This document shows positions 1 to 64,000 of a stretch of DNA of 64,000 nucleotides, one piece after another. The position numbers were made by a program, and so were the translations under genes. Under the pieces are notes generated by a model. That model had not been told where the DNA came from and searched no databases. It worked only from the letters and a program-made list of their open reading frames with translations. The stretch covers positions 403-64,402 of the forward strand of contig CAWGFO010000010.1 of assembly GCA_963821925.1 (NCBI GenBank), read 5' to 3'. The stretch's first letter is position 1. Each line of letters starts with the position of its first letter. This DNA is from an uncultured Actinomycetes bacterium. Its GTDB lineage: Bacteria; Actinomycetota; UBA4738; HRBIN12.

Positions 1-209
1 GGCCTCGGCGCCTCTCCTCACCTTCCACACTCGCAGCGAGCGAGCGCAGGCAGGGGTGGCGGCGAGGGTGCTGACGGTGAACGGCCTGCCGCTCTTGGCT
101 GACGGAGGCAGCGCGCTGCCGCTCCTCGACGAGGTGCCGGTTCGACTCGTCTTCTCCGAGCCTCTCTATTCCGGCCACCATCGGCCCCGAGAGCGTTCGG
201 CTGATTCAC

Positions 210-2605
210 ATGGCTGACTCGACGCCCGTCGAAGGGCAGATCGCCGCCGAGGGTATTCATCTCACCTTCGATCCGGCGACGACGCTCCGAGCGGGAGACG
301 CCTATCAGCTCGTCCTCACCACAGCGGTGAACGATCTGGGAGGCGAGGCCATCGCCCCGGTTGCCCTCGCTTTCGCGCCACTCCGCATGGCCGCCGCCGA
401 CGCGGGGCTCTACCCGCTGAGCCTGACGATCGAGCCTCTCTGGGACGACGGCGGTCCCCAGCCGGAATCCAAGATGTCACCGATGCCGGTGAACAGCTCA
501 TTCCTGTCGGCCCCCCTCTTGGGCGCCAACATGCTGGGGGTGAAGAGTGGCGGGCTCGAGGCGCTGGTGGGAGACCCGCAATATTCTCGGCACCCGAATT
601 CCCATGGTCATCAGGCGTGGCCAGCGGATCGATTTCACATGCTGCCGATTCGCTTCGCCGGAGTGCTCGAGGCGGGGCTTCAGACCGGGACGATTTATTT
701 CACCATGCTGACCGACGCGTATGGCTCCCTCATGCGAAACCCGCTCCGCGCCGGCGAGCAGGTGCCGGACGACATCGAGTCGCCAGTGTCCGTCGATCTC
801 ACGATGGACGCGGTTGTGACGAGCGAGGACGCGCGCGGGAACGTCATCTCGACGCAGACGGTGATGGGCATTCACCTCTTGGGCTTGTCGACCGTCGACG
901 GCGATCAGCTCGCGATCGAGCAGGTCGGCGCGATGGACTTCAGCACGCTCGGCATCAACGTGGCGCCGGTGAATCTCGCCATGCGGCTCCGCACCGGCTC
1001 GATGCCGGTGGTCGCTCCGCTGTCGGCTCCTGTTCTCCTCTCGTCGTACCCATCTCCGGGCGCGACCGGTGTGCTGCCCGACGCGCCGATGAGCTCAACT
1101 TCTCTGGCCCCATGGACCCGGCGCGCATTCGTGACGGGGTGGAGCTCACGCTGGCGGAGGGCGCGGGCGCGACCGCGACCGTCATTGCGATCACCACCCA
1201 GCTCAGGGGGTCGACCCTCGTCATCAGGTCGCTCCGGCGGCTCGATGACGGCGTCGCGGTGAGGCTCAACTACACCGGGCTCCAGTCGTTGGCCGGTGAG
1301 GCGGTGGCTCAAGGCGCTTTGTCGTACACCACCGCGGTCATGTCTTCGGCCCAGCCGGCACCGCCGATCATCACCGCCATCTCACCTGGAGCGCCGTGTG
1401 CCCTGACCGGGAACGGTGCCGGTCACTGCGCCTCGGGGCTCGCGAGCGATACGAGCTACCAACCCTTCACGCTGCCGAGCAACCGTGACATCCATGTGTC
1501 GTTCAATCAGCCGATGGATCCTGCCTCGCTTAACGTCGGGGCGGCCTGCGGCCAGGGGAGCGTTCGCGTCGAGAGCGTCAACGCGACCGGCCAGTGCACG
1601 GCAGTCGTGGTGGGCACACTCACGAAGAGCGACCGTGAGATCCTCTTCCAGGCCAATCAGCCTTGGACGGTGGGCGGAGCCTACCGGCTCACCCTGGTGG
1701 GCGGCAGCAGCACCAGCTGTGGGGAGGGGAGGATCTGCGGTTCGAAGACGGCCAGCCGCGACACCGACCCCCTCGCAGGGGCCACCTCGAGCCACGCGGG
1801 AGGCCCGGACGTGGCGATCAACTTCACGGGAGCCCCCGCCACCCCAGACAGTTACCAGCCGCTCGAGAGCGAGCCGTTCGCCGACCTGAACGGCAATGGC
1901 TACCTCGACGAGACCGAGCTGAGCAACGAGAAGAACCGGGTCGTCATGGAGTTGGCCGGGTTCGGCGGCGACCTCATCAACGACGCCAGCCTGTTGGGCG
2001 AGGACTGTATGCCCGAGCGGCCGGGCCAGCAGGTGTGCTCCTACGTCCACGCGACCTTGCCTTCCTCGATCGGGAGCCTCTTGGCCACCTGCCCAATCGA
2101 TGCGTCAGGCCAGCCAGCCACCGCCACCAACCCGTGCATCCAGGTGCAGGTCTACCCGAACTCGATTCTCGGGACGTCGATTTCGATGAGCACCACGTCG
2201 TTCGGGACCCTTCGCCTCGACGTGCCGACCGGAATGATGGTGATGCGCCTCCGAGAGATGGGGGGGCCGATCACTGGCTACATCATGCGAATACCAGGGC
2301 TCGACGATCCGCAGTTCGTCATCACCAACAACGTGTACTTCGACAACCCCGACATCTCGATTCAGGTGCCGAACGTCTCGCAGAAGCTGGCGACCGAGGA
2401 TCTCCACAGCAAGGAGCTTGCCGTGACGCTCAAGGGGCCGGTGACCTTCAGGCCCGACGGGAAGTTGGAGGTGGCCTTGAGGAGCACCGCCGATGTGATC
2501 GTCAGGGCGAATCTCACGGCGATCACCTCCACGAAGGGGACCATTGATCTGAAGATTCCCGCAGGAGAGATGCGGATCACCCTCGCCGGGCCGCTCTTGC
2601 GATGA
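210..2605 (+). CDS. Large secreted or cell-surface protein with repeated bacterial Ig-like (Big-type) segments. The reading frame changes near 1085–1095, joining ORF 210..1262 to ORF 617..2605.
   Basis: The frame starting at 210 is protein-like up to about 1085; after that only the frame of 617..2605 is. The 'PMDPA' motif recurs (…NFSGPMDPARI…, …SFNQPMDPASL…). Residues are Thr/Ser/Gly-rich, beta-rich and low in Arg. There is no recognisable catalytic motif. Confidence 0.5.
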
Positions 2606-3504
2606 GGTCCATCATGCGAAGAACCGGGCTCGTCCTCGTCCTCCTCTGTGCCGTGATCAGCCGGGCCGCCTTCGGTCAATCCGGCGACGACAGTGCGGGT
2701 TCCTCGACGGTTGTGCCAACTCCCGCTGCGACGAGCTCGACCCGCGAGTCGGAGCGCGACAGCTGGTTCGGGTTCTCCTTTCGTCTCGGGGGGCTGTTCA
2801 TCCTCCCCACAGGGCGAAGCAAAGAAGTGGAGCTGGCCAACGTGAGCCCGATGGCCCATCTCTCGGGTTTGACCGACGGGCCGATTGCCGGCTCGTGGGC
2901 CGCGATGGGCAGCAACGTGATGGCGGCCGCCACCATCGGCTGGGCTCCTCCGATCCTGAATCGGCAGTTGTCGATCGAGACGATCCTCGCGCTCCCGTTC
3001 ACCCAGAAGTTGTACATGGGAGGGACCCTCGCCACCGCCTCGCTGGCCCCCACCGCCCTTGGCGTGCTGCCGACCGGGGTGCCTGCGCTCGGCTCGGAGC
3101 TTGGGGAGGTGACGGTGTTGCCGCCGGTCGTGACTCTGGTCTACCGGTTCTTCCCCTCGTGGCGAGTTCGACCGTACCTCGGGGCGGGGGCCAGCCTCCT
3201 CGTCGTCATGGGCGCGAGGATCACCAATCCGGCGCTCTCCGAGATTTCTCCGCCGAAGGTCGAGATTCCTCCCAAGCTCGGTTGGGTGGTTCAGGCGGGG
3301 GCCGAGGTTCGCGTATTCGGTTCGTTCTTCGTCACCGGCGACATCAAGTACATCGGAGGGCTCGCGCTCACTGCCAAGGTGACCGACATCTGGGTTCGGC
3401 TGCCGAACCTGCCGCTCTACGGGCCGGTGAAGGTGGGCGACAACGTCGTGAGGGTTTCCGTCAATCCGGTGGTCGTTCAGCTCGGCATCGGGATGAACCT
3501 CTGA
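2602..3504 (+). CDS. Outer-membrane beta-barrel protein (OmpW-like) with an N-terminal signal peptide.
   Basis: MRSIMRRTGLVLVLLCAVISRAAFG|QS signal followed by alternating hydrophobic beta-strand periodicity. Its start overlaps the stop of the upstream gene (2602 vs 2605), which suggests translational coupling. Confidence 0.55.
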   Translation: MRSIMRRTGLVLVLLCAVISRAAFGQSGDDSAGSSTVVPTPAATSSTRESERDSWFGFSFRLGGLFILPTGRSKEVELANVSPMAHLSGLTDGPIAGSWAAMGSNVMAAATIGWAPPILNRQLSIETILALPFTQKLYMGGTLATASLAPTALGVLPTGVPALGSELGEVTVLPPVVTLVYRFFPSWRVRPYLGAGASLLVVMGARITNPALSEISPPKVEIPPKLGWVVQAGAEVRVFGSFFVTGDIKYIGGLALTAKVTDIWVRLPNLPLYGPVKVGDNVVRVSVNPVVVQLGIGMNL

Positions 3505-3609
3505 ACCACCAGCATCAATCTCCTCGCTCCCCCCACACCGAGGAGAACGGGGTCCTCCGGATGGCGAGCGAGGCCGAAGACGACCGCGCACCCTCCCTCA
3601 TTCACTCAC

Positions 3610-4601
3610 TCACCACGTCCGCGACAGGAGGTCGAGCCGATCGAGCTCCTTCGCTGAGAGCTGGAGCCCCATCGCTCCGACATTCTCGTCGGCGTGCTTC
3701 GGCTTGCTCGCGCCTGGAATGGCGACCACCGTATCGCCGTGGAACGCCACCAGCCAGGCGAGGGCGACCTGCGAGGGCGTCGAGCCGTAGGCCCGAGCGA
3801 GGCGCCCAGCTCCTCGACGAGGGGCCGGCTCTTCTCGAGCCCGCGCGAGCGAAACGCCGGCAGCACCTTTCGCGGGCCGCTGATCGAGCTCGGGTCGTCG
3901 TGGAACTTGCCGGTCAACAGGCCCTGCTCGAGAGGGGAGTAGGCGATGATGGTGATGCCAAGCTCCTTCGCTGCGGCGAGCACGCCGTTTCGCTCGATGC
4001 GCCGGTCGAGCAAGTTGTACTTCATCTGGTTCGACGCGAGTGCCAGGCCCTTGGCCGCCAGCGCGGCACAGGCTCTCCGCATGCGTTTCTCGCCGAAGTT
4101 GCTCACCCCGACGGCGCGGGTCTTCTTCTCTGTGACGAGCGCGGCCATGGCTGCCATCTCCGCCTCGACCGACGAGAGACCGAACGGCGCATGCACCTGA
4201 TGCAGGTCGATGGGCCATGGCGAAAGGGCTGCGATTCGGTCGCCGATGGTCGCCTCGATGCTGCTCGCCGTGCGCAGCGCGGGGAACCACTTGGTGGCCA
4301 CGACGAGCTGGCCCGGCGCCCGACCCGCCGCCAGGAGCGCCTTCGACAACGCGCGCTCGGAGCGCCCTTCGCCATAGGCCTCGGCGGTGTCGAACCAGTT
4401 GACGCCGCCAGCGAGTGACGTGGCGATAATCTCGTTCACCGTCGTCTGCGGCAGCGCCGGCCAGAAGCGCCCCGCCAGCCCGGTGCCCTCGGAGAACTGC
4501 CAACACCCGAGGCCGATCGAGGTCACCTCAAGTTCGGTTCTGCCGAGCCGGCGCTTCGTAGGCATGAGCCCCTCTCGGTTGACGAGCTGACGGGTTGACA
4601 A
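3610..4601 (-). CDS. Aldo/keto reductase with a frame change near 3820–3830.
   Basis: N-terminal AKR motifs are in ORF 3606..4601 (GLGCWQF…, …TAEAYG…, …LQQNEIE-like…). The C-terminus (…STPSQVALAWLV…IPGASKPKHADENV…) appears only in the frame of ORF 3610..4506. Confidence 0.7.
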
Positions 4602-4694
4602 ACGCGAAGCAGCCTAGCGTTCGTTTGCCCGACGGTTCTACGGAAATCTTATAAATGATGTTGCAAGGCAAAATCAATAAGCCCAAGCTGCGCC

Positions 4695-5498
4695 ATGGCT
4701 CGAGCACAATGGCGTCGCAGCGCGTTCCTTGTGGTGGTCGCGTCGGCCACCGCCGCCGCCCAGGACGCTTTCGAGATTCAGGTCTACGACGCGCGGACGG
4801 CGGCTCCGGGCCAATCGGTGCCGAGTTCCACCTGAACCACTTCTTCGTCGGGAGCACCAGCTTCGAGGGCCCAGAGCAGCCGACCAATCATGTCACCCAC
4901 CTCACCTTCGAGCCCCACATCGGCCTGGCCGATTGGTGCGAGGCGGGGGCGTACGTCTCCACCGCGGTCCGCGCCAGCGGCACCTTCGACGTCGCGAGCC
5001 TCAAGCTGAGATTCAAAGCCCGGTGGCCTACGCGGCTCTGGGGGCGGCTCGGGCTCGCGCTGAACCAGGAACTGTCGGCCACCCGGCTCGACTACGAGGC
5101 GAGCGGGTTCGCCTGGGAGATTCGCCCTGTCATCGACTTCGAGTGGAGGCGGCTGGTACGTCTCTGCGAACCCCATCGTCTCGGTGCCGTTGGGGGGGCC
5201 CGACAAGGGCAGGCCTGAGCTCGAGCCCTGCGCCAAGGTTGCCATCCGCGCACTCGAGATCCTCTCTGTCGGGGTGGAATACTACGGCGCGCTCGGGCCG
5301 ATCGCCCGTATGGATGCCCCCGCGTCCCAGGTTCACCGGCTGTTCGGCGCGCTCGACTTCGACTGGCGGTCGGGCCGCCGACTGTTCGAGCTCAACCTCG
5401 CTCTGGGTTACGGCCTGTCAGGCGCCGAGCGGTCGATCGCCAAGGCGACTGTGGCGTTCGACGTGGAGCCAGAGCCACCCAGGCCCTCGGGGCAGTGA
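4695..5498 (+). pseudogene. Secreted beta-barrel-like protein read across three frames (at least two frame changes, near 4805 and 5175).
   Basis: Signal peptide MARAQWRRSAFLVVVASATAAAQDAFEIQVYDARTA in one frame (ATG 4695). It continues as …AEFHLNHFFVGSTSFEG…FEWRRLV in the frame of ORF 4655..5218, then as …PLGGPDKGRPELEPCAKV…ATVAFDVE in the frame of ORF 5184..5498. A G7 homopolymer lies at the second switch. Confidence 0.45.
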
Positions 5499-5600
5499 GA
5501 GGCCCAAGTCGACCAGACCGGAGCCGTCACCTGATGACGTCGCGCCACGGTGCTTGGTCCACCACCAGCCCAAAACCGCCTCTCGCGAGCGACCTGGCGC

Positions 5601-7247
5601 TCACGGTTTGCAGGCGAGGGCCGTGGCGCCAGCCACCTCGGCGAGCAGAGCCTGGAAGCGCCGGTGTTTGCTCGAGAACGAGCTCTGGAGCGTGCGGACC
5701 ATCGTCAGGTCGGCTCCGTCGACCGCCAGTCGGCGGCCCAGCGCATAGGTGAGCGTGCGGTCGATCATGCAGGCCTCGGTGCGCGGGTCGGCTTTGAGGA
5801 GCTGCACCAGTCCTGTGGCATTCTGGAAAGGCTTTCCTGCGAAGATTCCCGCGGGGTCGATGGTGGCGCCGTTCTCTTGGGTGCGGAGCCGGGAATCGGC
5901 CCCGTACACCTCGAGGGCGTAGCCGATGGGGTCGAGGACCTGGTGGCAGCCGTTGCAGGCCGCGCTCGCTGTCAGCGCATCGAGGCGCTGGCGAACGGTC
6001 GGCTGATCGGTCGTCGCGTCGGGCACCGGGGGCACGACGACGCCAGCGGGAGGCGCGAGAGGCGCGCACAACATTCGTTCGAGCACGTAGTTGCCGCGCT
6101 TGGGCACGTTCGTCTTGGTCGTCTTGCTGGTGACGACGAGCGGCGCCGACTGGCCGAGCAGGCCGGCTCGGGGATCATTGGGGCTCAACGTCACTCGGGC
6201 CAGCGCATCGCCGCTGGCCGACAGGTTGAGGAAGCCCGCCAAGGTTCCGTTGACGAAGGTGACCGTAGCGTCAATCAGGTCGAGCGCGTCGCGATCTCGG
6301 AGAAGAGGAACTCGTCGAGGTAGGCCCCGATCTGTTGTTGCATGGCCTTCATCACGCCGGTGGTGACGCCGGGAAACAGGGCGGCGTCGAGGGCCACACC
6401 CTCGACGTTGCTCACGTTGAACCACTGCGCCACGAAGCGGCTCTTGAGGCTGGCCGCCCGTGGGTCCGCCAGGAGTCGGGCAACCTGCGCGTCGAGCACG
6501 CTCTTCTGCGCGATGGCCCCCGAGTCGGCTAGGGCGGCCAGCTCGTCGTCGGGCGAGGTGCCCCGACACGAAGTACGACAGGCGCGAGGCCACCGCCCAG
6601 GTCGACGCCGCTTGGGCTTCGGGCACCACCGCCTCGGTGCGGAGCAGGAAGTTGGGGCAGCAGACTGCGCTCAAGGCGAGCTTCGCGGCGCTTTCGAAGT
6701 CGTCGCCCGCGGCGCGGGTAGCGTCGTAGAGCTGAACGAGGCTGGCCAGCTCGTCGCGCGTGACGGGCCTGCGCCAGGCGCGCCGGGCGAACCTCGAGAG
6801 GAGCTCGTTGGCGCACGACGCTTCGGTCACCGCTCCGCCGGGCGTACACGACCTGAGCCGGCTCTGGGCGGGTGGGATCGCCGTACGGGTGGTGTCCCGC
6901 GCCCACGCTGCGTCGATGACCCGAAGGGCGACGTCTCGAGCCCCTGGACCAGGCCGGGGGCGATGGACAGGCTGGGTCGCGTCATTGTCGAAGTGGAGCG
7001 CGCCGATGACGTCGGCGGGGAAGAACCTCGCGGGTTTCAGCTCGTCGTCGACGAGGGAGCCGAGCGTGGCGTCGATGTCTTGAATGTTGAGGCGTGTCAG
7101 CGGCGCGCGCGACAGCTGGCACGCCTCGGCCGGGACGTTGGGGTTGGGATTGGGATGGGGGTCAATCGTCTCGGAGCCGAGGGCCGAGACGATGCCCTCA
7201 CAACCGGAGACGACGAAGAAGAGCACTGAGAGGAGGAGTGGGCGCAT
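5601..7247 (-). pseudogene. DUF1592/DUF1585-type protein (planctomycete-type c-type cytochrome domain family) with at least two frame changes.
   Basis: A CxxCH motif (…ASAACNGCHQVLDPIG…) sits near the C-terminus. The central conserved segment is found only in the alternative frame ORF 6275..6499 (…RFVAQWFNVSNVEGV…). The middle of the long ORF is an Arg-rich nonsense frame. Confidence 0.55.
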
Positions 7248-7253
7248 GGCTTT

Positions 7254-8622
7254 CTAGAGCCCCGAGAGGGAGGTGACGCCGAATTCGCCGAACTTCCCAG
7301 TCACGCCGAAGGCGGAGAGGATCGTCACGAATGCATCGCCGACGTGCTTGTGCTGGCCGTCGATGTGACGGCCTGGGTTGAGGGCGCCTCCGAGTGAGCC
7401 GGCGAGCAGCACGGGCATGTTCATGGAGTCGTGGAGATCTGCGTCGGCGACATCGCTCCCGTAATAGAGCGCCGCCCGCTTGATGAGCGGTGTGCCGTCG
7501 GCGTCGGTCACCTTGGCGGAGCTGGTCGACGAGGTAGGCGAAGATGCCCACCTGCCAGGCGTCGATCACGCCCTTCGCGTGCGTCTTGGCCGCGTCCGTC
7601 CCGTGGTGCGAGGCGTTCCGGGGTGCGAGTAGGCGACGCCGTCGACCTTGAAAGACATCGGGCTCGTGCCTTGGCCCAGCATGTAGGTGGCGGCGCGCGT
7701 GGCGTCGCACTGGAAGCCGCCAACGATGAGGTCGCACATGAGGTTGGCGTACTTGTCTCGGTCCACGGGGATCAGCGAGACCGGTGTGGACCGATCGCAG
7801 CTCGTCGAGATGGAACCGAGTCCGACGAGGCAGTCATCTTGTCCAGTTCCACCTCGATGCGCCGCACGCCCTCGAGGTACTCCTCGACGCGGAGCCGGTC
7901 GTCGGTGCGGAGATCCTCGACTTGAGCGCTGCGGCGTGCCCCTTGACCGCGTCGACCACCCGCCGGCGTCGGGCCGCCTCCTTCAGCACCGCGGAGAGAC
8001 GCCGGCGTCTGTGCTGCCCCCGTTCCCGCTTCCGCCTGAACCGAACAGCCGCTCGAAGGCGACCTGCGGGTGGTAGACGTTGGCCTGCGCCGAGCCCTTG
8101 CTGACCGACACCACGCACTGGGCGCTGTTCGGCCATCTTGCCGGTCCTCCCGGTTGGGGGCCTGGTAGTAGCCCTGGCTGTTGGCGACGAATCCGCGGGG
8201 GCCAATAGTACCCGTTGTTTTCGAGGCCGAGGTTCAGCGTGGCGAGCTTCACGCTCGACTCGCTCAGCCTTCCGATGACCTGATTGATCGAGCTCGCTCC
8301 GTCAAGCCGGGAGGCGGTCAGGAAGACCTTGAGCCCGCCATCGGGGCTGCCCATGTTGTTGTCGTCGCCAGGCTGGAGGTTCGAGATCACGCTCACGTGC
8401 TGGCGAACGGGGGCCAGCGGGGCCAGGGAAAGGGGCAAGTCGAAGGTCGAACCGAAACTGGTCGGTCGCCACAGCGCCGGCACGATGCCGATTGGGTCCG
8501 TACTGCCAGCACGAAGCGGAAGGGCGCGACGACGTCGGCTTGCGCTCTGAGGCATGAGCGAGCTGGAGGAGTGGCAACAAGGCCAATCCTGATCGACGGA
8601 GGAGGGTCCGACGGCTGAGCAT
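7254..8622 (-). pseudogene. Tat-secreted DUF1552-family protein with at least three frame changes.
   Basis: Tat signal MLSRRTLLRRSGLALLPLLQLAHA at 8622. DUF1552-like segments lie in ORFs 7983..8555 (…FERLFG…), 7566..7766 (…DRDKYANLMCDLIVGGFQCDATRA…) and 7254..7511 (…MPVLLAGSLGG…), each in a different frame. Confidence 0.55.
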
Positions 8623-8699
8623 GAGTTCTCCTTTTCCTGTACGTTGCTGCTATGCGGTATGGAGGCACGATCGGCCGGGAAAGGGTCAACGAGTGTTAT

Positions 8700-8790
8700 C
8701 CGTTGTGAACACTCCGTGCGTGTGTGGGTGTGTATATATGTGAATGTGTGTATGTGTGTTGATGTGCATGCGTGTTGATGTGCATGTGGT
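8700..8790. repeat. GT-rich, lower-GC microsatellite-like tract with an imperfect 16-bp tandem duplication (gtgttgatgtgcatg c gtgttgatgtgcatg).
   Basis: Read directly: tgtgtgggtgtgtatatatgtgaatgtgtgtatgtgtgttgatgtgcatgcgtgttgatgtgcatgtgg. Confidence 0.7.
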
Positions 8791-8807
8791 TAGAGGGATT
8801 CTCGGAG

Positions 8808-9940
8808 GTGCTGCGTTCATTCTCGGGTCGTCATCATCGGTGCTGGCGTGGTCGGGCTGGCGATCGCCGACGGGTGTCGCGCAGGACCCGAGAAGTGGTC
8901 GTTCTCGAGAGCGCGGCCCGCACCGGCCAAGCGACGTCATCGCGGAGCTCCCAGGTGCTCCACTCGGGGCTCGACCACCCCAAAGGCTCGCTCAAGGCCC
9001 GGCTCTGTGTGGCGGGCAATCGCGCGCTCCCGAGCTGGTGCGAGATGCACGGCGTGCCCCTCAGGAGGGTCGGCAAGCTCATCGTCGCTACCACCGATCC
9101 CGAGCAGACCGAGCTCGAGGAGCTCCTCCGCCGGGCCGAAGCCAATGGCGTCGAAGGGATCATGGCCCTCGACGGCTCCGATGTCCGATCACTCGAGCCC
9201 TCGGTGTGCGCGGTGGCCGCGCTGTGGGTGCCGTCCACCGGAATTCTCGAGGCTCGTACCCTGGTGGATTCACTGGCTCGCGCGGCGGTCGACCGAGGTG
9301 TCATCGTCGCCCTCCGCCACCACCTGATGTCCCTTGAGCCCGAGCCTGGAGGCTTGGTCGCTCGAGGTGGCGTCGGGGCAGGATTGCTTTCGGCTCCATG
9401 CCCAGTGGGTGATCAACGCGGCGGGGCTCCATGCCGATGCCATCGCGTCCCTCGCCGGCCTCGACGTCGACGCGCTGGGCTACCGCCAACACTGGGTCAA
9501 GGGGCGCTACGTGCGGGTGCGCGGCGGGCGCCAAGTCGCGCACCTGGTCTACCCGCGTGCCTCCGGCGACGTTGTCAGGGCTGGGGGCTCGATCTCACCA
9601 TCGGCCTCGACGGCGACGTGCGGTTGGGTCCCGACGTGGTGCCGCTCGAGACGCGCGTCGAGGACTACGCGGTTGACGAGGGCTGTCTGGCGGCGTTCCA
9701 CGAGGCGGCGCGTCGGTTCATCCCCTCCCTTTCTCTCGACGAGCTGGCGGCCGACACTTCGGGCATCTACTCAAGCTCTCTCGACCCGGAGGGCCGTGGC
9801 GCGACTTCGTCGTGGTCGAGGAGAGCGCCCATGGGTGCCCGGGCTCGTCACCCTGGCTGGCATCGAGTCGCCTGGGCTCACCTGCTCGACCGAGCTGGCG
9901 AAAGAGGTCGATGCCATCGTCTCTCTTCCTGCTTGAGGCT
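8808..9940 (+). pseudogene. FAD-dependent oxidoreductase of the L-2-hydroxyglutarate oxidase / glycerol-3-phosphate dehydrogenase type, with about five frame changes.
   Basis: Rossmann motif VVIIGAGVVGLAIA, followed by …VVVLESAARTGQ…SSQVLHSGL…GSLKARLCV…HGVP…VGKLIVAT… (frame of 8772). …FRLHAQWVINAAGLHADAIA… is in another frame and …LVTLAGIESPGLTCSTELAKEV… in a third. Confidence 0.55.
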
Positions 9941-10155
9941 GTGTCCTCGGCGACGAATCTGGAGCGTGCGCGCACCAGCCTGGAGTGCTATCTATACGTA
10001 ATGAGTGCTGTTTTTGTCGGCCTTATAAGAGATCGTCGCTCGTGCGCACATCACCACTGTTCACGAATGGCCTTTTTGGACTATAAAGCGCCGTCATTTT
10101 TCATCCTCTGACTCTGAGGTTTGGGGTCGGAGCCAGCGAAGCGGAGCGTTCCTCG

Positions 10156-10443
10156 ATGGCGCAGAACCTCGGATTCACGGTCTGGCTGACAGGTATGTTG
10201 GGGGCGGGGAAGTCGACGGTAGCGAACTACGTCGCTGCACGGTTGAGGCAAGTGGGCCGGAACGTCGAGATACTCGACGAGGACGAGCTGGGTGAGGCGC
10301 TCTGGGCGGAGATGGACGGCTCGACCAAGGAGCAGCGGATCGTCATCTCGCGTCGAATGGCCTTCTTGGCCGAGCTTCTCACCCGCAACGGGGCCTGTGT
10401 GATGGTGGCCTGCACCAGCCCGTACAAGAGCCAGCGTGACGAG
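10156..10443 (+). pseudogene. cysC: Adenylylsulfate (APS) kinase, 5' portion only (about 95 of about 190 residues).
   Basis: GFTVWLTGMLGAGKSTVA P-loop, followed by …LDEDELGE… and …ACTSPYKSQRDEA. After about 10443 the frame degenerates and runs into the 3' end of an opposite-strand gene. Confidence 0.6.
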
Positions 10444-10538
10444 GCCAGCAGCACGTCGATCGCGCCGGAGCCGAACACCTGGAACGCGATGAAGGCGCCG
10501 TCAGGCGCCCGGGTGTAACGGGTCTCGGGGACATCCAT
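10443..10538 (-). pseudogene. N-terminal 32-codon fragment of a second alpha/beta-hydrolase–cyclase paralogue.
   Basis: MDVPETRYTRAPDGAFIAFQVFGSGAIDVLL parallels MKLDVQYAWNGDVAIAYQVLGEGPRDLLIV of the upstream gene. Its ATG overlaps the upstream stop (ATGA). Similarity is lost after about 10443. Confidence 0.4.
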
Positions 10539-11872
10539 CACGCGACCACCCTGAAGAGGCGCCAGCGATCGGGGACGCCCTTCAGCTCGTGATCGCCGGC
10601 GTCCTCGAATACGAGGCCCGACCCGGCGGTCAGGTCGCGCACGGTCGAGGACGCGAGGATCTCGTCGGCACCCGCGAGTGCGGCGACGCGGGCGCCGATG
10701 TGTACGGCGATCCCGCCCACGTCGTCCCCGCGCAGCTCGACCTCGCCCGTGTGCACGCCGGCTCGGACACGGAGGTCGAACGGTCGGACCCCGTCCACGA
10801 TCGCCCGGGCGCATCGCACGGCGCGGGCAGGGCCGTCGAACGTCGCGAGCATCCCGTCACCGGTCGGGTTGACGTAGCGGCCGCGGAACCGCTCGACGGC
10901 CTCGTGCGCGATCGAGTCGTGCGCCGTGAGCCGCTCCTTCCAGGCGGCGTCCCCGAGCTGGGCTGCGAGCTCCGTCGAGCCCACGATGTCGGTGAACAGG
11001 ACCGACGTGAGCACGCGATCTGTGGGAACCCGCTGGGTCCTCTGCGTGACGAATGTTTCGACCTCATCCATAAGCGCGGCGCTGTCACCGACCCACGGGG
11101 AGGAATCGATGCCTGCAAGCTCCACGAAGCGAGCATCCGGGATGCCATCGGCGACCTGTCGTCCTTCGTTGATGTCGTTCGCACGGTCGCCCGTGCGATG
11201 CAGAACCAGCGTCGGCACACCGATCACCGGCAGGATGTCGGTCACGTCGGTGTCTCGCTCCACGGCCAGCATCGCGACCGCCGAACTGGGGCTGGCGGAC
11301 AGGCGCGTCCACGTCACGAATCGATCGACCTCATCCGGATCGTCGAGCATCGAGGGGTTCTGCCATCGCATCTGTTTGATCGTCCACGACCGCGTTCCCC
11401 AGCCCGCGCGGGCGCCGTCGAGGAAGGTCTGCCAGGCCTCGGTCCCCCAGTCGGACTCCTCATCCATACCCTTCGTGGCGGCGCTGAACAGGACGAGGGA
11501 GTGCACGCGCTCGGCATGGGTCGCCGCGAACGCGATCGCCGGATAGCTCCCGTCCCACACACCGAAGACGGTGGTCCTGACCGATCCCGCCGCGTCCAGG
11601 ACCGCGAGGATGTCGTCGTTGGTCGTCTCGAGCGGGGGCGCCTCACCCGCGCCGAACCGATCGGACAGCCCGGTGCCACGGCGGTCCATGATGATCAGGC
11701 GCGAGAACGACGCGAGGCGCTCGTAGAACGTGGCGAGCTTCGGCAGCTGCCACGCGTACTCCAGGTTCGACAGATACCCCATCACGATCAGCAGGTCGCG
11801 AGGTCCTTCGCCGAGGACCTGGTAGGCGATCGCCACGTCGCCGTTCCACGCGTACTGCACGTCGAGCTTCAT
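10538..11872 (-). CDS. Alpha/beta-hydrolase domain fused to a class III adenylyl/guanylyl cyclase domain (LipJ-like architecture).
   Basis: N-terminal hydrolase region (…IIMDRRGTGLSD…) and C-terminal cyclase region (…VLFTDIVGSTELAAQLGDAAW…GDGMLATFDGPARAVRCA…GVHTGEVE…). Confidence 0.8.
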   Translation of the reverse strand: MKLDVQYAWNGDVAIAYQVLGEGPRDLLIVMGYLSNLEYAWQLPKLATFYERLASFSRLIIMDRRGTGLSDRFGAGEAPPLETTNDDILAVLDAAGSVRTTVFGVWDGSYPAIAFAATHAERVHSLVLFSAATKGMDEESDWGTEAWQTFLDGARAGWGTRSWTIKQMRWQNPSMLDDPDEVDRFVTWTRLSASPSSAVAMLAVERDTDVTDILPVIGVPTLVLHRTGDRANDINEGRQVADGIPDARFVELAGIDSSPWVGDSAALMDEVETFVTQRTQRVPTDRVLTSVLFTDIVGSTELAAQLGDAAWKERLTAHDSIAHEAVERFRGRYVNPTGDGMLATFDGPARAVRCARAIVDGVRPFDLRVRAGVHTGEVELRGDDVGGIAVHIGARVAALAGADEILASSTVRDLTAGSGLVFEDAGDHELKGVPDRWRLFRVVA

Positions 11873-12047
11873 CGTGTCAGCACCCGGTACGGCGCCAGCC
11901 GTCGGCGACGGCTGGGATATCGACGACCCAGGACTGCCGCACGCAGGGACTCTTCACGTCGCCAGTCTCGTTCGCGCGTGACATGGGGCGCAAGTTGTTG
12001 CCCACAGTGTTGGCTAGCCATCGGCTACGCGTTAGATCACATCTGCT

Positions 12048-12824
12048 TCATGCCTTGGAGCGCAGGATGTCTTCGAGGCGCTTCGCCATCTGTGGACTCG
12101 CCCCTTCGTCCTCGTGCTTGAAGTAGCAGAAGACGTCGGCGCCGCCGGCGAGCGCTGTGCCGATCCGCTCCGCCCACGCCGCGAGCTCGTCGTCCGTGTA
12201 CTCGGTCTTGCGCAGACGGAAGTAGCCGGCGGGGTCCCACGAGATCTCCTCGGGCGTCGGGTCCTTCTCGTCGGTCTGGGCCACGCACCACGCGACGCCC
12301 TGGTCCCGCAGCAGGTCCCGCGCCTCGAGCCAGGAGGCGTGACGGAACTCCATCGCGAACCGCGGGTTCCCGTTCCCGGTCGGGGGGAGGTACCCGACGA
12401 AGCCCTCGATCAGCGCCCGGTCGTAGTGCAGGTTCGGCGGGCACTGGAAGAGCACGCACCCCAACCGGTCGCCCAGGGTCTTCGCGCGCTCCAGGAAGTC
12501 GCGGACGTCGTCGTCGCAATCCTTCAGCCGCCGGGAGTGCGTGATGCGCTGGTTCGCCTTCAGCGTGAAGACGAATCCGGGACGCGCGCGGTCGCGCCAG
12601 GTCGAGAGGGTCTTCTCCGTTGGGAACCGGCGGAACGTGTAGTTGATCTCCACCGACGACAGCTGCGACGAGTAGTAGTCGAGCATGTCGTCCTTCTTGA
12701 GGTCCTCCGGGTAGAAGACGCCGTGGCGCCACTCGTCGTAGGCGAATCCCGACGTCCCCAGGTAGAAGCTGCCGACCATGGCGTGCATCATCGCATGCGT
12801 GCCGTCGCTCGACGTCGCAGGCAT
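12048..12824 (-). CDS. DUF72-family protein (YecE-like).
   Basis: …FYLGTSGFAYDEWRHGVFYP… and …YYSSQLSSVEINYTFRRFP… match the DUF72 signature. Confidence 0.8.
   Translation of the reverse strand: MPATSSDGTHAMMHAMVGSFYLGTSGFAYDEWRHGVFYPEDLKKDDMLDYYSSQLSSVEINYTFRRFPTEKTLSTWRDRARPGFVFTLKANQRITHSRRLKDCDDDVRDFLERAKTLGDRLGCVLFQCPPNLHYDRALIEGFVGYLPPTGNGNPRFAMEFRHASWLEARDLLRDQGVAWCVAQTDEKDPTPEEISWDPAGYFRLRKTEYTDDELAAWAERIGTALAGGADVFCYFKHEDEGASPQMAKRLEDILRSKA
12776..12804. repeat. 29-bp direct repeat copy 1 (ccatggcgtgcatcatCgcatgcgtgccg).
   Basis: Matches 14519..14547 at 28 of 29 positions. It lies inside the 5' coding end of the DUF72 gene (minus strand). Confidence 0.85.
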
Positions 12825-12839
12825 CAGGGTCGCGGGCCG

Positions 12840-13904
12840 CTATGAGCCCGGGCTGCAAGCAGGGATGTCGCTCACGCGGGGCAGTCGCTGGATCCACATC
12901 TCTCCGTCGATGCGGCGCACGAGATAGACCTCGTCGTCGAACGTCAGTGGGTCGACCCACAACTGGAAGAGCCGGCTGTGGTAGCCGGTGAAGACGGCGC
13001 CCGGAGGGAGGACCGTGAGCGGTGTGTACGGCACCGCGCTCCGGTCGGCCCAGGAACCCTGCGGATCCGCGACGTACACGCGTTCGACCTCCGCGCCCGT
13101 CGGCTCCGTCCCGAGTGGGTCGATCAGCTGAAGGATCGTCGGCGGCCATCGCCGACAATCCGGCATCCAGAACGTGGAGAGCGTGGCGGGCGCCAGGGGC
13201 CGGCCGTCAGGGCCGTACCACGGAGTTGGCGGGACGATCGTGCCGCCGGGGCTCGTCGGGCCACCTCTATCGAGGATCCCCGGCGCTACCTCGACGGTTC
13301 CCGGGCCGCAGAAGGCGTCCGGATCCGCGTGGTCATGCGCGCCTCTCGGCGAGGGCGCTCCCAGCTCGTAGGGACGGACCTGGACTTCGCCGTCCGAAGT
13401 GACGCGGCTGGGCACGGGAAACATGCCGGAGGATGCGGGGCCGGTCATGTACTCGCCGTGATCGTCGAACTGGGCTCCGTGCTCCAGCTCCCTGAACCCA
13501 CCGAACGGTCGGCAGTACCGCAGTTTCTCCTCCACCCCGTACGGGGAATGGGGAGACACGGCCGAGAGGGCGTAGGGCTCTCCCCCTTGATCCGCGACGA
13601 CGAAGACCTCCGCCTCCGCGAGGTACACGACTCCCTCCGTCGAAAGGTCGGCGATCGACCCGGCATCGACCCACTCCCCGGCCACCGACGTCGCCGGCGG
13701 TGGCGCGATCGAGCCATCGGAGGCGGGACGACGCGAGGCGAAGGCCGCAACGATGACGGTGACGAAGACCGCAGCGATGGCGATCGCACCGACCTTGCGG
13801 CGACGCGCCACGCGACGCTGCCTGCGGATCTGTCGGTCGAGCGCGTCGGGCACGGCGGGCGCCTGGCGGCTCACCGTTTCGAAGAGTTCCTTCATGTCAG
13901 GCAT
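12840..13904 (-). CDS. Putative anti-sigma factor or membrane protein, with one TM segment after a short cytoplasmic N-terminal segment and a large extracytoplasmic domain.
   Basis: Immediately downstream of an ECF sigma gene with a 10-bp gap. …VGAIAIAAVFVTVIVAAFA… is a TM segment. There is no family-level match. Confidence 0.5.
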   Translation of the reverse strand: MPDMKELFETVSRQAPAVPDALDRQIRRQRRVARRRKVGAIAIAAVFVTVIVAAFASRRPASDGSIAPPPATSVAGEWVDAGSIADLSTEGVVYLAEAEVFVVADQGGEPYALSAVSPHSPYGVEEKLRYCRPFGGFRELEHGAQFDDHGEYMTGPASSGMFPVPSRVTSDGEVQVRPYELGAPSPRGAHDHADPDAFCGPGTVEVAPGILDRGGPTSPGGTIVPPTPWYGPDGRPLAPATLSTFWMPDCRRWPPTILQLIDPLGTEPTGAEVERVYVADPQGSWADRSAVPYTPLTVLPPGAVFTGYHSRLFQLWVDPLTFDDEVYLVRRIDGEMWIQRLPRVSDIPACSPGS

Positions 13905-13913
13905 GCCGACCCC

Positions 13914-14366
13914 TCACATCGTTCTCATCGCGGCCCGCCCCTGCGACGCGAGGACACGGACGGTCGTCGCACGGATGCCGAGGATCGAGCCGGCCTGCGC
14001 CGAGTCGTAGCCGATGATCTCGGTGAGCACGAGCGCGGCGCGCTGGCGCGCCGGGAGCGCCGCGAGCAGGCGACGGACGTCTTCGCGCAGCTCGATCTCG
14101 TCGAACGGATCCCTGGCGTGCACGGTCGGCAGCGCGCGGCGGGTGGCCGCCTTGGCGCGGCGCAGCCGCGTGCGGAAGCCGTTCAGGGCCACGCGGAACA
14201 GGTAGGCGGTCGGGTCGTCGATCCGGTCGATCCGGTCCCACCGTTCCCACAGTTTGACGAAGGCTTCCTGGGCGAGATCCTCGGCCTCGTCGGCGCTCCC
14301 GGTGATGAAGAACAAGGCGCGGTAGAGGAGGTCGTGCTGCTCGAGGAAGAACTCCTCGAAGCTCAT
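13914..14366 (-). CDS. ECF-type RNA polymerase sigma-70 factor.
   Basis: Region 2 (…LYRALFFITGSADEAEDLAQEAFVKLWERW…) and region 4 (…LTEIIGYDSAQAGSILGIRATTVRVLASQGRAAM…). The ORF extends to 14426, but MSFEEFF at 14366 is the more plausible start. Confidence 0.8.
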   Translation of the reverse strand: MSFEEFFLEQHDLLYRALFFITGSADEAEDLAQEAFVKLWERWDRIDRIDDPTAYLFRVALNGFRTRLRRAKAATRRALPTVHARDPFDEIELREDVRRLLAALPARQRAALVLTEIIGYDSAQAGSILGIRATTVRVLASQGRAAMRTM

Positions 14367-14518
14367 CGGCGCCGCTCGCGGGTCCCGTCTCCGGTCCGAC
14401 GCCACGCCTTGCCCTCCGATCACCATGACCCATGGACGCTACGGGGGGTGCGTTCGTTTAGGCCGCCGTCGGATCCGCACAGCTCAAGGGCCGCAGGCGG
14501 ACGCGTGCCTATTGCCCG

Positions 14519-14547
14519 CCATGGCGTGCATCATGGCATGCGTGCCG
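14519..14547. repeat. 29-bp direct repeat copy 2 (ccatggcgtgcatcatGgcatgcgtgccg).
   Basis: Matches 12776..12804. It supplies the start codon and first nine codons (MACIMACVP) of the hydrolase gene. Confidence 0.85.
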
Positions 14548-15210
14548 ACACCCGAGGAACGCCTCACGATCGACGTGCCCGACGCGGGCCTGGTCAGCGG
14601 CGCCTACGCGCGACCCTCCGGGGCCGACCGCACGATCGTGGTCGCGCACGGCGCCGGCGCCGGGATGGACCACCCGTTCATGGTGGGCTTCAGCCGGGCG
14701 ATGAACGAACTCGGCGTGGCCACGCTCCGGTTCAACTTCCCGTACATGGATGCGGGTCGCCGCAGCCCCGACCGCCAGCCGGTCGCGGTCGCGACGTGGC
14801 GTGCGGCGTTCGACGTCGCGGTCGCACGAGCGCCCGGGGGCGAGCCCGTCTGGGCGAGCGGCAAGTCGTTCGGCGGGCGGATGGCCTCCGTCGCGGTGGC
14901 CGAGGGGATGCCGGCCGCCGGGCTCGTGTTCCTCGGGTACCCGCTGCATCCTCCGGGCAAGCCGGAGCGCGTCCGAGACGAACACCTGTACGCGATCGAG
15001 ATCCCGATGCTGTTCCTGCAGGGCACGAAGGACCCGTTCGCCACCCCCGCGGTGCTGGCGCCGGTGATCGAGCGCCTGGGCGCTCGGGCCACGCTGCACG
15101 CGATCGATGGCGGCGGGCACTCGCTCGAGCGGTCCCGCAAGGACGACCCCCGCGAGACGGGCGCCGCGCTCGCGCCGATCGCCGCCGGCTTCATGCGGGA
15201 GGCGCGCTAG
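14521..15210 (+). CDS. Alpha/beta hydrolase (dienelactone-hydrolase-like small hydrolase family).
   Basis: …IVVAHGAGAGMDHPFM…ASGKSFGGRMAS…LQGTKDPFATP…IDGGGHSL matches an alpha/beta-hydrolase topology with a GxSxG-like nucleophile elbow. Confidence 0.7.
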   Translation: MACIMACVPTPEERLTIDVPDAGLVSGAYARPSGADRTIVVAHGAGAGMDHPFMVGFSRAMNELGVATLRFNFPYMDAGRRSPDRQPVAVATWRAAFDVAVARAPGGEPVWASGKSFGGRMASVAVAEGMPAAGLVFLGYPLHPPGKPERVRDEHLYAIEIPMLFLQGTKDPFATPAVLAPVIERLGARATLHAIDGGGHSLERSRKDDPRETGAALAPIAAGFMREAR

Positions 15211-15508
15211 ATGCCGCGGAAGAACCGGCGCAACCCCGAGTTCTTCACGCCGCCCGAGGCGCCCTCGACGCCGTCGAGGGGCGCCGACACGCCCATCTGG
15301 GCCCAGGCGCCCGGCTACGAGGTCCGCGGCGTGGGCGGCCAGAAGGAGTACCGGTGCCCGGGTTGCGACCACATGGTGCGCGCCGGGATCGCGCACCTCG
15401 TGGTGGTGCCCGACCGACGACGTCGACGCCCGCCGCCACTGGCACACCGAGTGCTGGAAGCGCGAGCTCCGCCGCCTCGGGCTCTACCGCGCCCCGACGG
15501 TCGAGTAG
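15211..15508 (+). CDS. Small basic zinc-ribbon protein (Cys-x2-Cys … His/Cys), conserved hypothetical. It has one frame change near 15417.
   Basis: MPRKNRRNPEFF…YRCPGCDHMVRAGIAHLVVVP in the frame of 15211, followed by TDDVDARRHWHTECWKRELRRLGLYRAPTVE* in the +1 frame. Dropping one base in cccgaCcgacgac would restore a single ORF. Confidence 0.5.
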
Positions 15509-15551
15509 ATCGCCGACCCGAACGCAGGAACGTGTCGGCGCGCTGGCTACG

Positions 15552-15734
15552 ATGCCCGACATGGAGCCGTCGACCGTCACCGAGCGCGAGCAGCGCGCCG
15601 ACGCCGCGACCTGCATACCGATCACCGAGTCGAAGCGTCTGCCGTGCGATCTGTGCGGACACCCGATGGAGCCCGAGCACGCCCACTACCGGTGCCCCTC
15701 CTGCCACTACATCCTTCCCTGCTGCGGCTGGTGA
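15552..15734 (+). CDS. 60-aa Cys-rich zinc-ribbon-like protein.
   Basis: MPDMEPSTVTEREQRADAATCIPITESKRLPCDLCGHPMEPEHAHYRCPSCHYILPCCGW carries two CxxC pairs. It is embedded in a 918-aa antisense artefact ORF and its reading frame is only moderately supported. Confidence 0.35.
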   Translation: MPDMEPSTVTEREQRADAATCIPITESKRLPCDLCGHPMEPEHAHYRCPSCHYILPCCGW

Positions 15735-15783
15735 CCGAGCGACCGGTCCCGGGACTGGCGCGGCCTTGCGACGCCGTCATACG

Positions 15784-16197
15784 ATGCCGCGCATGGCGTT
15801 CGAGGCGCGGGCACGCATGTGGGAGGCCGGGGGCCGTTGGTACGCGCGCATCCTCGACGCGCCCGCCTACATCGAGGTGACGGGGATGAGCCGTCACGGG
15901 TGCCTCCAGGAGCTCCGCAAGGTCACGGGCGACGACGTCACGCTCACCGTCGACGTGATCCCCGCGATCGTCGGCGTGGCCGAGGCCGCCGAGATCATGG
16001 GATGGGACAAGCGCCGCGTGATCACCTACATCGACCGCGGGTCGTTCCCCGAGCCGATCACCTCGCTGGCCTCGGGTCGGATCTGGCTCCGCGAGGACGT
16101 CGAGGCGTACGCCGCGGACTGGCGCGTGCGGCACCCCGCGAAGCCACCGACGCCCGTCAGCGAGCCCACCGCGGTCCCCGCGAGGCCGACCGCGTGA
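15784..16197 (+). CDS. HicB-like (UPF0150 fold) N-terminal domain fused to a C-terminal helix-turn-helix DNA-binding domain; antitoxin-like regulator.
   Basis: …MWEAGGRWYARILDAPAYIEVTGMSRHGCLQELRKV… resembles the HicB pattern. …VAEAAEIMGWDKRRVITYIDRGSFPEP…GRIWLREDVEAY is an excisionase/MerR-type HTH. Confidence 0.5.
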   Translation: MPRMAFEARARMWEAGGRWYARILDAPAYIEVTGMSRHGCLQELRKVTGDDVTLTVDVIPAIVGVAEAAEIMGWDKRRVITYIDRGSFPEPITSLASGRIWLREDVEAYAADWRVRHPAKPPTPVSEPTAVPARPTA

Positions 16198-16841
16198 CCC
16201 AGCGCCTCTACCTGATCCGCCACGGCCAGGCCGACTACACCTCTGACGCGCGCCTCCCCACCTCCCGGGGGGTCGCGTTCGACCCGCCGCTCTCGGTCAC
16301 CGGCCGCGAGCAGGCGGCGGCTCTGGCCGAACGGCTCCGACACCTCACGCCTCCCGCCGCCGTCTACTCGTCCACGCTCGCCCGCGCGCGCGAAACGGCC
16401 CACGCCTACGCGGACCCGGCGGGCATCGAGGTCGTCGAGCGGGAGGACCTCTGCGAGTGGTACGGCGGGGGATGGGAGTTCAAGGACTTCTCGCAGATCT
16501 TCGACGAGCATCCCGATGCGCGGCACCTGTTCCGCACCCAGCAGCCGGCATGGCACCTCGCGCCCGAGGCCGAGACCGGCTCCGACTTCGCCGCGCGCGC
16601 CCGGGCCGCGATCGAGGCGGTGCTGGCCGAGCATCGCGAGGGCGACCTCTACCTGTTCGTCCACGGCGGCGTGATCAACGCGTTCCTCGCTCCGATCCTC
16701 GGGATCCACGGCCAGGAGATGTTCTTCCTGCCGGCGAACACCAGCATCAACACCGTGCTGGTCGAGGGCGACGAACGCCGCGCGTGGTTCCTGTCCGACG
16801 ACGCGCACGTGACGAACCCCGAGTGGTTCGAGCACGGCTGA
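16194..16841 (+). CDS. Histidine phosphatase family protein (phosphoglycerate-mutase-like).
   Basis: LYLIRHGQADYT… (RHG catalytic motif) and …TLARARETA…FVHGGVINAF. The GTG start overlaps the upstream stop (GTGA). Confidence 0.8.
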   Translation: MTQRLYLIRHGQADYTSDARLPTSRGVAFDPPLSVTGREQAAALAERLRHLTPPAAVYSSTLARARETAHAYADPAGIEVVEREDLCEWYGGGWEFKDFSQIFDEHPDARHLFRTQQPAWHLAPEAETGSDFAARARAAIEAVLAEHREGDLYLFVHGGVINAFLAPILGIHGQEMFFLPANTSINTVLVEGDERRAWFLSDDAHVTNPEWFEHG

Positions 16842-16929
16842 CCGAGTCGCCGCGGACCCCGTCCGGGACCGCCGGCCCGCATCGCCCCCCTATACTTCCC
16901 GCGCATCCGCCCGACGCGAAAAGGAGGCC

Positions 16930-17313
16930 GTGATGGCCGTCAAGTTCCTCTCACCCGAATGGGCCGCCGCCCTGACGACCGAGCTCAACGCCAACGCGGC
17001 CTTCCATGAGGCATCGGCCGGCCAGCGGGCGAAGATCCAGCAGATCATCACCGGCAGCGACGAGACGCACTACTGGATCACCTTCGACGACGGCACGATC
17101 GACATGGGCGTCGGCGACCTCGAGGCTCCCGACGCGACGATCACGCAGAGCTACGAGACGGCCGTCAAGCTCGCCAAGAGCGAGCTCTCGGCGGTCACCG
17201 CCTTCATGACGGGCAAGATCAAGATCGGCGGCAACATGGGGCTGCTCCTCGGGCTCCAGGGCGCGCTCACGCATCTGCCCGCCGCGATGGAGAAGATCGA
17301 GGTCGAGTACTAG
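16930..17313 (+). CDS. SCP2 sterol-binding domain protein.
   Basis: …FMTGKIKIGGNMGLLLGLQGAL… matches the typical SCP2 C-terminal signature. Confidence 0.75.
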   Translation: MMAVKFLSPEWAAALTTELNANAAFHEASAGQRAKIQQIITGSDETHYWITFDDGTIDMGVGDLEAPDATITQSYETAVKLAKSELSAVTAFMTGKIKIGGNMGLLLGLQGALTHLPAAMEKIEVEY

Positions 17314-17729
17314 GAGGCTTCGCCGAGCGCGATCGTCGCGCTCGCGGTCGCGAGCAGCTTCCCGTCGGCATCCACCACGTCGGCTGCCGCGTGCGCGAGC
17401 GTACGGCCGATCCGCAGCACCCGACCCCGGCCCACGATCCGCCCCGGAGCGCCCGGCCGCAGGTACTGCACGGTCAGCGAGATCGTGACGTGCGTCCGCC
17501 CGGGGGCCAGCTCGGTCCGCACCGCGAGCCCCGCGGCCGTGTCCGCCAGCGTCGCGATCATCCCGCCGTGCAGCGCGCCCTGCAGGTTCAGATGATGCGG
17601 CGCGGCGTCGAGGGCGATCTCGACCGCTCCCGGCGCGGCGTCGAGCACCGACATGCCCGCCCAGCTATGGAACGGCGATCCCTCGAGCCGGGCCCGAAGG
17701 TCCCCCTTCGTATCCTCCCCTTCGGCCAT
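17310..17729 (-). CDS. PaaI-family hot-dog thioesterase.
   Basis: …LQGALHGGMIATLADTAAG…GRGRVLRIGRTLAHAAADVVDADGKLLATASATI…. Confidence 0.8.
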   Translation of the reverse strand: MAEGEDTKGDLRARLEGSPFHSWAGMSVLDAAPGAVEIALDAAPHHLNLQGALHGGMIATLADTAAGLAVRTELAPGRTHVTISLTVQYLRPGAPGRIVGRGRVLRIGRTLAHAAADVVDADGKLLATASATIALGEAS

Positions 17730-17857
17730 CCGTCGTACCTCCCGGTCACGTAGTCTCCCAGTGAGGGCCCCGGCCGTTTGACGGCCCGGGGAACCCCAAG
17801 GACAATCCTGGCGGATCGGATCCCGGTCCCGGGGAATATGAACGGAGGGGAACGCAC

Positions 17858-18970
17858 ATGCCTAAGTGGCTCCGTAGGCTCGCCCTGCCTGTCGTCGCGC
17901 TCGGCCTGGTGGCCGCGGCGTGCAGTAACAACGACAGCAGCAGTACGGCGAGCGGCGCCAGCGGGAGCGCCACCGAAGAGTGCACGTCCGACATCACGGT
18001 CGGCGTGGCGCTCGACGTCGGCGGTCTCGGTGACAACGGGTTCAACGACCTGTCACAGATCGGGCTGCAGAAGGCGATCGACGAGGGCATCATCTGCGAG
18101 AGCAACACGAAGTTCCTCGAGTCGAACGCCGACGGCACGAACCTGGACGAGAACACGCAGTCGCTGGCCGCGGACAACTACGACCTCGTGATCGGGACCG
18201 GGTTCGCGTTCACGCCCGGTATCAACGCGATCGCGCCCGACTATCCGGACACGGACTTCGGGATCATCGACGGGTACGCGACCTGCGGCACGGCGTGCGG
18301 GCTCGACAACGACGCCAAGGACATCCCGAACGTGACCGACCTGGCCTTCCAGGAGGAGCAGGGCTCGTACCTGGTCGGCGTGGCCGCCGGCCTCAAGGCA
18401 CAGGAGCTGAGCTGCGACACCGTCGGGTTCCTCGGCGGCCAGACCGGCCCGCTGATCGCCAAGTTCCAGGCTGGGTACGAGGCCGGCGTGGCCGAGGTTG
18501 CGCCCGAGGTGACCGTGCTCGTCGAGTACATCGGCGACACCACCAAGGCGTTCGACGACGCAACGGCGGGCGAGGCCCTGTCGAAGAAGATGTACGACGA
18601 CGGCGCCTGCATCATCTACCACGCTGCTGGTGACTCGGGGAACGGCCTGTTCAAGGCCGCGGCCGCGATGGAGAAGATCGCGATCGGCGTCGACTCCGAC
18701 CAGCACGAGGTCGTCTCTGCCGACCAAGCGCCGTGGATCATGACCTCCATGATCAAGCGCGTCGACACGGCCGTGTACGACACGATCGCGGCGGTGGCCG
18801 ACGGCACCTTCAAGGGCGGCGGCCAGGTCTTCGGCCTCGCCGAGGACGGTATCTCGTACGCGACGAGCAACCCCGACCTGATGAGCCAGGACATCGTGGA
18901 CCAGGTCGAGGCGTACAAGCAGAAGATCCTCGATGGCACCATCGTGGTTCCGACCGAGCCCGGGAAGTAA
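17858..18970 (+). CDS. BMP-family (PnrA/Med-like) ABC transporter substrate-binding lipoprotein, probably for nucleoside uptake.
   Basis: Signal plus lipobox (…LVAAAC|SNND). BMP signature segments …VALDVGGLGDNGFND… and …VDSDQ…. Confidence 0.85.
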   Translation: MPKWLRRLALPVVALGLVAAACSNNDSSSTASGASGSATEECTSDITVGVALDVGGLGDNGFNDLSQIGLQKAIDEGIICESNTKFLESNADGTNLDENTQSLAADNYDLVIGTGFAFTPGINAIAPDYPDTDFGIIDGYATCGTACGLDNDAKDIPNVTDLAFQEEQGSYLVGVAAGLKAQELSCDTVGFLGGQTGPLIAKFQAGYEAGVAEVAPEVTVLVEYIGDTTKAFDDATAGEALSKKMYDDGACIIYHAAGDSGNGLFKAAAAMEKIAIGVDSDQHEVVSADQAPWIMTSMIKRVDTAVYDTIAAVADGTFKGGGQVFGLAEDGISYATSNPDLMSQDIVDQVEAYKQKILDGTIVVPTEPGK

Positions 18971-18995
18971 CTGAGGGACCGAGGGTATCGACGCC

Positions 18996-20531
18996 GTGAT
19001 GGATGACGGTGCGGGGGCGGGGCGCGTGAGCGCCCCGCCCCTCGTCGTCATGGAGGGCATCACCAAACGGTTCCCCGGCGTCCTCGCGAACGACGACGTC
19101 ACGATCGACCTTCGTCCCGGCGAGGTCCACGCCCTGATCGGTGAGAACGGGGCGGGCAAGTCCACGCTGATGAGGGTCCTCTACGGCCTCTACCCGCCCA
19201 ATGAGGGGCGCATCACGGTCCGGGGCCAGGAGGTGAAGATCGGGTCGCCGCGCGACGCGATCGCCCTCGGGATCGGGATGGTCCATCAGCACTTCGTGCT
19301 GGTCGACCCGTTCACCGTGGCCGAGAACATCATCCTCGGGATGGAGGGTGGCCCGATCCTCGACAAGGAGGGGTCCGAGGCCAAGGTCGCCGAGCTGGCG
19401 GCGTCGTACGGCTTCGTGATCGACCCCTCCGCCGTCGTCGAGGACCTGTCGGTCGGTGAGGAACAACGGGTCGAGATCCTGAAGGCGCTCTACCGGGGCG
19501 TCGAGATCCTGATCCTCGACGAGCCCACGGCGGTGCTCACGCCCGCCGAGGCCAAGGACCTGTTCGAGAACCTCCGGAAGCTGCGCGACGACGGCAAGAC
19601 GATCGTGTTCATCAGCCACAAGCTGGACGAGGTGCTCGCGATCGCCGATCGCATCACGGTCCTTCGGCGCGGCGCCGTGGTGGGCGAGACCACGCCGGCC
19701 GAGACGAACAAGGCCAAGCTCGCCGAGATGATGGTGGGCCGACCCGTCCTCTTCCGTCTGGAGAAGCCCCAGGTCGAGCCGGGCGAGATCGCGTTGAGGG
19801 TGGACGATCTCCACGGAGGGCGTCTCCACGGTCTCTCGCTCGAGGTGCGCCGCGGCGAGATCGTCGGGGTCGCCGGGGTCGAGGGCAACGGCCAGCGCGA
19901 GCTCGCCGACGCGATCATGGGCCTCCGCACGTTGGAGAGCGGCCGTATCGAGCTCGACGGGCGCGACCTGCACGAGCTCACCACCGAGGAGATCCGCAAC
20001 GCCGGTGTGGCGTTCATCCCGGAGGACCGGCAGGACCAGGGCCTCGTCCTCAGCATGACGCTCTGGGAGAACACCGTGATCGGCCGGCACGACGACCCGG
20101 CGTTCTCGGGACGGTTCGGCTTACTGCTGCTCAAGAAGATCAAGGAGCTGGCCCATCGCCTGATCAAGGAGTTCGACATCCGAGCGCGGAGCATCGAGAT
20201 GTCGGCCCGAACCCTCTCGGGCGGTAACCAGCAGAAGCTGATCCTGGCGCGCGAGCTCGAGACCGATCCCGCGCTCCTGCTGGCGGCGCAGCCGACGCGC
20301 GGGCTCGACGTCGGCGCGATCGAGTTCGTCTGGAGCCAGATCCTCGAGCAGAAGGCGGCCGGCCGTGCGGTGCTGTTGATCTCGGCCGAGCTCGACGAGA
20401 TCTACGCCCTCTCGGACCGCATCGTGACCCTCTACGAGGGCCGCATCACGGGGGAGTACCCGCCCGACGCGCCGGCCGAGGACGTCGGCCGGGGCATGCT
20501 CGGCGGGGACACCGTGAAGGAGGCCAGCTGA
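18996..20531 (+). CDS. ABC transporter ATP-binding protein with two nucleotide-binding domains (BMP/ribose-type uptake ATPase).
   Basis: Two Walker A sites (GENGAGKST and, in NBD2, GVEGNGQ) and two signature motifs (LSVGEEQRV, LSGGNQQK). Confidence 0.9.
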   Translation: MMDDGAGAGRVSAPPLVVMEGITKRFPGVLANDDVTIDLRPGEVHALIGENGAGKSTLMRVLYGLYPPNEGRITVRGQEVKIGSPRDAIALGIGMVHQHFVLVDPFTVAENIILGMEGGPILDKEGSEAKVAELAASYGFVIDPSAVVEDLSVGEEQRVEILKALYRGVEILILDEPTAVLTPAEAKDLFENLRKLRDDGKTIVFISHKLDEVLAIADRITVLRRGAVVGETTPAETNKAKLAEMMVGRPVLFRLEKPQVEPGEIALRVDDLHGGRLHGLSLEVRRGEIVGVAGVEGNGQRELADAIMGLRTLESGRIELDGRDLHELTTEEIRNAGVAFIPEDRQDQGLVLSMTLWENTVIGRHDDPAFSGRFGLLLLKKIKELAHRLIKEFDIRARSIEMSARTLSGGNQQKLILARELETDPALLLAAQPTRGLDVGAIEFVWSQILEQKAAGRAVLLISAELDEIYALSDRIVTLYEGRITGEYPPDAPAEDVGRGMLGGDTVKEAS

Positions 20532-21730
20532 TGGCCTCCGCCGGCGCCGCGTTGCCCCAGGTGAAGCGGCGGGAGCGTCCCGAGTGGCTCGAGAACGTCG
20601 GCGGTCAGGTCGCCGCGCTCGTCGGCGCTCTTCTGATCGCGATGGCGGTGGGGTCGATCATCATCGTGCTCTACGGTGAGAGCCCGATCACGGTCTATTC
20701 CGCGATCCTCGAGGGCTCGCTCGGCGACAAGAACGGCTTCGGCTACGTGCTCGCCAACGCCGGCCCGCTCATCTTCTCCGCGCTCGCGGTGGCGGTCTGT
20801 TTCAAGGGCGGCATGTTCAACATCGGCGTGGAGGGGCAGTACATCGTCGCGATGGGGGTGGCGTCGTGGGCGGCGCTCAAGCTCGACTTCATCCCCGGCC
20901 CGCTTCTGATGATCGTGGTGATCCTGTTCGCGATCCTCGGCGGGATGGCCTACGCGTCGATCCCCGCGATCCTCAAGGTCAAGACCGGGGCGCACGAAGT
21001 GGTGACGACGATCATGCTGAACGGCGTCGCCGCGAGCCTCGTCGCCTTCATCATCCGGGGTCCGCTGCGGTACACCGACATCGGCGGCGGGTTCAACGTG
21101 AACCTGCGGACCGACCCGTTCCCCGACAACGCGGCGATCCCCGACCTCGGCCACCTCTTCGGGATCCGCACGAGCGTCCGGCTCTCGTGGGTGCTCCCGA
21201 TGGCGCTCGTCGCTGCGGCGATCGTGTGGTTCATCTTCAAGCGGATGCGGCTCGGCTACGAAGCGCGGGCGGTGGGCGCCTCGCCCGGCTCGGCGCTCGC
21301 CGGCGGGATCTCGATCGGCAAGGTCCAGATCCGGCTGTTCCTGCTCTCCGGGGCGCTGGCCGGCATGATCGGGGTCCAGCAGCTCTTCGCCGACCAGGGG
21401 TTCCTCCCGTCCGGCTACGAAGCCGGCATCGGGTTCCTCGGCATCGGCGTGGCCTTCCTCGGGCAGAACAACCCGGCGGGGATCGTGTTCGCCGCGGTGC
21501 TGTGGGGCGTCCTGGCCCGAGGGGAGACCTCGCTCCAGCTCCAGACCGACGTGCCGCGCGAGTTCGTGATCATCCTGCAGGGGATCTTGATCCTGTCGGT
21601 CGTGGTCACCTACCAGGTCGCACGACGACGGCTGTTCGCGCGGGAGCTGCGCCGCGCCGCGGAGGTCGAGGATCTCGGGGACGCCGCCGCCAGCGCCGAT
21701 GTCGAGGGCCTCGCGAAGGAGGACCGCTGA
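20531..21730 (+). CDS. ABC transporter permease (BMP-system permease 1).
   Basis: Polytopic membrane protein. ATGA overlap with the ATPase stop and TGATG overlap with the next permease. Confidence 0.85.
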   Translation: MASAGAALPQVKRRERPEWLENVGGQVAALVGALLIAMAVGSIIIVLYGESPITVYSAILEGSLGDKNGFGYVLANAGPLIFSALAVAVCFKGGMFNIGVEGQYIVAMGVASWAALKLDFIPGPLLMIVVILFAILGGMAYASIPAILKVKTGAHEVVTTIMLNGVAASLVAFIIRGPLRYTDIGGGFNVNLRTDPFPDNAAIPDLGHLFGIRTSVRLSWVLPMALVAAAIVWFIFKRMRLGYEARAVGASPGSALAGGISIGKVQIRLFLLSGALAGMIGVQQLFADQGFLPSGYEAGIGFLGIGVAFLGQNNPAGIVFAAVLWGVLARGETSLQLQTDVPREFVIILQGILILSVVVTYQVARRRLFARELRRAAEVEDLGDAAASADVEGLAKEDR

Positions 21731-22704
21731 TGTTCGGCGACCTCAGCGCCGCGCTCGGGATCGCGTTCACCTATTTCACGATCATCTACGTGACGGGCCT
21801 GGGTGGGCTGTACAGCGAACGATCGGGCATCGTGAACATCGGCCTCGAAGGCATGATGATCATCGGGACGGTCACCGGGTCGTGGGGGACGTTCTTCTTC
21901 ACGAGCCCGGATCACATGGGCTGGGGGCTGCCGTGGGGCCCGATCATGGGGATCGTGATCGGGATGATCGCGGGGGCGTTGTTCGCCTCGATCCATGCGC
22001 TCGCCACGGTCACCTTCAAGGTCGACCAGATCGTGTCGGGCGTGGTGATCAACCTCGTGGCCGTGGGCCTCGCACGGTTCCTCTCGTCGATCTTCTTCGG
22101 CCAGGCCACGCAGTCGGACTCGGGCCAGCCGCACCTGCACGTGATCGACATCCCGGGGTTATCGAGCCTGCCGCTCGGCCTCGGGCGGGCGTTCACGGGC
22201 TTATCGCCGATGGTGATCGTGGCGTTCCTGCTGGTGTTCCCGGTGACGTACTCCCTCTACAAGACCCGGTGGGGCCTCCGGCTGCGCTCCTGCGGCGAGA
22301 ACCCCGAGGCGGCGCGGGCCCTGGGCGTGCGCGTGGCCCCGCTCCGGTACCAGGGCGTGATGCTCTCGGGCGCGCTCGCCGGGTTCGCGGGGGCGTTCCT
22401 GGCCATCGAGGTCAACCTCAGCTGGAACGAGGGCCAGACGCAGGGCCTCGGGTTCATCGCGCTCGCCGCGCTCATCCTGTCCAACTGGAACCCGAAGCGC
22501 CTGATGCTGGCCGCGATGATCTTCGGCTTCGCACAGGCGATCCCGTACCGGCTCGCCGACGCGCCGATCGTCCGACTGATCCCGCCCGAGTTCGTCCGCA
22601 TGACGCCCTACATCGTCACGATCGTCGTGCTGGCCGGGTTCGTCGGCAAGGTCAGACCCCCGGCGGCCGCGGGCAAGGCGTACGAAGGCGGCGGCGCGCT
22701 CTAG
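21730..22704 (+). CDS. ABC transporter permease (BMP-system permease 2).
   Basis: MFGDLSAALGIAFTYFTIIYVTGLGGLYSERSGIVNIGLEGMM… is a typical branched-chain/nucleoside permease N-terminus. Confidence 0.85.
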   Translation: MFGDLSAALGIAFTYFTIIYVTGLGGLYSERSGIVNIGLEGMMIIGTVTGSWGTFFFTSPDHMGWGLPWGPIMGIVIGMIAGALFASIHALATVTFKVDQIVSGVVINLVAVGLARFLSSIFFGQATQSDSGQPHLHVIDIPGLSSLPLGLGRAFTGLSPMVIVAFLLVFPVTYSLYKTRWGLRLRSCGENPEAARALGVRVAPLRYQGVMLSGALAGFAGAFLAIEVNLSWNEGQTQGLGFIALAALILSNWNPKRLMLAAMIFGFAQAIPYRLADAPIVRLIPPEFVRMTPYIVTIVVLAGFVGKVRPPAAAGKAYEGGGAL

Positions 22705-22707
22705 GGA

Positions 22708-23331
22708 TCAGAAGGTCCCGTGGAGTCGGTCGCCGAAGTCCCCGAGACCCGGCAGGATGAACCCGACCTCGTTCAGCTGGCGGTCCAGCGCGCCCGCGAC
22801 GATCGGCACGTCGGGATGCTCGCGCTCGAGCAGGGCGACCCCCTCGGGGGCCGCCACCACGCAGATGAAGGTGATCGACGTGGGGTTCGCGTTGCGCCGC
22901 ACGTGCGTGATCGCGGCGCTGCCGGATCCGCCCGTCGCGAGCATCGGGTCGACGACCAGGGCACGACGGCCGTCCATCGGCGGCAGCTTCGCGTAATAGT
23001 CGCGGGGCTGCAGGGTGACCTCGTCGCGCTCCAGCCCGAGGTACCCGACGACGGTGTCGGGATACAGGTCGGTGACCGCGTCGAGCAGCCCGAGCCCGGC
23101 GCGGAGCACCGGGATCGCCACGAGCCGTTCCGAGATGCGCCGCGTTTCCATCGGCTCCATCGGTGTGTCGATCGCCACGCTCTCGGTCGCGAGGTCGCGG
23201 GTGGCCTCCATCACGAGGAGCCACCCCAGCCGGCGCGTGAGGGCCCGGAACTCCGCCGGGTCGGTGCCCGCGTTGCGCAGTCGTGAGAGCAGATCGAGGG
23301 CGAGCGGGTGGTCGAGCACCGTGAGCGACAT
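22708..23331 (-). CDS. upp: Uracil phosphoribosyltransferase.
   Basis: MSLTVLDHPLALDLLSRLRN… and …ALVVDPMLATGGSGSAAI… (PRPP-binding motif). Confidence 0.9.
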   Translation of the reverse strand: MSLTVLDHPLALDLLSRLRNAGTDPAEFRALTRRLGWLLVMEATRDLATESVAIDTPMEPMETRRISERLVAIPVLRAGLGLLDAVTDLYPDTVVGYLGLERDEVTLQPRDYYAKLPPMDGRRALVVDPMLATGGSGSAAITHVRRNANPTSITFICVVAAPEGVALLEREHPDVPIVAGALDRQLNEVGFILPGLGDFGDRLHGTF

Positions 23332-23398
23332 CGGCCGGATACTACGCGACCGACGGCGGCGCCCGTCACGCGTCGCGGGGGTCGGGCATGATGGAAAC

Positions 23399-24187
23399 GT
23401 GGAGGCTCGGTGGGTCGTGCTCCTGGTGATCGCGTGGCTGCTGCCGGCCTGCGCTGATCCGGCATCCGACGCGCCGACGACCGTGGGTAGCGTCACCCTC
23501 CTCACGCACGAGGCCACCGGCGACGGCGCCTACATGTCGGCCTTGGGTGGGGGACGGTTGGTGTTGCGCGACGGCTGCGTGGCGATGCGGGCGGAGGGCG
23601 GAGGTCCCGCCACGTTCATCCTGTGGGATGCGGGGTACGGCCTCCGCGAGCGTGAGGGCGTGGTCGAAGTGGTCGACCCTGACGGGGACCTCGTAGCCGC
23701 GATCGGCTCCCCGATCATGCTCGGTGGAGGGTTCGTCGATCTCGAAGTGGCCGACGACCAGGCCGAGGCGCCGATCCCCGAAGGCTGCCGCGACGACGGG
23801 GTCGAGCCATACTTCGTCGCCGCGCCCGACGCCTGGCCGTTCGCCGAGGCCGACGGGATCACGCTGCTCCGCCATCCGGGACAGGAGCTCTCGGGAGATC
23901 AGGCGCTGATCGAGGGCACGCTATCGATCGTGGGCGGCTGCATCGGGCTCGACGTCGACGGACCGTGGCTGGTGTGGCCCGTCGACTACGGGCTCAGCTC
24001 GAACGAGCCGCGTCAGGTCTGGGACGGCCGCCAGAGGGTCGTCGCCGAGCTCGGCGACACGGTCAGACTCGCGGGCGGCATCGGCGCGATGCCCAACCCA
24101 GACGCGATGCCCGGCGGCATCCCCGAGGGCTGCCGAGGAGACGGCGAGTCCTACTGGTACGTGGGCGAGATCGAGGTCGTCTCATGA
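23399..24187 (+). CDS. Lipoprotein of unknown function.
   Basis: GTG start, signal and lipobox (…VVLLVIAWLLPAC|AD). Acidic secreted domain; no family assignment. Confidence 0.5.
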   Translation: MEARWVVLLVIAWLLPACADPASDAPTTVGSVTLLTHEATGDGAYMSALGGGRLVLRDGCVAMRAEGGGPATFILWDAGYGLREREGVVEVVDPDGDLVAAIGSPIMLGGGFVDLEVADDQAEAPIPEGCRDDGVEPYFVAAPDAWPFAEADGITLLRHPGQELSGDQALIEGTLSIVGGCIGLDVDGPWLVWPVDYGLSSNEPRQVWDGRQRVVAELGDTVRLAGGIGAMPNPDAMPGGIPEGCRGDGESYWYVGEIEVVS

Positions 24188-24240
24188 CCCGCGACGGCCG
24201 CTTGCCAGGCCGCCCGGCGGTCTGCCACGATGTGCCGGTC

Positions 24241-24294
24241 ATGCAGCGTTCCTACGGCTTCGGGTTTACCTACGCGGGCATCCGCCCGGCGTAG
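24241..24294 (+). CDS. Candidate 17-codon leader peptide enriched in aromatic residues (MQRSYGFGFTYAGIRPA).
   Basis: Four of 17 codons are Tyr/Phe (tac ttc ttt tac). It sits 97 bp upstream of the DAHP synthase start and is followed by alternative hairpins. No strong Shine-Dalgarno sequence. Confidence 0.3.
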   Translation: MQRSYGFGFTYAGIRPA

Positions 24295-24322
24295 CCGCCT
24301 GCAGCCAGCCAGCAGACAGCGA

Positions 24323-24360
24323 CCCCGGGCGAGACACCCGGGGTTCTTCCTTCCCCGGGG
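24323..24360 (+). promoter_or_regulatory. Three G/C-rich segments that can form mutually exclusive hairpins (1:2 or 2:3) with a U/C-rich run between them. This could be the terminator of the upstream lipoprotein gene or an attenuator of aroG.
   Basis: ccccggg cgagaca cccgggg ttcttccttc ccccggg. Segments 1 and 3 are identical and both are complementary to segment 2. Confidence 0.4.
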
Positions 24361-24390
24361 TCCGTCCGGGCAGGACGGGAGGTTCCACAG

Positions 24391-25410
24391 ATGGTCGTCG
24401 TGATGAGGCAGGACGCGACCGACGCCGACGTCGAGGCGGTCGCCGAGAAGGCGCGGGCCGCCGGCGGCGAGGCGTTCGTCTCGCGCGGGGCCGTGCACAC
24501 GGTGGTCGGGCTGGTCGGCGACACCGAGCGGCTGCGGGCCGTGGACTGGCGCCAGCTCCACGGCGTCGACCACGTGATCCAGATCGGCAAGGCGTACAAG
24601 ATGGTCGCGCGCGACCTGCACCCCGAGCCCACCAGCGTGCTCGTGGGCTCAACCGCGGTGGGGCGCGAGACGTTCACGATCATCGCGGGCCCGTGCGCCG
24701 TCGAGAACGAGGACCAGGCGATGATCGCGTGCAAAGCGGCGGCCCAGGCGGGCGCGACGATCCTGCGTGGCGACGTCTACAAGCCGCGGACCTCCCCGTA
24801 CTCGTTCCAGGGTCTGGGGGAGCGGGGTCTCGAGATCCTGCAGGAGTGCCGACGGGAGACCGGGCTGCCGTTCATCGTCGAGGTCGTCGACATGAGCCAG
24901 GTCGAGCACGTGGCCGAGGTGGCCGACTGCATCCGGATCGGCACGCGGAACGCGCAGAACTTCGAGCTGCTGAAGGAGGTCGGGCTCACGAACAAGCCCG
25001 TGATGCTGAAGCGCGGCCTCGCGATGACGATCGACGAGTGGCTGCAAGCAGCCGAGTACGTCGCGCAGCGCGGGAACTCCGAGATCATCCTGTGCGAGCG
25101 GGGGATCCGGACGTTCGAGCCCTCCACCCGGAACACGCTGGATCTGGCGGGGATGGCGGTGGCCCAGCAGGAATCGCACCTGCCCGTGATCGTGGATCCG
25201 TCGCACGCGGTGGGCAAGCGCAACCTCGTCGGACCGATGGCGCTCGCCGCGGTCGCGGCCGGGGCCGACGCGGTGATGATCGACGTGCACGCCGAGCCCG
25301 AGCAGGCGCTGGTGGACGGTCCTCAGGCGCTCCTGCCGGAGGAGATCGTGGCGCTGGGCGAGCAGATCGCCCGGGTCGCGGAGGCAGTGGGTCGCCCGCT
25401 CAATCGGTGA
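24391..25410 (+). CDS. 3-deoxy-7-phosphoheptulonate (DAHP) synthase, type I-beta, with an N-terminal ferredoxin/ACT-like regulatory domain.
   Basis: …IIAGPCAVENEDQ…GDVYKPRTSPYSFQGLG…RIGTRNAQNF…VDPSHAVGKR… matches the KDSA/DAHP-I-beta catalytic core, preceded by a regulatory extension of about 75 aa. Confidence 0.9.
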   Translation: MVVVMRQDATDADVEAVAEKARAAGGEAFVSRGAVHTVVGLVGDTERLRAVDWRQLHGVDHVIQIGKAYKMVARDLHPEPTSVLVGSTAVGRETFTIIAGPCAVENEDQAMIACKAAAQAGATILRGDVYKPRTSPYSFQGLGERGLEILQECRRETGLPFIVEVVDMSQVEHVAEVADCIRIGTRNAQNFELLKEVGLTNKPVMLKRGLAMTIDEWLQAAEYVAQRGNSEIILCERGIRTFEPSTRNTLDLAGMAVAQQESHLPVIVDPSHAVGKRNLVGPMALAAVAAGADAVMIDVHAEPEQALVDGPQALLPEEIVALGEQIARVAEAVGRPLNR

Positions 25411-25431
25411 GCCATCAGAGCGGGCTCGGCC

Positions 25432-26202
25432 TCAGACGTTCGGCGTCAGCTCGACGATGTCGCACGAGCCGCGCCACCGAGCGAGCGAGTCGCCGGGGGG
25501 TCCCATGCGGCTCCGGCGCCGGTCGACCAGCACCTTCGCGGCCTCTTCCCACTCGGCACCCTCGAGCCGGCGCTGCGCCGCGGTGAACTCGTCCAGAGAC
25601 GTGTCGCGGCCCTTGCGCCGCGTCACCACCACCAGCTCCTGTGCCTCGGGCACGCCCGGCACGGTCTGCTCCTCGGGACCGGGCTCGCGCTGCGACACCA
25701 CGAGGATCTTGCCGTTCTTGTAGGCGAACCACGCCGGCACCGTCCGGCGTCGACCGCCACGGTCGGTGCCGATCCAGATCACGTCGGACTTCTTCAGCCC
25801 GTCCTCGGTGTCCTTGTCGAGCTTGGTCGGCGCGGACTGCACGTACACGGGGAACTCCAGCTCGCCCACGATCTCGCCGTCGAGGATGAACGACGCCACG
25901 TACGTCCCCGTCTCGTCGAAAACGGCGTCCTCGACCGTGTCGACCTCGGTCGTGAGGTCCATCGCGCCGACCATCCGGCGCACCTCCGGACCCCAGCGGA
26001 AGATCGTCCGGCCCGAGGGTCCGATCAGGCGGATCTCCTCGTTCACGAACCCGATGGGCACCTTCCATGCGCGGAAGAGCACGAACGCGAGCGCGGGACC
26101 TGGCTGGCCGACGAGGTAGACACCGTCGGGCGCGGTGTCGCCGTTCGTCTCCCAGACACGCTGGTCGACGACGGCCGCCGCCACGAGCTCTCCGATGCTC
26201 AT
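25432..26202 (-). CDS. Hypothetical protein (256 aa); no family assignment.
   Basis: Long clean ORF with normal codon bias and no recognisable motifs. Confidence 0.55.
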   Translation of the reverse strand: MSIGELVAAAVVDQRVWETNGDTAPDGVYLVGQPGPALAFVLFRAWKVPIGFVNEEIRLIGPSGRTIFRWGPEVRRMVGAMDLTTEVDTVEDAVFDETGTYVASFILDGEIVGELEFPVYVQSAPTKLDKDTEDGLKKSDVIWIGTDRGGRRRTVPAWFAYKNGKILVVSQREPGPEEQTVPGVPEAQELVVVTRRKGRDTSLDEFTAAQRRLEGAEWEEAAKVLVDRRRSRMGPPGDSLARWRGSCDIVELTPNV

Positions 26203-26241
26203 CGGCGGAGAGGATAGCGGACGGCGCGGTCGCAGGCAGTC

Positions 26242-27423
26242 TCAGACGGTGCGGGCGAGCCAGAGCCGAGGCTCGCCGACCTCGGGGAGCGACGGCATCG
26301 CCTCGGCCGACTCCCACATGCGCGACAGCGTGGCCTCGTCGGTGAGCTCGACGACCGTGTCGCAGAACGCCCGTCCTGCCACGTACTGCTCGCGCTTCAT
26401 CTCCACGCCGAGCAGCCGCTCGAACACCGGATCGCCGGCCTCGCCCTCGCGGTAGCGGCGCATCGCCTCCTCGATCTGGCCGTACGAGCCCAGGAGCTCC
26501 GCCCCGAGCGCGTGCATCACGTGGTCGCCGTACCCTTCGGCCGCCGCCATGAACGCCTGGATCCGCGCCAGCTTCAGCCGCTGTTCGTCGTCGAGCTCGG
26601 CGCCGAACAGCCCCTCGTCGGACTCCATCAGGCCCTGCAGCGCCTCGGGGTCGGCGGCGTCCAGCCCCGCGAGCTTCGCCTGCATCCCCTCCACGTCGAT
26701 CGTGAGGGTCGTCAGGAAGTCGTCGAGCAGCTCCCGGAACCGTTCGCGCGCCCACGGGCGCGCGAACTCGAAGCGGTGCGTCACCTCGTGCAGCGCCACC
26801 CACGTCCGGAACTCGGTCGGGTCGAGCGACCAGTCCTTCTCGAACATCGCGATGTTCGGCACCACGAACAACAGGGTGCCCGGCCCACCCCGGGGCACGG
26901 CCACGTCGAACTGCCCCAGCACCCGCTGCGCGAGGAACCCGAGCACCTGTCCCACCTGCGTGCCCATCAGCAGTGGCGAGAGCTGGCCCATGAACCCGGC
27001 CATCTGCTGCATCTCCGGCGGGAGCTGCTCACGGGTGGCCCGGTCCATCGCCTCGCCGATCCGCTGTGCGGCCGGCTCGAGCAGCTCACGGAGGCTCTCC
27101 GCGTTCGCGGTCACCCACTCGGCACGCCGCACCGGGAGGACCTGCGCGACGTCGCCCGGCGCCTCCAGCCCGGTGAACCGCGCCACCTGCAGCTCCGCGA
27201 CGCGGACGGCGTCCTCGAAGACCTGTCGGTCGGCATCGGTGGGCTCGCGGTCGTCGCCCGCCTCCACGGCGCTCGCGATCGCCACCTGGCGGGCGAGCTC
27301 CCAGTTCACCGGGCCGCTCGACGACGACATCACGCGCTGCAGCTCCCGGAACAGCGGAGCGTCCTTGAACTGCTCGGGGTCACCCCCGAACGGGAACCCG
27401 AAGCCGGGTGGCATGCCGCTCAT
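26242..27423 (-). CDS. Zinc-dependent metalloprotease of the DUF2342 / F420-biosynthesis-associated type.
   Basis: HEXXH (…VALHEVTHRFEF…), and the length and architecture typical of the actinobacterial DUF2342 family. Confidence 0.7.
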   Translation of the reverse strand: MSGMPPGFGFPFGGDPEQFKDAPLFRELQRVMSSSSGPVNWELARQVAIASAVEAGDDREPTDADRQVFEDAVRVAELQVARFTGLEAPGDVAQVLPVRRAEWVTANAESLRELLEPAAQRIGEAMDRATREQLPPEMQQMAGFMGQLSPLLMGTQVGQVLGFLAQRVLGQFDVAVPRGGPGTLLFVVPNIAMFEKDWSLDPTEFRTWVALHEVTHRFEFARPWARERFRELLDDFLTTLTIDVEGMQAKLAGLDAADPEALQGLMESDEGLFGAELDDEQRLKLARIQAFMAAAEGYGDHVMHALGAELLGSYGQIEEAMRRYREGEAGDPVFERLLGVEMKREQYVAGRAFCDTVVELTDEATLSRMWESAEAMPSLPEVGEPRLWLARTV

Positions 27424-27463
27424 GGGGTCAATCGTACGACCGCCCCTTCGCTACGATGGCCCC

Positions 27464-27907
27464 GTGACCGACCCAGTCCCCCTCAGCGAGCGCACGCTCG
27501 TCCGGATCACGTCCGAGCCGATCCTCGTCGACGAGGCCCTCACGTTCGTCGCGGATCCCGGCGCGGGCGGCACCGCGGTCTTCATCGGCACGGTGCGGGA
27601 CCACTCGGGCGCCGGCGACGTGACGGGGCTGAGCTACGAAGCCTGGGACGACCTCGCGGTCGAACGCCTCGGCGCGATCTGCGGCGAGATGCACGAGCGA
27701 TGGCCGGTCCGCAAGGTCGCGATCGTGCACCGGACCGGCGACCTCGCCGTGGGGGAGGCGAGCGTCGTGGTCGCCGCCAGCGCCCCGCACCGCGGCGACG
27801 CCTTCGACGCCTGCCGCCACGGGATCGAGCGCCTGAAGGAGGACGTCCCGATCTGGAAGAAGGAGTCCCTCGTCACGGGCGACGCGCATTGGGTGATGGG
27901 CAGCTAG
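27464..27907 (+). CDS. moaE: Molybdopterin synthase catalytic subunit MoaE.
   Basis: …FIGTVRDHSG…LSYEAW…VRKVAIVHRTGDLAVGEASVVVAASAPHRGDAFDACRHGIERLKEDVPIWKKE…. Confidence 0.8.
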   Translation: MTDPVPLSERTLVRITSEPILVDEALTFVADPGAGGTAVFIGTVRDHSGAGDVTGLSYEAWDDLAVERLGAICGEMHERWPVRKVAIVHRTGDLAVGEASVVVAASAPHRGDAFDACRHGIERLKEDVPIWKKESLVTGDAHWVMGS

Positions 27908-28915
27908 ATGGGCCGCGATCTCGCGATCGACCTCGGCACCGCGAACACGCTCGTCTACCGCCAGGGCGAGGGCATCATCTTCGACGAGCCCGCGGTCGTC
28001 GCGATGCACGGCGGCACCGGGGAGGTCCTCGCGATGGGCGAGGAGGCCTGGCAGATGATCGGAGGCGACTCGGGGAGCGTCGTCGCGGTCCGGCCGCTCC
28101 GCGCCGGCACGATGACCGAGTTCGACATCACGCAGCGGATGCTCGAGGTGGTGCTCCGGCGGGTCGGGGTCTCGCGGCTGATGCGGCCCCGCGTGCTCGC
28201 GTGCGTGCCGAGCCTGAGCTCCGAGGTCGAGAAGCGCGCGATCGAGGAGGCGATCCGGTTCGCGGGCGGCCGGCAGGTGACCCTCGTCGAGGAGCCGCTC
28301 GCCGCCGCGATCGGCGCCGGACTGCCCGTGCACGAACCGATCGGGAACCTCGTGGTCGACATCGGCGGCGGCCGCTCGGAGATGGCGGTCGTCTCGATGG
28401 GTGGCGTCGTGAGCGGTCGCTCGGTCACGATCGGCGGTTTCGATCTCGACGCGGCCGTGGCCGAGCACATCCGGACCGAGTACGGGGTGGCGATCGGCGA
28501 GAAGGCCGCCGAGGAGATCAAGATCGCGATCGGCTCGGCCTTCCCGGCGCCCGATCACAAGGCGGCGATCGTGATCGGGCGTGAGCTCGCCGGCGGGAAC
28601 ACCGTGGAGGTGAAGGTCACGGCCGACGAGGTCCGCCAGGCGATGGGCGTGCCGATCACGGGCATCGTCGAGGCGGCCCGGCTCTGCCTCGCGGAGGCGC
28701 CGCCGGAGCTCACGCACGACGTGCTCGAGACCGGCATGTTCCTCACCGGCGGCGGAAGCCTCCTGCGCGGGCTCGACATGCTGCTCGCGCAGGAATGCGA
28801 GGTCCCCGTGCACGCGACGGAGCGGCCGCTCGAAACGGTGGTAGCCGGCGCCGGCTACATGCTCGAACATCTCGCGGACTACCGGTCGGCGTTCCAGCTC
28901 GTGCGCCGGAAATGA
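27908..28915 (+). CDS. mreB: Actin-like rod-shape protein MreB (or an MreB-like paralogue).
   Basis: …LAIDLGTANTLVY…VVDIGGGRSEMAVVSMGGV…DLDAAV…GMFLTGGGSLLRGLD… shows all five actin-fold motifs. Confidence 0.85.
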   Translation: MGRDLAIDLGTANTLVYRQGEGIIFDEPAVVAMHGGTGEVLAMGEEAWQMIGGDSGSVVAVRPLRAGTMTEFDITQRMLEVVLRRVGVSRLMRPRVLACVPSLSSEVEKRAIEEAIRFAGGRQVTLVEEPLAAAIGAGLPVHEPIGNLVVDIGGGRSEMAVVSMGGVVSGRSVTIGGFDLDAAVAEHIRTEYGVAIGEKAAEEIKIAIGSAFPAPDHKAAIVIGRELAGGNTVEVKVTADEVRQAMGVPITGIVEAARLCLAEAPPELTHDVLETGMFLTGGGSLLRGLDMLLAQECEVPVHATERPLETVVAGAGYMLEHLADYRSAFQLVRRK

Positions 28916-28931
28916 CGCCCAGGAGGCACGG

Positions 28932-29816
28932 ATGACGTTCTCGATCGTGGGGTTCGACCCGGACAACGGCGACCTCGGGGTCGCGGTGGCCTCCAAATTC
29001 CCGTGCGTCGGCGCCGTGGTGCCGTGGGCCAAGGCCGGGGTCGGCGCCGTGGCCACGCAGTCGTGGGCGAACACGGCCTTCGGACCGGACGGCCTGGCCC
29101 TGATGCAGGGCGGCGCGACCGCGTCGGACGCGCTCGACGCGCTCCTGCGCGACGACGAGGGCCGCGACGACCGCCAGGTGGGGGTCGTGGATGCGCGCGG
29201 GGGGACCGCGACGTTCTCCGGCGCGACGTGCATGGACTGGGCGGGCGGCACCACGGGCGACGCGAGCGCGGGCTCCTTCGCCGCGCAGGGGAACATCCTC
29301 ACGGGCGCCGACGTGGTCGACGAGCTCGCGCGCGCCTTCGCCGAGACCGACGGGGACCTCTGCGACCGCCTCCTGGCCGCGCTCGAGGCCGGCGACGCCG
29401 CGGGCGGGGATCGGCGCGGCCGCCAGTCCGCCGCGCTGCTCGTCGTGCGCGAGGGTGGAGGCTACGAGGGCCGCAACGACCGTTACATCGACCTGCGCGT
29501 CGACGATCACGCCGACCCGATCAGGGAGCTCCGACGGATCTTCGAGGTGTGGGACGACCAGATGCTGATCCGCAACGACCCGCTGTTGCCCGCGACGCCC
29601 GAGCTGGTCGCCGACGTCCAGCGCCGCCTCGCGGCGCTCGGGCACCTCGCGGGCGAGCCGACGGGCGCCCTCGACGACGGCACGCGCGAGGCGCTCGCGG
29701 GGTGGGCGGGCGGCGTGAACCTCGAGGGACGGCTCCGCGACGACGATCAGTTCTCGCAGGCGCTCGTGCGGGAGCTCCGCGACGTGACGCCCGAGATCGC
29801 CGAGCCTGCCGGCTAA
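28932..29816 (+). CDS. DUF1028-family (Ntn-hydrolase-like) protein with a C-terminal peptidoglycan-binding-like domain.
   Basis: MTFSIVGFDPDNGDLGVAVASKFPCVGAVVPWAKAGVGAVATQSWAN… (DUF1028). C-terminal …LAALGHLAGEPTGALDDGTREALAGWAG… is a PG-binding repeat. Confidence 0.7.
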   Translation: MTFSIVGFDPDNGDLGVAVASKFPCVGAVVPWAKAGVGAVATQSWANTAFGPDGLALMQGGATASDALDALLRDDEGRDDRQVGVVDARGGTATFSGATCMDWAGGTTGDASAGSFAAQGNILTGADVVDELARAFAETDGDLCDRLLAALEAGDAAGGDRRGRQSAALLVVREGGGYEGRNDRYIDLRVDDHADPIRELRRIFEVWDDQMLIRNDPLLPATPELVADVQRRLAALGHLAGEPTGALDDGTREALAGWAGGVNLEGRLRDDDQFSQALVRELRDVTPEIAEPAG

Positions 29817-30175
29817 CCGCTGTTCGCTGCGTCGGTGAGCAGCTTCGTGATGATGTGCCCGGCTTGGTAGAGCACGAAGGCCGCGGTGACCGCGGCGATC
29901 ACGATCGCGATCACCAACCCCATGACGCCGCCGAGTCGGCTCTGCCACGAGCCCCGCGTCGGCACGACCGGGATGTAGGCGGTGCCGGGGGTGGGCGTCG
30001 GGGGCCCACCGGTATCCGCACCGTCGGCGGGCCGGGTCTCGCGACCCTCGTCGGCGTCGTCCTCCACCTGCATCGACGAACCGTCGTTGTCCGCCGCACC
30101 CGCGCCACCTGAGTAGCGCATCGAGGCCCAGTAGACGAGGCCTCCCGCCAGCGCGGCGAGCAGCAGGACGATCAC
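29813..30175 (-). CDS. Small membrane protein with two TM helices flanking an acidic Pro/Thr-rich loop.
   Basis: GTG start (VIVLLLAALAGGLVYW…) and a second TM (…VMGLVIAIVIAAVTAAFVLY…). Confidence 0.45.
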   Translation of the reverse strand: MIVLLLAALAGGLVYWASMRYSGGAGAADNDGSSMQVEDDADEGRETRPADGADTGGPPTPTPGTAYIPVVPTRGSWQSRLGGVMGLVIAIVIAAVTAAFVLYQAGHIITKLLTDAANSG

Positions 30176-30311
30176 GTAGCCCAACGAACAGCACTCCTCT
30201 CGGCTTCCGGAGCCTACCCCGCCTCGATACCCACGGGAACCAAGGCGCCCGCAGGGCTCCGGCTCTGACCACGGCGGAGCTCCACCCTCCCCGTACCATG
30301 GATGCCGTCCC

Positions 30312-31295
30312 GTGAAACGCATCCTGAAGATCGTCGGCGTCGTGCTGGGCCTCGCGCTCGTCTTCGCCGTGGGCTTCGTCCGGCTCCCGTACTACGCGAT
30401 CGGCCCGGGGCCGGCCGACGAGGTGATCCCGCTGATCCGGGTGGGCGGGGGGCAACCGACCTACCCACCGTCGGGCAAGCTGATCATGACGACGGTGTCC
30501 TTCTATCAGGTCACCGCGCTCCAGGCGTTCCGGGCGTGGGCGGACCCGAACCTCGCGCTGGTCGCGGACGAGGTCCTGTATCCGCCGGGGCTCGACCGCG
30601 CCACCGAGGACCAGCGTGCCCGGTCGCAGATGGATCAGAGCAAGATCGACGCCGCGATCGTCGTGCTGACCGAGCTCGAGGGCTACCCCAAGTCGCACGG
30701 TACCGGCGCCCTGATCGAGCAGACGTTCCCCGGTTGTCCGGCCGACGGCGAGCTGTTCTCAGGCGATCTGATCCTCGCGATCGACGGCGAGCGGGTGGAC
30801 GATCGAGCCGAGGCATCGGACCTGATCGGCGGGGTGCCGCCGCACGAGGCGCTCGACTTCCGGGTCCGGGCGGGCGGCGAGACCCACGACGTCGAGGTGG
30901 CCAAGCGCCCGTGCGGCGGGAGCAAGGACCCGCTCGTCGGGGTCTCGCTCGTCGACAACTTCCCGTTCCCGATCGAGATCTCGAGCGGGAACGTCGGCGG
31001 TCCGTCGGCCGGGCTGATGTTCTCGCTCGGTCTGTACGACCTCCTGACCCCGGGCGACCTCACCGCGGGACGCACGATCGCCGGCACGGGCACGATCACG
31101 CCCGACGGTCAGGTCGGTCCGATCGGCGGGATCACCGACAAGGTCGTCGCGGCCGAGCGGGTCGGCGCGACGGTGTTCCTCGTACCGAAGGAGAACATGG
31201 CCGCCCTCGAGGGCGTCGACACGGGCGACATGCGCCTGATCGAGGTGGCGACCTTCGACGACGCGGTGGAGGCCTTGCGCCGGACGGCGTCGTAG
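30312..31295 (+). CDS. PDZ-domain protein with a Lon-protease (S16) C-terminal-like domain (YlbL/SdrC-like).
   Basis: N-terminal TM, a PDZ (…GDLILAIDGERVD…), then …VGGPSAGLMFSLGLYDLLTPGDLTAGRTIAGTGTI… (Lon_C-like, Ser-Lys dyad region). Confidence 0.75.
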   Translation: MKRILKIVGVVLGLALVFAVGFVRLPYYAIGPGPADEVIPLIRVGGGQPTYPPSGKLIMTTVSFYQVTALQAFRAWADPNLALVADEVLYPPGLDRATEDQRARSQMDQSKIDAAIVVLTELEGYPKSHGTGALIEQTFPGCPADGELFSGDLILAIDGERVDDRAEASDLIGGVPPHEALDFRVRAGGETHDVEVAKRPCGGSKDPLVGVSLVDNFPFPIEISSGNVGGPSAGLMFSLGLYDLLTPGDLTAGRTIAGTGTITPDGQVGPIGGITDKVVAAERVGATVFLVPKENMAALEGVDTGDMRLIEVATFDDAVEALRRTAS

Positions 31296-31366
31296 CTCCA
31301 CCCGTGCGTTAGGCTGGCGGCACGGCGCGCTCCCCGCGCCGCTGTCCGAGGAGGGCACCCGAGGGG

Positions 31367-34294
31367 ATGGCGAGCGTGAGCATGCGGATCCCGCGTCAGC
31401 GACGCTGGCCGGCGATCCTGATCGCGGTCCTGGTGATCCTCGCCGTGCTGTTCACGGTGGCGTCGCAGTTCTACATCGACCTCCTCTGGTACCGCGAGGT
31501 CGACCTGGGATCGGTGTTCTGGACGACCTTGCGCAGCAAGGTTCTGCTCGGGCTCGCGTTCGCGATCGTGTTCTTCCTGCTGCTCTACGTGAACCTCGTG
31601 ATCGTCCGGCGCATGAAGCCCGAGACCCGGATCCTCACCCCCGACCAGGAGATCGTCGAACGGATCCGCCAGCAGTTCGAGCCGATGCTGCGGTGGTTGC
31701 TCCCGCTCGGGTGCGCGCTGCTCGCGCTCTTCGTCGGGATCGGCGTGTCCCGGCAGTGGCAGACGTTCCTGCTCTGGAGGAGCAGCTCCGGCATCGACTT
31801 CGGGAACCCCGAGCCGCTCTTCGGGCGTGACCCGTCGTTCTACGTGTTCTCGCTCCCGTGGCTGAAGTTCGTGCAGGGGTGGCTCTTCTCGACCCTCGTG
31901 GCCGTGACCTTCCTCGTGGGGCTCGCGCACTTCCTCTGGGGCGGGATCCGCCCGCAGGCGCCGCTGCTCGCGGACAAGGTGATGCCGGCCGCCCGCGCCC
32001 ACCTCTCGGTGCTGCTCGGGCTGATCATGCTGGTGAAGGCCTGGGGCTACTACCTCGGGCGGTTCGACCTCCTGGAGTCCACGCGCGGGGTGGTGCAGGG
32101 CGCGTCCTATACGGACGTGAACGCGCAGCTGCCCGCGCTGAACTTCCTCGCGATCGTGGCCGTGATCTGCGCGATCCTGTTCTTCGTCAACATCCGGCTG
32201 CGGATATGGGCGCTGCCGATCATCGCGGTGCTGCTGCTCGCGATCGTCTCGGTCCTCCTGGGCACCGCGTACCCGGCCTTCGTCCAGCGCTTCCGCGTCG
32301 CCCCGCAGGAGTATCAGCGCGAGCTGCCCTACATCGAGGACAACATCGCGGGCACGCGCCGGGCGTTCGGTCTCGATACCGATCGACGTCGAGAACCGTC
32401 CGGTCGACCCGCTCCTGACGGCGCGCGACATCAAGGACAACCCGACCACGATCCAGAACATCCGCTTGTGGCGTCAAGGCATCCTGAAGGAGAACTTCCA
32501 GTCGTCGCAGCGGATCCGTGAGTACTACGAGTTCAAGGACGTCGACGTCGACCGGTACACGCTCGCGAACGGTGACCGGCGCGTGCTGATGCTGTCGGGT
32601 CGCGAAGTGACCCAGACGGGGATCCCCGAACAGGCGCAGACGTGGCAGAACACGCATCTCGTCTACACGCACGGGTTCGGGGCGGTGGCCGCGCAGGTGA
32701 ACCAGGCGACGACGGAGGGCGCGCCGGTCTTGACCGTCCGCGACATCCCACCCGTGGGCGAGCCGGTCGCCGAGCAGCCACGCATCTACTACGGCGAGGT
32801 CCAGGACGTGCCGTTCGTGATCACGAATACCAAGACGTCCGAGCTCGACTACGAGGGCGCGCCCACGACCGAGCAGTACGTCTACGAGGGCACCGGGGGC
32901 ATCCCGATGGGCAACGTCCTCCAGCGCGCGCTCTTCGCCTGGCGGTTCCGCGACGTGAACCTGTTGATCTCGGGTCAGCTCGACGCGAACAGCCGGATCA
33001 TGCTCTACCGCGACATCCAGACGCGGGCGACGAAGGCCGTGCCGTTCCTGACGTTCGACTCCGACCCGTACCTCGCGATCGTGGACGGGAAGCCCGTCTG
33101 GATCTGGGATGCCTACACCTCGACGAACCAGTACCCGTACTCGGAGTCGGTGAACCTCGCCGACGCCACCGACGGGCTGCTGCCGAGCTCGACCGGCGAC
33201 GTGAACTACATCAGGAACTCGGTGAAGGTGGTGGTGGACGCCTACAGCGGCACCCTGACGTACTACGCGGACGACGGCCCCGACGGCGACCCGATCGTGC
33301 GCGCGTGGGCGGCCGCGTTCCCGGGGCTGTTCACCTCGATCGACGAGGCCCCGCAGGACCTGCGCGAGCACTTCCGCTACCCCGAGAACCTCTTCCAGAC
33401 GCAGGCCACGCAGTTCGCGAACTACCACGTCACCGACACGCAGGTCTTCTACCAGAAGCAGGACTTCTGGCAGATCCCGGAGGACCCGACGACCGCGCAG
33501 GAGGCCGCCGACGGCGCGCCGTCGCCAACCTCAGGATCCGCCCCTACTACCTGTTGCTGAAGGCGCCGGGCGACACCACGGAGCGATTCCAGCTGGTGCT
33601 GCCGCTCGTGCCGCAGGGCCGGCCGAACCTGGTGTCGTGGATCGCCGCGGACTCCGACCCGGAGAACTACGGGCAGACGGTGGCCTTCACGTTCCCGTCG
33701 GGGGCCAACGTCGAAGGGCCCGCGCAGATCTTCTCCCGGATCAACCAGAACCCGCAGTTCTCCGCCGAGCGGTCACTGCTCGACCAGGGCGGGTCCACGG
33801 TGCAGTTCGGGGATCTGCTGGTGATCCCACTGAACGATGCGTTCCTGTGGGTCCAGCCCGTGTACGTGCGCTCGGCACAGACGCAGGCGGTGCCCGAGCT
33901 CAAGCGGGTCGTCGTCGTGAACGGCACGACCGTGGGCGTCGGGAACACGCTGGCGGACGCCTTGGCCGCCTCGGTGGAGGGACAGGTGCCCGACGGCGGC
34001 GGAGGAGGGGGCGGCGAACCGATCGGTACGGTCAGCCAGCAGGTCGCGGCGCTCCTCGACGAAGCGCTCCGGCACTTCACGCTCGCCGACGCGGCGCTGA
34101 AGGCCGGCGACCTCGCGACGTACCAGGACGAGCTCTCGCAGGCGCAGGATCTCGTGACGCAGGCGAACGACCTCGCCAAGCAGGAAGCCGGCGCGACCGC
34201 GTCTCCGACCGCGACGGCGACCGCATCCGCGTCGGCCCCGCGAGCCCGTAGGCGATCAGTCGACCGGGCAGGCGGAAGTCGAGGTCCGCGGTGA
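31367..34294 (+). CDS. UPF0182-family large membrane protein with two frame changes (about 32380 and about 33525).
   Basis: N-terminal polytopic region, then the conserved …IDVENRPVDPLLTARDIKDNPTTIQNIRLW… and …NLRIRPYYLLLKAPGDTTERFQLVLPLVP…FTFPSG… segments. These lie in three different frames: ORFs 31367.., 32466.. and 32642... Confidence 0.7.
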
Positions 34295-35817
34295 TGTCGG
34301 CGACGTCCATCTGTGCCTTCTGGAGCCGACCGCTGTAGTCCCAGTTCATCGACTGCCACCGCGTGAACTGGTCGAGCACCCACATCCCGGACTGGCGCGA
34401 GCCGTTGCCGCTCTTGCCGTTGCCGCCGAAGGGGAGGTGCGCCTCGGCGCCGCTCGTCGAGTTGTTCACGCTCACCATCCCGGCGCTGATCCGCTCGCGG
34501 AACCGGAACGCGTGGAGCGGGTTCGTCGTGTAGATCGACGACGAGAGCCCGTAGCCGTGGCCGTTCGCGAGCGCGATCGCCTCGTCGAAGTCGTCGAAGC
34601 GCGCGACGCCGACGATCGGGCCGAACGTCTCCGTGCGGTAGAGGTCGTCGTCGGCCGTCACGCCGTCGACGATCGTCGGGTGGTAGTAGAGCCCGGTCCC
34701 CGGGTCGCCGACGAAGCCGTCCCGCGGGTCGTCGACGGTGATCCGGCCGGTGCCGGTCGAGCCGTGCAGCGTGTGGTGCGGGCGGACGAGCTCGAGCCAG
34801 TCCTCGAACCGATCGCAGAAGCGCCGGCTGATCATCGGTCCGTACAGCACGTCCTGGGTCGGATCGCCGATCGCGGCCCCGCGGGTGGCCGCATCGAACC
34901 GGGCCACGAAGTCGTCGTGCACGCTCGCGTGGACGATGGCGGTGCCGAGCGACGTGCACCGCTGCCCGGCCGTCCCGAACCCGCTGAAGAGGGCGCCCTC
35001 GACGGCCAGGTCGAGGTCGGCGTCGGGCATCACCACGAGCGGGTTCTTCCCGCCGAGCTCGAGGCAGGCCGTCTGGAGGTGCCGGCCGGTGAGCTCGCCG
35101 ATCCGGCGGCCCACCTCGGTCGAGCCCGTGAAGCCGACCTTGTCGACGAGCCGCTCGTCGAGCGCGCGCTCGAGTCCCTCGAACGTCGCGGGCCCGTCGG
35201 CGAGCACCATGTTCACGACGCCCTCCGGGAAGCCGGCGTGGAGCAGCAGTTGCGTGAAGGCCTCGGCGGTGGCCGGCGTGTACTCCGCGGGCTTCCAGAC
35301 CACGGCGTTGCCGCAGAGCAACGCGGGGACCAGGTACCAGGAGGGGACCGCGACCGGGAAGTTCCCGGCCGTGACGATCGTGGCGACGCCCACCGGTACG
35401 CGGAACGTGAAGAGCTGTTTGTCCGGCATCTCGCTCGGGACGGTCTGGCCGTAGAGCCGGCGTCCCTCGCCCAGGAAGAAGTTGCAGGTGTCGACGACCT
35501 CCTGCACCTCGCCGCGCGACTCGCGTATCGGCTTGCCGATCTCGCGCGTGATCAGGGCCGAGAGCGCCTCGAAGTTGTCCTCCACGAGGCGACCGAACTG
35601 CTGGATCGCGCGGCCGCGCACCGGCGCCGGGAACGGCCGCCCACCCGGGCTGCGCCGCGCGCGCCGTGCGCGCCGCCTCGACGAGCGTGCCGGCATCGCC
35701 GACGAGGGCCTCGGCGACGGTCTGCGAGAGGTCGGCGGGGTTCGAGACGGTCAGGTGGCCGCCGGGCGCGTCGGTGCGCGCACGGCCGCCGATCATGGAA
35801 GCGACGGTTCGGGTCAT
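34250..35817 (-). CDS. Aldehyde dehydrogenase family protein (succinate-semialdehyde/aldehyde DH-like), with a frame change near 35630. The 3' end is approximate.
   Basis: …FTGSTEVGRRIGE…LELGGKNPLVV…EGALFSGFGTAGQRCTS… and …PFGGNGKSGNG…. The N-terminal 60 codons are in the frame of 33667..35817 and the rest in the frame of 34077..35696. Confidence 0.75.
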
Positions 35818-35856
35818 GCGGGCGATGGTACGCGAGCGGGGAGGGCGGACGCAGGC

Positions 35857-36264
35857 TCAGCCGCAGCCGGTCTTCGCGAAGGTCAGGGTCATCGCGCCCG
35901 GTCCAGGCAACGGGACCGATATCGGTCGCGAGGTGTCCGGTACGAAGGACCCGATATCGACGAACCTCGTCGCCGGGCCGTGATCCGCCGTGACGGTGAT
36001 CCGGCCGGTCGCTCGGTCGCACGATCCCGTGTACGTGACGACCGCCGTCAGGCTGTTGCCCTCGCGGCGGACCTTCATCACCTTGAACGCGTGCGGGGCG
36101 AAGAGGGTAGCCCCGGAGTCGGTCATGACGGCCCCGCTCCGTGCGGGCGTCGGTGATCGGTCGATCGAGCGCGGTGGCTCGTGCGCGTTGCCTCCGGTGC
36201 ACGATGCCAGCCCGAAGCCCAGGGCGACGAGGATGATGAGCACGAACGGCGATCGACGCGTCAT
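35857..36264 (-). CDS. Small lipoprotein (135 aa).
   Basis: MTRRSPFVLIILVALGFGLASC|TGG signal and lipobox. Confidence 0.5.
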   Translation of the reverse strand: MTRRSPFVLIILVALGFGLASCTGGNAHEPPRSIDRSPTPARSGAVMTDSGATLFAPHAFKVMKVRREGNSLTAVVTYTGSCDRATGRITVTADHGPATRFVDIGSFVPDTSRPISVPLPGPGAMTLTFAKTGCG

Positions 36265-36390
36265 CGGGCTGCCTCGCATCGGGCGCATCGTCGCACGCGG
36301 GCTACCTGATCGCTGGAACGCGGTGGGATGGCGTCGCTCCGCCGGTCGTCCGTACGCTGGGTGCCGACGACCGAGACGGAAGGAGGCCGA

Positions 36391-37182
36391 GTGCCGCCAC
36401 TGGATCGCATCTCGGTGATGCGGCGGCTCGCGGAGGCCGGGTGCGTCGCCCCGGACGCTGAAGCGGACGAGCTGACCCGTGCCGCCGGGGGCGACCCCGA
36501 TGTGCTCGAGGATCTGGTAGCTCGGCGCACCGTCGGTGAGCCGATCGCCTGGCTGACGGGCGGGGTCACGTTCGGCGGCGTCCGACTCTCCGTCGCACCC
36601 GGTGTATACGTGCCGCGACCCCAGACCGAGCCACTCGCGCGCCGAGCGGCGTCGCTCCTCTCTCCGCTGGGTGTGGCCGTGGATCTCTGTACGGGGGCAG
36701 GAGCGATCGCGGCCGTGCTGACCGCGGTCGTGCCGGGCGCCACCGTGCTCGCGACCGAGCTCGACCCGGTCGCGGTTCGATGTGCCCGCGCGAACGGCGT
36801 CGAGGTGTTCGAGGGGTATCTCGACGACCCGCTCCCGGCGGAGGTCGAGCACCGCGTCGACGTGCTGACGGCCGTGGTGCCGTACGTGCCGACAGACGCG
36901 ATCCGCCTGCTCCCGCGCGACGTCCGGGTGTTCGAGCCACGGCTCGCGCTGGACGGCGGTGCCGACGGAACGGACCTGTTGGCGGAGGTCGTGCGGAGAG
37001 GTCCGCGTTGGCTGCGTCCAGGTGGGTGGCTGTTGCTGGAGCTGGGCGGTGACCAGGCCGCACCGATCGGACGCCTGCTCGACCGGTTCGGCTTCGAGGA
37101 TGTCGACCTCATGGTGGACGAGGACGACGACCCTCGCGCGATCTGCTCCCGGCTCGGCGCGGCGCGCCGACCGCCTCGGTGA
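36391..37182 (+). CDS. HemK/PrmC-like class I SAM-dependent methyltransferase (putative protein N5-glutamine MTase).
   Basis: …GEPIAWLTGGVTFGGVRLSV…VPRPQTE…VDLCTGAGAIA… and an NPPY-like region …VVPYVPT…. Confidence 0.7.
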   Translation: MPPLDRISVMRRLAEAGCVAPDAEADELTRAAGGDPDVLEDLVARRTVGEPIAWLTGGVTFGGVRLSVAPGVYVPRPQTEPLARRAASLLSPLGVAVDLCTGAGAIAAVLTAVVPGATVLATELDPVAVRCARANGVEVFEGYLDDPLPAEVEHRVDVLTAVVPYVPTDAIRLLPRDVRVFEPRLALDGGADGTDLLAEVVRRGPRWLRPGGWLLLELGGDQAAPIGRLLDRFGFEDVDLMVDEDDDPRAICSRLGAARRPPR

Positions 37183-37189
37183 CGTCGAG

Positions 37190-37903
37190 CTACGGCGTCA
37201 GGTCGGCGCAGAGGACCTCGATCGGCACGGACACGTTGGTGCCGGGGGACGGGAACAGCGTGAACGTGAACTGCAGATCCCAGGGACGCGCGAGCGGACT
37301 CGTGACCCCCGAGCGCGTGTGCATCAGCTGTCCCTGGAGGTAGAAGGTCTCCGAACCCATCGGACCGATCGCGCGGTCGTTCTTGTCGCACGAGAGCACG
37401 ACCGTCGTGGACGTCGGTGAGGTGCCCGAGGGGCTGTCATAGGTGAGGAACCCTGTGCGCGAGTAGAAGCGAAGGACCCCAGGAGCCCCCGGATCGCCCT
37501 TCGGCCCACGCTCGCCCTGGATCCCCTGGTCGCCCTTCGGCCCACGCTCGCCTTGGAGCCCTTGCTCGCCCCCCGGTCCACGGTCGCCCTGCAGTCCCTG
37601 CTCACCCTGCGGCCCGTGCTCACCCTGCGGCCCGCGCTCACCCTGCGGTCCCTGCTCCCCCTGCGGCCCTTGGGGACCCTGAGGCCCGACCGGCCCGGTC
37701 TCGTTCCACTGGACCAGCACGCTTCCCCCGGTGCAGGTCGGGGTCTCGTTCACCGACAGGGTGCCGAGGATCACCTTCCCGTTCTTCGCGCAGGCGGCGA
37801 AGAGGTCGCCGTCGGTGCCCGCCCAGGCGAACCCCCCGGCGACGAACGAGGCCGTGATGGCTGATGAGGCGAGGCCGATCGCGATGGCCCGGCGGACTGT
37901 CAT
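37190..37903 (-). CDS. Secreted collagen-like triple-helix repeat protein.
   Basis: Signal peptide [28 protein letters not shown]. About 25 uninterrupted Gly-X-Y triplets ([73 protein letters not shown]). Non-repetitive C-terminal domain of about 95 aa. Confidence 0.75.
37478..37699. repeat. Coding (GXY)n collagen-triplet repeat region, with 9-bp periodicity at the nucleotide level.
   Basis: Repeated ctgcggcccgtgctcaccctgcggcccgcgctcaccctgcggtccctgctc-type units on the plus strand. Confidence 0.8.
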
Positions 37904-38076
37904 GGAACCCTCCTCGGGGAAGTGTTTCGGTTGGCGTCGTACCCACAGAGAATCGGCAGATAGCGGTAGGTTCCTGCAGCGACCTCCGGCCAGTTCGTGG
38001 GTCGGCCGAGTGACCGAGCACCGCGGGGGCGAGGGGGAGGCCGTTCCCATCGCTCGGGCGTTTGCTAGCATCGTCG

Positions 38077-38150
38077 TGCGGGGTGGAGCAGTCCGGTAGC
38101 TCGCTGGGCTCATAACCCAGAGGTCACAGGTTCAAATCCTGTCCCCGCGA
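38077..38150 (+). tRNA. tRNA-Met (anticodon CAT) with initiator features. No genomically encoded CCA.
   Basis: Cloverleaf read directly: acceptor tgcgggg/ccccgcg, D-stem gagc/gctc (A11:U24), anticodon stem ctggg/cccag with three consecutive G:C pairs next to the loop ctCATaa, T-arm acagg-ttcaaat-cctgt, discriminator A. Closely resembles actinobacterial tRNA-fMet. Confidence 0.85.
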
Positions 38151-38356
38151 CGAAGGAACGCGCAGAAGGGGTCTCGGGGAACCGGGGCCCCTTCGGCGTT
38201 CGGCCCGGAGAGGAGCGAGCGAGGGCGTGCGCTTCGCCGCCCAACGGACGAAGCCCGGCGTCCTGCTTCGGCTCCGCGCCGAGGATCCTCGCGTGTGGGA
38301 CCTGTCCGGGATCCTCCCGTCGTAGGCCTCGGCGCCCCACCCGTTAGACTCGCGCC

Positions 38357-39709
38357 ATGCGCCGCTTCCCCCGAGCTCTCGCATCCCTCGTCGCGCTGGC
38401 CACGGCGCTCGCCCTCGCCCCGTCGCTCCCGGCCTCGGCGGCCCCGACGATGCGGAATCCCGGCGACCCCCACTACGGGACCGAACTCTCGACGGGTGGC
38501 CAAGGGCACGTGTGGCTCGGCACCCACCGCATCGCCTTCACGAACCTGGAGCCCGGCCCGCTGGCCACGATCTATCTTCGGCTGTGGTCGAACGGCGTGC
38601 TCGGGTGCGCGGCGGGCTCGATCCTGATCTCGAACCTGCAGGGCGGGACGATCTCCGCCACGACTCAGCGCTGCACGGCGGTCGAGATCACGCTCGACGC
38701 GCCGCTCGCGCCGGGAGCGCGGACCTCGATCTCGATGGACCTGCGGATCGAGGTGCCGGCGGAGAACGATCGGTTCGGTTTCCACAAGGGTCTGGCGCTG
38801 ATCGGCACCGCCCTGCCGACGCTCGCGATCCACGACGACGGCGGCTGGCACCTCGACCCGTTCGCCGACCTGGGGGAGAGCTTCTATTCGATCGTCGGTT
38901 CGTACCGGGTGACCCTGGAGACGCCGCGAGCGCTCGACACGCCGACCACCGGCGTCCTGGTCGACCGTCAGGGCGCAGGTCCCGGCCGCGAGTCGCGCAC
39001 GTACGCGGCCCGTGATGTGCGCGACTTCGCGTGGGCCGCGGCCCGCCTGACGACCATCACCGCGCGCTCGGGCGCCACCCGCGTCGTGGTCTCGTATCAG
39101 CCGGACGCCGTCACGCGCCGCAGGGCCGAGGCGCGCCTCCGCGATGCGGTCGACTCGATGGACACGTTCTCGGCGGCGTTCGGGACGTACCCGTACCGCG
39201 AGATGGATGTCGTCCTCGCGGGGTTCGCGTCGTTCGGCGGGATGGAGTACCCGACGGTGATCTTCACGAACCCGGCTCGGCTCACCGTCTCGCACGAGCT
39301 CGCGCACCAGTGGTGGTACGGGATCGTGGGCGACGACGAGTACACCGAGCCCTGGCTGGACGAGTCGTTCGCGACCTGGTCGCAGTACCTGCCCTTCGGC
39401 CCCTGGCGCGCCTGCAAGAGGTACACGTTCCCCGGCTCGGGAGCGCGGATCACGAACGACATGGGGTACTGGGGCGCGCACCCCGGCGAGTACGGCACGA
39501 TCTACGGTGGGGGCGGCTGTCTGCTCGCGAACCTCGCACACCGCTTCGGCCTGCATCGCTTCACCGCGATCCTCCGTTCCCATGCGCGCGCACACTGGCT
39601 GGGGGTCGCCCGTACCGCGGGATTCAAGGCCCGGATCGAGGCGGCGGCCGCGAAGCGTCTGCCCGATCTCGACATGGCCGCGTATTGGTCGACCTGGCGC
39701 GTGGACTGA
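38357..39709 (+). CDS. Secreted M1-family-like zinc metallopeptidase (gluzincin, aminopeptidase-N-like core).
   Basis: Signal peptide, HEXXH plus E (…VSHELAHQWWYG…WLDESFATW…) and a GxMEN-like …FGGMEYPTVIF…. Confidence 0.75.
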   Translation: MRRFPRALASLVALATALALAPSLPASAAPTMRNPGDPHYGTELSTGGQGHVWLGTHRIAFTNLEPGPLATIYLRLWSNGVLGCAAGSILISNLQGGTISATTQRCTAVEITLDAPLAPGARTSISMDLRIEVPAENDRFGFHKGLALIGTALPTLAIHDDGGWHLDPFADLGESFYSIVGSYRVTLETPRALDTPTTGVLVDRQGAGPGRESRTYAARDVRDFAWAAARLTTITARSGATRVVVSYQPDAVTRRRAEARLRDAVDSMDTFSAAFGTYPYREMDVVLAGFASFGGMEYPTVIFTNPARLTVSHELAHQWWYGIVGDDEYTEPWLDESFATWSQYLPFGPWRACKRYTFPGSGARITNDMGYWGAHPGEYGTIYGGGGCLLANLAHRFGLHRFTAILRSHARAHWLGVARTAGFKARIEAAAAKRLPDLDMAAYWSTWRVD

Positions 39710-39765
39710 CCGGCGCCGCGCCGGACTAGAATCGGCAACGCCGACCACCGAAGGAGAGAGACCCC

Positions 39766-40188
39766 GTGTCGACCAAGGAAGTCGTGACACGCCTGGCGAA
39801 GGTGCCGCTGTTCTCGGGCTGCAGCCAGAAGGACCTGCAGACGATCGCGCGGGTGGTCAAGGACATCGATCACGAGGATGGAACCGTGATCGCGCGCGAA
39901 GGCGAGCCCGGGATCGGTCTGTTCGTGATCGCCGACGGGACGGCCGAGGTCACGATCGGCGGCTCGAAGAAGGCCTCCCTCGGCCCCGGCGACTTCTTCG
40001 GCGAGATCGCGCTCCTCGACGGCGGGCCCCGTACGGCGACGGTGACGGCCACGAGCGACGTGAAGCTCCTGGGCCTCACCGAGTGGGTGTTCCGCGGGTT
40101 GATGCAGGAGCATCCGACGATCGCGGTGAAGACCCTGCAGGCGATGGCGGGCCGCCTCCGCAACGCCACGAAGAGCGCCACCTCCTAG
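39766..40188 (+). CDS. Stand-alone cyclic-nucleotide-binding (CNB) domain protein.
   Basis: …GEPGIGLFVIADGTAEVT…PGDFFGEIALLDGGPRTATVTA… is a canonical CNB phosphate-binding cassette. Confidence 0.8.
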   Translation: MSTKEVVTRLAKVPLFSGCSQKDLQTIARVVKDIDHEDGTVIAREGEPGIGLFVIADGTAEVTIGGSKKASLGPGDFFGEIALLDGGPRTATVTATSDVKLLGLTEWVFRGLMQEHPTIAVKTLQAMAGRLRNATKSATS

Positions 40189-40225
40189 CGCGCGCAACGT
40201 TTCGCCCGAAACGGGGGACGATGTC

Positions 40226-41195
40226 GTGATGCATGCCGCCCCCGAGCCCGACGCGCACGCACGCGACCTCGCCGAGCGGCGGGCCGACGCCCGAGCCGCG
40301 AAGGACTTCGCCACGGCCGACGCGCTCCGCGACGAGCTCGCCGCCGAGGGCTGGACGGTCGTGGATGAGCCGGAGGGCTGGCATCTCGAGCCCCTGGCAC
40401 CCGTCGAGCCGGATCGGCCCGGGCCGCTCGCCGCAGGCGAGGTTCCCTCGATCCTCGATCAGCCCGCCACCGCGGACGTGTCGGCCCACTGGGTCTGCGA
40501 GGGATGGCCCGATGACATCGCCCGCGCGGTGGCCTCCTTCCGGGCGAACGCGGGGTCGCGCGACGTCCGGTACGTCGTCGCCGACGTCACGGACCAGCCC
40601 GACGGGGCCTTCGGCGACGGACGTCGAGGTGCTGCGGCTCGAGGCCGGCACCGGCTGGGGCGCGGCCAGGAACGCGGGCCTCAAGCGCACGGCAGGCCGG
40701 CTCGCGTTCGTGCTGGACGGCTCGATCGAGGCGGCCGGCGACGTCTTCGGTCCGCTCGAGGCGGCGCTCGACGATCCGACCGCCGGCATCGTGGGGCCGT
40801 TCGGCATCGTCACGCAGGACCTGCGTCAGTTCGACGAGCAGCCGGCGCCGGGACCGTGCGACGCCGTCGAGGGGTACTTCATGGCGTTACGTCGGGACAC
40901 GCTGGTGGCGGCGGGGCTCTTCGACGAGAAGTTCAAGTGGTACCGGACCGCCGACATCGAGTTCTCGTTCCGCGTGAAGGACCTCGGGCTGGCCGCGCGC
41001 GTCGTGGAGGTGCCCGTGATCAAGCACGAGCACCGGATGTGGTTCGAGACGGACCCGGCCACGCGGGCGAAGTGGTCGAAGCGGAACTACTACCGGTTCC
41101 TGGACCGGTGGCGCGACCGCTGGGATCTGGTGCTGGATCCGCATCCCCCGGAGCGGCACGACCACGGGCCGGACCACGACCACGACACACCGTGA
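40226..41195 (+). CDS. Family-2 glycosyltransferase with an N-terminal extension of about 50 aa resembling the C-terminal tail of cysteinyl-tRNA synthetase. One frame change near 40620.
   Basis: N-terminal …ARDLAERRADARAAKDFATADALRDELAAEGWTVVDEPEGW… (CysS C-terminal pattern) in ORF 40226... GT2 core …LEAGTGWGAARNAGL…FVLDGS…EGYFMALRRD… in the frame of ORF 40233... Confidence 0.6.
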
Positions 41196-41219
41196 ACCGC
41201 GGGCCCCGGCCCGCCGCTG

Positions 41220-43262
41220 TCAGTCGACGGTCGGGAGCGGCGGCGCCGGCGGCAGGGTGATCCGCGACGGCGTCTCGCGTGAGGTCTGCGGCTTGGGTGG
41301 CTCGGGGTGTTTCGCCACGGCCGCCGCGACGCGGCGTTCCTCGGCCTCCTCCTGCTGACGGACGACCTCGGCGGGGTCGGGGATCGCCTTCGCGCCCGAC
41401 GCGTACGCCAGGAGGTCGGCGCCGTCGATCGTCTCGGTCACGAGCAGGAGCTTCGACAGGCGATCGAGCAGGTCGCGGTGCTCCAACAGGAGCCGCTGGG
41501 CGTGGTCGTGCGCCTCGCCCAGGAGCCGCGAGACCTCCTCGTCGATCTTCTCGGCGGTGGCGCCGGAGATGCGCGGCCCGCCACCGAAGAACGCGTTCGG
41601 GTCGTCGTGTCCGAGGGAGAGCGGCCCGACCTTCTCGCTCATGCCGTACTCGGCGACCATCGCGCGCGCGATCTGCGTCGCCTTCTCGAGATCGTTCTGG
41701 GCGCCCGTGGAGATCTCGCTGAACACGACCTCCTCGGCGACGCGGCCGCCCATAGCGAACGCGAGCATGTCGTTCAGTTCGGGCTCGGTGGCGAGGTAGC
41801 GGTCCTCGAGCGGCCGGGTCATCGTCAGGCCGAGCGCCGCCGTGCCGCGCGGGATGATCGTGATCCGGTGCACGGGGTCGAGGTTCTCGCAGTAGTGCGC
41901 GACCAGCGCATGGCCCATCTCGTGGAACGCGACCCGGGTCTTCTCCTTCTCGCTCATCACCCGCGACTTGCGCTCGAGTCCCATCGACGCACGGTCGATC
42001 GCCTCCTCGAGCTCGTCCTCGGAGACGGAGTTCTTCTCGCGGCGCGCGGCGAGGAGTGCCGCCTCGTTCACGACGTTCTCGAGGTCGGCGCCGGTGAAGC
42101 CCGGCGTGCGCGCCGCGATCGTGTGCAGGTCGACGTCGGTGCCGAGCGCCACACCGCGGGCGTGCACGCGCAGGATCTCCTCGCGACCCTTCAGGTCGGG
42201 GCGGTCCACGACGACCTGTCGGTCGAAGCGCCCGGGCCGCACGAGGGCGGGGTCGAGCACGTCGGGCCGGTTCGTCGCGGCCATGATGATCACGCCCTTG
42301 CTGGCGTCGAAGCCGTCCATCTCGACCAGCAGCTGGTTCAGCGTTTGCTCGCGCTCGTCGTGCGCACCGAACCCCGCGCCGCTCACGCCGGCGCGTCCCT
42401 TGCCGATCGTGTCGATCTCATCCAGGAAGACCAGCGCCGGCGCCTTCTCCTTGGCCTGTTGGAACAGCTCGCGGACACGCGCGGCGCCCAAGCCCACGAA
42501 CATCTCGACGAATTCCGAGCCGCTCATGAAGAAGAAGGGGACGTTCGCCTCACCAGCGACCGCGCGCGCGAGCAGGGTCTTGCCGCACCCGGGGGGCCCC
42601 AGCAGCAGCACGCCCTTGGGGATGCGCCCGCCGAGGCGCTGGTACTTCTTCGGGTTCGAGAGGAACTCGACGATCTCGCGGAGCTCGTCCTTGGCCTCGT
42701 CCACACCGGCGACGTCGGCGAAGGTGGTCTTCATCTCCTTGCGGTCGTAGATCTTGACCTTGTTCTTGCCCATGTTCAGCGGGCCGGCGCCCGCGGCGCC
42801 CACGCGGCGGAACACGAACCAGTAGACGAGCCCCATGATCAGCACGAAGGGCAGGATGTTCAGGATCAGCTGCAGGAAGACGCTCGGCTGCTGGAACTCG
42901 TAGTTCACGTTGTTCGTGTCGAGGAACTCCGTGAACGCCTGGTCCACCTGGAAGTTGGTGGACAGGGTGGCCGAGAACTTCTGGTCCTCCCCCTGATCGT
43001 TCACGAGAGTGCCCGAGATCGTCGTGTCAGAGATCGAGACCGTGGTGTTCTCGGCGATCTTGCCGTCCTGGACCGTCGTCACGAACTCGGAGTAGGAGAT
43101 CGACTCGGTGTTCGCGCTCGTGAGCCAGCCGTTGAACAGGAACAGGCCGACCAGGAGCAGCGGGACGATGAGCCAGGGCATCAGGCGGGAACGAGGCATG
43201 TTCGGGCCGCCGCCGCCGTTGTCGCCGCCGCCGCGCCGTCCGAGGGGATCGTTATCGGGCAT
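41220..43262 (-). CDS. ftsH: ATP-dependent zinc metalloprotease FtsH.
   Basis: Two N-terminal TM segments, AAA+ domain ([13 protein letters not shown]… Walker A, DEID Walker B, SRH) and HEXXH (…AFHEMGHAL…). Confidence 0.95.
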
Positions 43263-43380
43263 GTCACCAATCTTCCCACCCCTTCCCCCGTATGACAGGA
43301 CCGGCGCGCCATCGCGACGGAACGTTCACACGGGGCCGCCCGAGGCGAACCGTTCGCGCAACCCCCCGTATCGTGGGCGG

Positions 43381-44904
43381 GTGGACGTCGATCGGCGCGT
43401 CGCGGCGAGGGCCGCCTCCCTGTGGGGCCTCGCGGTCGGCGTGGCCGCAACGGGAGTGGTCGCGTCGCTCTGGTCGAGGTTCCCGTTCCCGCCCATCCAG
43501 GTCGCCGAGCGCGTGGCGAACCTCACGCCCGGCGGGGTGGCGACGTTCTTCATCGACCTGCTCCATCACCTGGCGCTTCCGCTCGTGGTGCTCCTCGTGG
43601 GTGCCGGGCTGGTGGCGATCACGCTCGGTCTGGCGGGCCTGTTGCCACGGCTCGCGGAGCGGATCGGCGCCGTCGCGGCCGGCCTGGTGCTCTCGCTCCC
43701 CGCGTACCTCGCGGCGCTCGCCGCGTTCGACCCGTCCTCGGTGACGACCGGACGCTCCGCGTATGCCCTCGCGCTGGCAGGGTGCGCCGCCGCCGGGGGG
43801 GTCGCGGCAGGGCTCGCGTACGCGCAGCTGATCCGGCCGCCCTCGGGCACGCCCGCGGCGCGACCCGACGACCCGTCCCGGCGGGTCCTGCTCCGCGCCG
43901 GTGTCGTGGGTGGGCTCGGCGTCGCCGTCGGGTGGCTCGATCTCGGGCGCGCGCTCTTCGTGGGCGGCGGCGACCCCCATCGCCCGCTCGACGTCGCGAC
44001 GGTCGCGCGGTCGGCCGGGCCGGCGCGCCCGGCGCCGGCGTTCGCGGTGCCGGGGCTGGCCCCTCTGGTCACACCGATCGACGACTTCTACACGGTCGAC
44101 GAAGAGATCGTGGATCCGTCCGTCGATGCGGGCGCGTGGCGGCTCCGGGTCGATGGGGCGATCGACACGCCCTTCGAGCTCACTTACGACGAGCTGCTGG
44201 CTCTTCCGCAGACCGAGCAGCACGCCACGCTCGAATGCATCTCGAACCCGGTGGGCGGCGACCTGATCTCGACGGCCACGTGGACCGGCGTCCCGGTGGC
44301 GGCGCTGCTCGAGCGAGCGGGCGTGCGCGCGGGGGCGGTCGAAGTGGTCTTCCGCGCGATCGGCGGGTACAGCGACTCGCTGCCGATCGCGGACGCATCG
44401 CGTCCCGTGACGATCGTCGCGGTCGGCATGAACGGCCTCGCGCTCCCTCGCGCGCACGGCTACCCTGCCCGGCTGCTCGCCCCCGGGTACTTCGGCATGA
44501 AGCAGCCCAAGTGGCTCGAGCACCTCGAGGTCGTGACGACGCCCTACCAGGGGTACTGGGAGCAGCGCGGGTGGGTGAAGGCGGCCGTCGTGCGCACGAT
44601 GTCGCGGGTCGACGGGTACGGCGAGGTGGGCGGAGGCACGTTCGTGGCCGGGGTCGCGTTCGCGGGGGACCGCGGGATCTCGCGCGTCGAGGTGTCGCTC
44701 GACGACGGCGCGACCTGGGCAGACGCCGAGCTCGAACGGCCGCTCTCGGGTCTCACCTGGCGGCGGTGGCGCCTGCCGTTCGACCCCGGCACGGACCCGG
44801 TGGTCGTCGTGCGGGCCACCGATGGCGAGGGCGTCGTGCAACCCGCGGAGCCCATGGACCCCCACCCGAGCGGAGCGACCGGGCTCGACCGCGTTACGCT
44901 GTAA
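43381..44904 (+). CDS. Membrane-anchored molybdopterin-dependent oxidoreductase (sulfite-oxidase fold, YedY/MsrP-like).
   Basis: N-terminal polytopic region, then …[27 protein letters not shown]…[21 protein letters not shown]… (Mo-cofactor domain) and a C-terminal Ig-like dimerisation domain. Confidence 0.75.
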
Positions 44905-44908
44905 GTCC

Positions 44909-45493
44909 ATGGCCCAGACCACCGCAGCCGACGACCAGGCCCTTCGCGACCGCTTCGAGCGCGACGTGCTGCCCTTGCTGCCGAGCCTCTACGGCGCGGC
45001 GATGCGGCTCACGCGCAACCCGAGCGACGCCGAGGACCTCGTGCAGGAGACCTACCTCCGCGCGTTCCGTGGCTTCGGCGGGTTCACGGAGGGCACGAAC
45101 CTCAAGGCGTGGCTCTACAGGATCCTCACGAACCAGTTCATCAACACGTACCGCAAGAAGCAGCGGGAGCCGCAGATCGTCGAGGGGCCCGACGACCTCG
45201 ACGAGTGGTACCTGTACGACAAGCTGGGCGGACGGAGCGTCGAGGCCTCGGCCGAGACCGAGGTGCTCGACCAGATCCCCGACGCCGACGTGAAGGCCGC
45301 CCTGGAGTCGCTCTCGGAGAACTTCCGCATCCCGGTCCTGCTCGCCGACGTGGAGGGGTTCAGCTACAAGGAGATCGCCGAGATCATGGAGACGCCGATC
45401 GGCACCGTCATGTCGCGCCTGCATCGGGGAAGGAAAGCCCTCGAGAAGGCGTTGTGGGAGACAGCCCGAGCGCGAGGATTGGTCGATGAGTGA
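44909..45493 (+). CDS. sigH: ECF sigma factor of the SigH/SigR type.
   Basis: Region 2 …[17 protein letters not shown]… and region 4 …[35 protein letters not shown]…. It is immediately followed by a ZAS anti-sigma gene that it overlaps. Confidence 0.8.
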
Positions 45494-45737
45494 CTGTGGC
45501 GTGAACTGCGAGGAAGCGCTCAAAGAGATCGAGCGGTTCCTCGACGGTGAGCTCGACCCGAACGTGCAGGGCGAGATCTCGCACCACCTCTCCGACTGTC
45601 ACCCGTGCATGCAGCGTGTGGAGTTCCGTCGGTCGCTGAAGATCATGATCTCGTCGAAGTGCGTCGGCGACGCCGTGCCGGCCGATCTCGGCGAGAGGAT
45701 CCGCGGGCTGATCCGTGAGCACGACGCCCCGGCCTGA
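45486..45737 (+). CDS. rshA: Zinc-associated anti-sigma (ZAS) factor, redox-sensing, RshA/RsrA-like.
   Basis: [23 protein letters not shown]…[14 protein letters not shown]… carries the HxxxCxxC ZAS motif. Confidence 0.8.
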
Positions 45738-45783
45738 CGAGCCGGGTGCAACACGGGGCCGGCTGCGTCAGACTGTTGCGATC

Positions 45784-46494
45784 ATGGATCTCGGAACGGT
45801 ACTGGGCATCTGGGCGCATCCCGACGACGACATCTACCTGAGCGCCGGCCTGATGGCGATGAACGTCGGCCTCGGTAACCGCGTGGTCGACGTCACCGCC
45901 ACGCGCGGCGAGGGCGGGTCGATGGACGAGGAACGGTGGCCGCCCGAGACGATGGCGGACGTCCGGAGCGTCGAGCTGATGCAGAGCCTCGAGGTCCTCG
46001 GGGTGAGCGAGCATCGCTTCCTCGAGGGTCCCGTCGACATCGACATGGACACGCCGCTGGATGAGTCCGGCGCGGCGCAGGTGATCGAGATCATGGCTGA
46101 GGTGCAGCCCGACACCGTGCTGACGTTCGGCCCCGACGGGATGACCGGCCACGTCGGGCACATGAGCGTCTCGCGGTGGGCGACCGAGGCCTTCCATGCG
46201 GTCGCCAAGCCCGGGGCCCAGCTGCACTACGCGACGATGACGCCCTGGTACGTGGAGGAGTTCGCCGAGATCTTCGAACCGCTGAACATCTTCCGGCCGG
46301 GGACCCCGCCCGTGACGCCGCCGGACCAGCTCTCGATCGACCTCGCGCTCCAGTCGGATCTGCTCGAGCGCAAGTGGTCGTCGATCATGCAGCACATCAG
46401 CCAGGTCCAGTACATCTTCGACGCGGTCGGCGAGGACATCTTCAAGCAGGAGATGTCGCACGAGTGGTTCCGCCTCGCCGCGGTGAAAGCATGA
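45784..46494 (+). CDS. PIG-L/LmbE-family N-acetylglucosaminyl deacetylase.
   Basis: …LGIWAHPDDDIYLSAGL… (HPDDE-type metal site) and …FGPDGMTGHVGH…. A start at 45715 is also possible. Confidence 0.75.
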   Translation: MDLGTVLGIWAHPDDDIYLSAGLMAMNVGLGNRVVDVTATRGEGGSMDEERWPPETMADVRSVELMQSLEVLGVSEHRFLEGPVDIDMDTPLDESGAAQVIEIMAEVQPDTVLTFGPDGMTGHVGHMSVSRWATEAFHAVAKPGAQLHYATMTPWYVEEFAEIFEPLNIFRPGTPPVTPPDQLSIDLALQSDLLERKWSSIMQHISQVQYIFDAVGEDIFKQEMSHEWFRLAAVKA

Positions 46495-46498
46495 TCTC

Positions 46499-48019
46499 GT
46501 GAGCTCCGTGGAACCCCCCGGGGCGGTCCGCGACCTCGACTGGGATCCCAAGCGAGCTCGGGCGTTCACGGACGGCGCCGCCGACATCTGGCAGGAGCTC
46601 CTCGAGCGGCTGCCCGATCAGCGGGTATCCCGGCACTGGACGGCCGCGCAGGTGCGCGAAGCCGTCACGATGCCCGTGCCGGACGAGCCGATGGGCGACG
46701 GGGCGCTCCTCGCGTACCTGCGCGACGTCGTGTTCGAGTGGTCCGCCTACCTCGGGCACCCCCGGTTCATGGCGTACGTGTCCGGCGCCGGCACCCTGCC
46801 CGGCGTCGCGGCGGACCTGCTGGCCTCGGGCGTGAACCAGAACGTCGGCGGCTGGATGCTCTCGCCCTCGATCACCGAGATCGAACAGCACCTGTGCCGG
46901 TGGTTCGCGCAGGACATGTTCGGGCTGCCCGAGGGCTCGGGCGGCGAGATCACGTCGGGGGGCGCGATGGCCAACTTCATCGCGCTGAAGACCGCGCGCG
47001 ACCACCGCGCCGGCTGGGACGTGCGGAGCGACGGGGTCGGGGCCGGTCCACCGCTCGCGCTCTATCTGTCGACCGAGACCCATGTCGTCAGCGACCGGGC
47101 GGCCGACATGCTCGGCATCGGCGCCGCGAACGTGCGGCACATCCCCGTCGAGGGTTATCGGATGCGCGTCGACGATCTCCGCGCGAAGATCGCCGCCGAC
47201 CGCGAGGCGGGGCTCCGGCCGTTCGCGGTGGTGGGCACCGCGGGAACGGTCTCGACCGGCGTGGTGGACCCCCTCGACGAGCTCGCCGACGTCTGCGCCG
47301 AAGAGGGGCTCTGGTTCCACGTCGACGGTGCGTACGGTGGGCCGGCGGTCCTCGCCGAGGATCTGCGGCCGCTGTTCTCGGGGATCGAGCGTGCCGACTC
47401 GATCGCGTTCGACCCGCACAAGTGGCTCTACACACCGCACTCGGGTGGGTGCGTGCTGGTGCGGGATTTCGACCACCTCCGCGACTCGTTCGACGCCTAC
47501 GCGAGTTACACGGTGCAAGACAAGGACGCCACCGGCCACGGGATCGACTTCGGGCGTCACGGGCCGCTCTTCAGCCGCAGCGCCTGGGCCCTGAAGGTCT
47601 GGGTGTCCCTCCTGGCGCACGGACGGGCCGCCTACGCCCGCCGGATCTCGCACGACGCGGCGCTCGCGCGGTACCTGGGTGCCAGGGTCGGGGAGCGTCC
47701 GGACTTCGAGCTGATCGTCCCGGTGGGGCTCTCGATCACGTGCTTCCGCTACGTGCCGCCGGGGCTGCCCGCGGACGATGCGTCCGCCGAGCGCCGCGAG
47801 GCCTACCTCTCGGAGTTGAACCAGCGGATCATGACCGAGGTGCAGCTGGACGGGCGGGTCTTCTTCTCGAACGCGATCCTCGACGACCGGTTCGTGCTGC
47901 GGACCTGCGTCGTGAACTTCCGCACCGAGGCCGAGGACATGGACGCCGTGCTGAACGTGGCGGCCGAGATCGGGGCCGCCTACGACGAAGAGCACCGTCC
48001 GTCGGAGCTCCGCGGATGA
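46499..48019 (+). CDS. Pyridoxal-phosphate-dependent group II (aromatic-L-amino-acid-type) decarboxylase.
   Basis: …GGAMANFIALKTARD…, and …SIAFDPHKWLYTPHSGGCVLVRD… (PLP-lysine region). Confidence 0.85.
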   Translation: MSSVEPPGAVRDLDWDPKRARAFTDGAADIWQELLERLPDQRVSRHWTAAQVREAVTMPVPDEPMGDGALLAYLRDVVFEWSAYLGHPRFMAYVSGAGTLPGVAADLLASGVNQNVGGWMLSPSITEIEQHLCRWFAQDMFGLPEGSGGEITSGGAMANFIALKTARDHRAGWDVRSDGVGAGPPLALYLSTETHVVSDRAADMLGIGAANVRHIPVEGYRMRVDDLRAKIAADREAGLRPFAVVGTAGTVSTGVVDPLDELADVCAEEGLWFHVDGAYGGPAVLAEDLRPLFSGIERADSIAFDPHKWLYTPHSGGCVLVRDFDHLRDSFDAYASYTVQDKDATGHGIDFGRHGPLFSRSAWALKVWVSLLAHGRAAYARRISHDAALARYLGARVGERPDFELIVPVGLSITCFRYVPPGLPADDASAERREAYLSELNQRIMTEVQLDGRVFFSNAILDDRFVLRTCVVNFRTEAEDMDAVLNVAAEIGAAYDEEHRPSELRG

Positions 48020-48744
48020 CCCGCGCGTTCGCCCTGCTCGGGTCGGGTGAGTTCGATCCGTGGACGTCGTCGATCGACCGCTGGCTCCTGGGCCGCGACG
48101 GCGCGCGCATCGGGCCGGTGCTGATCCTGCCGACCGCGTCGGCGGCCGAGGGCGATGACGTGTTCGACATGTGGGCCCGCAAGGGCCTCGACCATTACGA
48201 CCGGCACGCGATCGACGCCCGGGTCCTGCCCTTGAAGACGCGCGACGATGCCCACCGCGACGACCTCATGGTCGCCCTCGAGGATGCATCGGTCGCCTTC
48301 TTCAGCGGTGGAAACCCCGCGTACCTCTCCGCGGTGCTCGACGGGACGCCGTTCTGGCGTGCGCTGCTGGCGGCGATGGACGACGGGCTCGCGTACGCCG
48401 GGTGCAGCGCCGGCGTGGCCTGCCTGGGCGACATCGCCCCCGACAGCGCGCGCGAGGAGTTCGACGAGACCTTCTGGCAACCCGGGCTGAAGCTCTTCCC
48501 CGGCTTCTGGTTCGGGCCGCACTGGGATGCGCTCGACGGGTTCGCCCCGGGGCTCACGGACTTCATCGTCTCGGAGGTCCCCCCCGGCGCGACGCTCGTC
48601 GGGATCGACGAGAACACGGCGCTCGTCGGCGACGGCCGCCGCTGGGACATCGTCGGCGTGGGCGGCGCCCACATCCTCACCGACGGCGACTGGGCGCATC
48701 ACGAGCCCGGTGCCTCGCTCGATCTGGCGCTCTCCACGGCGTAG
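48016..48744 (+). CDS. Peptidase S51 / class-I glutamine-amidotransferase-like protein (peptidase E / cyanophycinase fold).
   Basis: …ILPTASAAEGDD…FFSGGNPAYL…YAGCSAGVACLGD…. ATGA overlap with the decarboxylase. Confidence 0.7.
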   Translation: MTRAFALLGSGEFDPWTSSIDRWLLGRDGARIGPVLILPTASAAEGDDVFDMWARKGLDHYDRHAIDARVLPLKTRDDAHRDDLMVALEDASVAFFSGGNPAYLSAVLDGTPFWRALLAAMDDGLAYAGCSAGVACLGDIAPDSAREEFDETFWQPGLKLFPGFWFGPHWDALDGFAPGLTDFIVSEVPPGATLVGIDENTALVGDGRRWDIVGVGGAHILTDGDWAHHEPGASLDLALSTA

Positions 48745-48800
48745 CACTTGGGTCCGTCCGCGTGGCGTGAGGTTGGGCGCCACCGGGGCCCGCCGGTAGG

Positions 48801-49472
48801 GTGTCGGCCATGCCGACCACGCCCGCCCTCACGCGCGAGTCACCGATCGAGGACCGTGCCCCGCAGATCATCAAGGCCCTCACGAAGGCGTATCCCGATG
48901 CGCACGTTGCGCTGAATTTCACGAACCCGCTCGAGTGCCTGATCGCCACGATGCTCTCGGCGCAGTGCACCGACGAGCGCGTGAACATGGTCACGAAGGA
49001 CCTGTTCGTGAAGTACCGGACCCCCCAGGACTACCTGGCGGTGCCCGAGGACGAGCTGAAAGAGGACATCCGTTCCACGGGGTTCTTCAACCAGAAGGCA
49101 CGTGCGATCCGCGGCGCCTGCACGCGGATCGTCGAGGCGTACGACGGCGAGGTCCCGGGCACGATGGAGGAGCTGATCACGCTCCCCGGGGTGGCGCGCA
49201 AGACGGCCAACATCGTCACCGGCAACAGCTTCGGCCGCGTCGAGGGCATCGCGGTCGACACCCACGTGCGACGACTGGCCAACCGGCTCGGGTTCAGCGA
49301 CGAGTCCGACACCGACAAGATCGAGCAGGACCTGATGCGGCTGATCCCGAAGCGGCGCTGGTTCGGGTTCAGCTACGTGTTGATCGACCACGGCCGGGCG
49401 ATCTGCCAGGCGAAGAAGCCCCGGTGCGACGAGTGCCCGGTGGAGCGGCTGTGCCCCTCGAGCCGGCTCTGA
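48801..49472 (+). CDS. nth: Endonuclease III (DNA glycosylase/AP lyase).
   Basis: HhH-GPD region …LITLPGVARKTANIV…, catalytic Lys/Asp context, and a C-terminal [4Fe-4S] cluster CQAKKPRCDECPVERLCP. Confidence 0.9.
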   Translation: MSAMPTTPALTRESPIEDRAPQIIKALTKAYPDAHVALNFTNPLECLIATMLSAQCTDERVNMVTKDLFVKYRTPQDYLAVPEDELKEDIRSTGFFNQKARAIRGACTRIVEAYDGEVPGTMEELITLPGVARKTANIVTGNSFGRVEGIAVDTHVRRLANRLGFSDESDTDKIEQDLMRLIPKRRWFGFSYVLIDHGRAICQAKKPRCDECPVERLCPSSRL

Positions 49473-49473
49473 G

Positions 49474-49821
49474 TCAGCCGACCGCGCCCACGAGCTCGCC
49501 ACGATCGGCCTCGGCGGCCACCCGATCGTCACGCGACGCGGCGATCGCGGCGGCTCGGCGTCGCGCCCGGCGGATCACGCGACGCTCCTCTTCGTCGAGG
49601 CCGCCCCAGACCCCGGCGTCCTGGCACGAGTCGAGGGCCCACGCGAGGCAGGCCTCGATCACGGGACACTGGCGGCAGACGGCCTTCGCGCGCGCGGTCT
49701 GCTCGATCGCGGGGCCGCTGCTCCCGACCGGGAAGAAGAGCTCGGGGTCCTCGCCGATGCACCGAGCTCGCTCGATCCAGGCGGACTCGCGCGGATCTCT
49801 TCTGAACTTGGGTTCAATCAT
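49474..49821 (-). CDS. whiB: WhiB-family (Wbl) transcriptional regulator.
   Basis: Four Cys (…RARCIGEDPELFFP…AVCRQCPVIEACLAWALD…), a GVWGG turn and an Arg-rich tail. Confidence 0.85.
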   Translation of the reverse strand: MIEPKFRRDPRESAWIERARCIGEDPELFFPVGSSGPAIEQTARAKAVCRQCPVIEACLAWALDSCQDAGVWGGLDEEERRVIRRARRRAAAIAASRDDRVAAEADRGELVGAVG

Positions 49822-49874
49822 CGATCACCGTTTGACGCGTGCGGATACGATCGGGGAGTGTGGGGGCGAGCGTA

Positions 49875-50654
49875 GTGTCTGAACGGTCGTTCAGTCAAGC
49901 GCGCCCGATCGTCGTGGCCCATCGGGGCGCCCCGCTGATCGAACCCGAGAACACGATCCCGTCCTTCGAGGCCGCCGTCGCGGCCGGTGTCGACGCCGTG
50001 GAGTTCGACGTTCGGCTGTCGGCCGACGGGCTGCCCGTGATCCTGCACGACGCCACCCTGGACCGGACGACCGACGGGCACGGCCTCGCGCGCGACCTCA
50101 CGGTCGCCGAGCTCGCACGGATCACGATCCCGAGAGGCGACGGGAGCCCGACGAGCGTGCCGACGCTGGAGGAGGCGCTCAGGAGGCTCTCGGGGCGTGT
50201 CGGCGTCGACATCGAGCTCAAGCAGCTCCCGGGCGAGCCGGACTTCGACCCGGACGTGGATCGGCTCGTCGAGGCGACCCTGCGCACGATCGACGCGGTG
50301 GCCTTCGTCGGGCCGGTGCTGCTCACCAGCTTCAACCCCTTCGCGATCGACGCGGCCCGGCGCCTCGGCCCTGACGTCCCGGTCGGGCTTCTGACCGACC
50401 CGTCGGTGGAAGTGGGCGTCGCCCTGGCGTTCGCCGGTGAGCACGCGTACGACTGGATGCTGCCGCCCGTCCCACGGATCGTCGAGGCGGGGGAGCGGAT
50501 GGTCGCGCGTGCCCACGACGCGGGGCTCCGGGTGGGGACCTGGAACACCCAGAACCCGGACGAGGCCCGCACGCTGATGGGCTGGGGGCTCGACGCGATC
50601 GCCACGAACGACCCGGCCGCGATCGTCGCCGCCCGCGCCGCGTGGGACGGCTGA
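49875..50654 (+). CDS. Glycerophosphodiester phosphodiesterase. An alternative ATG start lies at 49839.
   Basis: …IVVAHRGAP…ENTIPSFEAAV…VEFDVRLSADGLPVILHD… (GDPD catalytic His/Arg motifs). Confidence 0.8.
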   Translation: MSERSFSQARPIVVAHRGAPLIEPENTIPSFEAAVAAGVDAVEFDVRLSADGLPVILHDATLDRTTDGHGLARDLTVAELARITIPRGDGSPTSVPTLEEALRRLSGRVGVDIELKQLPGEPDFDPDVDRLVEATLRTIDAVAFVGPVLLTSFNPFAIDAARRLGPDVPVGLLTDPSVEVGVALAFAGEHAYDWMLPPVPRIVEAGERMVARAHDAGLRVGTWNTQNPDEARTLMGWGLDAIATNDPAAIVAARAAWDG

Positions 50655-51052
50655 TGTTCCGCCGTCGCCGGTTGCCGCCCGAGCTCGAGCCGGTGCGGGA
50701 CGCGTTCGACGCCGTGCTCACGGAGGTGGAGCCCGCCAAGGCGGCGCTCGCCGACTGCATGCCGACGACCCGGCTGCCGGGTCGCCCGCTGCCGGACGCG
50801 CTGGCCGAGTACGAGGACCACCTCGAGCGCGCTCGGGCGTTGATGCCGGGCTGGGGTCACCCGGAGCTCGAGACGGAGTGGCTCGCCTGCGACACGGGGT
50901 TGGTCGATGCGCTCGCGCTCGCACGCCGGCTCCGTGAGGAGGCTCCCCAGCTCGGCGGGTTCGAGGGCTTGCTCGGCGCCGTGGAGTCGCTGATGGATCC
51001 GCTCGATCCCTTCGAGGCTGCGGCCGAACGGTTCCGGGCCCTCCGCACGTGA
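50654..51052 (+). CDS. Hypothetical protein (132 aa).
   Basis: ORF whose ATG overlaps the GDPD stop. No motifs. Confidence 0.4.
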   Translation: MFRRRRLPPELEPVRDAFDAVLTEVEPAKAALADCMPTTRLPGRPLPDALAEYEDHLERARALMPGWGHPELETEWLACDTGLVDALALARRLREEAPQLGGFEGLLGAVESLMDPLDPFEAAAERFRALRT

Positions 51053-51124
51053 CGTCCTCCCGGTGGCGGCGACGGCTCCGCGCCACGTTCCTCCCCGCGG
51101 TCGGTTCCCGGTAGGCTCCCGCCC

Positions 51125-51811
51125 ATGTCGGGGATCGATCGGGTCGACCCGGGCCTGCCGGTCGGGCCCGTCGTGGAGGGCGTCGCCGCGCGGCCCCCTG
51201 GGCCCGAGCCGCTCGCCGGACGCTGGGTGTCTCTGGCGACGCCGTCGTCGGCCCTCGCCGATGCGTTGTACCCCGCCACCCACGGTTCGCCCGAGGCGGA
51301 GGCGGTCTGGACCTACATGCCGTACGGGCCGTTCCCCGACGAGGCCGCGATGGCCGGCTGGCTCGACGGCCTCGCCGGGTCCGCGGATCCTCGGTTCTTC
51401 GCGGTGACCCTCGGCGGCGCCGCCGTCGGGGTCGTCAGCTACCTGAACGCCGTGCTGAGCGACCGTCGGATCGAGATCGGCCATATCTGGTACGTGCCCG
51501 CGGCGCAGCGCACGCGTGCGAACACCGAGGTCGCGTACCTCCTCCTGCGGCGGGCGTTCGAGGAGCTCGGGTACCGGCGTGTGGAATGGAAGTGCGACGC
51601 CTTGAACGCGCGCTCGCGCTCGGCCGCCGATCGGCTCGGCTTCACCTTCGAGGGGATCTTCCGGCAGCACATGATCGTGAAGGGTCGCAACCGCGATACC
51701 GCGTGGTTCTCGATGCTCGACGCGGAATGGCCGCGGGTCCGCCGCGCGATGGAGGCCTGGTTCGAGGCCGAGCCCGGCACCGTGTCGCTCCGCACGCTCG
51801 CCGCCGGCTGA
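51125..51811 (+). CDS. GNAT-family N-acetyltransferase (RimJ/RimL-like).
   Basis: …IEIGHIWYVPAAQRTRANTEVAYLLLRRAFEELGYRRVEWKCDALNARSRSAADRLGFTFEG…. Confidence 0.75.
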   Translation: MSGIDRVDPGLPVGPVVEGVAARPPGPEPLAGRWVSLATPSSALADALYPATHGSPEAEAVWTYMPYGPFPDEAAMAGWLDGLAGSADPRFFAVTLGGAAVGVVSYLNAVLSDRRIEIGHIWYVPAAQRTRANTEVAYLLLRRAFEELGYRRVEWKCDALNARSRSAADRLGFTFEGIFRQHMIVKGRNRDTAWFSMLDAEWPRVRRAMEAWFEAEPGTVSLRTLAAG

Positions 51812-51853
51812 CCCGGGCCGTTCTGGGGCGCGGCGCTCCGCGCCGGCCTCGGT

Positions 51854-53491
51854 ATGGTTGCCGCCATGTCGGTCGTCACCCTGATCGGGGTCGAGAAGTC
51901 GTACGGAACGTGGCCCGTGTTGCGGGGCGCCGACCTCGAGGTGCCCGCCGACGGCCGGCTCGGGATCGTGGGGCCGAACGGCGCGGGCAAGTCGACGATC
52001 CTGAAGATCATCGAGGGACGCGAGGACGTGACGGCGGGCGAGGTCGTCCGGCGCAAGGGCCTCGTCACCGCCTACCTCGAACAGAACCCCGAAGGGGACG
52101 AGCGCACGCCGGAGCAGGCCGTCCTGGCGGCGCGCCCGGACGTCGCCGAGCTCGACGCCGCGATGCGCGCCGTCGAGGCCGAGCTGGCGCGCCCCGAGGT
52201 CGTGGCGGACCTCGACCGGATGACCCGGGTGCTCGCCCGGCAGCAGGACCTGCTCGACCGCTGGGTGGCGGCGGGCGGCGCCGGTCTCGCGGGGGAGGCC
52301 CGGAGCCTCCTCGCATCGCTCGGGCTCGCCGGGGACGATCTCGAGCGGCCGACCCGACTGCTCTCGGGCGGCCAGCGCAAGCTCGTGGCGCTGGCCTCGT
52401 GCCTGATCCGCCAGCCCGACCTGCTGCTGCTCGACGAGCCCGAGACCCATCTCGACGCGGGCCGACGCGAGCTGCTCGAGGACCTGATCGCGGATTTCCC
52501 GGGCGCCGTCGTCAGCGTCTCGCACGACCGGTACCTGCTCGACGACACCGTGACGAAGATCGCGGAGCTGGACGGCGGCATGATCGCGATGTGGCCGGGT
52601 AACTACTCCGCGTACGCGGTGGCGAAGGAGATCGCGCTCCACCGGCAGCAGCAGCTCTACGTCACCCAGCAGAAGGAGATCGCGCGCCTCGAGGAGGCGA
52701 TCCGGCGCTTCAAGGACTGGGCGGACCGCGTGGTCAACGAGCGCCACATCAAGCAGGCGCGCAACAAGCAGCGCCAGATCGACCGGATGGACAAGATCGA
52801 GCGGCCGGTCTTCGAGCGCCGGAAGATGGCCCTCGAGATGCGGGCGACCCAGCGCGGTGGCAACAAGATCATCGAGCTCCGCGACGTGACGGTCGCGTTC
52901 GATGACGACCCCGTGCTGCTCGACGCGTCCGTCGCGATCTACCGCGGCGAGCGGGTCGGGGTGATCGGCGCCAACGGCGCGGGCAAGTCCGTGCTCGGGC
53001 GGGTGCTCGCCGGCACGATCGAGCCGACCTCCGGAACGCGCTGGGCGGGACCGGCCGTGGTGTTCGGCTACCTCGCGCAGGGGCACAGCGACCAGCCGCC
53101 GGACCAGACGCCGATCCAGATCCTCCGCGCCGCCAAGGCGATGTACGAGGAGGACGCCGTGTCGCTGCTCGGGCGGTTCCTCTTCCGGTACGACCAGATG
53201 CGCCTCCCGGTGGGGTCGCTCTCGGGCGGCGAACGCACGCGGCTCGACCTGTGCCTGCTGATGCTCTCGGGCGCGAACTGCCTGCTGCTGGACGAACCCA
53301 CGAACCACCTCGACATCGATTCGATGGAGGCACTCGAGTCCGCCCTCGAGGCGTTCGACGGGACCGTGATCGTGATCTCACACGACCGGTACCTCCTGGA
53401 TCGGATCCCCGACCGGATCGTCGAGGTGCGCGACGGTGGGCTCGAGATCTCCGTCGGCGGCTACGACGACTGGGCGGTCGCCCGCCGATGA
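51854..53491 (+). CDS. ABC-F family ATPase: two ABC cassettes joined by a charged linker, with no TM domain.
   Basis: GPNGAGKST and GANGAGKS Walker A motifs. LSGGQRKLV and LSGGERTRL signature motifs. Linker …QQQLYVTQQKEIARLEEAIRRFKDW…. Confidence 0.85.
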   Translation: MVAAMSVVTLIGVEKSYGTWPVLRGADLEVPADGRLGIVGPNGAGKSTILKIIEGREDVTAGEVVRRKGLVTAYLEQNPEGDERTPEQAVLAARPDVAELDAAMRAVEAELARPEVVADLDRMTRVLARQQDLLDRWVAAGGAGLAGEARSLLASLGLAGDDLERPTRLLSGGQRKLVALASCLIRQPDLLLLDEPETHLDAGRRELLEDLIADFPGAVVSVSHDRYLLDDTVTKIAELDGGMIAMWPGNYSAYAVAKEIALHRQQQLYVTQQKEIARLEEAIRRFKDWADRVVNERHIKQARNKQRQIDRMDKIERPVFERRKMALEMRATQRGGNKIIELRDVTVAFDDDPVLLDASVAIYRGERVGVIGANGAGKSVLGRVLAGTIEPTSGTRWAGPAVVFGYLAQGHSDQPPDQTPIQILRAAKAMYEEDAVSLLGRFLFRYDQMRLPVGSLSGGERTRLDLCLLMLSGANCLLLDEPTNHLDIDSMEALESALEAFDGTVIVISHDRYLLDRIPDRIVEVRDGGLEISVGGYDDWAVARR

Positions 53492-54171
53492 ACGCCTCGG
53501 AACTGGCGCACATCGAGGCCGAGATCGTGGCCTGTCGTGCGTGCCCTCGGCTGGTCGAGTGGCGGGAACGCGTCGGGCGCGAGAAGGTCGCGCGCTTCGC
53601 CGACCAGACCTACTGGGCCCGGCCGGTGCCCGGGTTCGGCGACCCCGACGCCCGCGTCGTGGTGCTCGGGCTCGCGCCTGCGGCGCACGGCGGGAACCGC
53701 ACCGGCCGCGTGTTCACGGGCGACCGGTCCGGTGACTTCCTCTACGCCTCGCTCCACCGGACGGGGTTCGCGAACCAACCGGAGAGCGTCGCGCCGGACG
53801 ACGGCCTGCGGCTCACCGGTGCGTTCGTCACGGCCGTGAACCGCTGTGCCCCGCCCGGGAACAAGCCCACGCCGGCCGAGCGCGACGCCTGCCTTCCGTA
53901 CTTGGAGCGCGAGCTCGCGGCGCTGGCAGCGCTGCGGGTGATCGTCGCCCTGGGCGGTTACGGGTGGGACGGGGCGCTCCGGGCGATGACCGGGCTCGGC
54001 CACACCGTGCGGCCGAAGCCGCGGTTCGGGCACGGCGCCGAGGCCGCGGTCGGGACCGTGACGCTCCTCGGCTGCTACCACCCGAGCCAGCAGAACACGT
54101 TCACCGGGACGCTCACCGCCCCGATGATCGACGACGTGCTGACCCGGGCCAGGGCGCTCGCCGGTCTTTGA
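53488..54171 (+). CDS. Uracil-DNA glycosylase superfamily, family 5 (UdgB-like).
   Basis: …CRACPRL… and GLAPAAHGGNRTGRVFTGD (family-5 GLAPA variant of motif A), followed by …HPSQQN…. Confidence 0.8.
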   Translation: MNASELAHIEAEIVACRACPRLVEWRERVGREKVARFADQTYWARPVPGFGDPDARVVVLGLAPAAHGGNRTGRVFTGDRSGDFLYASLHRTGFANQPESVAPDDGLRLTGAFVTAVNRCAPPGNKPTPAERDACLPYLERELAALAALRVIVALGGYGWDGALRAMTGLGHTVRPKPRFGHGAEAAVGTVTLLGCYHPSQQNTFTGTLTAPMIDDVLTRARALAGL

Positions 54172-54226
54172 CCCTCCTCGGTCGCACGACTAGCGTGGCC
54201 CTCCCGAGCCCGAGGAGGTCCTACCC

Positions 54227-54809
54227 GTGCGCAGATCCTGGTCGGTAGCCGTGCTGGCGATCGTCGTGGTGGTGCTGACGAGCGGCGCCGCGATCGGCCT
54301 GCCCAGGGGAGGCGCCTGCACGATCACGGGCACCCCGGGCCCCGACGTGCTGCGGGGGACGACCGGGCGCGACGTGATCTGCGGCCTCGGCGGCGACGAC
54401 GAGCTCCGCGGCCTCGGCGGCAACGACGAGCTCCGCGCGGGGGCGGGCAACGACTTCCTGAGCGGCGGCATCGGCGAGGATCGTGCTCCTCGGCGGCGAC
54501 GGGCGCGACACCCTGATCGGCAACGGCGGCGACGACCGGATGTTCGGCAACGCGGGCTCCGACGACGGGGTGGGCATGGGCGGCAGCGACTACCTGAACG
54601 GCGGGCCTGGGCCCGACTCGACGCTCGACGGCGGGGCCTCGGGCCGGGACACCGTGAACGGCGGGCTCGGCAACGACCACTGCATCGCCACGACCGACGG
54701 CGTCGGCAACGACACGGCGATCGGCGGGCCGGGCACCGATACCGGCTTCACGGACCCGGGCGACGCCCGCCAGGGTCTCGAGCGCGAGGAGCCCTGCTTC
54801 GCCGAGTAG
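54227..54809 (+). CDS. Secreted hemolysin-type calcium-binding (RTX-like GGxGxD) repeat protein, with a frame change near 54480.
   Basis: Signal or TM segment ([24 protein letters not shown]). Tandem nonapeptide-like repeats …[33 protein letters not shown]… continue in another frame: …[64 protein letters not shown]…. Confidence 0.6.
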
Positions 54810-54854
54810 CCCCGCGGGAATACCTCGTCGGCGCCGGCGCTTATCCTGAGTCGC

Positions 54855-56837
54855 ATGGGCCGACACCGCAGCTTCTTCGCCGTGCGCCCGGAGGAGGAGG
54901 ACCAGCGGCCGATCGACCGCGCCACCGTCCGACGGGTGATCGACACCTTCCGCCCGTACAAGGCCAAGGTGACGATCGTCGCGGTCCTGATCATCGTCAC
55001 GTCCGCCCTCGGCGTCGTGAACCCGATGCTGATCTCGAAGGTCTTCAACAACGCGCTCTTCGGCGACCCGTCGGGATCGGATAACTGCGGTGGTGCGACG
55101 TGCCCGAACCTGCCGCTCCTGTACTTCTACGTCGCGCTGATGATCGCGGTGCCGATCGTCACGAGCGCGATCGGGATCGGCCAGACCTACATGGCGAACC
55201 TCGTGGGCCTGCGCGTGATGCAGGACCTGCGCAACGCTCTCTACTCCCACCTGCAGTTCATGCCGCTGCGGTTCTTCACGACGACCCGGACCGGCGAGAT
55301 CCAGTCGCGCATCGCGAACGACGTCGGCGGCGTGCAGTCGGTCGTCACCGACACGGCCTCGAGCGTGCTCGCGAACATCGTCACGATCATCAGCACGCTG
55401 GCGGTGATGATCTGGCTCTCGGTCCCGCTCACCCTCCTGTCGCTGGCGCTGATGCCGCTCTTCCTCTGGCTGACCGTGAAGGTGGGCCGGGCGCGGCGCG
55501 ACGTCGCCACGAGCACCCAGCGCACCCTCGCCGACCTCTCGGCGATCACCGAGGAGACGCTCAGCGTGAGCGGGATCCTGCTCTCGAAGTCGTTCGGGCG
55601 ACAGCGTCACGAGATCGGGCGGTACCAGGAGGAGAACGAGCGCCTGACCGGCCTCCAGATCCGCCAGACGATGATCGGTCGCTCCTTCTTCGCGGTCGTG
55701 GGGACGTTCTTCTCGATCACCCCGGCGCTGGTGTACCTGGTGGCCGGCTGGCAGATGAGCAAGAACGGCTTCAACAGCGTGAACGCCGGCGACATCGTCG
55801 CCTTCACCACGCTCCAGTCGCGGCTCTTCTTCCCGATCGGCTCGATGCTGCAGGTCTCGACCGACGTCCACGCGTCGTTCGCGCTCTTCGATCGGATCTT
55901 CGAGTACCTCGACATGGAGCACGAGATCGAGGACAAGCCCGGCGCGGTCGTCGCCCGGCACGATGCGATCCGCGGGAAGGTCGTCCTCGATCACGTGCGG
56001 TTCCGCTACGAGACGCCGCCCGAGGCGGTGGAGGTGTCGTCGGCCGACCTCGCGCTCGCGAACGAGGCGCCGCGCGAATGGACCCTGGACGACGTGTCGT
56101 TCGAGATCCAGCCCGGACAGCTGGCTGCGCTCGTCGGACCGAGCGGCGCCGGCAAGACCACGGTCACGTACCTGGTGCCGCGGCTCTACGACGTGCAGCG
56201 AGGCAGGGTGCTGATCGACGACGTGGACGTCCGCGAGTATCAGCTGGAGTCGCTGGGCGACATCATCGGGGTGGTGACGCAGGAGACCTACCTGTTCCAC
56301 ACCACGATCAGGCGCAACCTGATGTACGGGCGGCCGGGGGCGACCCAGGAGGAGATGGAGGCCGCCGCTCGTGCCGCGAACATCCACGACCGGATCGCCG
56401 AGCTCCCCGAGGGCTACGACACGATCGTGGGGGAGCGCGGGTACAAGCTCTCGGGCGGGGAGAAGCAGCGCCTCGCGATCGCGCGCGTGGTCCTGAAGGA
56501 TCCGCGGATCCTGATCCTGGACGAGGCGACGTCATCGCTCGACACGACGTCGGAGCGGCTCGTCCAGTCCGCGCTCGAGCCGTTGATGGAGGGGCGCACG
56601 ACGATCGCGATCGCGCACCGCCTGTCGACGATCCTGAAGGCCGACGTGATCTTCGTGATCGACCGCGGCACGGTCGCCGAGCGGGGGACCCACGATGAGC
56701 TCCTCGCCCGCGGGGGCCTGTACGCCAGGCTCTACGAGCAGCAGTTCCGCGGCGGGTTGATCGAGGCCGAGTTCGAGGACGGGGTGCTGCTCGCCTCGGG
56801 CGAGGTCGTGCCCGCCGTCGACGACACCGTCGCCTGA
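54855..56837 (+). CDS. ABC exporter, fused TMD-NBD (MsbA/type I exporter architecture).
   Basis: Six-TM N-terminal domain and a C-terminal NBD ([34 protein letters not shown]). Confidence 0.9.
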
Positions 56838-56840
56838 GGC

Positions 56841-57338
56841 CTAGAGCTCGATCCGGTAGGTCAGCAGCACGAAGCCGTCGGGGAACACGCGGTCGTCGAG
56901 GCGTCGGAACCCCATCGCCTCGTACATCTGCTGCGCGGTCCTCATCCGTTCCGTCGTATGGAGCGTCACGAACGTCTTGCGGTGCTCGCGCGCGAGCTCG
57001 AAGCACCGATCGAAGAGGGCCCGCGCGATCCCACGTCGGCGGGCGAGCGGGTCGACCCCCACCATGCGGACATGGGCCTCGTCGGGATGCAGCGTGGGGT
57101 CGTCCTCGGGCTCGACCCGGTCGAAGAGCTCGAGCGTGGCACTCCCCAGGATCTGCCCCTCCTCCACCGCCACGAGGATCGTCGTGCGGTCCGCCCGGCC
57201 CTCGACGTCGGCGATATGCGTCAGGTACGCGCGCCAGTCGTCGTCGCCGTCGCGCACGAACTCGCGGTAGGCGTCGGCGGTCACGCGGCCCGCCTCGGCG
57301 AACTCGCCGGGCGTCGCCTCGCGGACCTCGATCGTCAC
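56841..57338 (-). CDS. GNAT-family acetyltransferase.
   Basis: …VGVDPLARRRGIARALFDRCFELAREH… (acetyl-CoA binding R/Q-x-x-G-x-G/A). Confidence 0.75.
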   Translation of the reverse strand: MTIEVREATPGEFAEAGRVTADAYREFVRDGDDDWRAYLTHIADVEGRADRTTILVAVEEGQILGSATLELFDRVEPEDDPTLHPDEAHVRMVGVDPLARRRGIARALFDRCFELAREHRKTFVTLHTTERMRTAQQMYEAMGFRRLDDRVFPDGFVLLTYRIEL

Positions 57339-58162
57339 GCCACGTTCACCCCGACGAGGCTCCCGATCAGGTACGTCACTGCGGCCGCCCCGCCGCCGAT
57401 CGCGAGCATGCGCAGCCCCGAGATCAGCGCCGACCGCCCGGTCAGGCGCGACGTCAGGGCGCCCACCGTGGCGAGCGCGATCGCCGTGAGCGTGGCCGAG
57501 ATCAGCACGCCGGTCGTACCGCCGACGAACAGGAACGGGATCAGCGGGATGATCGCGCCGACCGCGAACATCCCGAACGACGACGCGGCCGCGCCGACCG
57601 GCGAGCCGAGCCCCTCCTGCGGATCGATACCGAGCTCCTCGCGGGCATGGGTCTCGAGGGCCACTTCCGGGTCCTTCATGACCTCCTCGGCGACCTGGCG
57701 CGCGAGCTCGTCCGACAGGCCCTTGCGCCGGTAGATCTGCGTCAGCTCGGCGGTCTCCTCGGCGAGATCCTCGGCGCCCAGCTCGTGCGCCTCGAGGTGC
57801 AGCATGCGCTCGAGGACCTCCCGCTGGATCCGCATCGAGATGTATTCGCCCGCGGCCATCGAGAACGCGCCCGCCAGGAGGCCCGAGATGCCGGCCAGCA
57901 GGATCACGCTGCGCGACTGGTCGGCGCCCGCGAACCCCATGATCAGCGCGGCGTTCGACACGAGGCCATCGTTCACCCCGAAGATCGCCGCGCGGAGCGT
58001 GCCGGTCTTGCCGGTCCCGGACATCTGCTCGCCGTCGATCGGGCCCGGGTGGGGAAGGAGCTTGCCGGGACGGGTGCGCCGGAGGCGTCGCCGCGCCTCT
58101 TGGAGCTCCGGCAACTGCTCCTTCGTGCGGAGGTCCTCGGGCGTCGGGCCGGTCTCGCTCAT
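57335..58162 (-). CDS. VIT1/CCC1-family (DUF125) membrane transporter, a putative iron/manganese transporter.
   Basis: …AAIFGVNDGLVSNAALIMG…MAAGEYIS… and C-terminal TM helices. Confidence 0.75.
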   Translation of the reverse strand: MSETGPTPEDLRTKEQLPELQEARRRLRRTRPGKLLPHPGPIDGEQMSGTGKTGTLRAAIFGVNDGLVSNAALIMGFAGADQSRSVILLAGISGLLAGAFSMAAGEYISMRIQREVLERMLHLEAHELGAEDLAEETAELTQIYRRKGLSDELARQVAEEVMKDPEVALETHAREELGIDPQEGLGSPVGAAASSFGMFAVGAIIPLIPFLFVGGTTGVLISATLTAIALATVGALTSRLTGRSALISGLRMLAIGGGAAAVTYLIGSLVGVNVA

Positions 58163-58230
58163 GTCACGAGGATATCCCCGGGGGCGGGCGACGGACGTCG
58201 TGGACGCCGGTCAGCCGGATTGACCATCGC

Positions 58231-58683
58231 GTGCCCGCGCGGGAGCATGCGGGCATGGCGACGCAACCCGACCTCGGGCGACTCTTGTTGGAGGCCCAGC
58301 GCGCGCTCGCCGGAGAGCTCGCATTCGCCCTCGAGGAGCGCGGCTACCCCGACCTGCGGCCGGGCCACGCGGCGGTCTTCCTGCACATCGACCGGCGCAG
58401 CGGCTCGCGTCTCTCCGAGCTCGCGGTACGGGCCCGCGTGACCAAGCAGTCGATGATGCTCACGGTCGACGAGCTGGAGGCGCGCGGCTACGTGCGCCGG
58501 GCGCCCGACCGCGACGATGCCCGTGCCAAGCTGGTCCGTCTCACCACGCGGGGTCGCACGGCCGCGGCCGAATGCCGGCGGGCGGTCCAGGCCGTCGAGA
58601 CCCGCGCACGCCGCCAGCTCGGGGATCGTGCGTACGCGCAGCTCCGCGACGGGCTGGAGGAGCTGGGCGCCGCCGAGGAGTGA
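58231..58683 (+). CDS. MarR-family transcriptional regulator.
   Basis: Winged HTH …GSRLSELAVRARVTKQSMMLTVDELEARGYVRRAPDRDDARAKLVRLTTRG…. Confidence 0.8.
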   Translation: MPAREHAGMATQPDLGRLLLEAQRALAGELAFALEERGYPDLRPGHAAVFLHIDRRSGSRLSELAVRARVTKQSMMLTVDELEARGYVRRAPDRDDARAKLVRLTTRGRTAAAECRRAVQAVETRARRQLGDRAYAQLRDGLEELGAAEE

Positions 58684-58715
58684 TCCGTCGCGGCGCGGGG
58701 CAGTAGCATCGAGGC

Positions 58716-59207
58716 ATGCGTGAGGAAGCCACAGGCAAGACCGGTCTGCCCAGCGAGACGCGCAACAAGCCGGAACGCCCGCGTGACCTGCTGGGCCGGC
58801 CCCTCGCCTGGGGCGCCGAGAACGAGCTCGTGCTCGAGGACTACGACGCGCTCGGGATCGAGGAGAATCACGAGCTCGCCCGCGCGCACGTGCGGTCCGG
58901 CCGCTACTTCCCGGCGCACGAGGCCTGGGAGACGGCCTGGAAGCAGGCGCGCGACACGGGCGATGCCGAGTTCTTCAAGGGCCTCTCACAGATGGGAGCG
59001 GGCTATGTCCATCTCCTCCGCGGGAACGCCCACGGCGCCGTCACCCTCCTGCGCCGCGCGTCCGGGCGGGTGGGCGCGTATCCGGACGGGCACCGTGGCA
59101 TCCCCACGGTCGCCCTCCACGACCGGCTCGAGGCCGACGCGGCCGCCGTCGGCGCGGGCGACCTGGTGCCCGGCGAGGACGTGACCTTCGACCCGCCACC
59201 GGTCTAG
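58716..59207 (+). CDS. DUF309 domain protein.
   Basis: …FPAHEAWETAWK…FFKGLSQMGAGYVHLLRGN… matches the DUF309 pattern. Confidence 0.65.
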   Translation: MREEATGKTGLPSETRNKPERPRDLLGRPLAWGAENELVLEDYDALGIEENHELARAHVRSGRYFPAHEAWETAWKQARDTGDAEFFKGLSQMGAGYVHLLRGNAHGAVTLLRRASGRVGAYPDGHRGIPTVALHDRLEADAAAVGAGDLVPGEDVTFDPPPV

Positions 59208-59285
59208 CCGCGCGGCGCACGCGCCGTGTAGCCTTTGCCCCCAAGGCGGACCGGCGCCCGCGCCGGATCGGACGAGGAGTCGACG

Positions 59286-60002
59286 ATGGGCCAGGTCGTG
59301 AGCGAGGTCGAGTGGAAGGGCCGTACCGGCCCGTTCACCCTGGCGCTGCGCCCCGGCGTCTTCAGCCCGACGAGCACCAGCAAGACCCTCGCCGACGCGC
59401 TCGAGATCGGTCCCGACGACACCGTGATCGACGTGGGCTGCGGGAGCGGCGTGCTCGCCTTCGTGGCCGCGCGACTCGGCGCGAAGAAGGTGTACGGCTG
59501 CGATCTCTCGGGGCCGGCCGTCGAGACCGCGAGGGAGAACGCCGTACGGCTCGGTCTCGACGACGTCTGTGAGTTCCGGCAGGGCGACCTGCTCGATCCG
59601 ATGCGCGATGTCCGCGCGACCGTGCTGATCGGTGACGTCTCGGGGATCCCCGACGAGCTGGCGGCCGTCACGGGCTGGTTCGACCGGATCCCGGCCGGCG
59701 GCCCGACCGGCGCGGAGCTGCCGAGCAAGCTGCTCGGCTCGATCGGGGAGACGCTCGCTCCCGGCGGCCGCCTCTACCTGCCGACGGGATCGCTCCAGGA
59801 CGAGGCGCGGGTCCTCGCCACCGCGCGCGAGATCTTCGGCGAGAACATGGAGCCCGTACTCGATCGGGAGTTCCCGCTGCCGGACCTCGTGGCGAAGGCC
59901 GCGACGACGGCCCGCATGATGAAGGACGGGCTCCTGAACCTCCGCAAGCGCGGCAGCCGCCTCCTGTGGCACCTCCAGATCTGGCGCTGCGTCCAGGGCT
60001 GA
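59286..60002 (+). CDS. Class I SAM-dependent methyltransferase (small MTase domain).
   Basis: …VIDVGCGSGVLA… motif I and …VLIGDVSGIP…. Confidence 0.7.
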   Translation: MGQVVSEVEWKGRTGPFTLALRPGVFSPTSTSKTLADALEIGPDDTVIDVGCGSGVLAFVAARLGAKKVYGCDLSGPAVETARENAVRLGLDDVCEFRQGDLLDPMRDVRATVLIGDVSGIPDELAAVTGWFDRIPAGGPTGAELPSKLLGSIGETLAPGGRLYLPTGSLQDEARVLATAREIFGENMEPVLDREFPLPDLVAKAATTARMMKDGLLNLRKRGSRLLWHLQIWRCVQG

Positions 60003-60022
60003 AGGGCCGCCGAGCTCCGCGT

Positions 60023-60394
60023 TTAGTGCTTGCTCTCGCGCACGAAGCCGACGAGCGCCCACCCGAGCAGCGCGACGCCCGCGGGCAGGAGGATCAACCC
60101 GTACACGATCGCCGCGCCGGTCAGCACGATCCCGAGCACGATGAACACCGGCCACCCGGTGGCCTCCGGGAACTCGCCGAGCTCCTGGCCGGCGGCGTCG
60201 GCCGGCGCGCCCTCGGGATCGTCGTCGGGGAGGGACGTGCGCGTGCTCCCGGCGTGGGTGGCCCACCCCGCCACGATCAGGGGCATCACGCCCGCCACCA
60301 CGAGGAGCACGGTGCCCGTCCACTCGTAGGTGATCGTCCAGTACACGGCGCCCAGCCCGACGAAGAAGACCGCGAGCGCCCAGAAGTAGCGCAT
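60023..60394 (-). CDS. ctaF: Cytochrome c oxidase subunit IV, actinobacterial CtaF type.
   Basis: 123-aa four-helix membrane protein (MRYFWALAVFFVGLGAVYW…) located 8 bp downstream of ctaD. Confidence 0.65.
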   Translation of the reverse strand: MRYFWALAVFFVGLGAVYWTITYEWTGTVLLVVAGVMPLIVAGWATHAGSTRTSLPDDDPEGAPADAAGQELGEFPEATGWPVFIVLGIVLTGAAIVYGLILLPAGVALLGWALVGFVRESKH

Positions 60395-60402
60395 CGCGAT
60401 CC

Positions 60403-62043
60403 TCACGGTTCGAGCTCCGGATGGTGCAGGTCGAAAGCCGGCCGCGCCGAGCGGATCCGCGGCACGGCCGTGAAGTTGTGCTCGGGCGGCGGCGAGGTCG
60501 TCGCCCATTCGAGCGACGAGCCGCCCCACGGGTCGTCCCCGGCGGGGATCCGATGCCGGCGCGAGATCCACAGGTCCACCAGGAACACGAGCACGGCCAC
60601 CGTCATCACGCCCGCACCGATCGTCGAAACGAGGTTCGGCGTGTCGAACCCGAGTCCCGTCGCGTAGTCGACGATCCGGCGAGGCATCCCGCGGAGCCCC
60701 ACCACGAACTGCGGCCAGAACGTCAGGTTGAACCCGAAGAACAGCAGGTAGAAGACCCACCGGCCGAGCGACTCGCGGAGCATCGCGCCGGTCATCTTCG
60801 GGTACCAGAAGTAGATCGCGGCGAAGATCCCGAACACCGCGCCACCCATCATCGTGTAGTGGAAGTGGGAGACCAGGAAATAGGAGTCGGCGACCTGGAA
60901 GTCGATCGGGGCGCTCGCGAGGAGGACCCCCGTCACGCCGCCGATCAGGAAGTTCAGGAGGAACCCGATCGTGAACAGCATCGGCGTCGCGAGCCGGATC
61001 TTGCCGCCCCACATCGTGCCGATCCAGTTGAAGAACTTCACGCCCGTCGGCACGGCGATCGTGAACGTCATCGCGCTGAAGAACGGGTTGTCGACGACGC
61101 CGGTCGTGAACATGTGGTGGGCCCACACGCCGACCGAAAGTGCGCCGATCGCGAGCGTCGCGAGGACGAATCCGAGGTAGCCGAAGAGGGGCTTGCGCGC
61201 GAAGACCGGGATGATCTCGGTGATCACGCCGAAGAACGGCAGGATCAGGATGTAGACCTCCGGGTGCCCCAGGAACCAGAACAGGTGCTGGTAGATCACG
61301 GGATCGCCCCCGCCCAAGGGGTCGAACGCGTGCCCGCCGACCCGTCGGTCCACGAGCAGCAGCCCGAAGGCGGCCACCGCGGGCGGGAACGCGACGAGCC
61401 CGAGGATCGACGTCACGACCATGTTCCAGGTGAAGATCGGGACGCGCCACATCGTCATGCCGGGCGCCCGCATCAGGAACACCGTCGTGAGGATGTTGAT
61501 GCCGGTCAGGAGCGTCGCCATCGCGACGAGCGCCAGCCCGAGGATCCATAGGTCGGTCGCGATCGAGGGCGAGAGGCGCGCCTCCGACAGCGGCGGGTAC
61601 GCGGTCCAGCCCGTCGCGGTGCCACCGCCGGCCGCGGCGAACCCGGACAGCAGCACGAGCAGCCCGCCGCCCGCGAAGCACCAGTACGACAGCGCGTTCA
61701 GCCGGGGGAACGCCATGTCGGGCGCGCCGATCTGCAGCGGGATCAGGTAGTTGCCCAGGCCGGCCCCGAACGGCGCCACGAACAGGAAGATCATCAGCGT
61801 CCCGTGGATCGTGAACGTGGTGTTGTAGGCCTCGTTCGAGAGCAGCTGTCGGCCGGGCTCCGCGAGCTCGGTGCGGAGCAGGTCCGCGAGCGCGCCGCCG
61901 ATCAGGAAGAACGCGAACGCCGTGACGCAGTACATGATCCCGATGTGCTTGTGGTTCGTGGTCGTGAGCCACGAGACCGGGCCGGGGCGGTGCGGCTCCG
62001 CGGGGGCGGGTGCCGCGGCCGGACGGTCGACGGTGGTGCTCAC
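60403..62043 (-). CDS. ctaD: Cytochrome c oxidase (aa3) subunit I.
   Basis: …WLTTTNHKHIGIMY… and …HHMF…HFHYTMMGG…. His ligands of heme a/a3 and CuB are all present. Confidence 0.95.
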   Translation of the reverse strand: MSTTVDRPAAAPAPAEPHRPGPVSWLTTTNHKHIGIMYCVTAFAFFLIGGALADLLRTELAEPGRQLLSNEAYNTTFTIHGTLMIFLFVAPFGAGLGNYLIPLQIGAPDMAFPRLNALSYWCFAGGGLLVLLSGFAAAGGGTATGWTAYPPLSEARLSPSIATDLWILGLALVAMATLLTGINILTTVFLMRAPGMTMWRVPIFTWNMVVTSILGLVAFPPAVAAFGLLLVDRRVGGHAFDPLGGGDPVIYQHLFWFLGHPEVYILILPFFGVITEIIPVFARKPLFGYLGFVLATLAIGALSVGVWAHHMFTTGVVDNPFFSAMTFTIAVPTGVKFFNWIGTMWGGKIRLATPMLFTIGFLLNFLIGGVTGVLLASAPIDFQVADSYFLVSHFHYTMMGGAVFGIFAAIYFWYPKMTGAMLRESLGRWVFYLLFFGFNLTFWPQFVVGLRGMPRRIVDYATGLGFDTPNLVSTIGAGVMTVAVLVFLVDLWISRRHRIPAGDDPWGGSSLEWATTSPPPEHNFTAVPRIRSARPAFDLHHPELEP

Positions 62044-62801
62044 GTCGCCACCACCTCACTGCGGCGTTCGGCGAGCCAGCTATCGAACGCGTCGGGCTCC
62101 ATCACGGTCACGCGGAACGTCATGTACGCGTGGTTCAGCCCGCAGAACTCCGCGCAGACGCCTTGGTACGTCCCGGTGTCGGTGGGCGTGACATCGAACC
62201 GGTTCACGTGCCCGGGGATCGCGTCGCGCTTGAACAGGAAGTCGGGGACCCAGAAGGCGTGGATCACGTCGTCGGAGGTCAGCACGACACGTACCGTCTC
62301 GCCGCGGGGGAGCGCGATCTCGGGACCGGTGACGTTCTCGCCGGTCGGATCGCTCACGACCGTCACCTCCTGCCCGTCGTAGGAGAAGCGCCAGCCCCAC
62401 GCGAACGCCTCGGCGCGCAGCGTCACGGCGGGGTCGGGCGCCAGGTCGCCCACCCGCTCCTCGGTGCGGAACGACATCGAGAACAACGCGATCACGATCA
62501 CGACCGGGATCGCCGTGTACACGATCTCGAGCGGCACGTGGCCGTGGAACTGGCGCCCGAGCGCCTCGTCGTCGTCGGAGGGCCGGCGCCGGTACCGGAG
62601 CAGCGACCAGCCGATCAACCCGTACACGATCGCGCCCACCACGATCCCGGCGATCATGAAGACCTGCCAGAGGTCGAAGATGTCGCGCCCCTGCTCGCTC
62701 GCGCCGCGTGGCATCCCGAACGAGGACGAGCACGCGGAGAGGGTGGCGGTCGCGCCCGCGACGACGAGGGCGATCGCGGATCGGGCGACGAGCCGTCTCA
62801 C
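62040..62801 (-). CDS. ctaC: Cytochrome c oxidase subunit II (lipoprotein-anchored).
   Basis: Signal and lipobox (…TLSAC|SS), two TM segments, and the CuA site …HAFWVPDF…CAEFCGLNHAYM…. The GTG start overlaps the qcrB stop and the stop overlaps the ctaD start. Confidence 0.9.
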   Translation of the reverse strand: MRRLVARSAIALVVAGATATLSACSSSFGMPRGASEQGRDIFDLWQVFMIAGIVVGAIVYGLIGWSLLRYRRRPSDDDEALGRQFHGHVPLEIVYTAIPVVIVIALFSMSFRTEERVGDLAPDPAVTLRAEAFAWGWRFSYDGQEVTVVSDPTGENVTGPEIALPRGETVRVVLTSDDVIHAFWVPDFLFKRDAIPGHVNRFDVTPTDTGTYQGVCAEFCGLNHAYMTFRVTVMEPDAFDSWLAERRSEVVAT

Positions 62802-64000
62802 GGCGCCTCCTCCCGCTCCGGCGGCGCGACGTGCGTGGCCTCGAACCCGCCGTCGGCCGCGCGTCGGAGCGCCACCCGTGGCGGATCCTCGATCGGCCGC
62901 GCGTCGCGGCGGGCCAGGTCGCGGCAGATCCAGAACGTGAGCAGCCCCACCACGACGGGCAGCACGAACAGGAGCACGAGCAGCACCGAGTTCAGCGTGT
63001 CGACCTCGATCTGCAGGAACTTCGCGAGCACGTCGTTCGAGCCCGCGAGCATCAACACGATGAACATCGTGATGCCGGCCGCGCCCACCCCGCTGCGGAC
63101 CGGCGCCTCCCTGGGCCGCTGGGCGTAGTGGTGTGTGGCCGTGTCCCGCCGGACGCGCGCCTCGGCGAAGGGCCACAGCGCGAGCGCGGTGAAGATGATG
63201 CCGGGCACGACCACGGCGGGCAGGAAGAGCTCGCCGACCGTGCGACCGAACAGCGTGAACTCCCAGTTCGGCCAGAGGCGGAGCAGTCCTTCGAGCCACC
63301 CGACGTAGAAGTCGGGCTGGGCCGGCGCGGGCGCCGTGTAGGTCACGAACGGCCCGTAGAGCCATACCGGGTTGATCTGGGCCAGGCCGCCCAGCATCGC
63401 GATCACGGCGAAGGTCATGAACGCCACGCCGATCCCCTTCAGCGCGAATCGCGGCCACACCGGGATGCCCCTCACGGTGTCCTCGGTGGTCCCGGGTCCG
63501 CGGAACTGCGTGTGCGTCTGGTGCCAGACCAGCGCGAGGTGGGCCCCGAGGAGCGATAGCAGCAGCAGCGGGATCAGCAGGATGTGCATCACGAACAGGC
63601 GCGGCAGCAGCTCGGGGGAGGGGAACTCCCCGCCGAACAGCAGGAAGGCGAGCCAGGTGCCCACGAGCGGGATCGAGAGCACCGCCGAGTAGATGATCCG
63701 CAGGCCGGTCCCCGAGAGCAGGTCGTCGGGCAGCGAGTACCCCGAGAACCCCGCCGCGATCCCGCCGATCAGGAGGCCGACCCCGATCAGCCAGCTGATC
63801 TCGCGCGGCTTGCGGAACGCCCCCGTGAAGAACACGCGGACCACGTGCGCCACCACCGACGCCATGAAGATCAGCGCGGCCCAGTGGTGGGTCTGGCGCA
63901 TCACGAGACCCGCCCGCACCTCGAACGACAGCCGGAGCACCGACCCGTACGCCTGCGACACGGTCTGGCCGTGCATCGGCGCGTACGGCCCGAGGTAGAC
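62798..64000 (-). CDS. qcrB: Cytochrome bc1 complex cytochrome b subunit; 3' part only, with the N-terminus beyond the window edge.
   Basis: …HWAALIFMASVVAHVVRVFFTGAFRKPREISW… and …SAVLSIPLVGTWLAFLLFGGEFP…. The ORF is still open at 64000. Confidence 0.85.
   Translation of the reverse strand, partial: VYLGPYAPMHGQTVSQAYGSVLRLSFEVRAGLVMRQTHHWAALIFMASVVAHVVRVFFTGAFRKPREISWLIGVGLLIGGIAAGFSGYSLPDDLLSGTGLRIIYSAVLSIPLVGTWLAFLLFGGEFPSPELLPRLFVMHILLIPLLLLSLLGAHLALVWHQTHTQFRGPGTTEDTVRGIPVWPRFALKGIGVAFMTFAVIAMLGGLAQINPVWLYGPFVTYTAPAPAQPDFYVGWLEGLLRLWPNWEFTLFGRTVGELFLPAVVVPGIIFTALALWPFAEARVRRDTATHHYAQRPREAPVRSGVGAAGITMFIVLMLAGSNDVLAKFLQIEVDTLNSVLLVLLFVLPVVVGLLTFWICRDLARRDARPIEDPPRVALRRAADGGFEATHVAPPEREEAP

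Follow-up and report, generated by a model that had tools for sequence, protein, structure and literature searches.

A predicted ribosome-mediated attenuator upstream of DAHP synthase in uncultured soil Actinomycetota

The window, meaning the whole 64,000-nucleotide stretch of DNA that was analysed, carries an element directly upstream of a DAHP synthase gene that is probably (roughly 0.8) a ribosome-mediated transcription attenuator. It would set the expression of DAHP synthase by the charging of aromatic tRNAs, with both the termination and the response predicted from sequence and folding. This is a known kind of control, and the family, which comes from uncultured soil Actinomycetota, is most likely previously undescribed. 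A preliminary description of this DNA had proposed an aromatic attenuator of this type before the gene, and the proposal is supported by conservation among orthologues, alternative pairings, covariation and folding that depends on the ribosome footprint. The orthologue set consists of 80 DAHP synthase loci from uncultured MAGs or metagenome contigs; the homologue search returned relatives at 79% identity or more, all of them uncultured. The features of the window are as follows.

24202-24207, + strand: putative -35 promoter element TTGCCA (76 of 79 loci have TTGNCA; the T, T, G, C and A columns do not vary)
24226-24231, + strand: putative -10 promoter element CACGAT (cAnnAT; A2, A5 and T6 invariant), after an 18-nt spacer and 9 nt before the ATG
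24241-24294, + strand: predicted leader peptide ORF MQRSYGFGFTYAGIRPA, 17 codons, from the ATG at 24241 to the TAG stop at 24292-24294
24270-24279, + strand: segment 1 (CUACGCGGGC), 5' arm of the 1:2 hairpin, overlapping Tyr11 and Gly13
24281-24294, + strand: segment 2 (UCCGCCCGGCGUAG), serving either the 1:2 hairpin (3' arm) or the antiterminator (5' arm), UAG stop included
24291-24323, + strand: linker helix extending the antiterminator (24291-24302 with 24312-24323), from per-sequence folding
24323-24329, + strand: segment 3, CCCCGGG, invariant; 5' arm of the predicted terminator and, with loop bases to 24334, 3' arm of the antiterminator
24337-24343, + strand: segment 4, CCCGGGG, invariant; 3' arm of the predicted terminator hairpin
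24344-24352, + strand: predicted terminator tail UUCUUCCUU, U-rich and pyrimidine-rich
24353-24370, + strand: segments 5 and 6 (CCCCGGGG ... CCGGG), with CCCCGGGG at 24353-24360; a local hairpin in most minimum free energy (MFE) folds
24377-24382, + strand: Shine-Dalgarno (SD) sequence GGGAGG of the DAHP synthase gene; GGAGG-like sequence across loci
24391-25410, + strand: type I-beta DAHP synthase (PF00793, 3e-76) with a ferredoxin-like N-terminal domain (PF18152, 1.4e-17); most likely the regulated gene

In the proposed mechanism, the conserved promoter would place the 5' end of the transcript no more than about 3 nt from the AUG, and the leader would be translated without an SD sequence. 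With ample Phe- and Tyr-tRNA, and in most relatives Trp-tRNA as well, the ribosome would reach the UAG and cover segment 2. Segment 3 would then pair with segment 4, and transcription would terminate some 40 nt short of the start codon of DAHP synthase. Scarcity of an aromatic tRNA would stall the ribosome at codons 7-11, where it covers segment 1 and leaves segment 2 free to pair with the emerging segment 3 (the antiterminator, about -24 kcal/mol), and the polymerase would read into the gene. If the leader is not translated, 1:2 and 3:4 should both form and transcription would again terminate.

The leader reading frame and its promoter

The 17-codon ORF with four Tyr/Phe codons that had been noted before DAHP synthase is present as described at 24241-24294. 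The candidate sensing codons are Tyr5 (24253), Phe7 (24259), Phe9 (24265) and Tyr11 (24271). An aromatic content of 4 in 17 is reached by only 2 of the 94 ATG-initiated ORFs of 14-22 codons in the window. The same ORF, with 16, 17 or 18 codons, is kept in 79 of the 80 orthologous loci, where the frame is always preserved and differences in length are multiples of three without exception. A lack of the ORF or of its Tyr/Phe codons among the orthologues, which would have spoken against the preliminary description, was not seen.

The 79 loci encode 70 distinct leader peptides with a conserved aromatic core, G-x-W-F-x-Y-F-G, and end on TAG in 77 cases. Aromatic residues account for 30% of the leaders compared to 3.5% of DAHP synthase and 5.4% of random small ORFs, and W, F and Y are all present in 60 of the 79 leaders. 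Relative to the stop codon, the aromatic share across these loci is 80% at stop-10 (W in 58 of 79), 91% at stop-9 and 80% at stop-7, and lies at 44-54% at each of stop-14, -13, -11, -8 and -6. There are no aromatic residues at stop-5, stop-3, stop-2, stop-1 or the first two codons. Among orthologues the Phe and Tyr codons are retained, Trp is added in most, and the positions that are neither aromatic nor structural vary, as the preliminary description had anticipated. The leader is therefore enriched for codons of the pathway end products upstream of a biosynthetic gene, and is predicted to be translated. The window leader has GGG where most relatives have the Trp codon TGG. This copy has lost its Trp codon (TGG to GGG) and should respond to Phe and Tyr only.

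A metagenome scan was run with a query made of segment 2, the TAG stop, the linker and the terminator, leaving the aromatic codons out. It returned 101 further matches that were followed by a DAHP synthase at 56-98% identity, each with 3-7 aromatic residues in the final 14 leader codons. Aromatic residues number 0-1 in the 5 matches without a DAHP synthase. In this regulon search of the metagenomes the RNA architecture was not found before any gene other than DAHP synthase.

The predicted promoter is conserved in its spacing as well as its sequence. In 78 of 79 loci the -35 and -10 elements are separated by 17-18 nt, and the distance from the -10 element to the leader ATG is 7-10 nt across the 79 loci, with a mode of 9. 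The elements depart from TTGACA/TATAAT, and a consensus promoter scan of the locus gave no match. There is no SD sequence before the leader ATG in the window, which confirms an earlier observation. Since the promoter ends 7-10 nt before the ATG, the mRNA would be leaderless or nearly so, which may explain why the leader lacks an SD sequence. A transcription start at the modal seventh base after the -10 element would leave a 5' UTR of 1-3 nt; from the position of the promoter we infer a start no more than about 3 nt away from the leader AUG.

Alternative pairings of the leader RNA

The GC hairpin between the leader ORF and DAHP synthase is invariant, with 7-9 bp and energies of -17 to -23 kcal/mol. 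The 3:4 pairing has an energy of -17.0 kcal/mol in the window and a median of -19.8 kcal/mol across loci. In the 64 kb there is one occurrence of the hairpin pattern, where 0.06 would be expected. The flanking pair that closes the terminator (90:114) is AU in 57 loci and GC in 21, with none broken. The 9 nt past the stem have a mean U fraction of 0.56 compared to a T fraction of 0.15 in the window. The hairpin at 24323-24343 is the predicted terminator of the switch. The U-tract is interrupted (UUCUUCCUU). A consensus terminator scan did not call the 3:4 hairpin, probably because the stem runs into the first Us and leaves too few T in the tail window.

The antiterminator joins the 5' arm of the terminator to a 3'-terminal segment of the leader ORF. 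CCCGG (24285-24289) pairs with CCGGG (24325-24329), with the addition of flanking pairs and the linker helix. This helix is 84.7% paired and has a median energy of -24.2 kcal/mol. The CCCGG of segment 2 is nearly invariant, third-codon positions included; the exceptions are CCUGG in 3 loci and CCGGG in 1 locus. The linker helix is poorly alignable and has no clean covariation. The 1:2 hairpin, in which CUAC..GGGC pairs with GCCC..GUAG (-16.2 kcal/mol in the window, median -13.2 kcal/mol), sequesters the antiterminator segment, and segment 1 contains the regulatory codons or immediately follows them. Its outer stem is 87% paired. The median energies follow the classical hierarchy, in which the stability of 2:3 exceeds that of 3:4 alone but falls short of that of 1:2 and 3:4 combined.

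Covariation was counted per pair on explicit structures in place of a whole-leader RNAalifold, and is present in all three helices (1:2, 2:3 and 3:4). Compensatory changes occur in the 1:2 stem at 40:56 (GC in 32, UG in 16 and UA in 11), and the antiterminator pairs 49:100 and 50:99 covary between leader codon 15 and the bases of the terminator loop. Both structures that were tested (1:2 with the terminator, and the antiterminator) beat 500 of 500 shuffles on the covariation score, and slid registers lower the pairing from 85-89% to 60% or less. The core pairs of the terminator and antiterminator are invariant, and the covariation is carried by a few flanking pairs among related sequences. RNAalifold of the whole leader recovered the terminator and only fragments of 1:2, and nothing beyond the 5 invariant pairs was obtained from the antiterminator alignment. 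This weak recovery results from MAFFT misaligning the variable linker and from the occurrence of 1:2 in two registers.

The effect of a translating ribosome was modelled by folding the nascent RNA before segment 4 exists while the A-site is moved along the leader. With the A-site between stop-11 and stop-7, segment 3 is paired with segment 2 at a median probability of 0.94-0.95; this value falls to 0.40 at stop-6 and is 0 at stop-3 to stop-0. For the window, the probability is 0.78-0.85 at Phe7, Phe9 and Tyr11 compared to 0.03 without a ribosome. In many loci the ribosome-free nascent RNA still has a probability of about 0.4. Folding with and without a footprint had been suggested as a check on the attenuator, and in the nascent RNA antitermination was obtained only with the A-site on aromatic codons. 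For the complete leader at equilibrium, the terminator is favoured at several stall positions and dips only at stop-10 and stop-9. Since equilibrium folding keeps the terminator, the model relies on kinetic, co-transcriptional competition.

Competing explanations for the element

The three CCCCGGG-type segments of the preliminary description are found where it had placed them (24323-24329, 24337-24343 and 24353-24360), and it had taken 3:4 (24323-24343) and 4:5 (24337-24360) as the two exclusive hairpins that decide the outcome. The 3:4 hairpin is real, but the operative alternative is formed by the CCCGG of segment 2 and not by the third CCCCGGG. Each of the two hairpins can form, with comparable stability (-17.0 and -15.4 kcal/mol), and with 2:3 enforced and a stalled ribosome in place, 4:5 is part of the MFE structure of the window and of two further loci (L007 and L039). 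However, segment 5 lies 3' of the tail and is untranscribed when termination is decided; therefore, the third CCCCGGG cannot decide it. A choice between 3:4 and 4:5 would also not be tied to the position of the ribosome on the leader, and it is segment 2 that supplies this tie. Segment 2 covaries with segment 3 and the loop, and segment 5 is less conserved than segments 2-4. It is very unlikely that 3:4 against 4:5 is the deciding switch.

Segments 5 and 6 could instead belong to a dual or purely translational control, in which the tail and segment 5 would pair with segment 6 and the SD sequence and block translation of DAHP synthase, and 4:5 would free the SD sequence. The GGAGG-like SD sequence lies 9-20 nt before the ATG across loci (measured from the start of the best 6-mer; typically 10-15), and in many loci the tail and the SD region are paired with each other in the MFE structure of the downstream sequence. 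The probability that the SD sequence is unpaired rises from 0.31 with the terminator enforced to 0.49 with the antiterminator and a stalled ribosome, and is higher in 64 of 79 loci, although the loci behind such counts are phylogenetically non-independent. The difference disappears when the ribosome mask is removed (0.30). Exchanging tails among loci gave -10.1 kcal/mol for native and -9.8 kcal/mol for non-native pairs of tail and ribosome-binding site, with the native pair better in 45 of 79 loci, and the region downstream of the terminator is no more stable than its shuffles (median z = -0.51). A second, translational layer is not supported, and control of this kind is unlikely. A broader form, in which one SD-less leader of 17 codons integrates the charging of Trp, Phe and Tyr tRNAs and a six-segment relay (1:2, 2:3, 3:4, 4:5, 5:6/SD) also gates translation of DAHP synthase, is doubtful; if true, it would couple transcriptional and translational attenuation at the entry enzyme of the shikimate pathway.

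The hairpin might also terminate an upstream co-directional gene, with the small ORF being fortuitous or an independent peptide. The co-directional ORF of the window (23381-24184) ends 54 nt before the leader ATG without a terminator of its own. Read-through from it would stop at 24343, and the hairpin may double as its terminator in the window locus. However, this 268-aa ORF is present in only 5 loci (the window and 4 of 80), and a divergent upp is the closest gene found upstream in 61 of 80 loci, with the leader and hairpin still kept. In about 55 loci upp directly abuts the leader, at 39-133 nt from the leader ATG, and the element stays with DAHP synthase whatever gene lies upstream. The earlier caveat that the first hairpin is merely the terminator of an upstream lipoprotein gene thus fails at most loci. 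A 390-aa ORF on the + strand was considered as the upstream gene and rejected, as its conserved N-terminus is the antisense shadow of the minus-strand upp. A conserved promoter between the upstream gene and the leader also counts against termination of an upstream transcript. As for an independent peptide, the conserved non-aromatic positions (Gly at stop-5 and Pro at stop-2) lie within segments that pair in the RNA and show no variation at the wobble base, which argues for a constraint on the RNA rather than on the peptide. Together these observations make an upstream terminator with an unrelated ORF extremely unlikely.

Aromatic pathway genes of Firmicutes use T-boxes and TRAP. A riboswitch, T-box or TRAP-type protein-bound attenuator in place of sensing by the ribosome has a close to negligible probability here, since the element is only about 110 nt long and mostly coding, has no GAG/UAG triplet repeats, and has no Rfam match. 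In the 801-nt region 23900-24700, Rfam gave no relevant family at E values up to 10, the best scores being 14-16 bits compared to gathering scores of 40-70. At gathering scores, a scan of the whole window found one tRNA and nothing else. No T-box model matched in either scan, and the element is too short and too largely coding for a T-box. The ribosome-mediated attenuator remains the preferred reading.

Known systems and meaning of the finding

A leader-peptide attenuator of a DAHP synthase gene is described for C. glutamicum aroR-aroF (Neshat et al. 2014, as cited in PMC11802643; predicted in PMC4046766). According to that account, Phe limitation stalls the ribosome at a Phe-Tyr-Phe run and transcription is enhanced (PMC11802643). 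Both systems are actinobacterial, and in both a short leader peptide with an aromatic run directly precedes the DAHP synthase gene. The aroF product of C. glutamicum is a DAHP synthase of type I-alpha. The enzyme in this study is of type I-beta with a ferredoxin-like N-domain, the host lineage is uncultured soil Actinomycetota, and the aromatic cluster, with 3-8 aromatic residues, is longer and in most cases contains Trp. Judged from the descriptions, aroR-aroF is the closest known analogue, the likeness being established at the level of function.

The element follows the same logic as E. coli pheL-pheA (Phe_leader) and trpL-trp (Trp_leader, RF00513). It shares with them the 1:2 / 2:3 / 3:4 architecture, the placement of regulatory codons within segment 1 and of the stop codon beside segment 2, and a 3:4 GC hairpin with a U-rich tail. 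It differs in that the leader lacks an SD sequence, the U-tract is interrupted, and three amino acids are mixed where the E. coli leaders repeat one. There is also no covariance-model match: the Rfam Phe_leader, Trp_leader, His_leader, Leu_leader, Thr_leader and Leu/Phe leader models gave no hit in 23900-24700. The target here is the entry enzyme of the common pathway, and in E. coli control of the entry enzyme falls to the TyrR and TrpR repressors and not to attenuation (PMC11802643).

Translation without a ribosome-binding site has parallels in Actinobacteria. The C. glutamicum ilvB leader peptide is reported to be formed without an RBS (Morbach 2000, cited in PMC4046766), and the leaderless polycysteine uORFs of mycobacteria are described as attenuators of operonic gene expression (bioRxiv 10.1101/834739). 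These leaders resemble the present one in translation from the 5' end of the transcript and in a codon run that matches the pathway product, and differ in the amino acid sensed. Attenuators predicted in Actinobacteria cover trp, ilvB and cys, and this 2005 comparative survey has no aromatic or DAHP synthase entry (PMC1262725).

The mechanism is textbook attenuation, and the conceptual surprise is modest. The finding would extend attenuation of DAHP synthase past the single experimentally studied case, C. glutamicum aroR-aroF, to a new family that would have a mixed Trp/Phe/Tyr sensor. The approximately 180 natural variants may be used for a covariance model or Rfam family, for the annotation of MAGs, and as compact aromatic-responsive parts in actinobacterial engineering. 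Sensing at the RNA level would add to any allosteric control through the ferredoxin-like N-domain. The predicted attenuator thus offers a testable account of how the entry of carbon into aromatic synthesis may be controlled in an abundant uncultured lineage of soil actinobacteria.

Leader region of the DAHP synthase gene

The DAHP synthase (DAHPS) gene of the window is preceded by an element that we consider a leader-peptide transcription attenuator with a probability of about 0.8. This had been the core proposal of the preliminary description, and the conserved small ORF, its aromatic codons, the alternative pairings and the folding of the nascent RNA all agree with it. The leader ORF and the three CCCCGGG-type segments described there match the window to the base. 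The downstream gene encodes a 339-aa protein with Pfam matches to DAHP_synth_1 (3e-76) and the DAHP-synthase ferredoxin-like N-domain (1.4e-17), and is therefore a type I-beta DAHP synthase. Segments 1 and 2 would form a sequestering hairpin, 2 and 3 the antiterminator, and 3 and 4 the terminator.

Features upstream of the DAHPS gene (leader ORF, segments 3-5 and tail by sequence reading; promoter elements by alignment)
22711-23517, minus strand: upp, uracil phosphoribosyltransferase (PF14681, 3.5e-63)
about 23381-24184, plus strand: 268-aa ORF with a signal peptide and LPAC lipobox
24202-24207, plus strand: -35 element TTGNCA (TTGNCA in 76/79 loci)
24226-24231, plus strand: -10 element cAnnAT (A2, A5 and T6 invariant)
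24241 (ATG) to 24292-24294 (TAG), plus strand: leader ORF encoding MQRSYGFGFTYAGIRPA
24270-24279, plus strand: segment 1, CUACGCGGGC
24284-24294, plus strand: segment 2, GCCCGGCGUAG, with the stop codon inside it
24281-24302 with 24312-24334: antiterminator pairing
24323-24329, plus strand: segment 3, CCCCGGG
24337-24343, plus strand: segment 4, CCCGGGG
24344-24352, plus strand: terminator tail, UUCUUCCUU
24353-24360, plus strand: segment 5, CCCCGGGG
24377-24382, plus strand: Shine-Dalgarno (SD) sequence GGGAGG of the DAHPS gene
24391, plus strand: ATG of the 339-aa DAHPS

No Rfam family matches the leader region, even at E up to 10. The neighbours include two branched-chain amino-acid ABC permease components (PF02653), a minus-strand Zincin_2 metallopeptidase, MreB and one tRNA (in that order, 20531-22701, 26245-27423, 27908-28912 and 38077-38150); the tRNA is the sole gathering-level Rfam match in the whole window. 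Within the 64 kb, neither another aromatic-pathway gene nor a further instance of the leader architecture was seen. The spacer that follows the leader stop codon and leads up to the terminator (24295-24322) is C-rich and G-poor with AGCC repeats (AGCCAGCCAGCAG), and might in principle allow Rho to load.

The spacer between the -35 and -10 elements is 17-18 nt in the aligned loci, and the -10 element lies 7-10 nt (mode 9) from the leader start codon. This distance would place the 5' end no more than about 3 nt from the AUG, so the leader mRNA, with its start site judged from the promoter position, is predicted to be leaderless or near-leaderless. The lack of an SD sequence before the leader had been a caveat; it is borne out, and the conserved promoter close to the ATG accounts for it. 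The ilvB leader peptide of C. glutamicum is mentioned in PMC4046766 as an actinobacterial attenuator without an RBS, and mycobacterial leaderless polycysteine uORFs are described as leader peptides of the same kind (bioRxiv 10.1101/834739; background in PMC4633059).

Conservation of the leader peptide

A genome scan with the DAHPS protein as the query gave 80 loci (77-98% protein identity), all from MAGs of uncultured Actinomycetota or Actinomycetes. The same small ORF is found within the upstream 200 nt in 79 of them, with 16 (n=5), 17 (n=66) or 18 (n=8) codons; therefore the lengths differ only in steps of three nucleotides. Of the stop codons, 77 are TAG and 2 are TAA, and there are 70 distinct peptides. 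Aromatic residues make up 30% of the leaders overall, versus 3.5% of DAHPS itself and 5.4% of random 14-22-codon ORFs of the window. Counting codons back from the stop, stop-10 is 80% aromatic (Trp in 58/79), stop-9 is 91% (Phe or Tyr), stop-7 is 80% (mostly Tyr), and stop-14, -13, -11, -8 and -6 are 44-54%; the first two codons and stop-5, -3, -2 and -1 are 0%. Trp, Phe and Tyr are all present in 60 of the 79 leaders, and Phe/Tyr swaps occur along with synonymous TTT/TTC and TAT/TAC changes. The invariant non-aromatic residues Gly (stop-5) and Pro (stop-2) fall on the RNA pairing segments GGG and CCCGG, and their wobble bases are fixed. Such variation is as expected if selection acts on amino-acid class in the sensing codons and on RNA sequence elsewhere. 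Orthologous leaders thus keep both the ORF and its aromatic codons, as anticipated, and on comparative evidence the feature is real and strongly conserved.

The window codon 24262-24264 is GGG where most relatives have TGG; therefore only Tyr and Phe sensing codons are left in this copy. Within its closest clade the codon is GGG in the window and L001, CGG in L003 and still TGG in L002, so that single first-base changes (TGG to GGG or CGG) would remove Trp sensing. The sole locus without leader, promoter and terminator is L055 (L055:2988-3001), where 12 nt separate the upp start from the DAHPS ATG; a deletion or a faulty assembly may be the cause.

Metagenome contigs were also scanned with an RNA pattern (CCCGGNGTAG, linker, CCCCGGG, loop, CCCGGGG) free of aromatic codons and of DAHPS sequence. 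The scan returned 120 stretches, 116 of them scorable and 4 with a leader running past the contig end. A DAHPS (56-98% identity) lies within 32-69 nt downstream in 101 of the 116. All 101 copies have 3-7 aromatic residues in the last 14 codons before the stop, and in 83 of them Trp, Phe and Tyr all occur. Five matches without a downstream DAHPS appear to be due to chance, with 0-1 aromatic residues; the remaining 10 are truncated contigs. The element is thus tied specifically to the DAHPS gene and reaches well beyond the first 80 loci.

Alternative pairings and their rivals

Segments 3 and 4 are essentially invariant across the 79 loci (single-base exceptions, n=3), and the tail after segment 4 averages a U fraction of 0.56 in a genome with 15% T; together they are a predicted terminator. 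The stop codon inside segment 2 probably explains the fixed TAG. Median energies are -13.2 kcal/mol for the 1:2 hairpin (window -16.2), -24.2 kcal/mol for the 2:3 antiterminator with its linker helix (window -23.7) and -19.8 kcal/mol for the 3:4 terminator (window -17.0). The modelled energies follow the classical attenuator hierarchy, since 1:2 plus 3:4 is more stable than 2:3, which is more stable than 3:4 alone. The terminator closing pair is A-U in 57 sequences, G-C in 21 and broken in none. The outer stem of 1:2 is 87% paired, with GC in 32, UG in 16 and UA in 11 sequences at pair 40:56. The antiterminator is 84.7% paired across loci, and its pairs 49:100 and 50:99 join leader codon 15 to terminator-loop bases with no role in the terminator itself. 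The covariation score is above all 500 shuffles for both tested structures (1:2 plus terminator; antiterminator), which is moderate rather than overwhelming support because the loci are relatives of one another and their core pairs do not vary. Sliding the register lowers pairing to 60% or less.

Folding under ribosome footprints had been suggested as a check. At equilibrium the very stable terminator dominates most states of the complete leader, and it becomes less probable only when the A-site is at stop-10 (median 0.33) or stop-9 (0.13). Since attenuation is kinetic, equilibrium folding is an unsuitable model. A second folding took the nascent RNA as it is before segment 4 is made, and here the switch falls at the aromatic codons: segment 3 is bound to segment 2 with a median probability of 0.94-0.95 for A-sites from stop-11 to stop-7 and of 0.40 at stop-6; over the last positions, stop-3 through the stop codon, this probability is 0. 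In the window the 2:3 probability is 0.44 for a stall at Tyr5, 0.78 at Phe7, 0.85 at Phe9 and 0.85 at Tyr11, and 0.03 without a ribosome. These values suggest that a ribosome stalled on the aromatic cluster would pre-form the antiterminator, and that a ribosome at the stop codon, or none, would leave segment 3 free for the terminator. An untranslated leader would default to 1:2 plus 3:4.

The hairpin might instead terminate an upstream lipoprotein gene. A 390-aa ORF (23015-24187, plus strand) was rejected as a single gene, since it is composite and its first ~110 codons are an antisense shadow of upp; their tblastn conservation elsewhere is due to upp on the opposite strand and not to a plus-strand gene. 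The true co-directional gene is the 268-aa ORF; it lacks a Pfam match and also its own terminator ahead of the leader promoter. It occurs between upp and the leader only in the window, L001, L039, L053 and L059. The nearest upstream gene found is a divergent upp in 61 of the 80 loci; in about 55 it directly adjoins the leader (start 39-133 nt from the leader ATG), in L008 it is 313 nt away with an N-terminally truncated match, and in L001, L020, L039, L053 and L059 it starts 800-1,060 nt away. Therefore the hairpin belongs to the DAHPS leader; in the window, read-through from the 268-aa ORF would be stopped there too, as a side effect.

The preliminary description had also set the 3:4 hairpin against an exclusive 4:5 hairpin. 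Both can form in the window (-17.0 and -15.4 kcal/mol), but segment 5 is 3' of the tail and is transcribed too late to decide termination. A translational layer could give it a role, if in the terminator state the tail and segment 5 paired with a further downstream segment 6 and the SD, and if 4:5 freed the SD after antitermination. The pyrimidine tail is often paired with the SD in MFE folds, and the accessibility of the SD is 0.31 in the constrained terminator state and 0.49 in the constrained antiterminated one (higher in 64/79 loci). However, the gain disappears without the ribosome mask, in a swap control native tail/RBS pairs have no advantage over mismatched ones (-10.1 vs -9.8 kcal/mol), and the downstream region is no more stable than its shuffles (median z = -0.51), so this layer is unsupported. 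In many loci the tail 24344-24352 is complementary to the purine-rich SD region 24371-24382 (about -10 kcal/mol); this complementarity is generic, with no co-variation in the swap control. In L080 (L080:2925-3000), and also in L035, L044, L047 and L063, 2-4 tandem ~15-nt repeats GCCGAGGAGGTCnnG, each with an SD-like GGAGG, separate the terminator from the DAHPS start.

Relation to known attenuators

The mechanism proposed for the attenuator is that of the trp and pheA attenuators. Its closest biological analogue, in terms of function, is C. glutamicum aroR-aroF, first predicted in PMC4046766. There a Phe-Tyr-Phe leader peptide precedes a DAHP synthase gene and Phe limitation raises transcription (Neshat et al. 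2014, as related in PMC11802643). A 2005 comparative survey of actinobacterial attenuators includes trp, ilvB, cys, leuA and T-box elements and none for entry to the aromatic pathway (PMC1262725). The E. coli DAHPS genes are under repressor control with no attenuation (PMC11802643). The element described here is not represented by an Rfam model, would control a type I-beta enzyme, lacks an SD and usually carries codons for each of the three aromatic amino acids. It forms a new family of a well-known kind, and one functional analogue has been studied experimentally. Although mechanistically unsurprising, it is useful for annotation and is a clean natural example of multi-amino-acid sensing.
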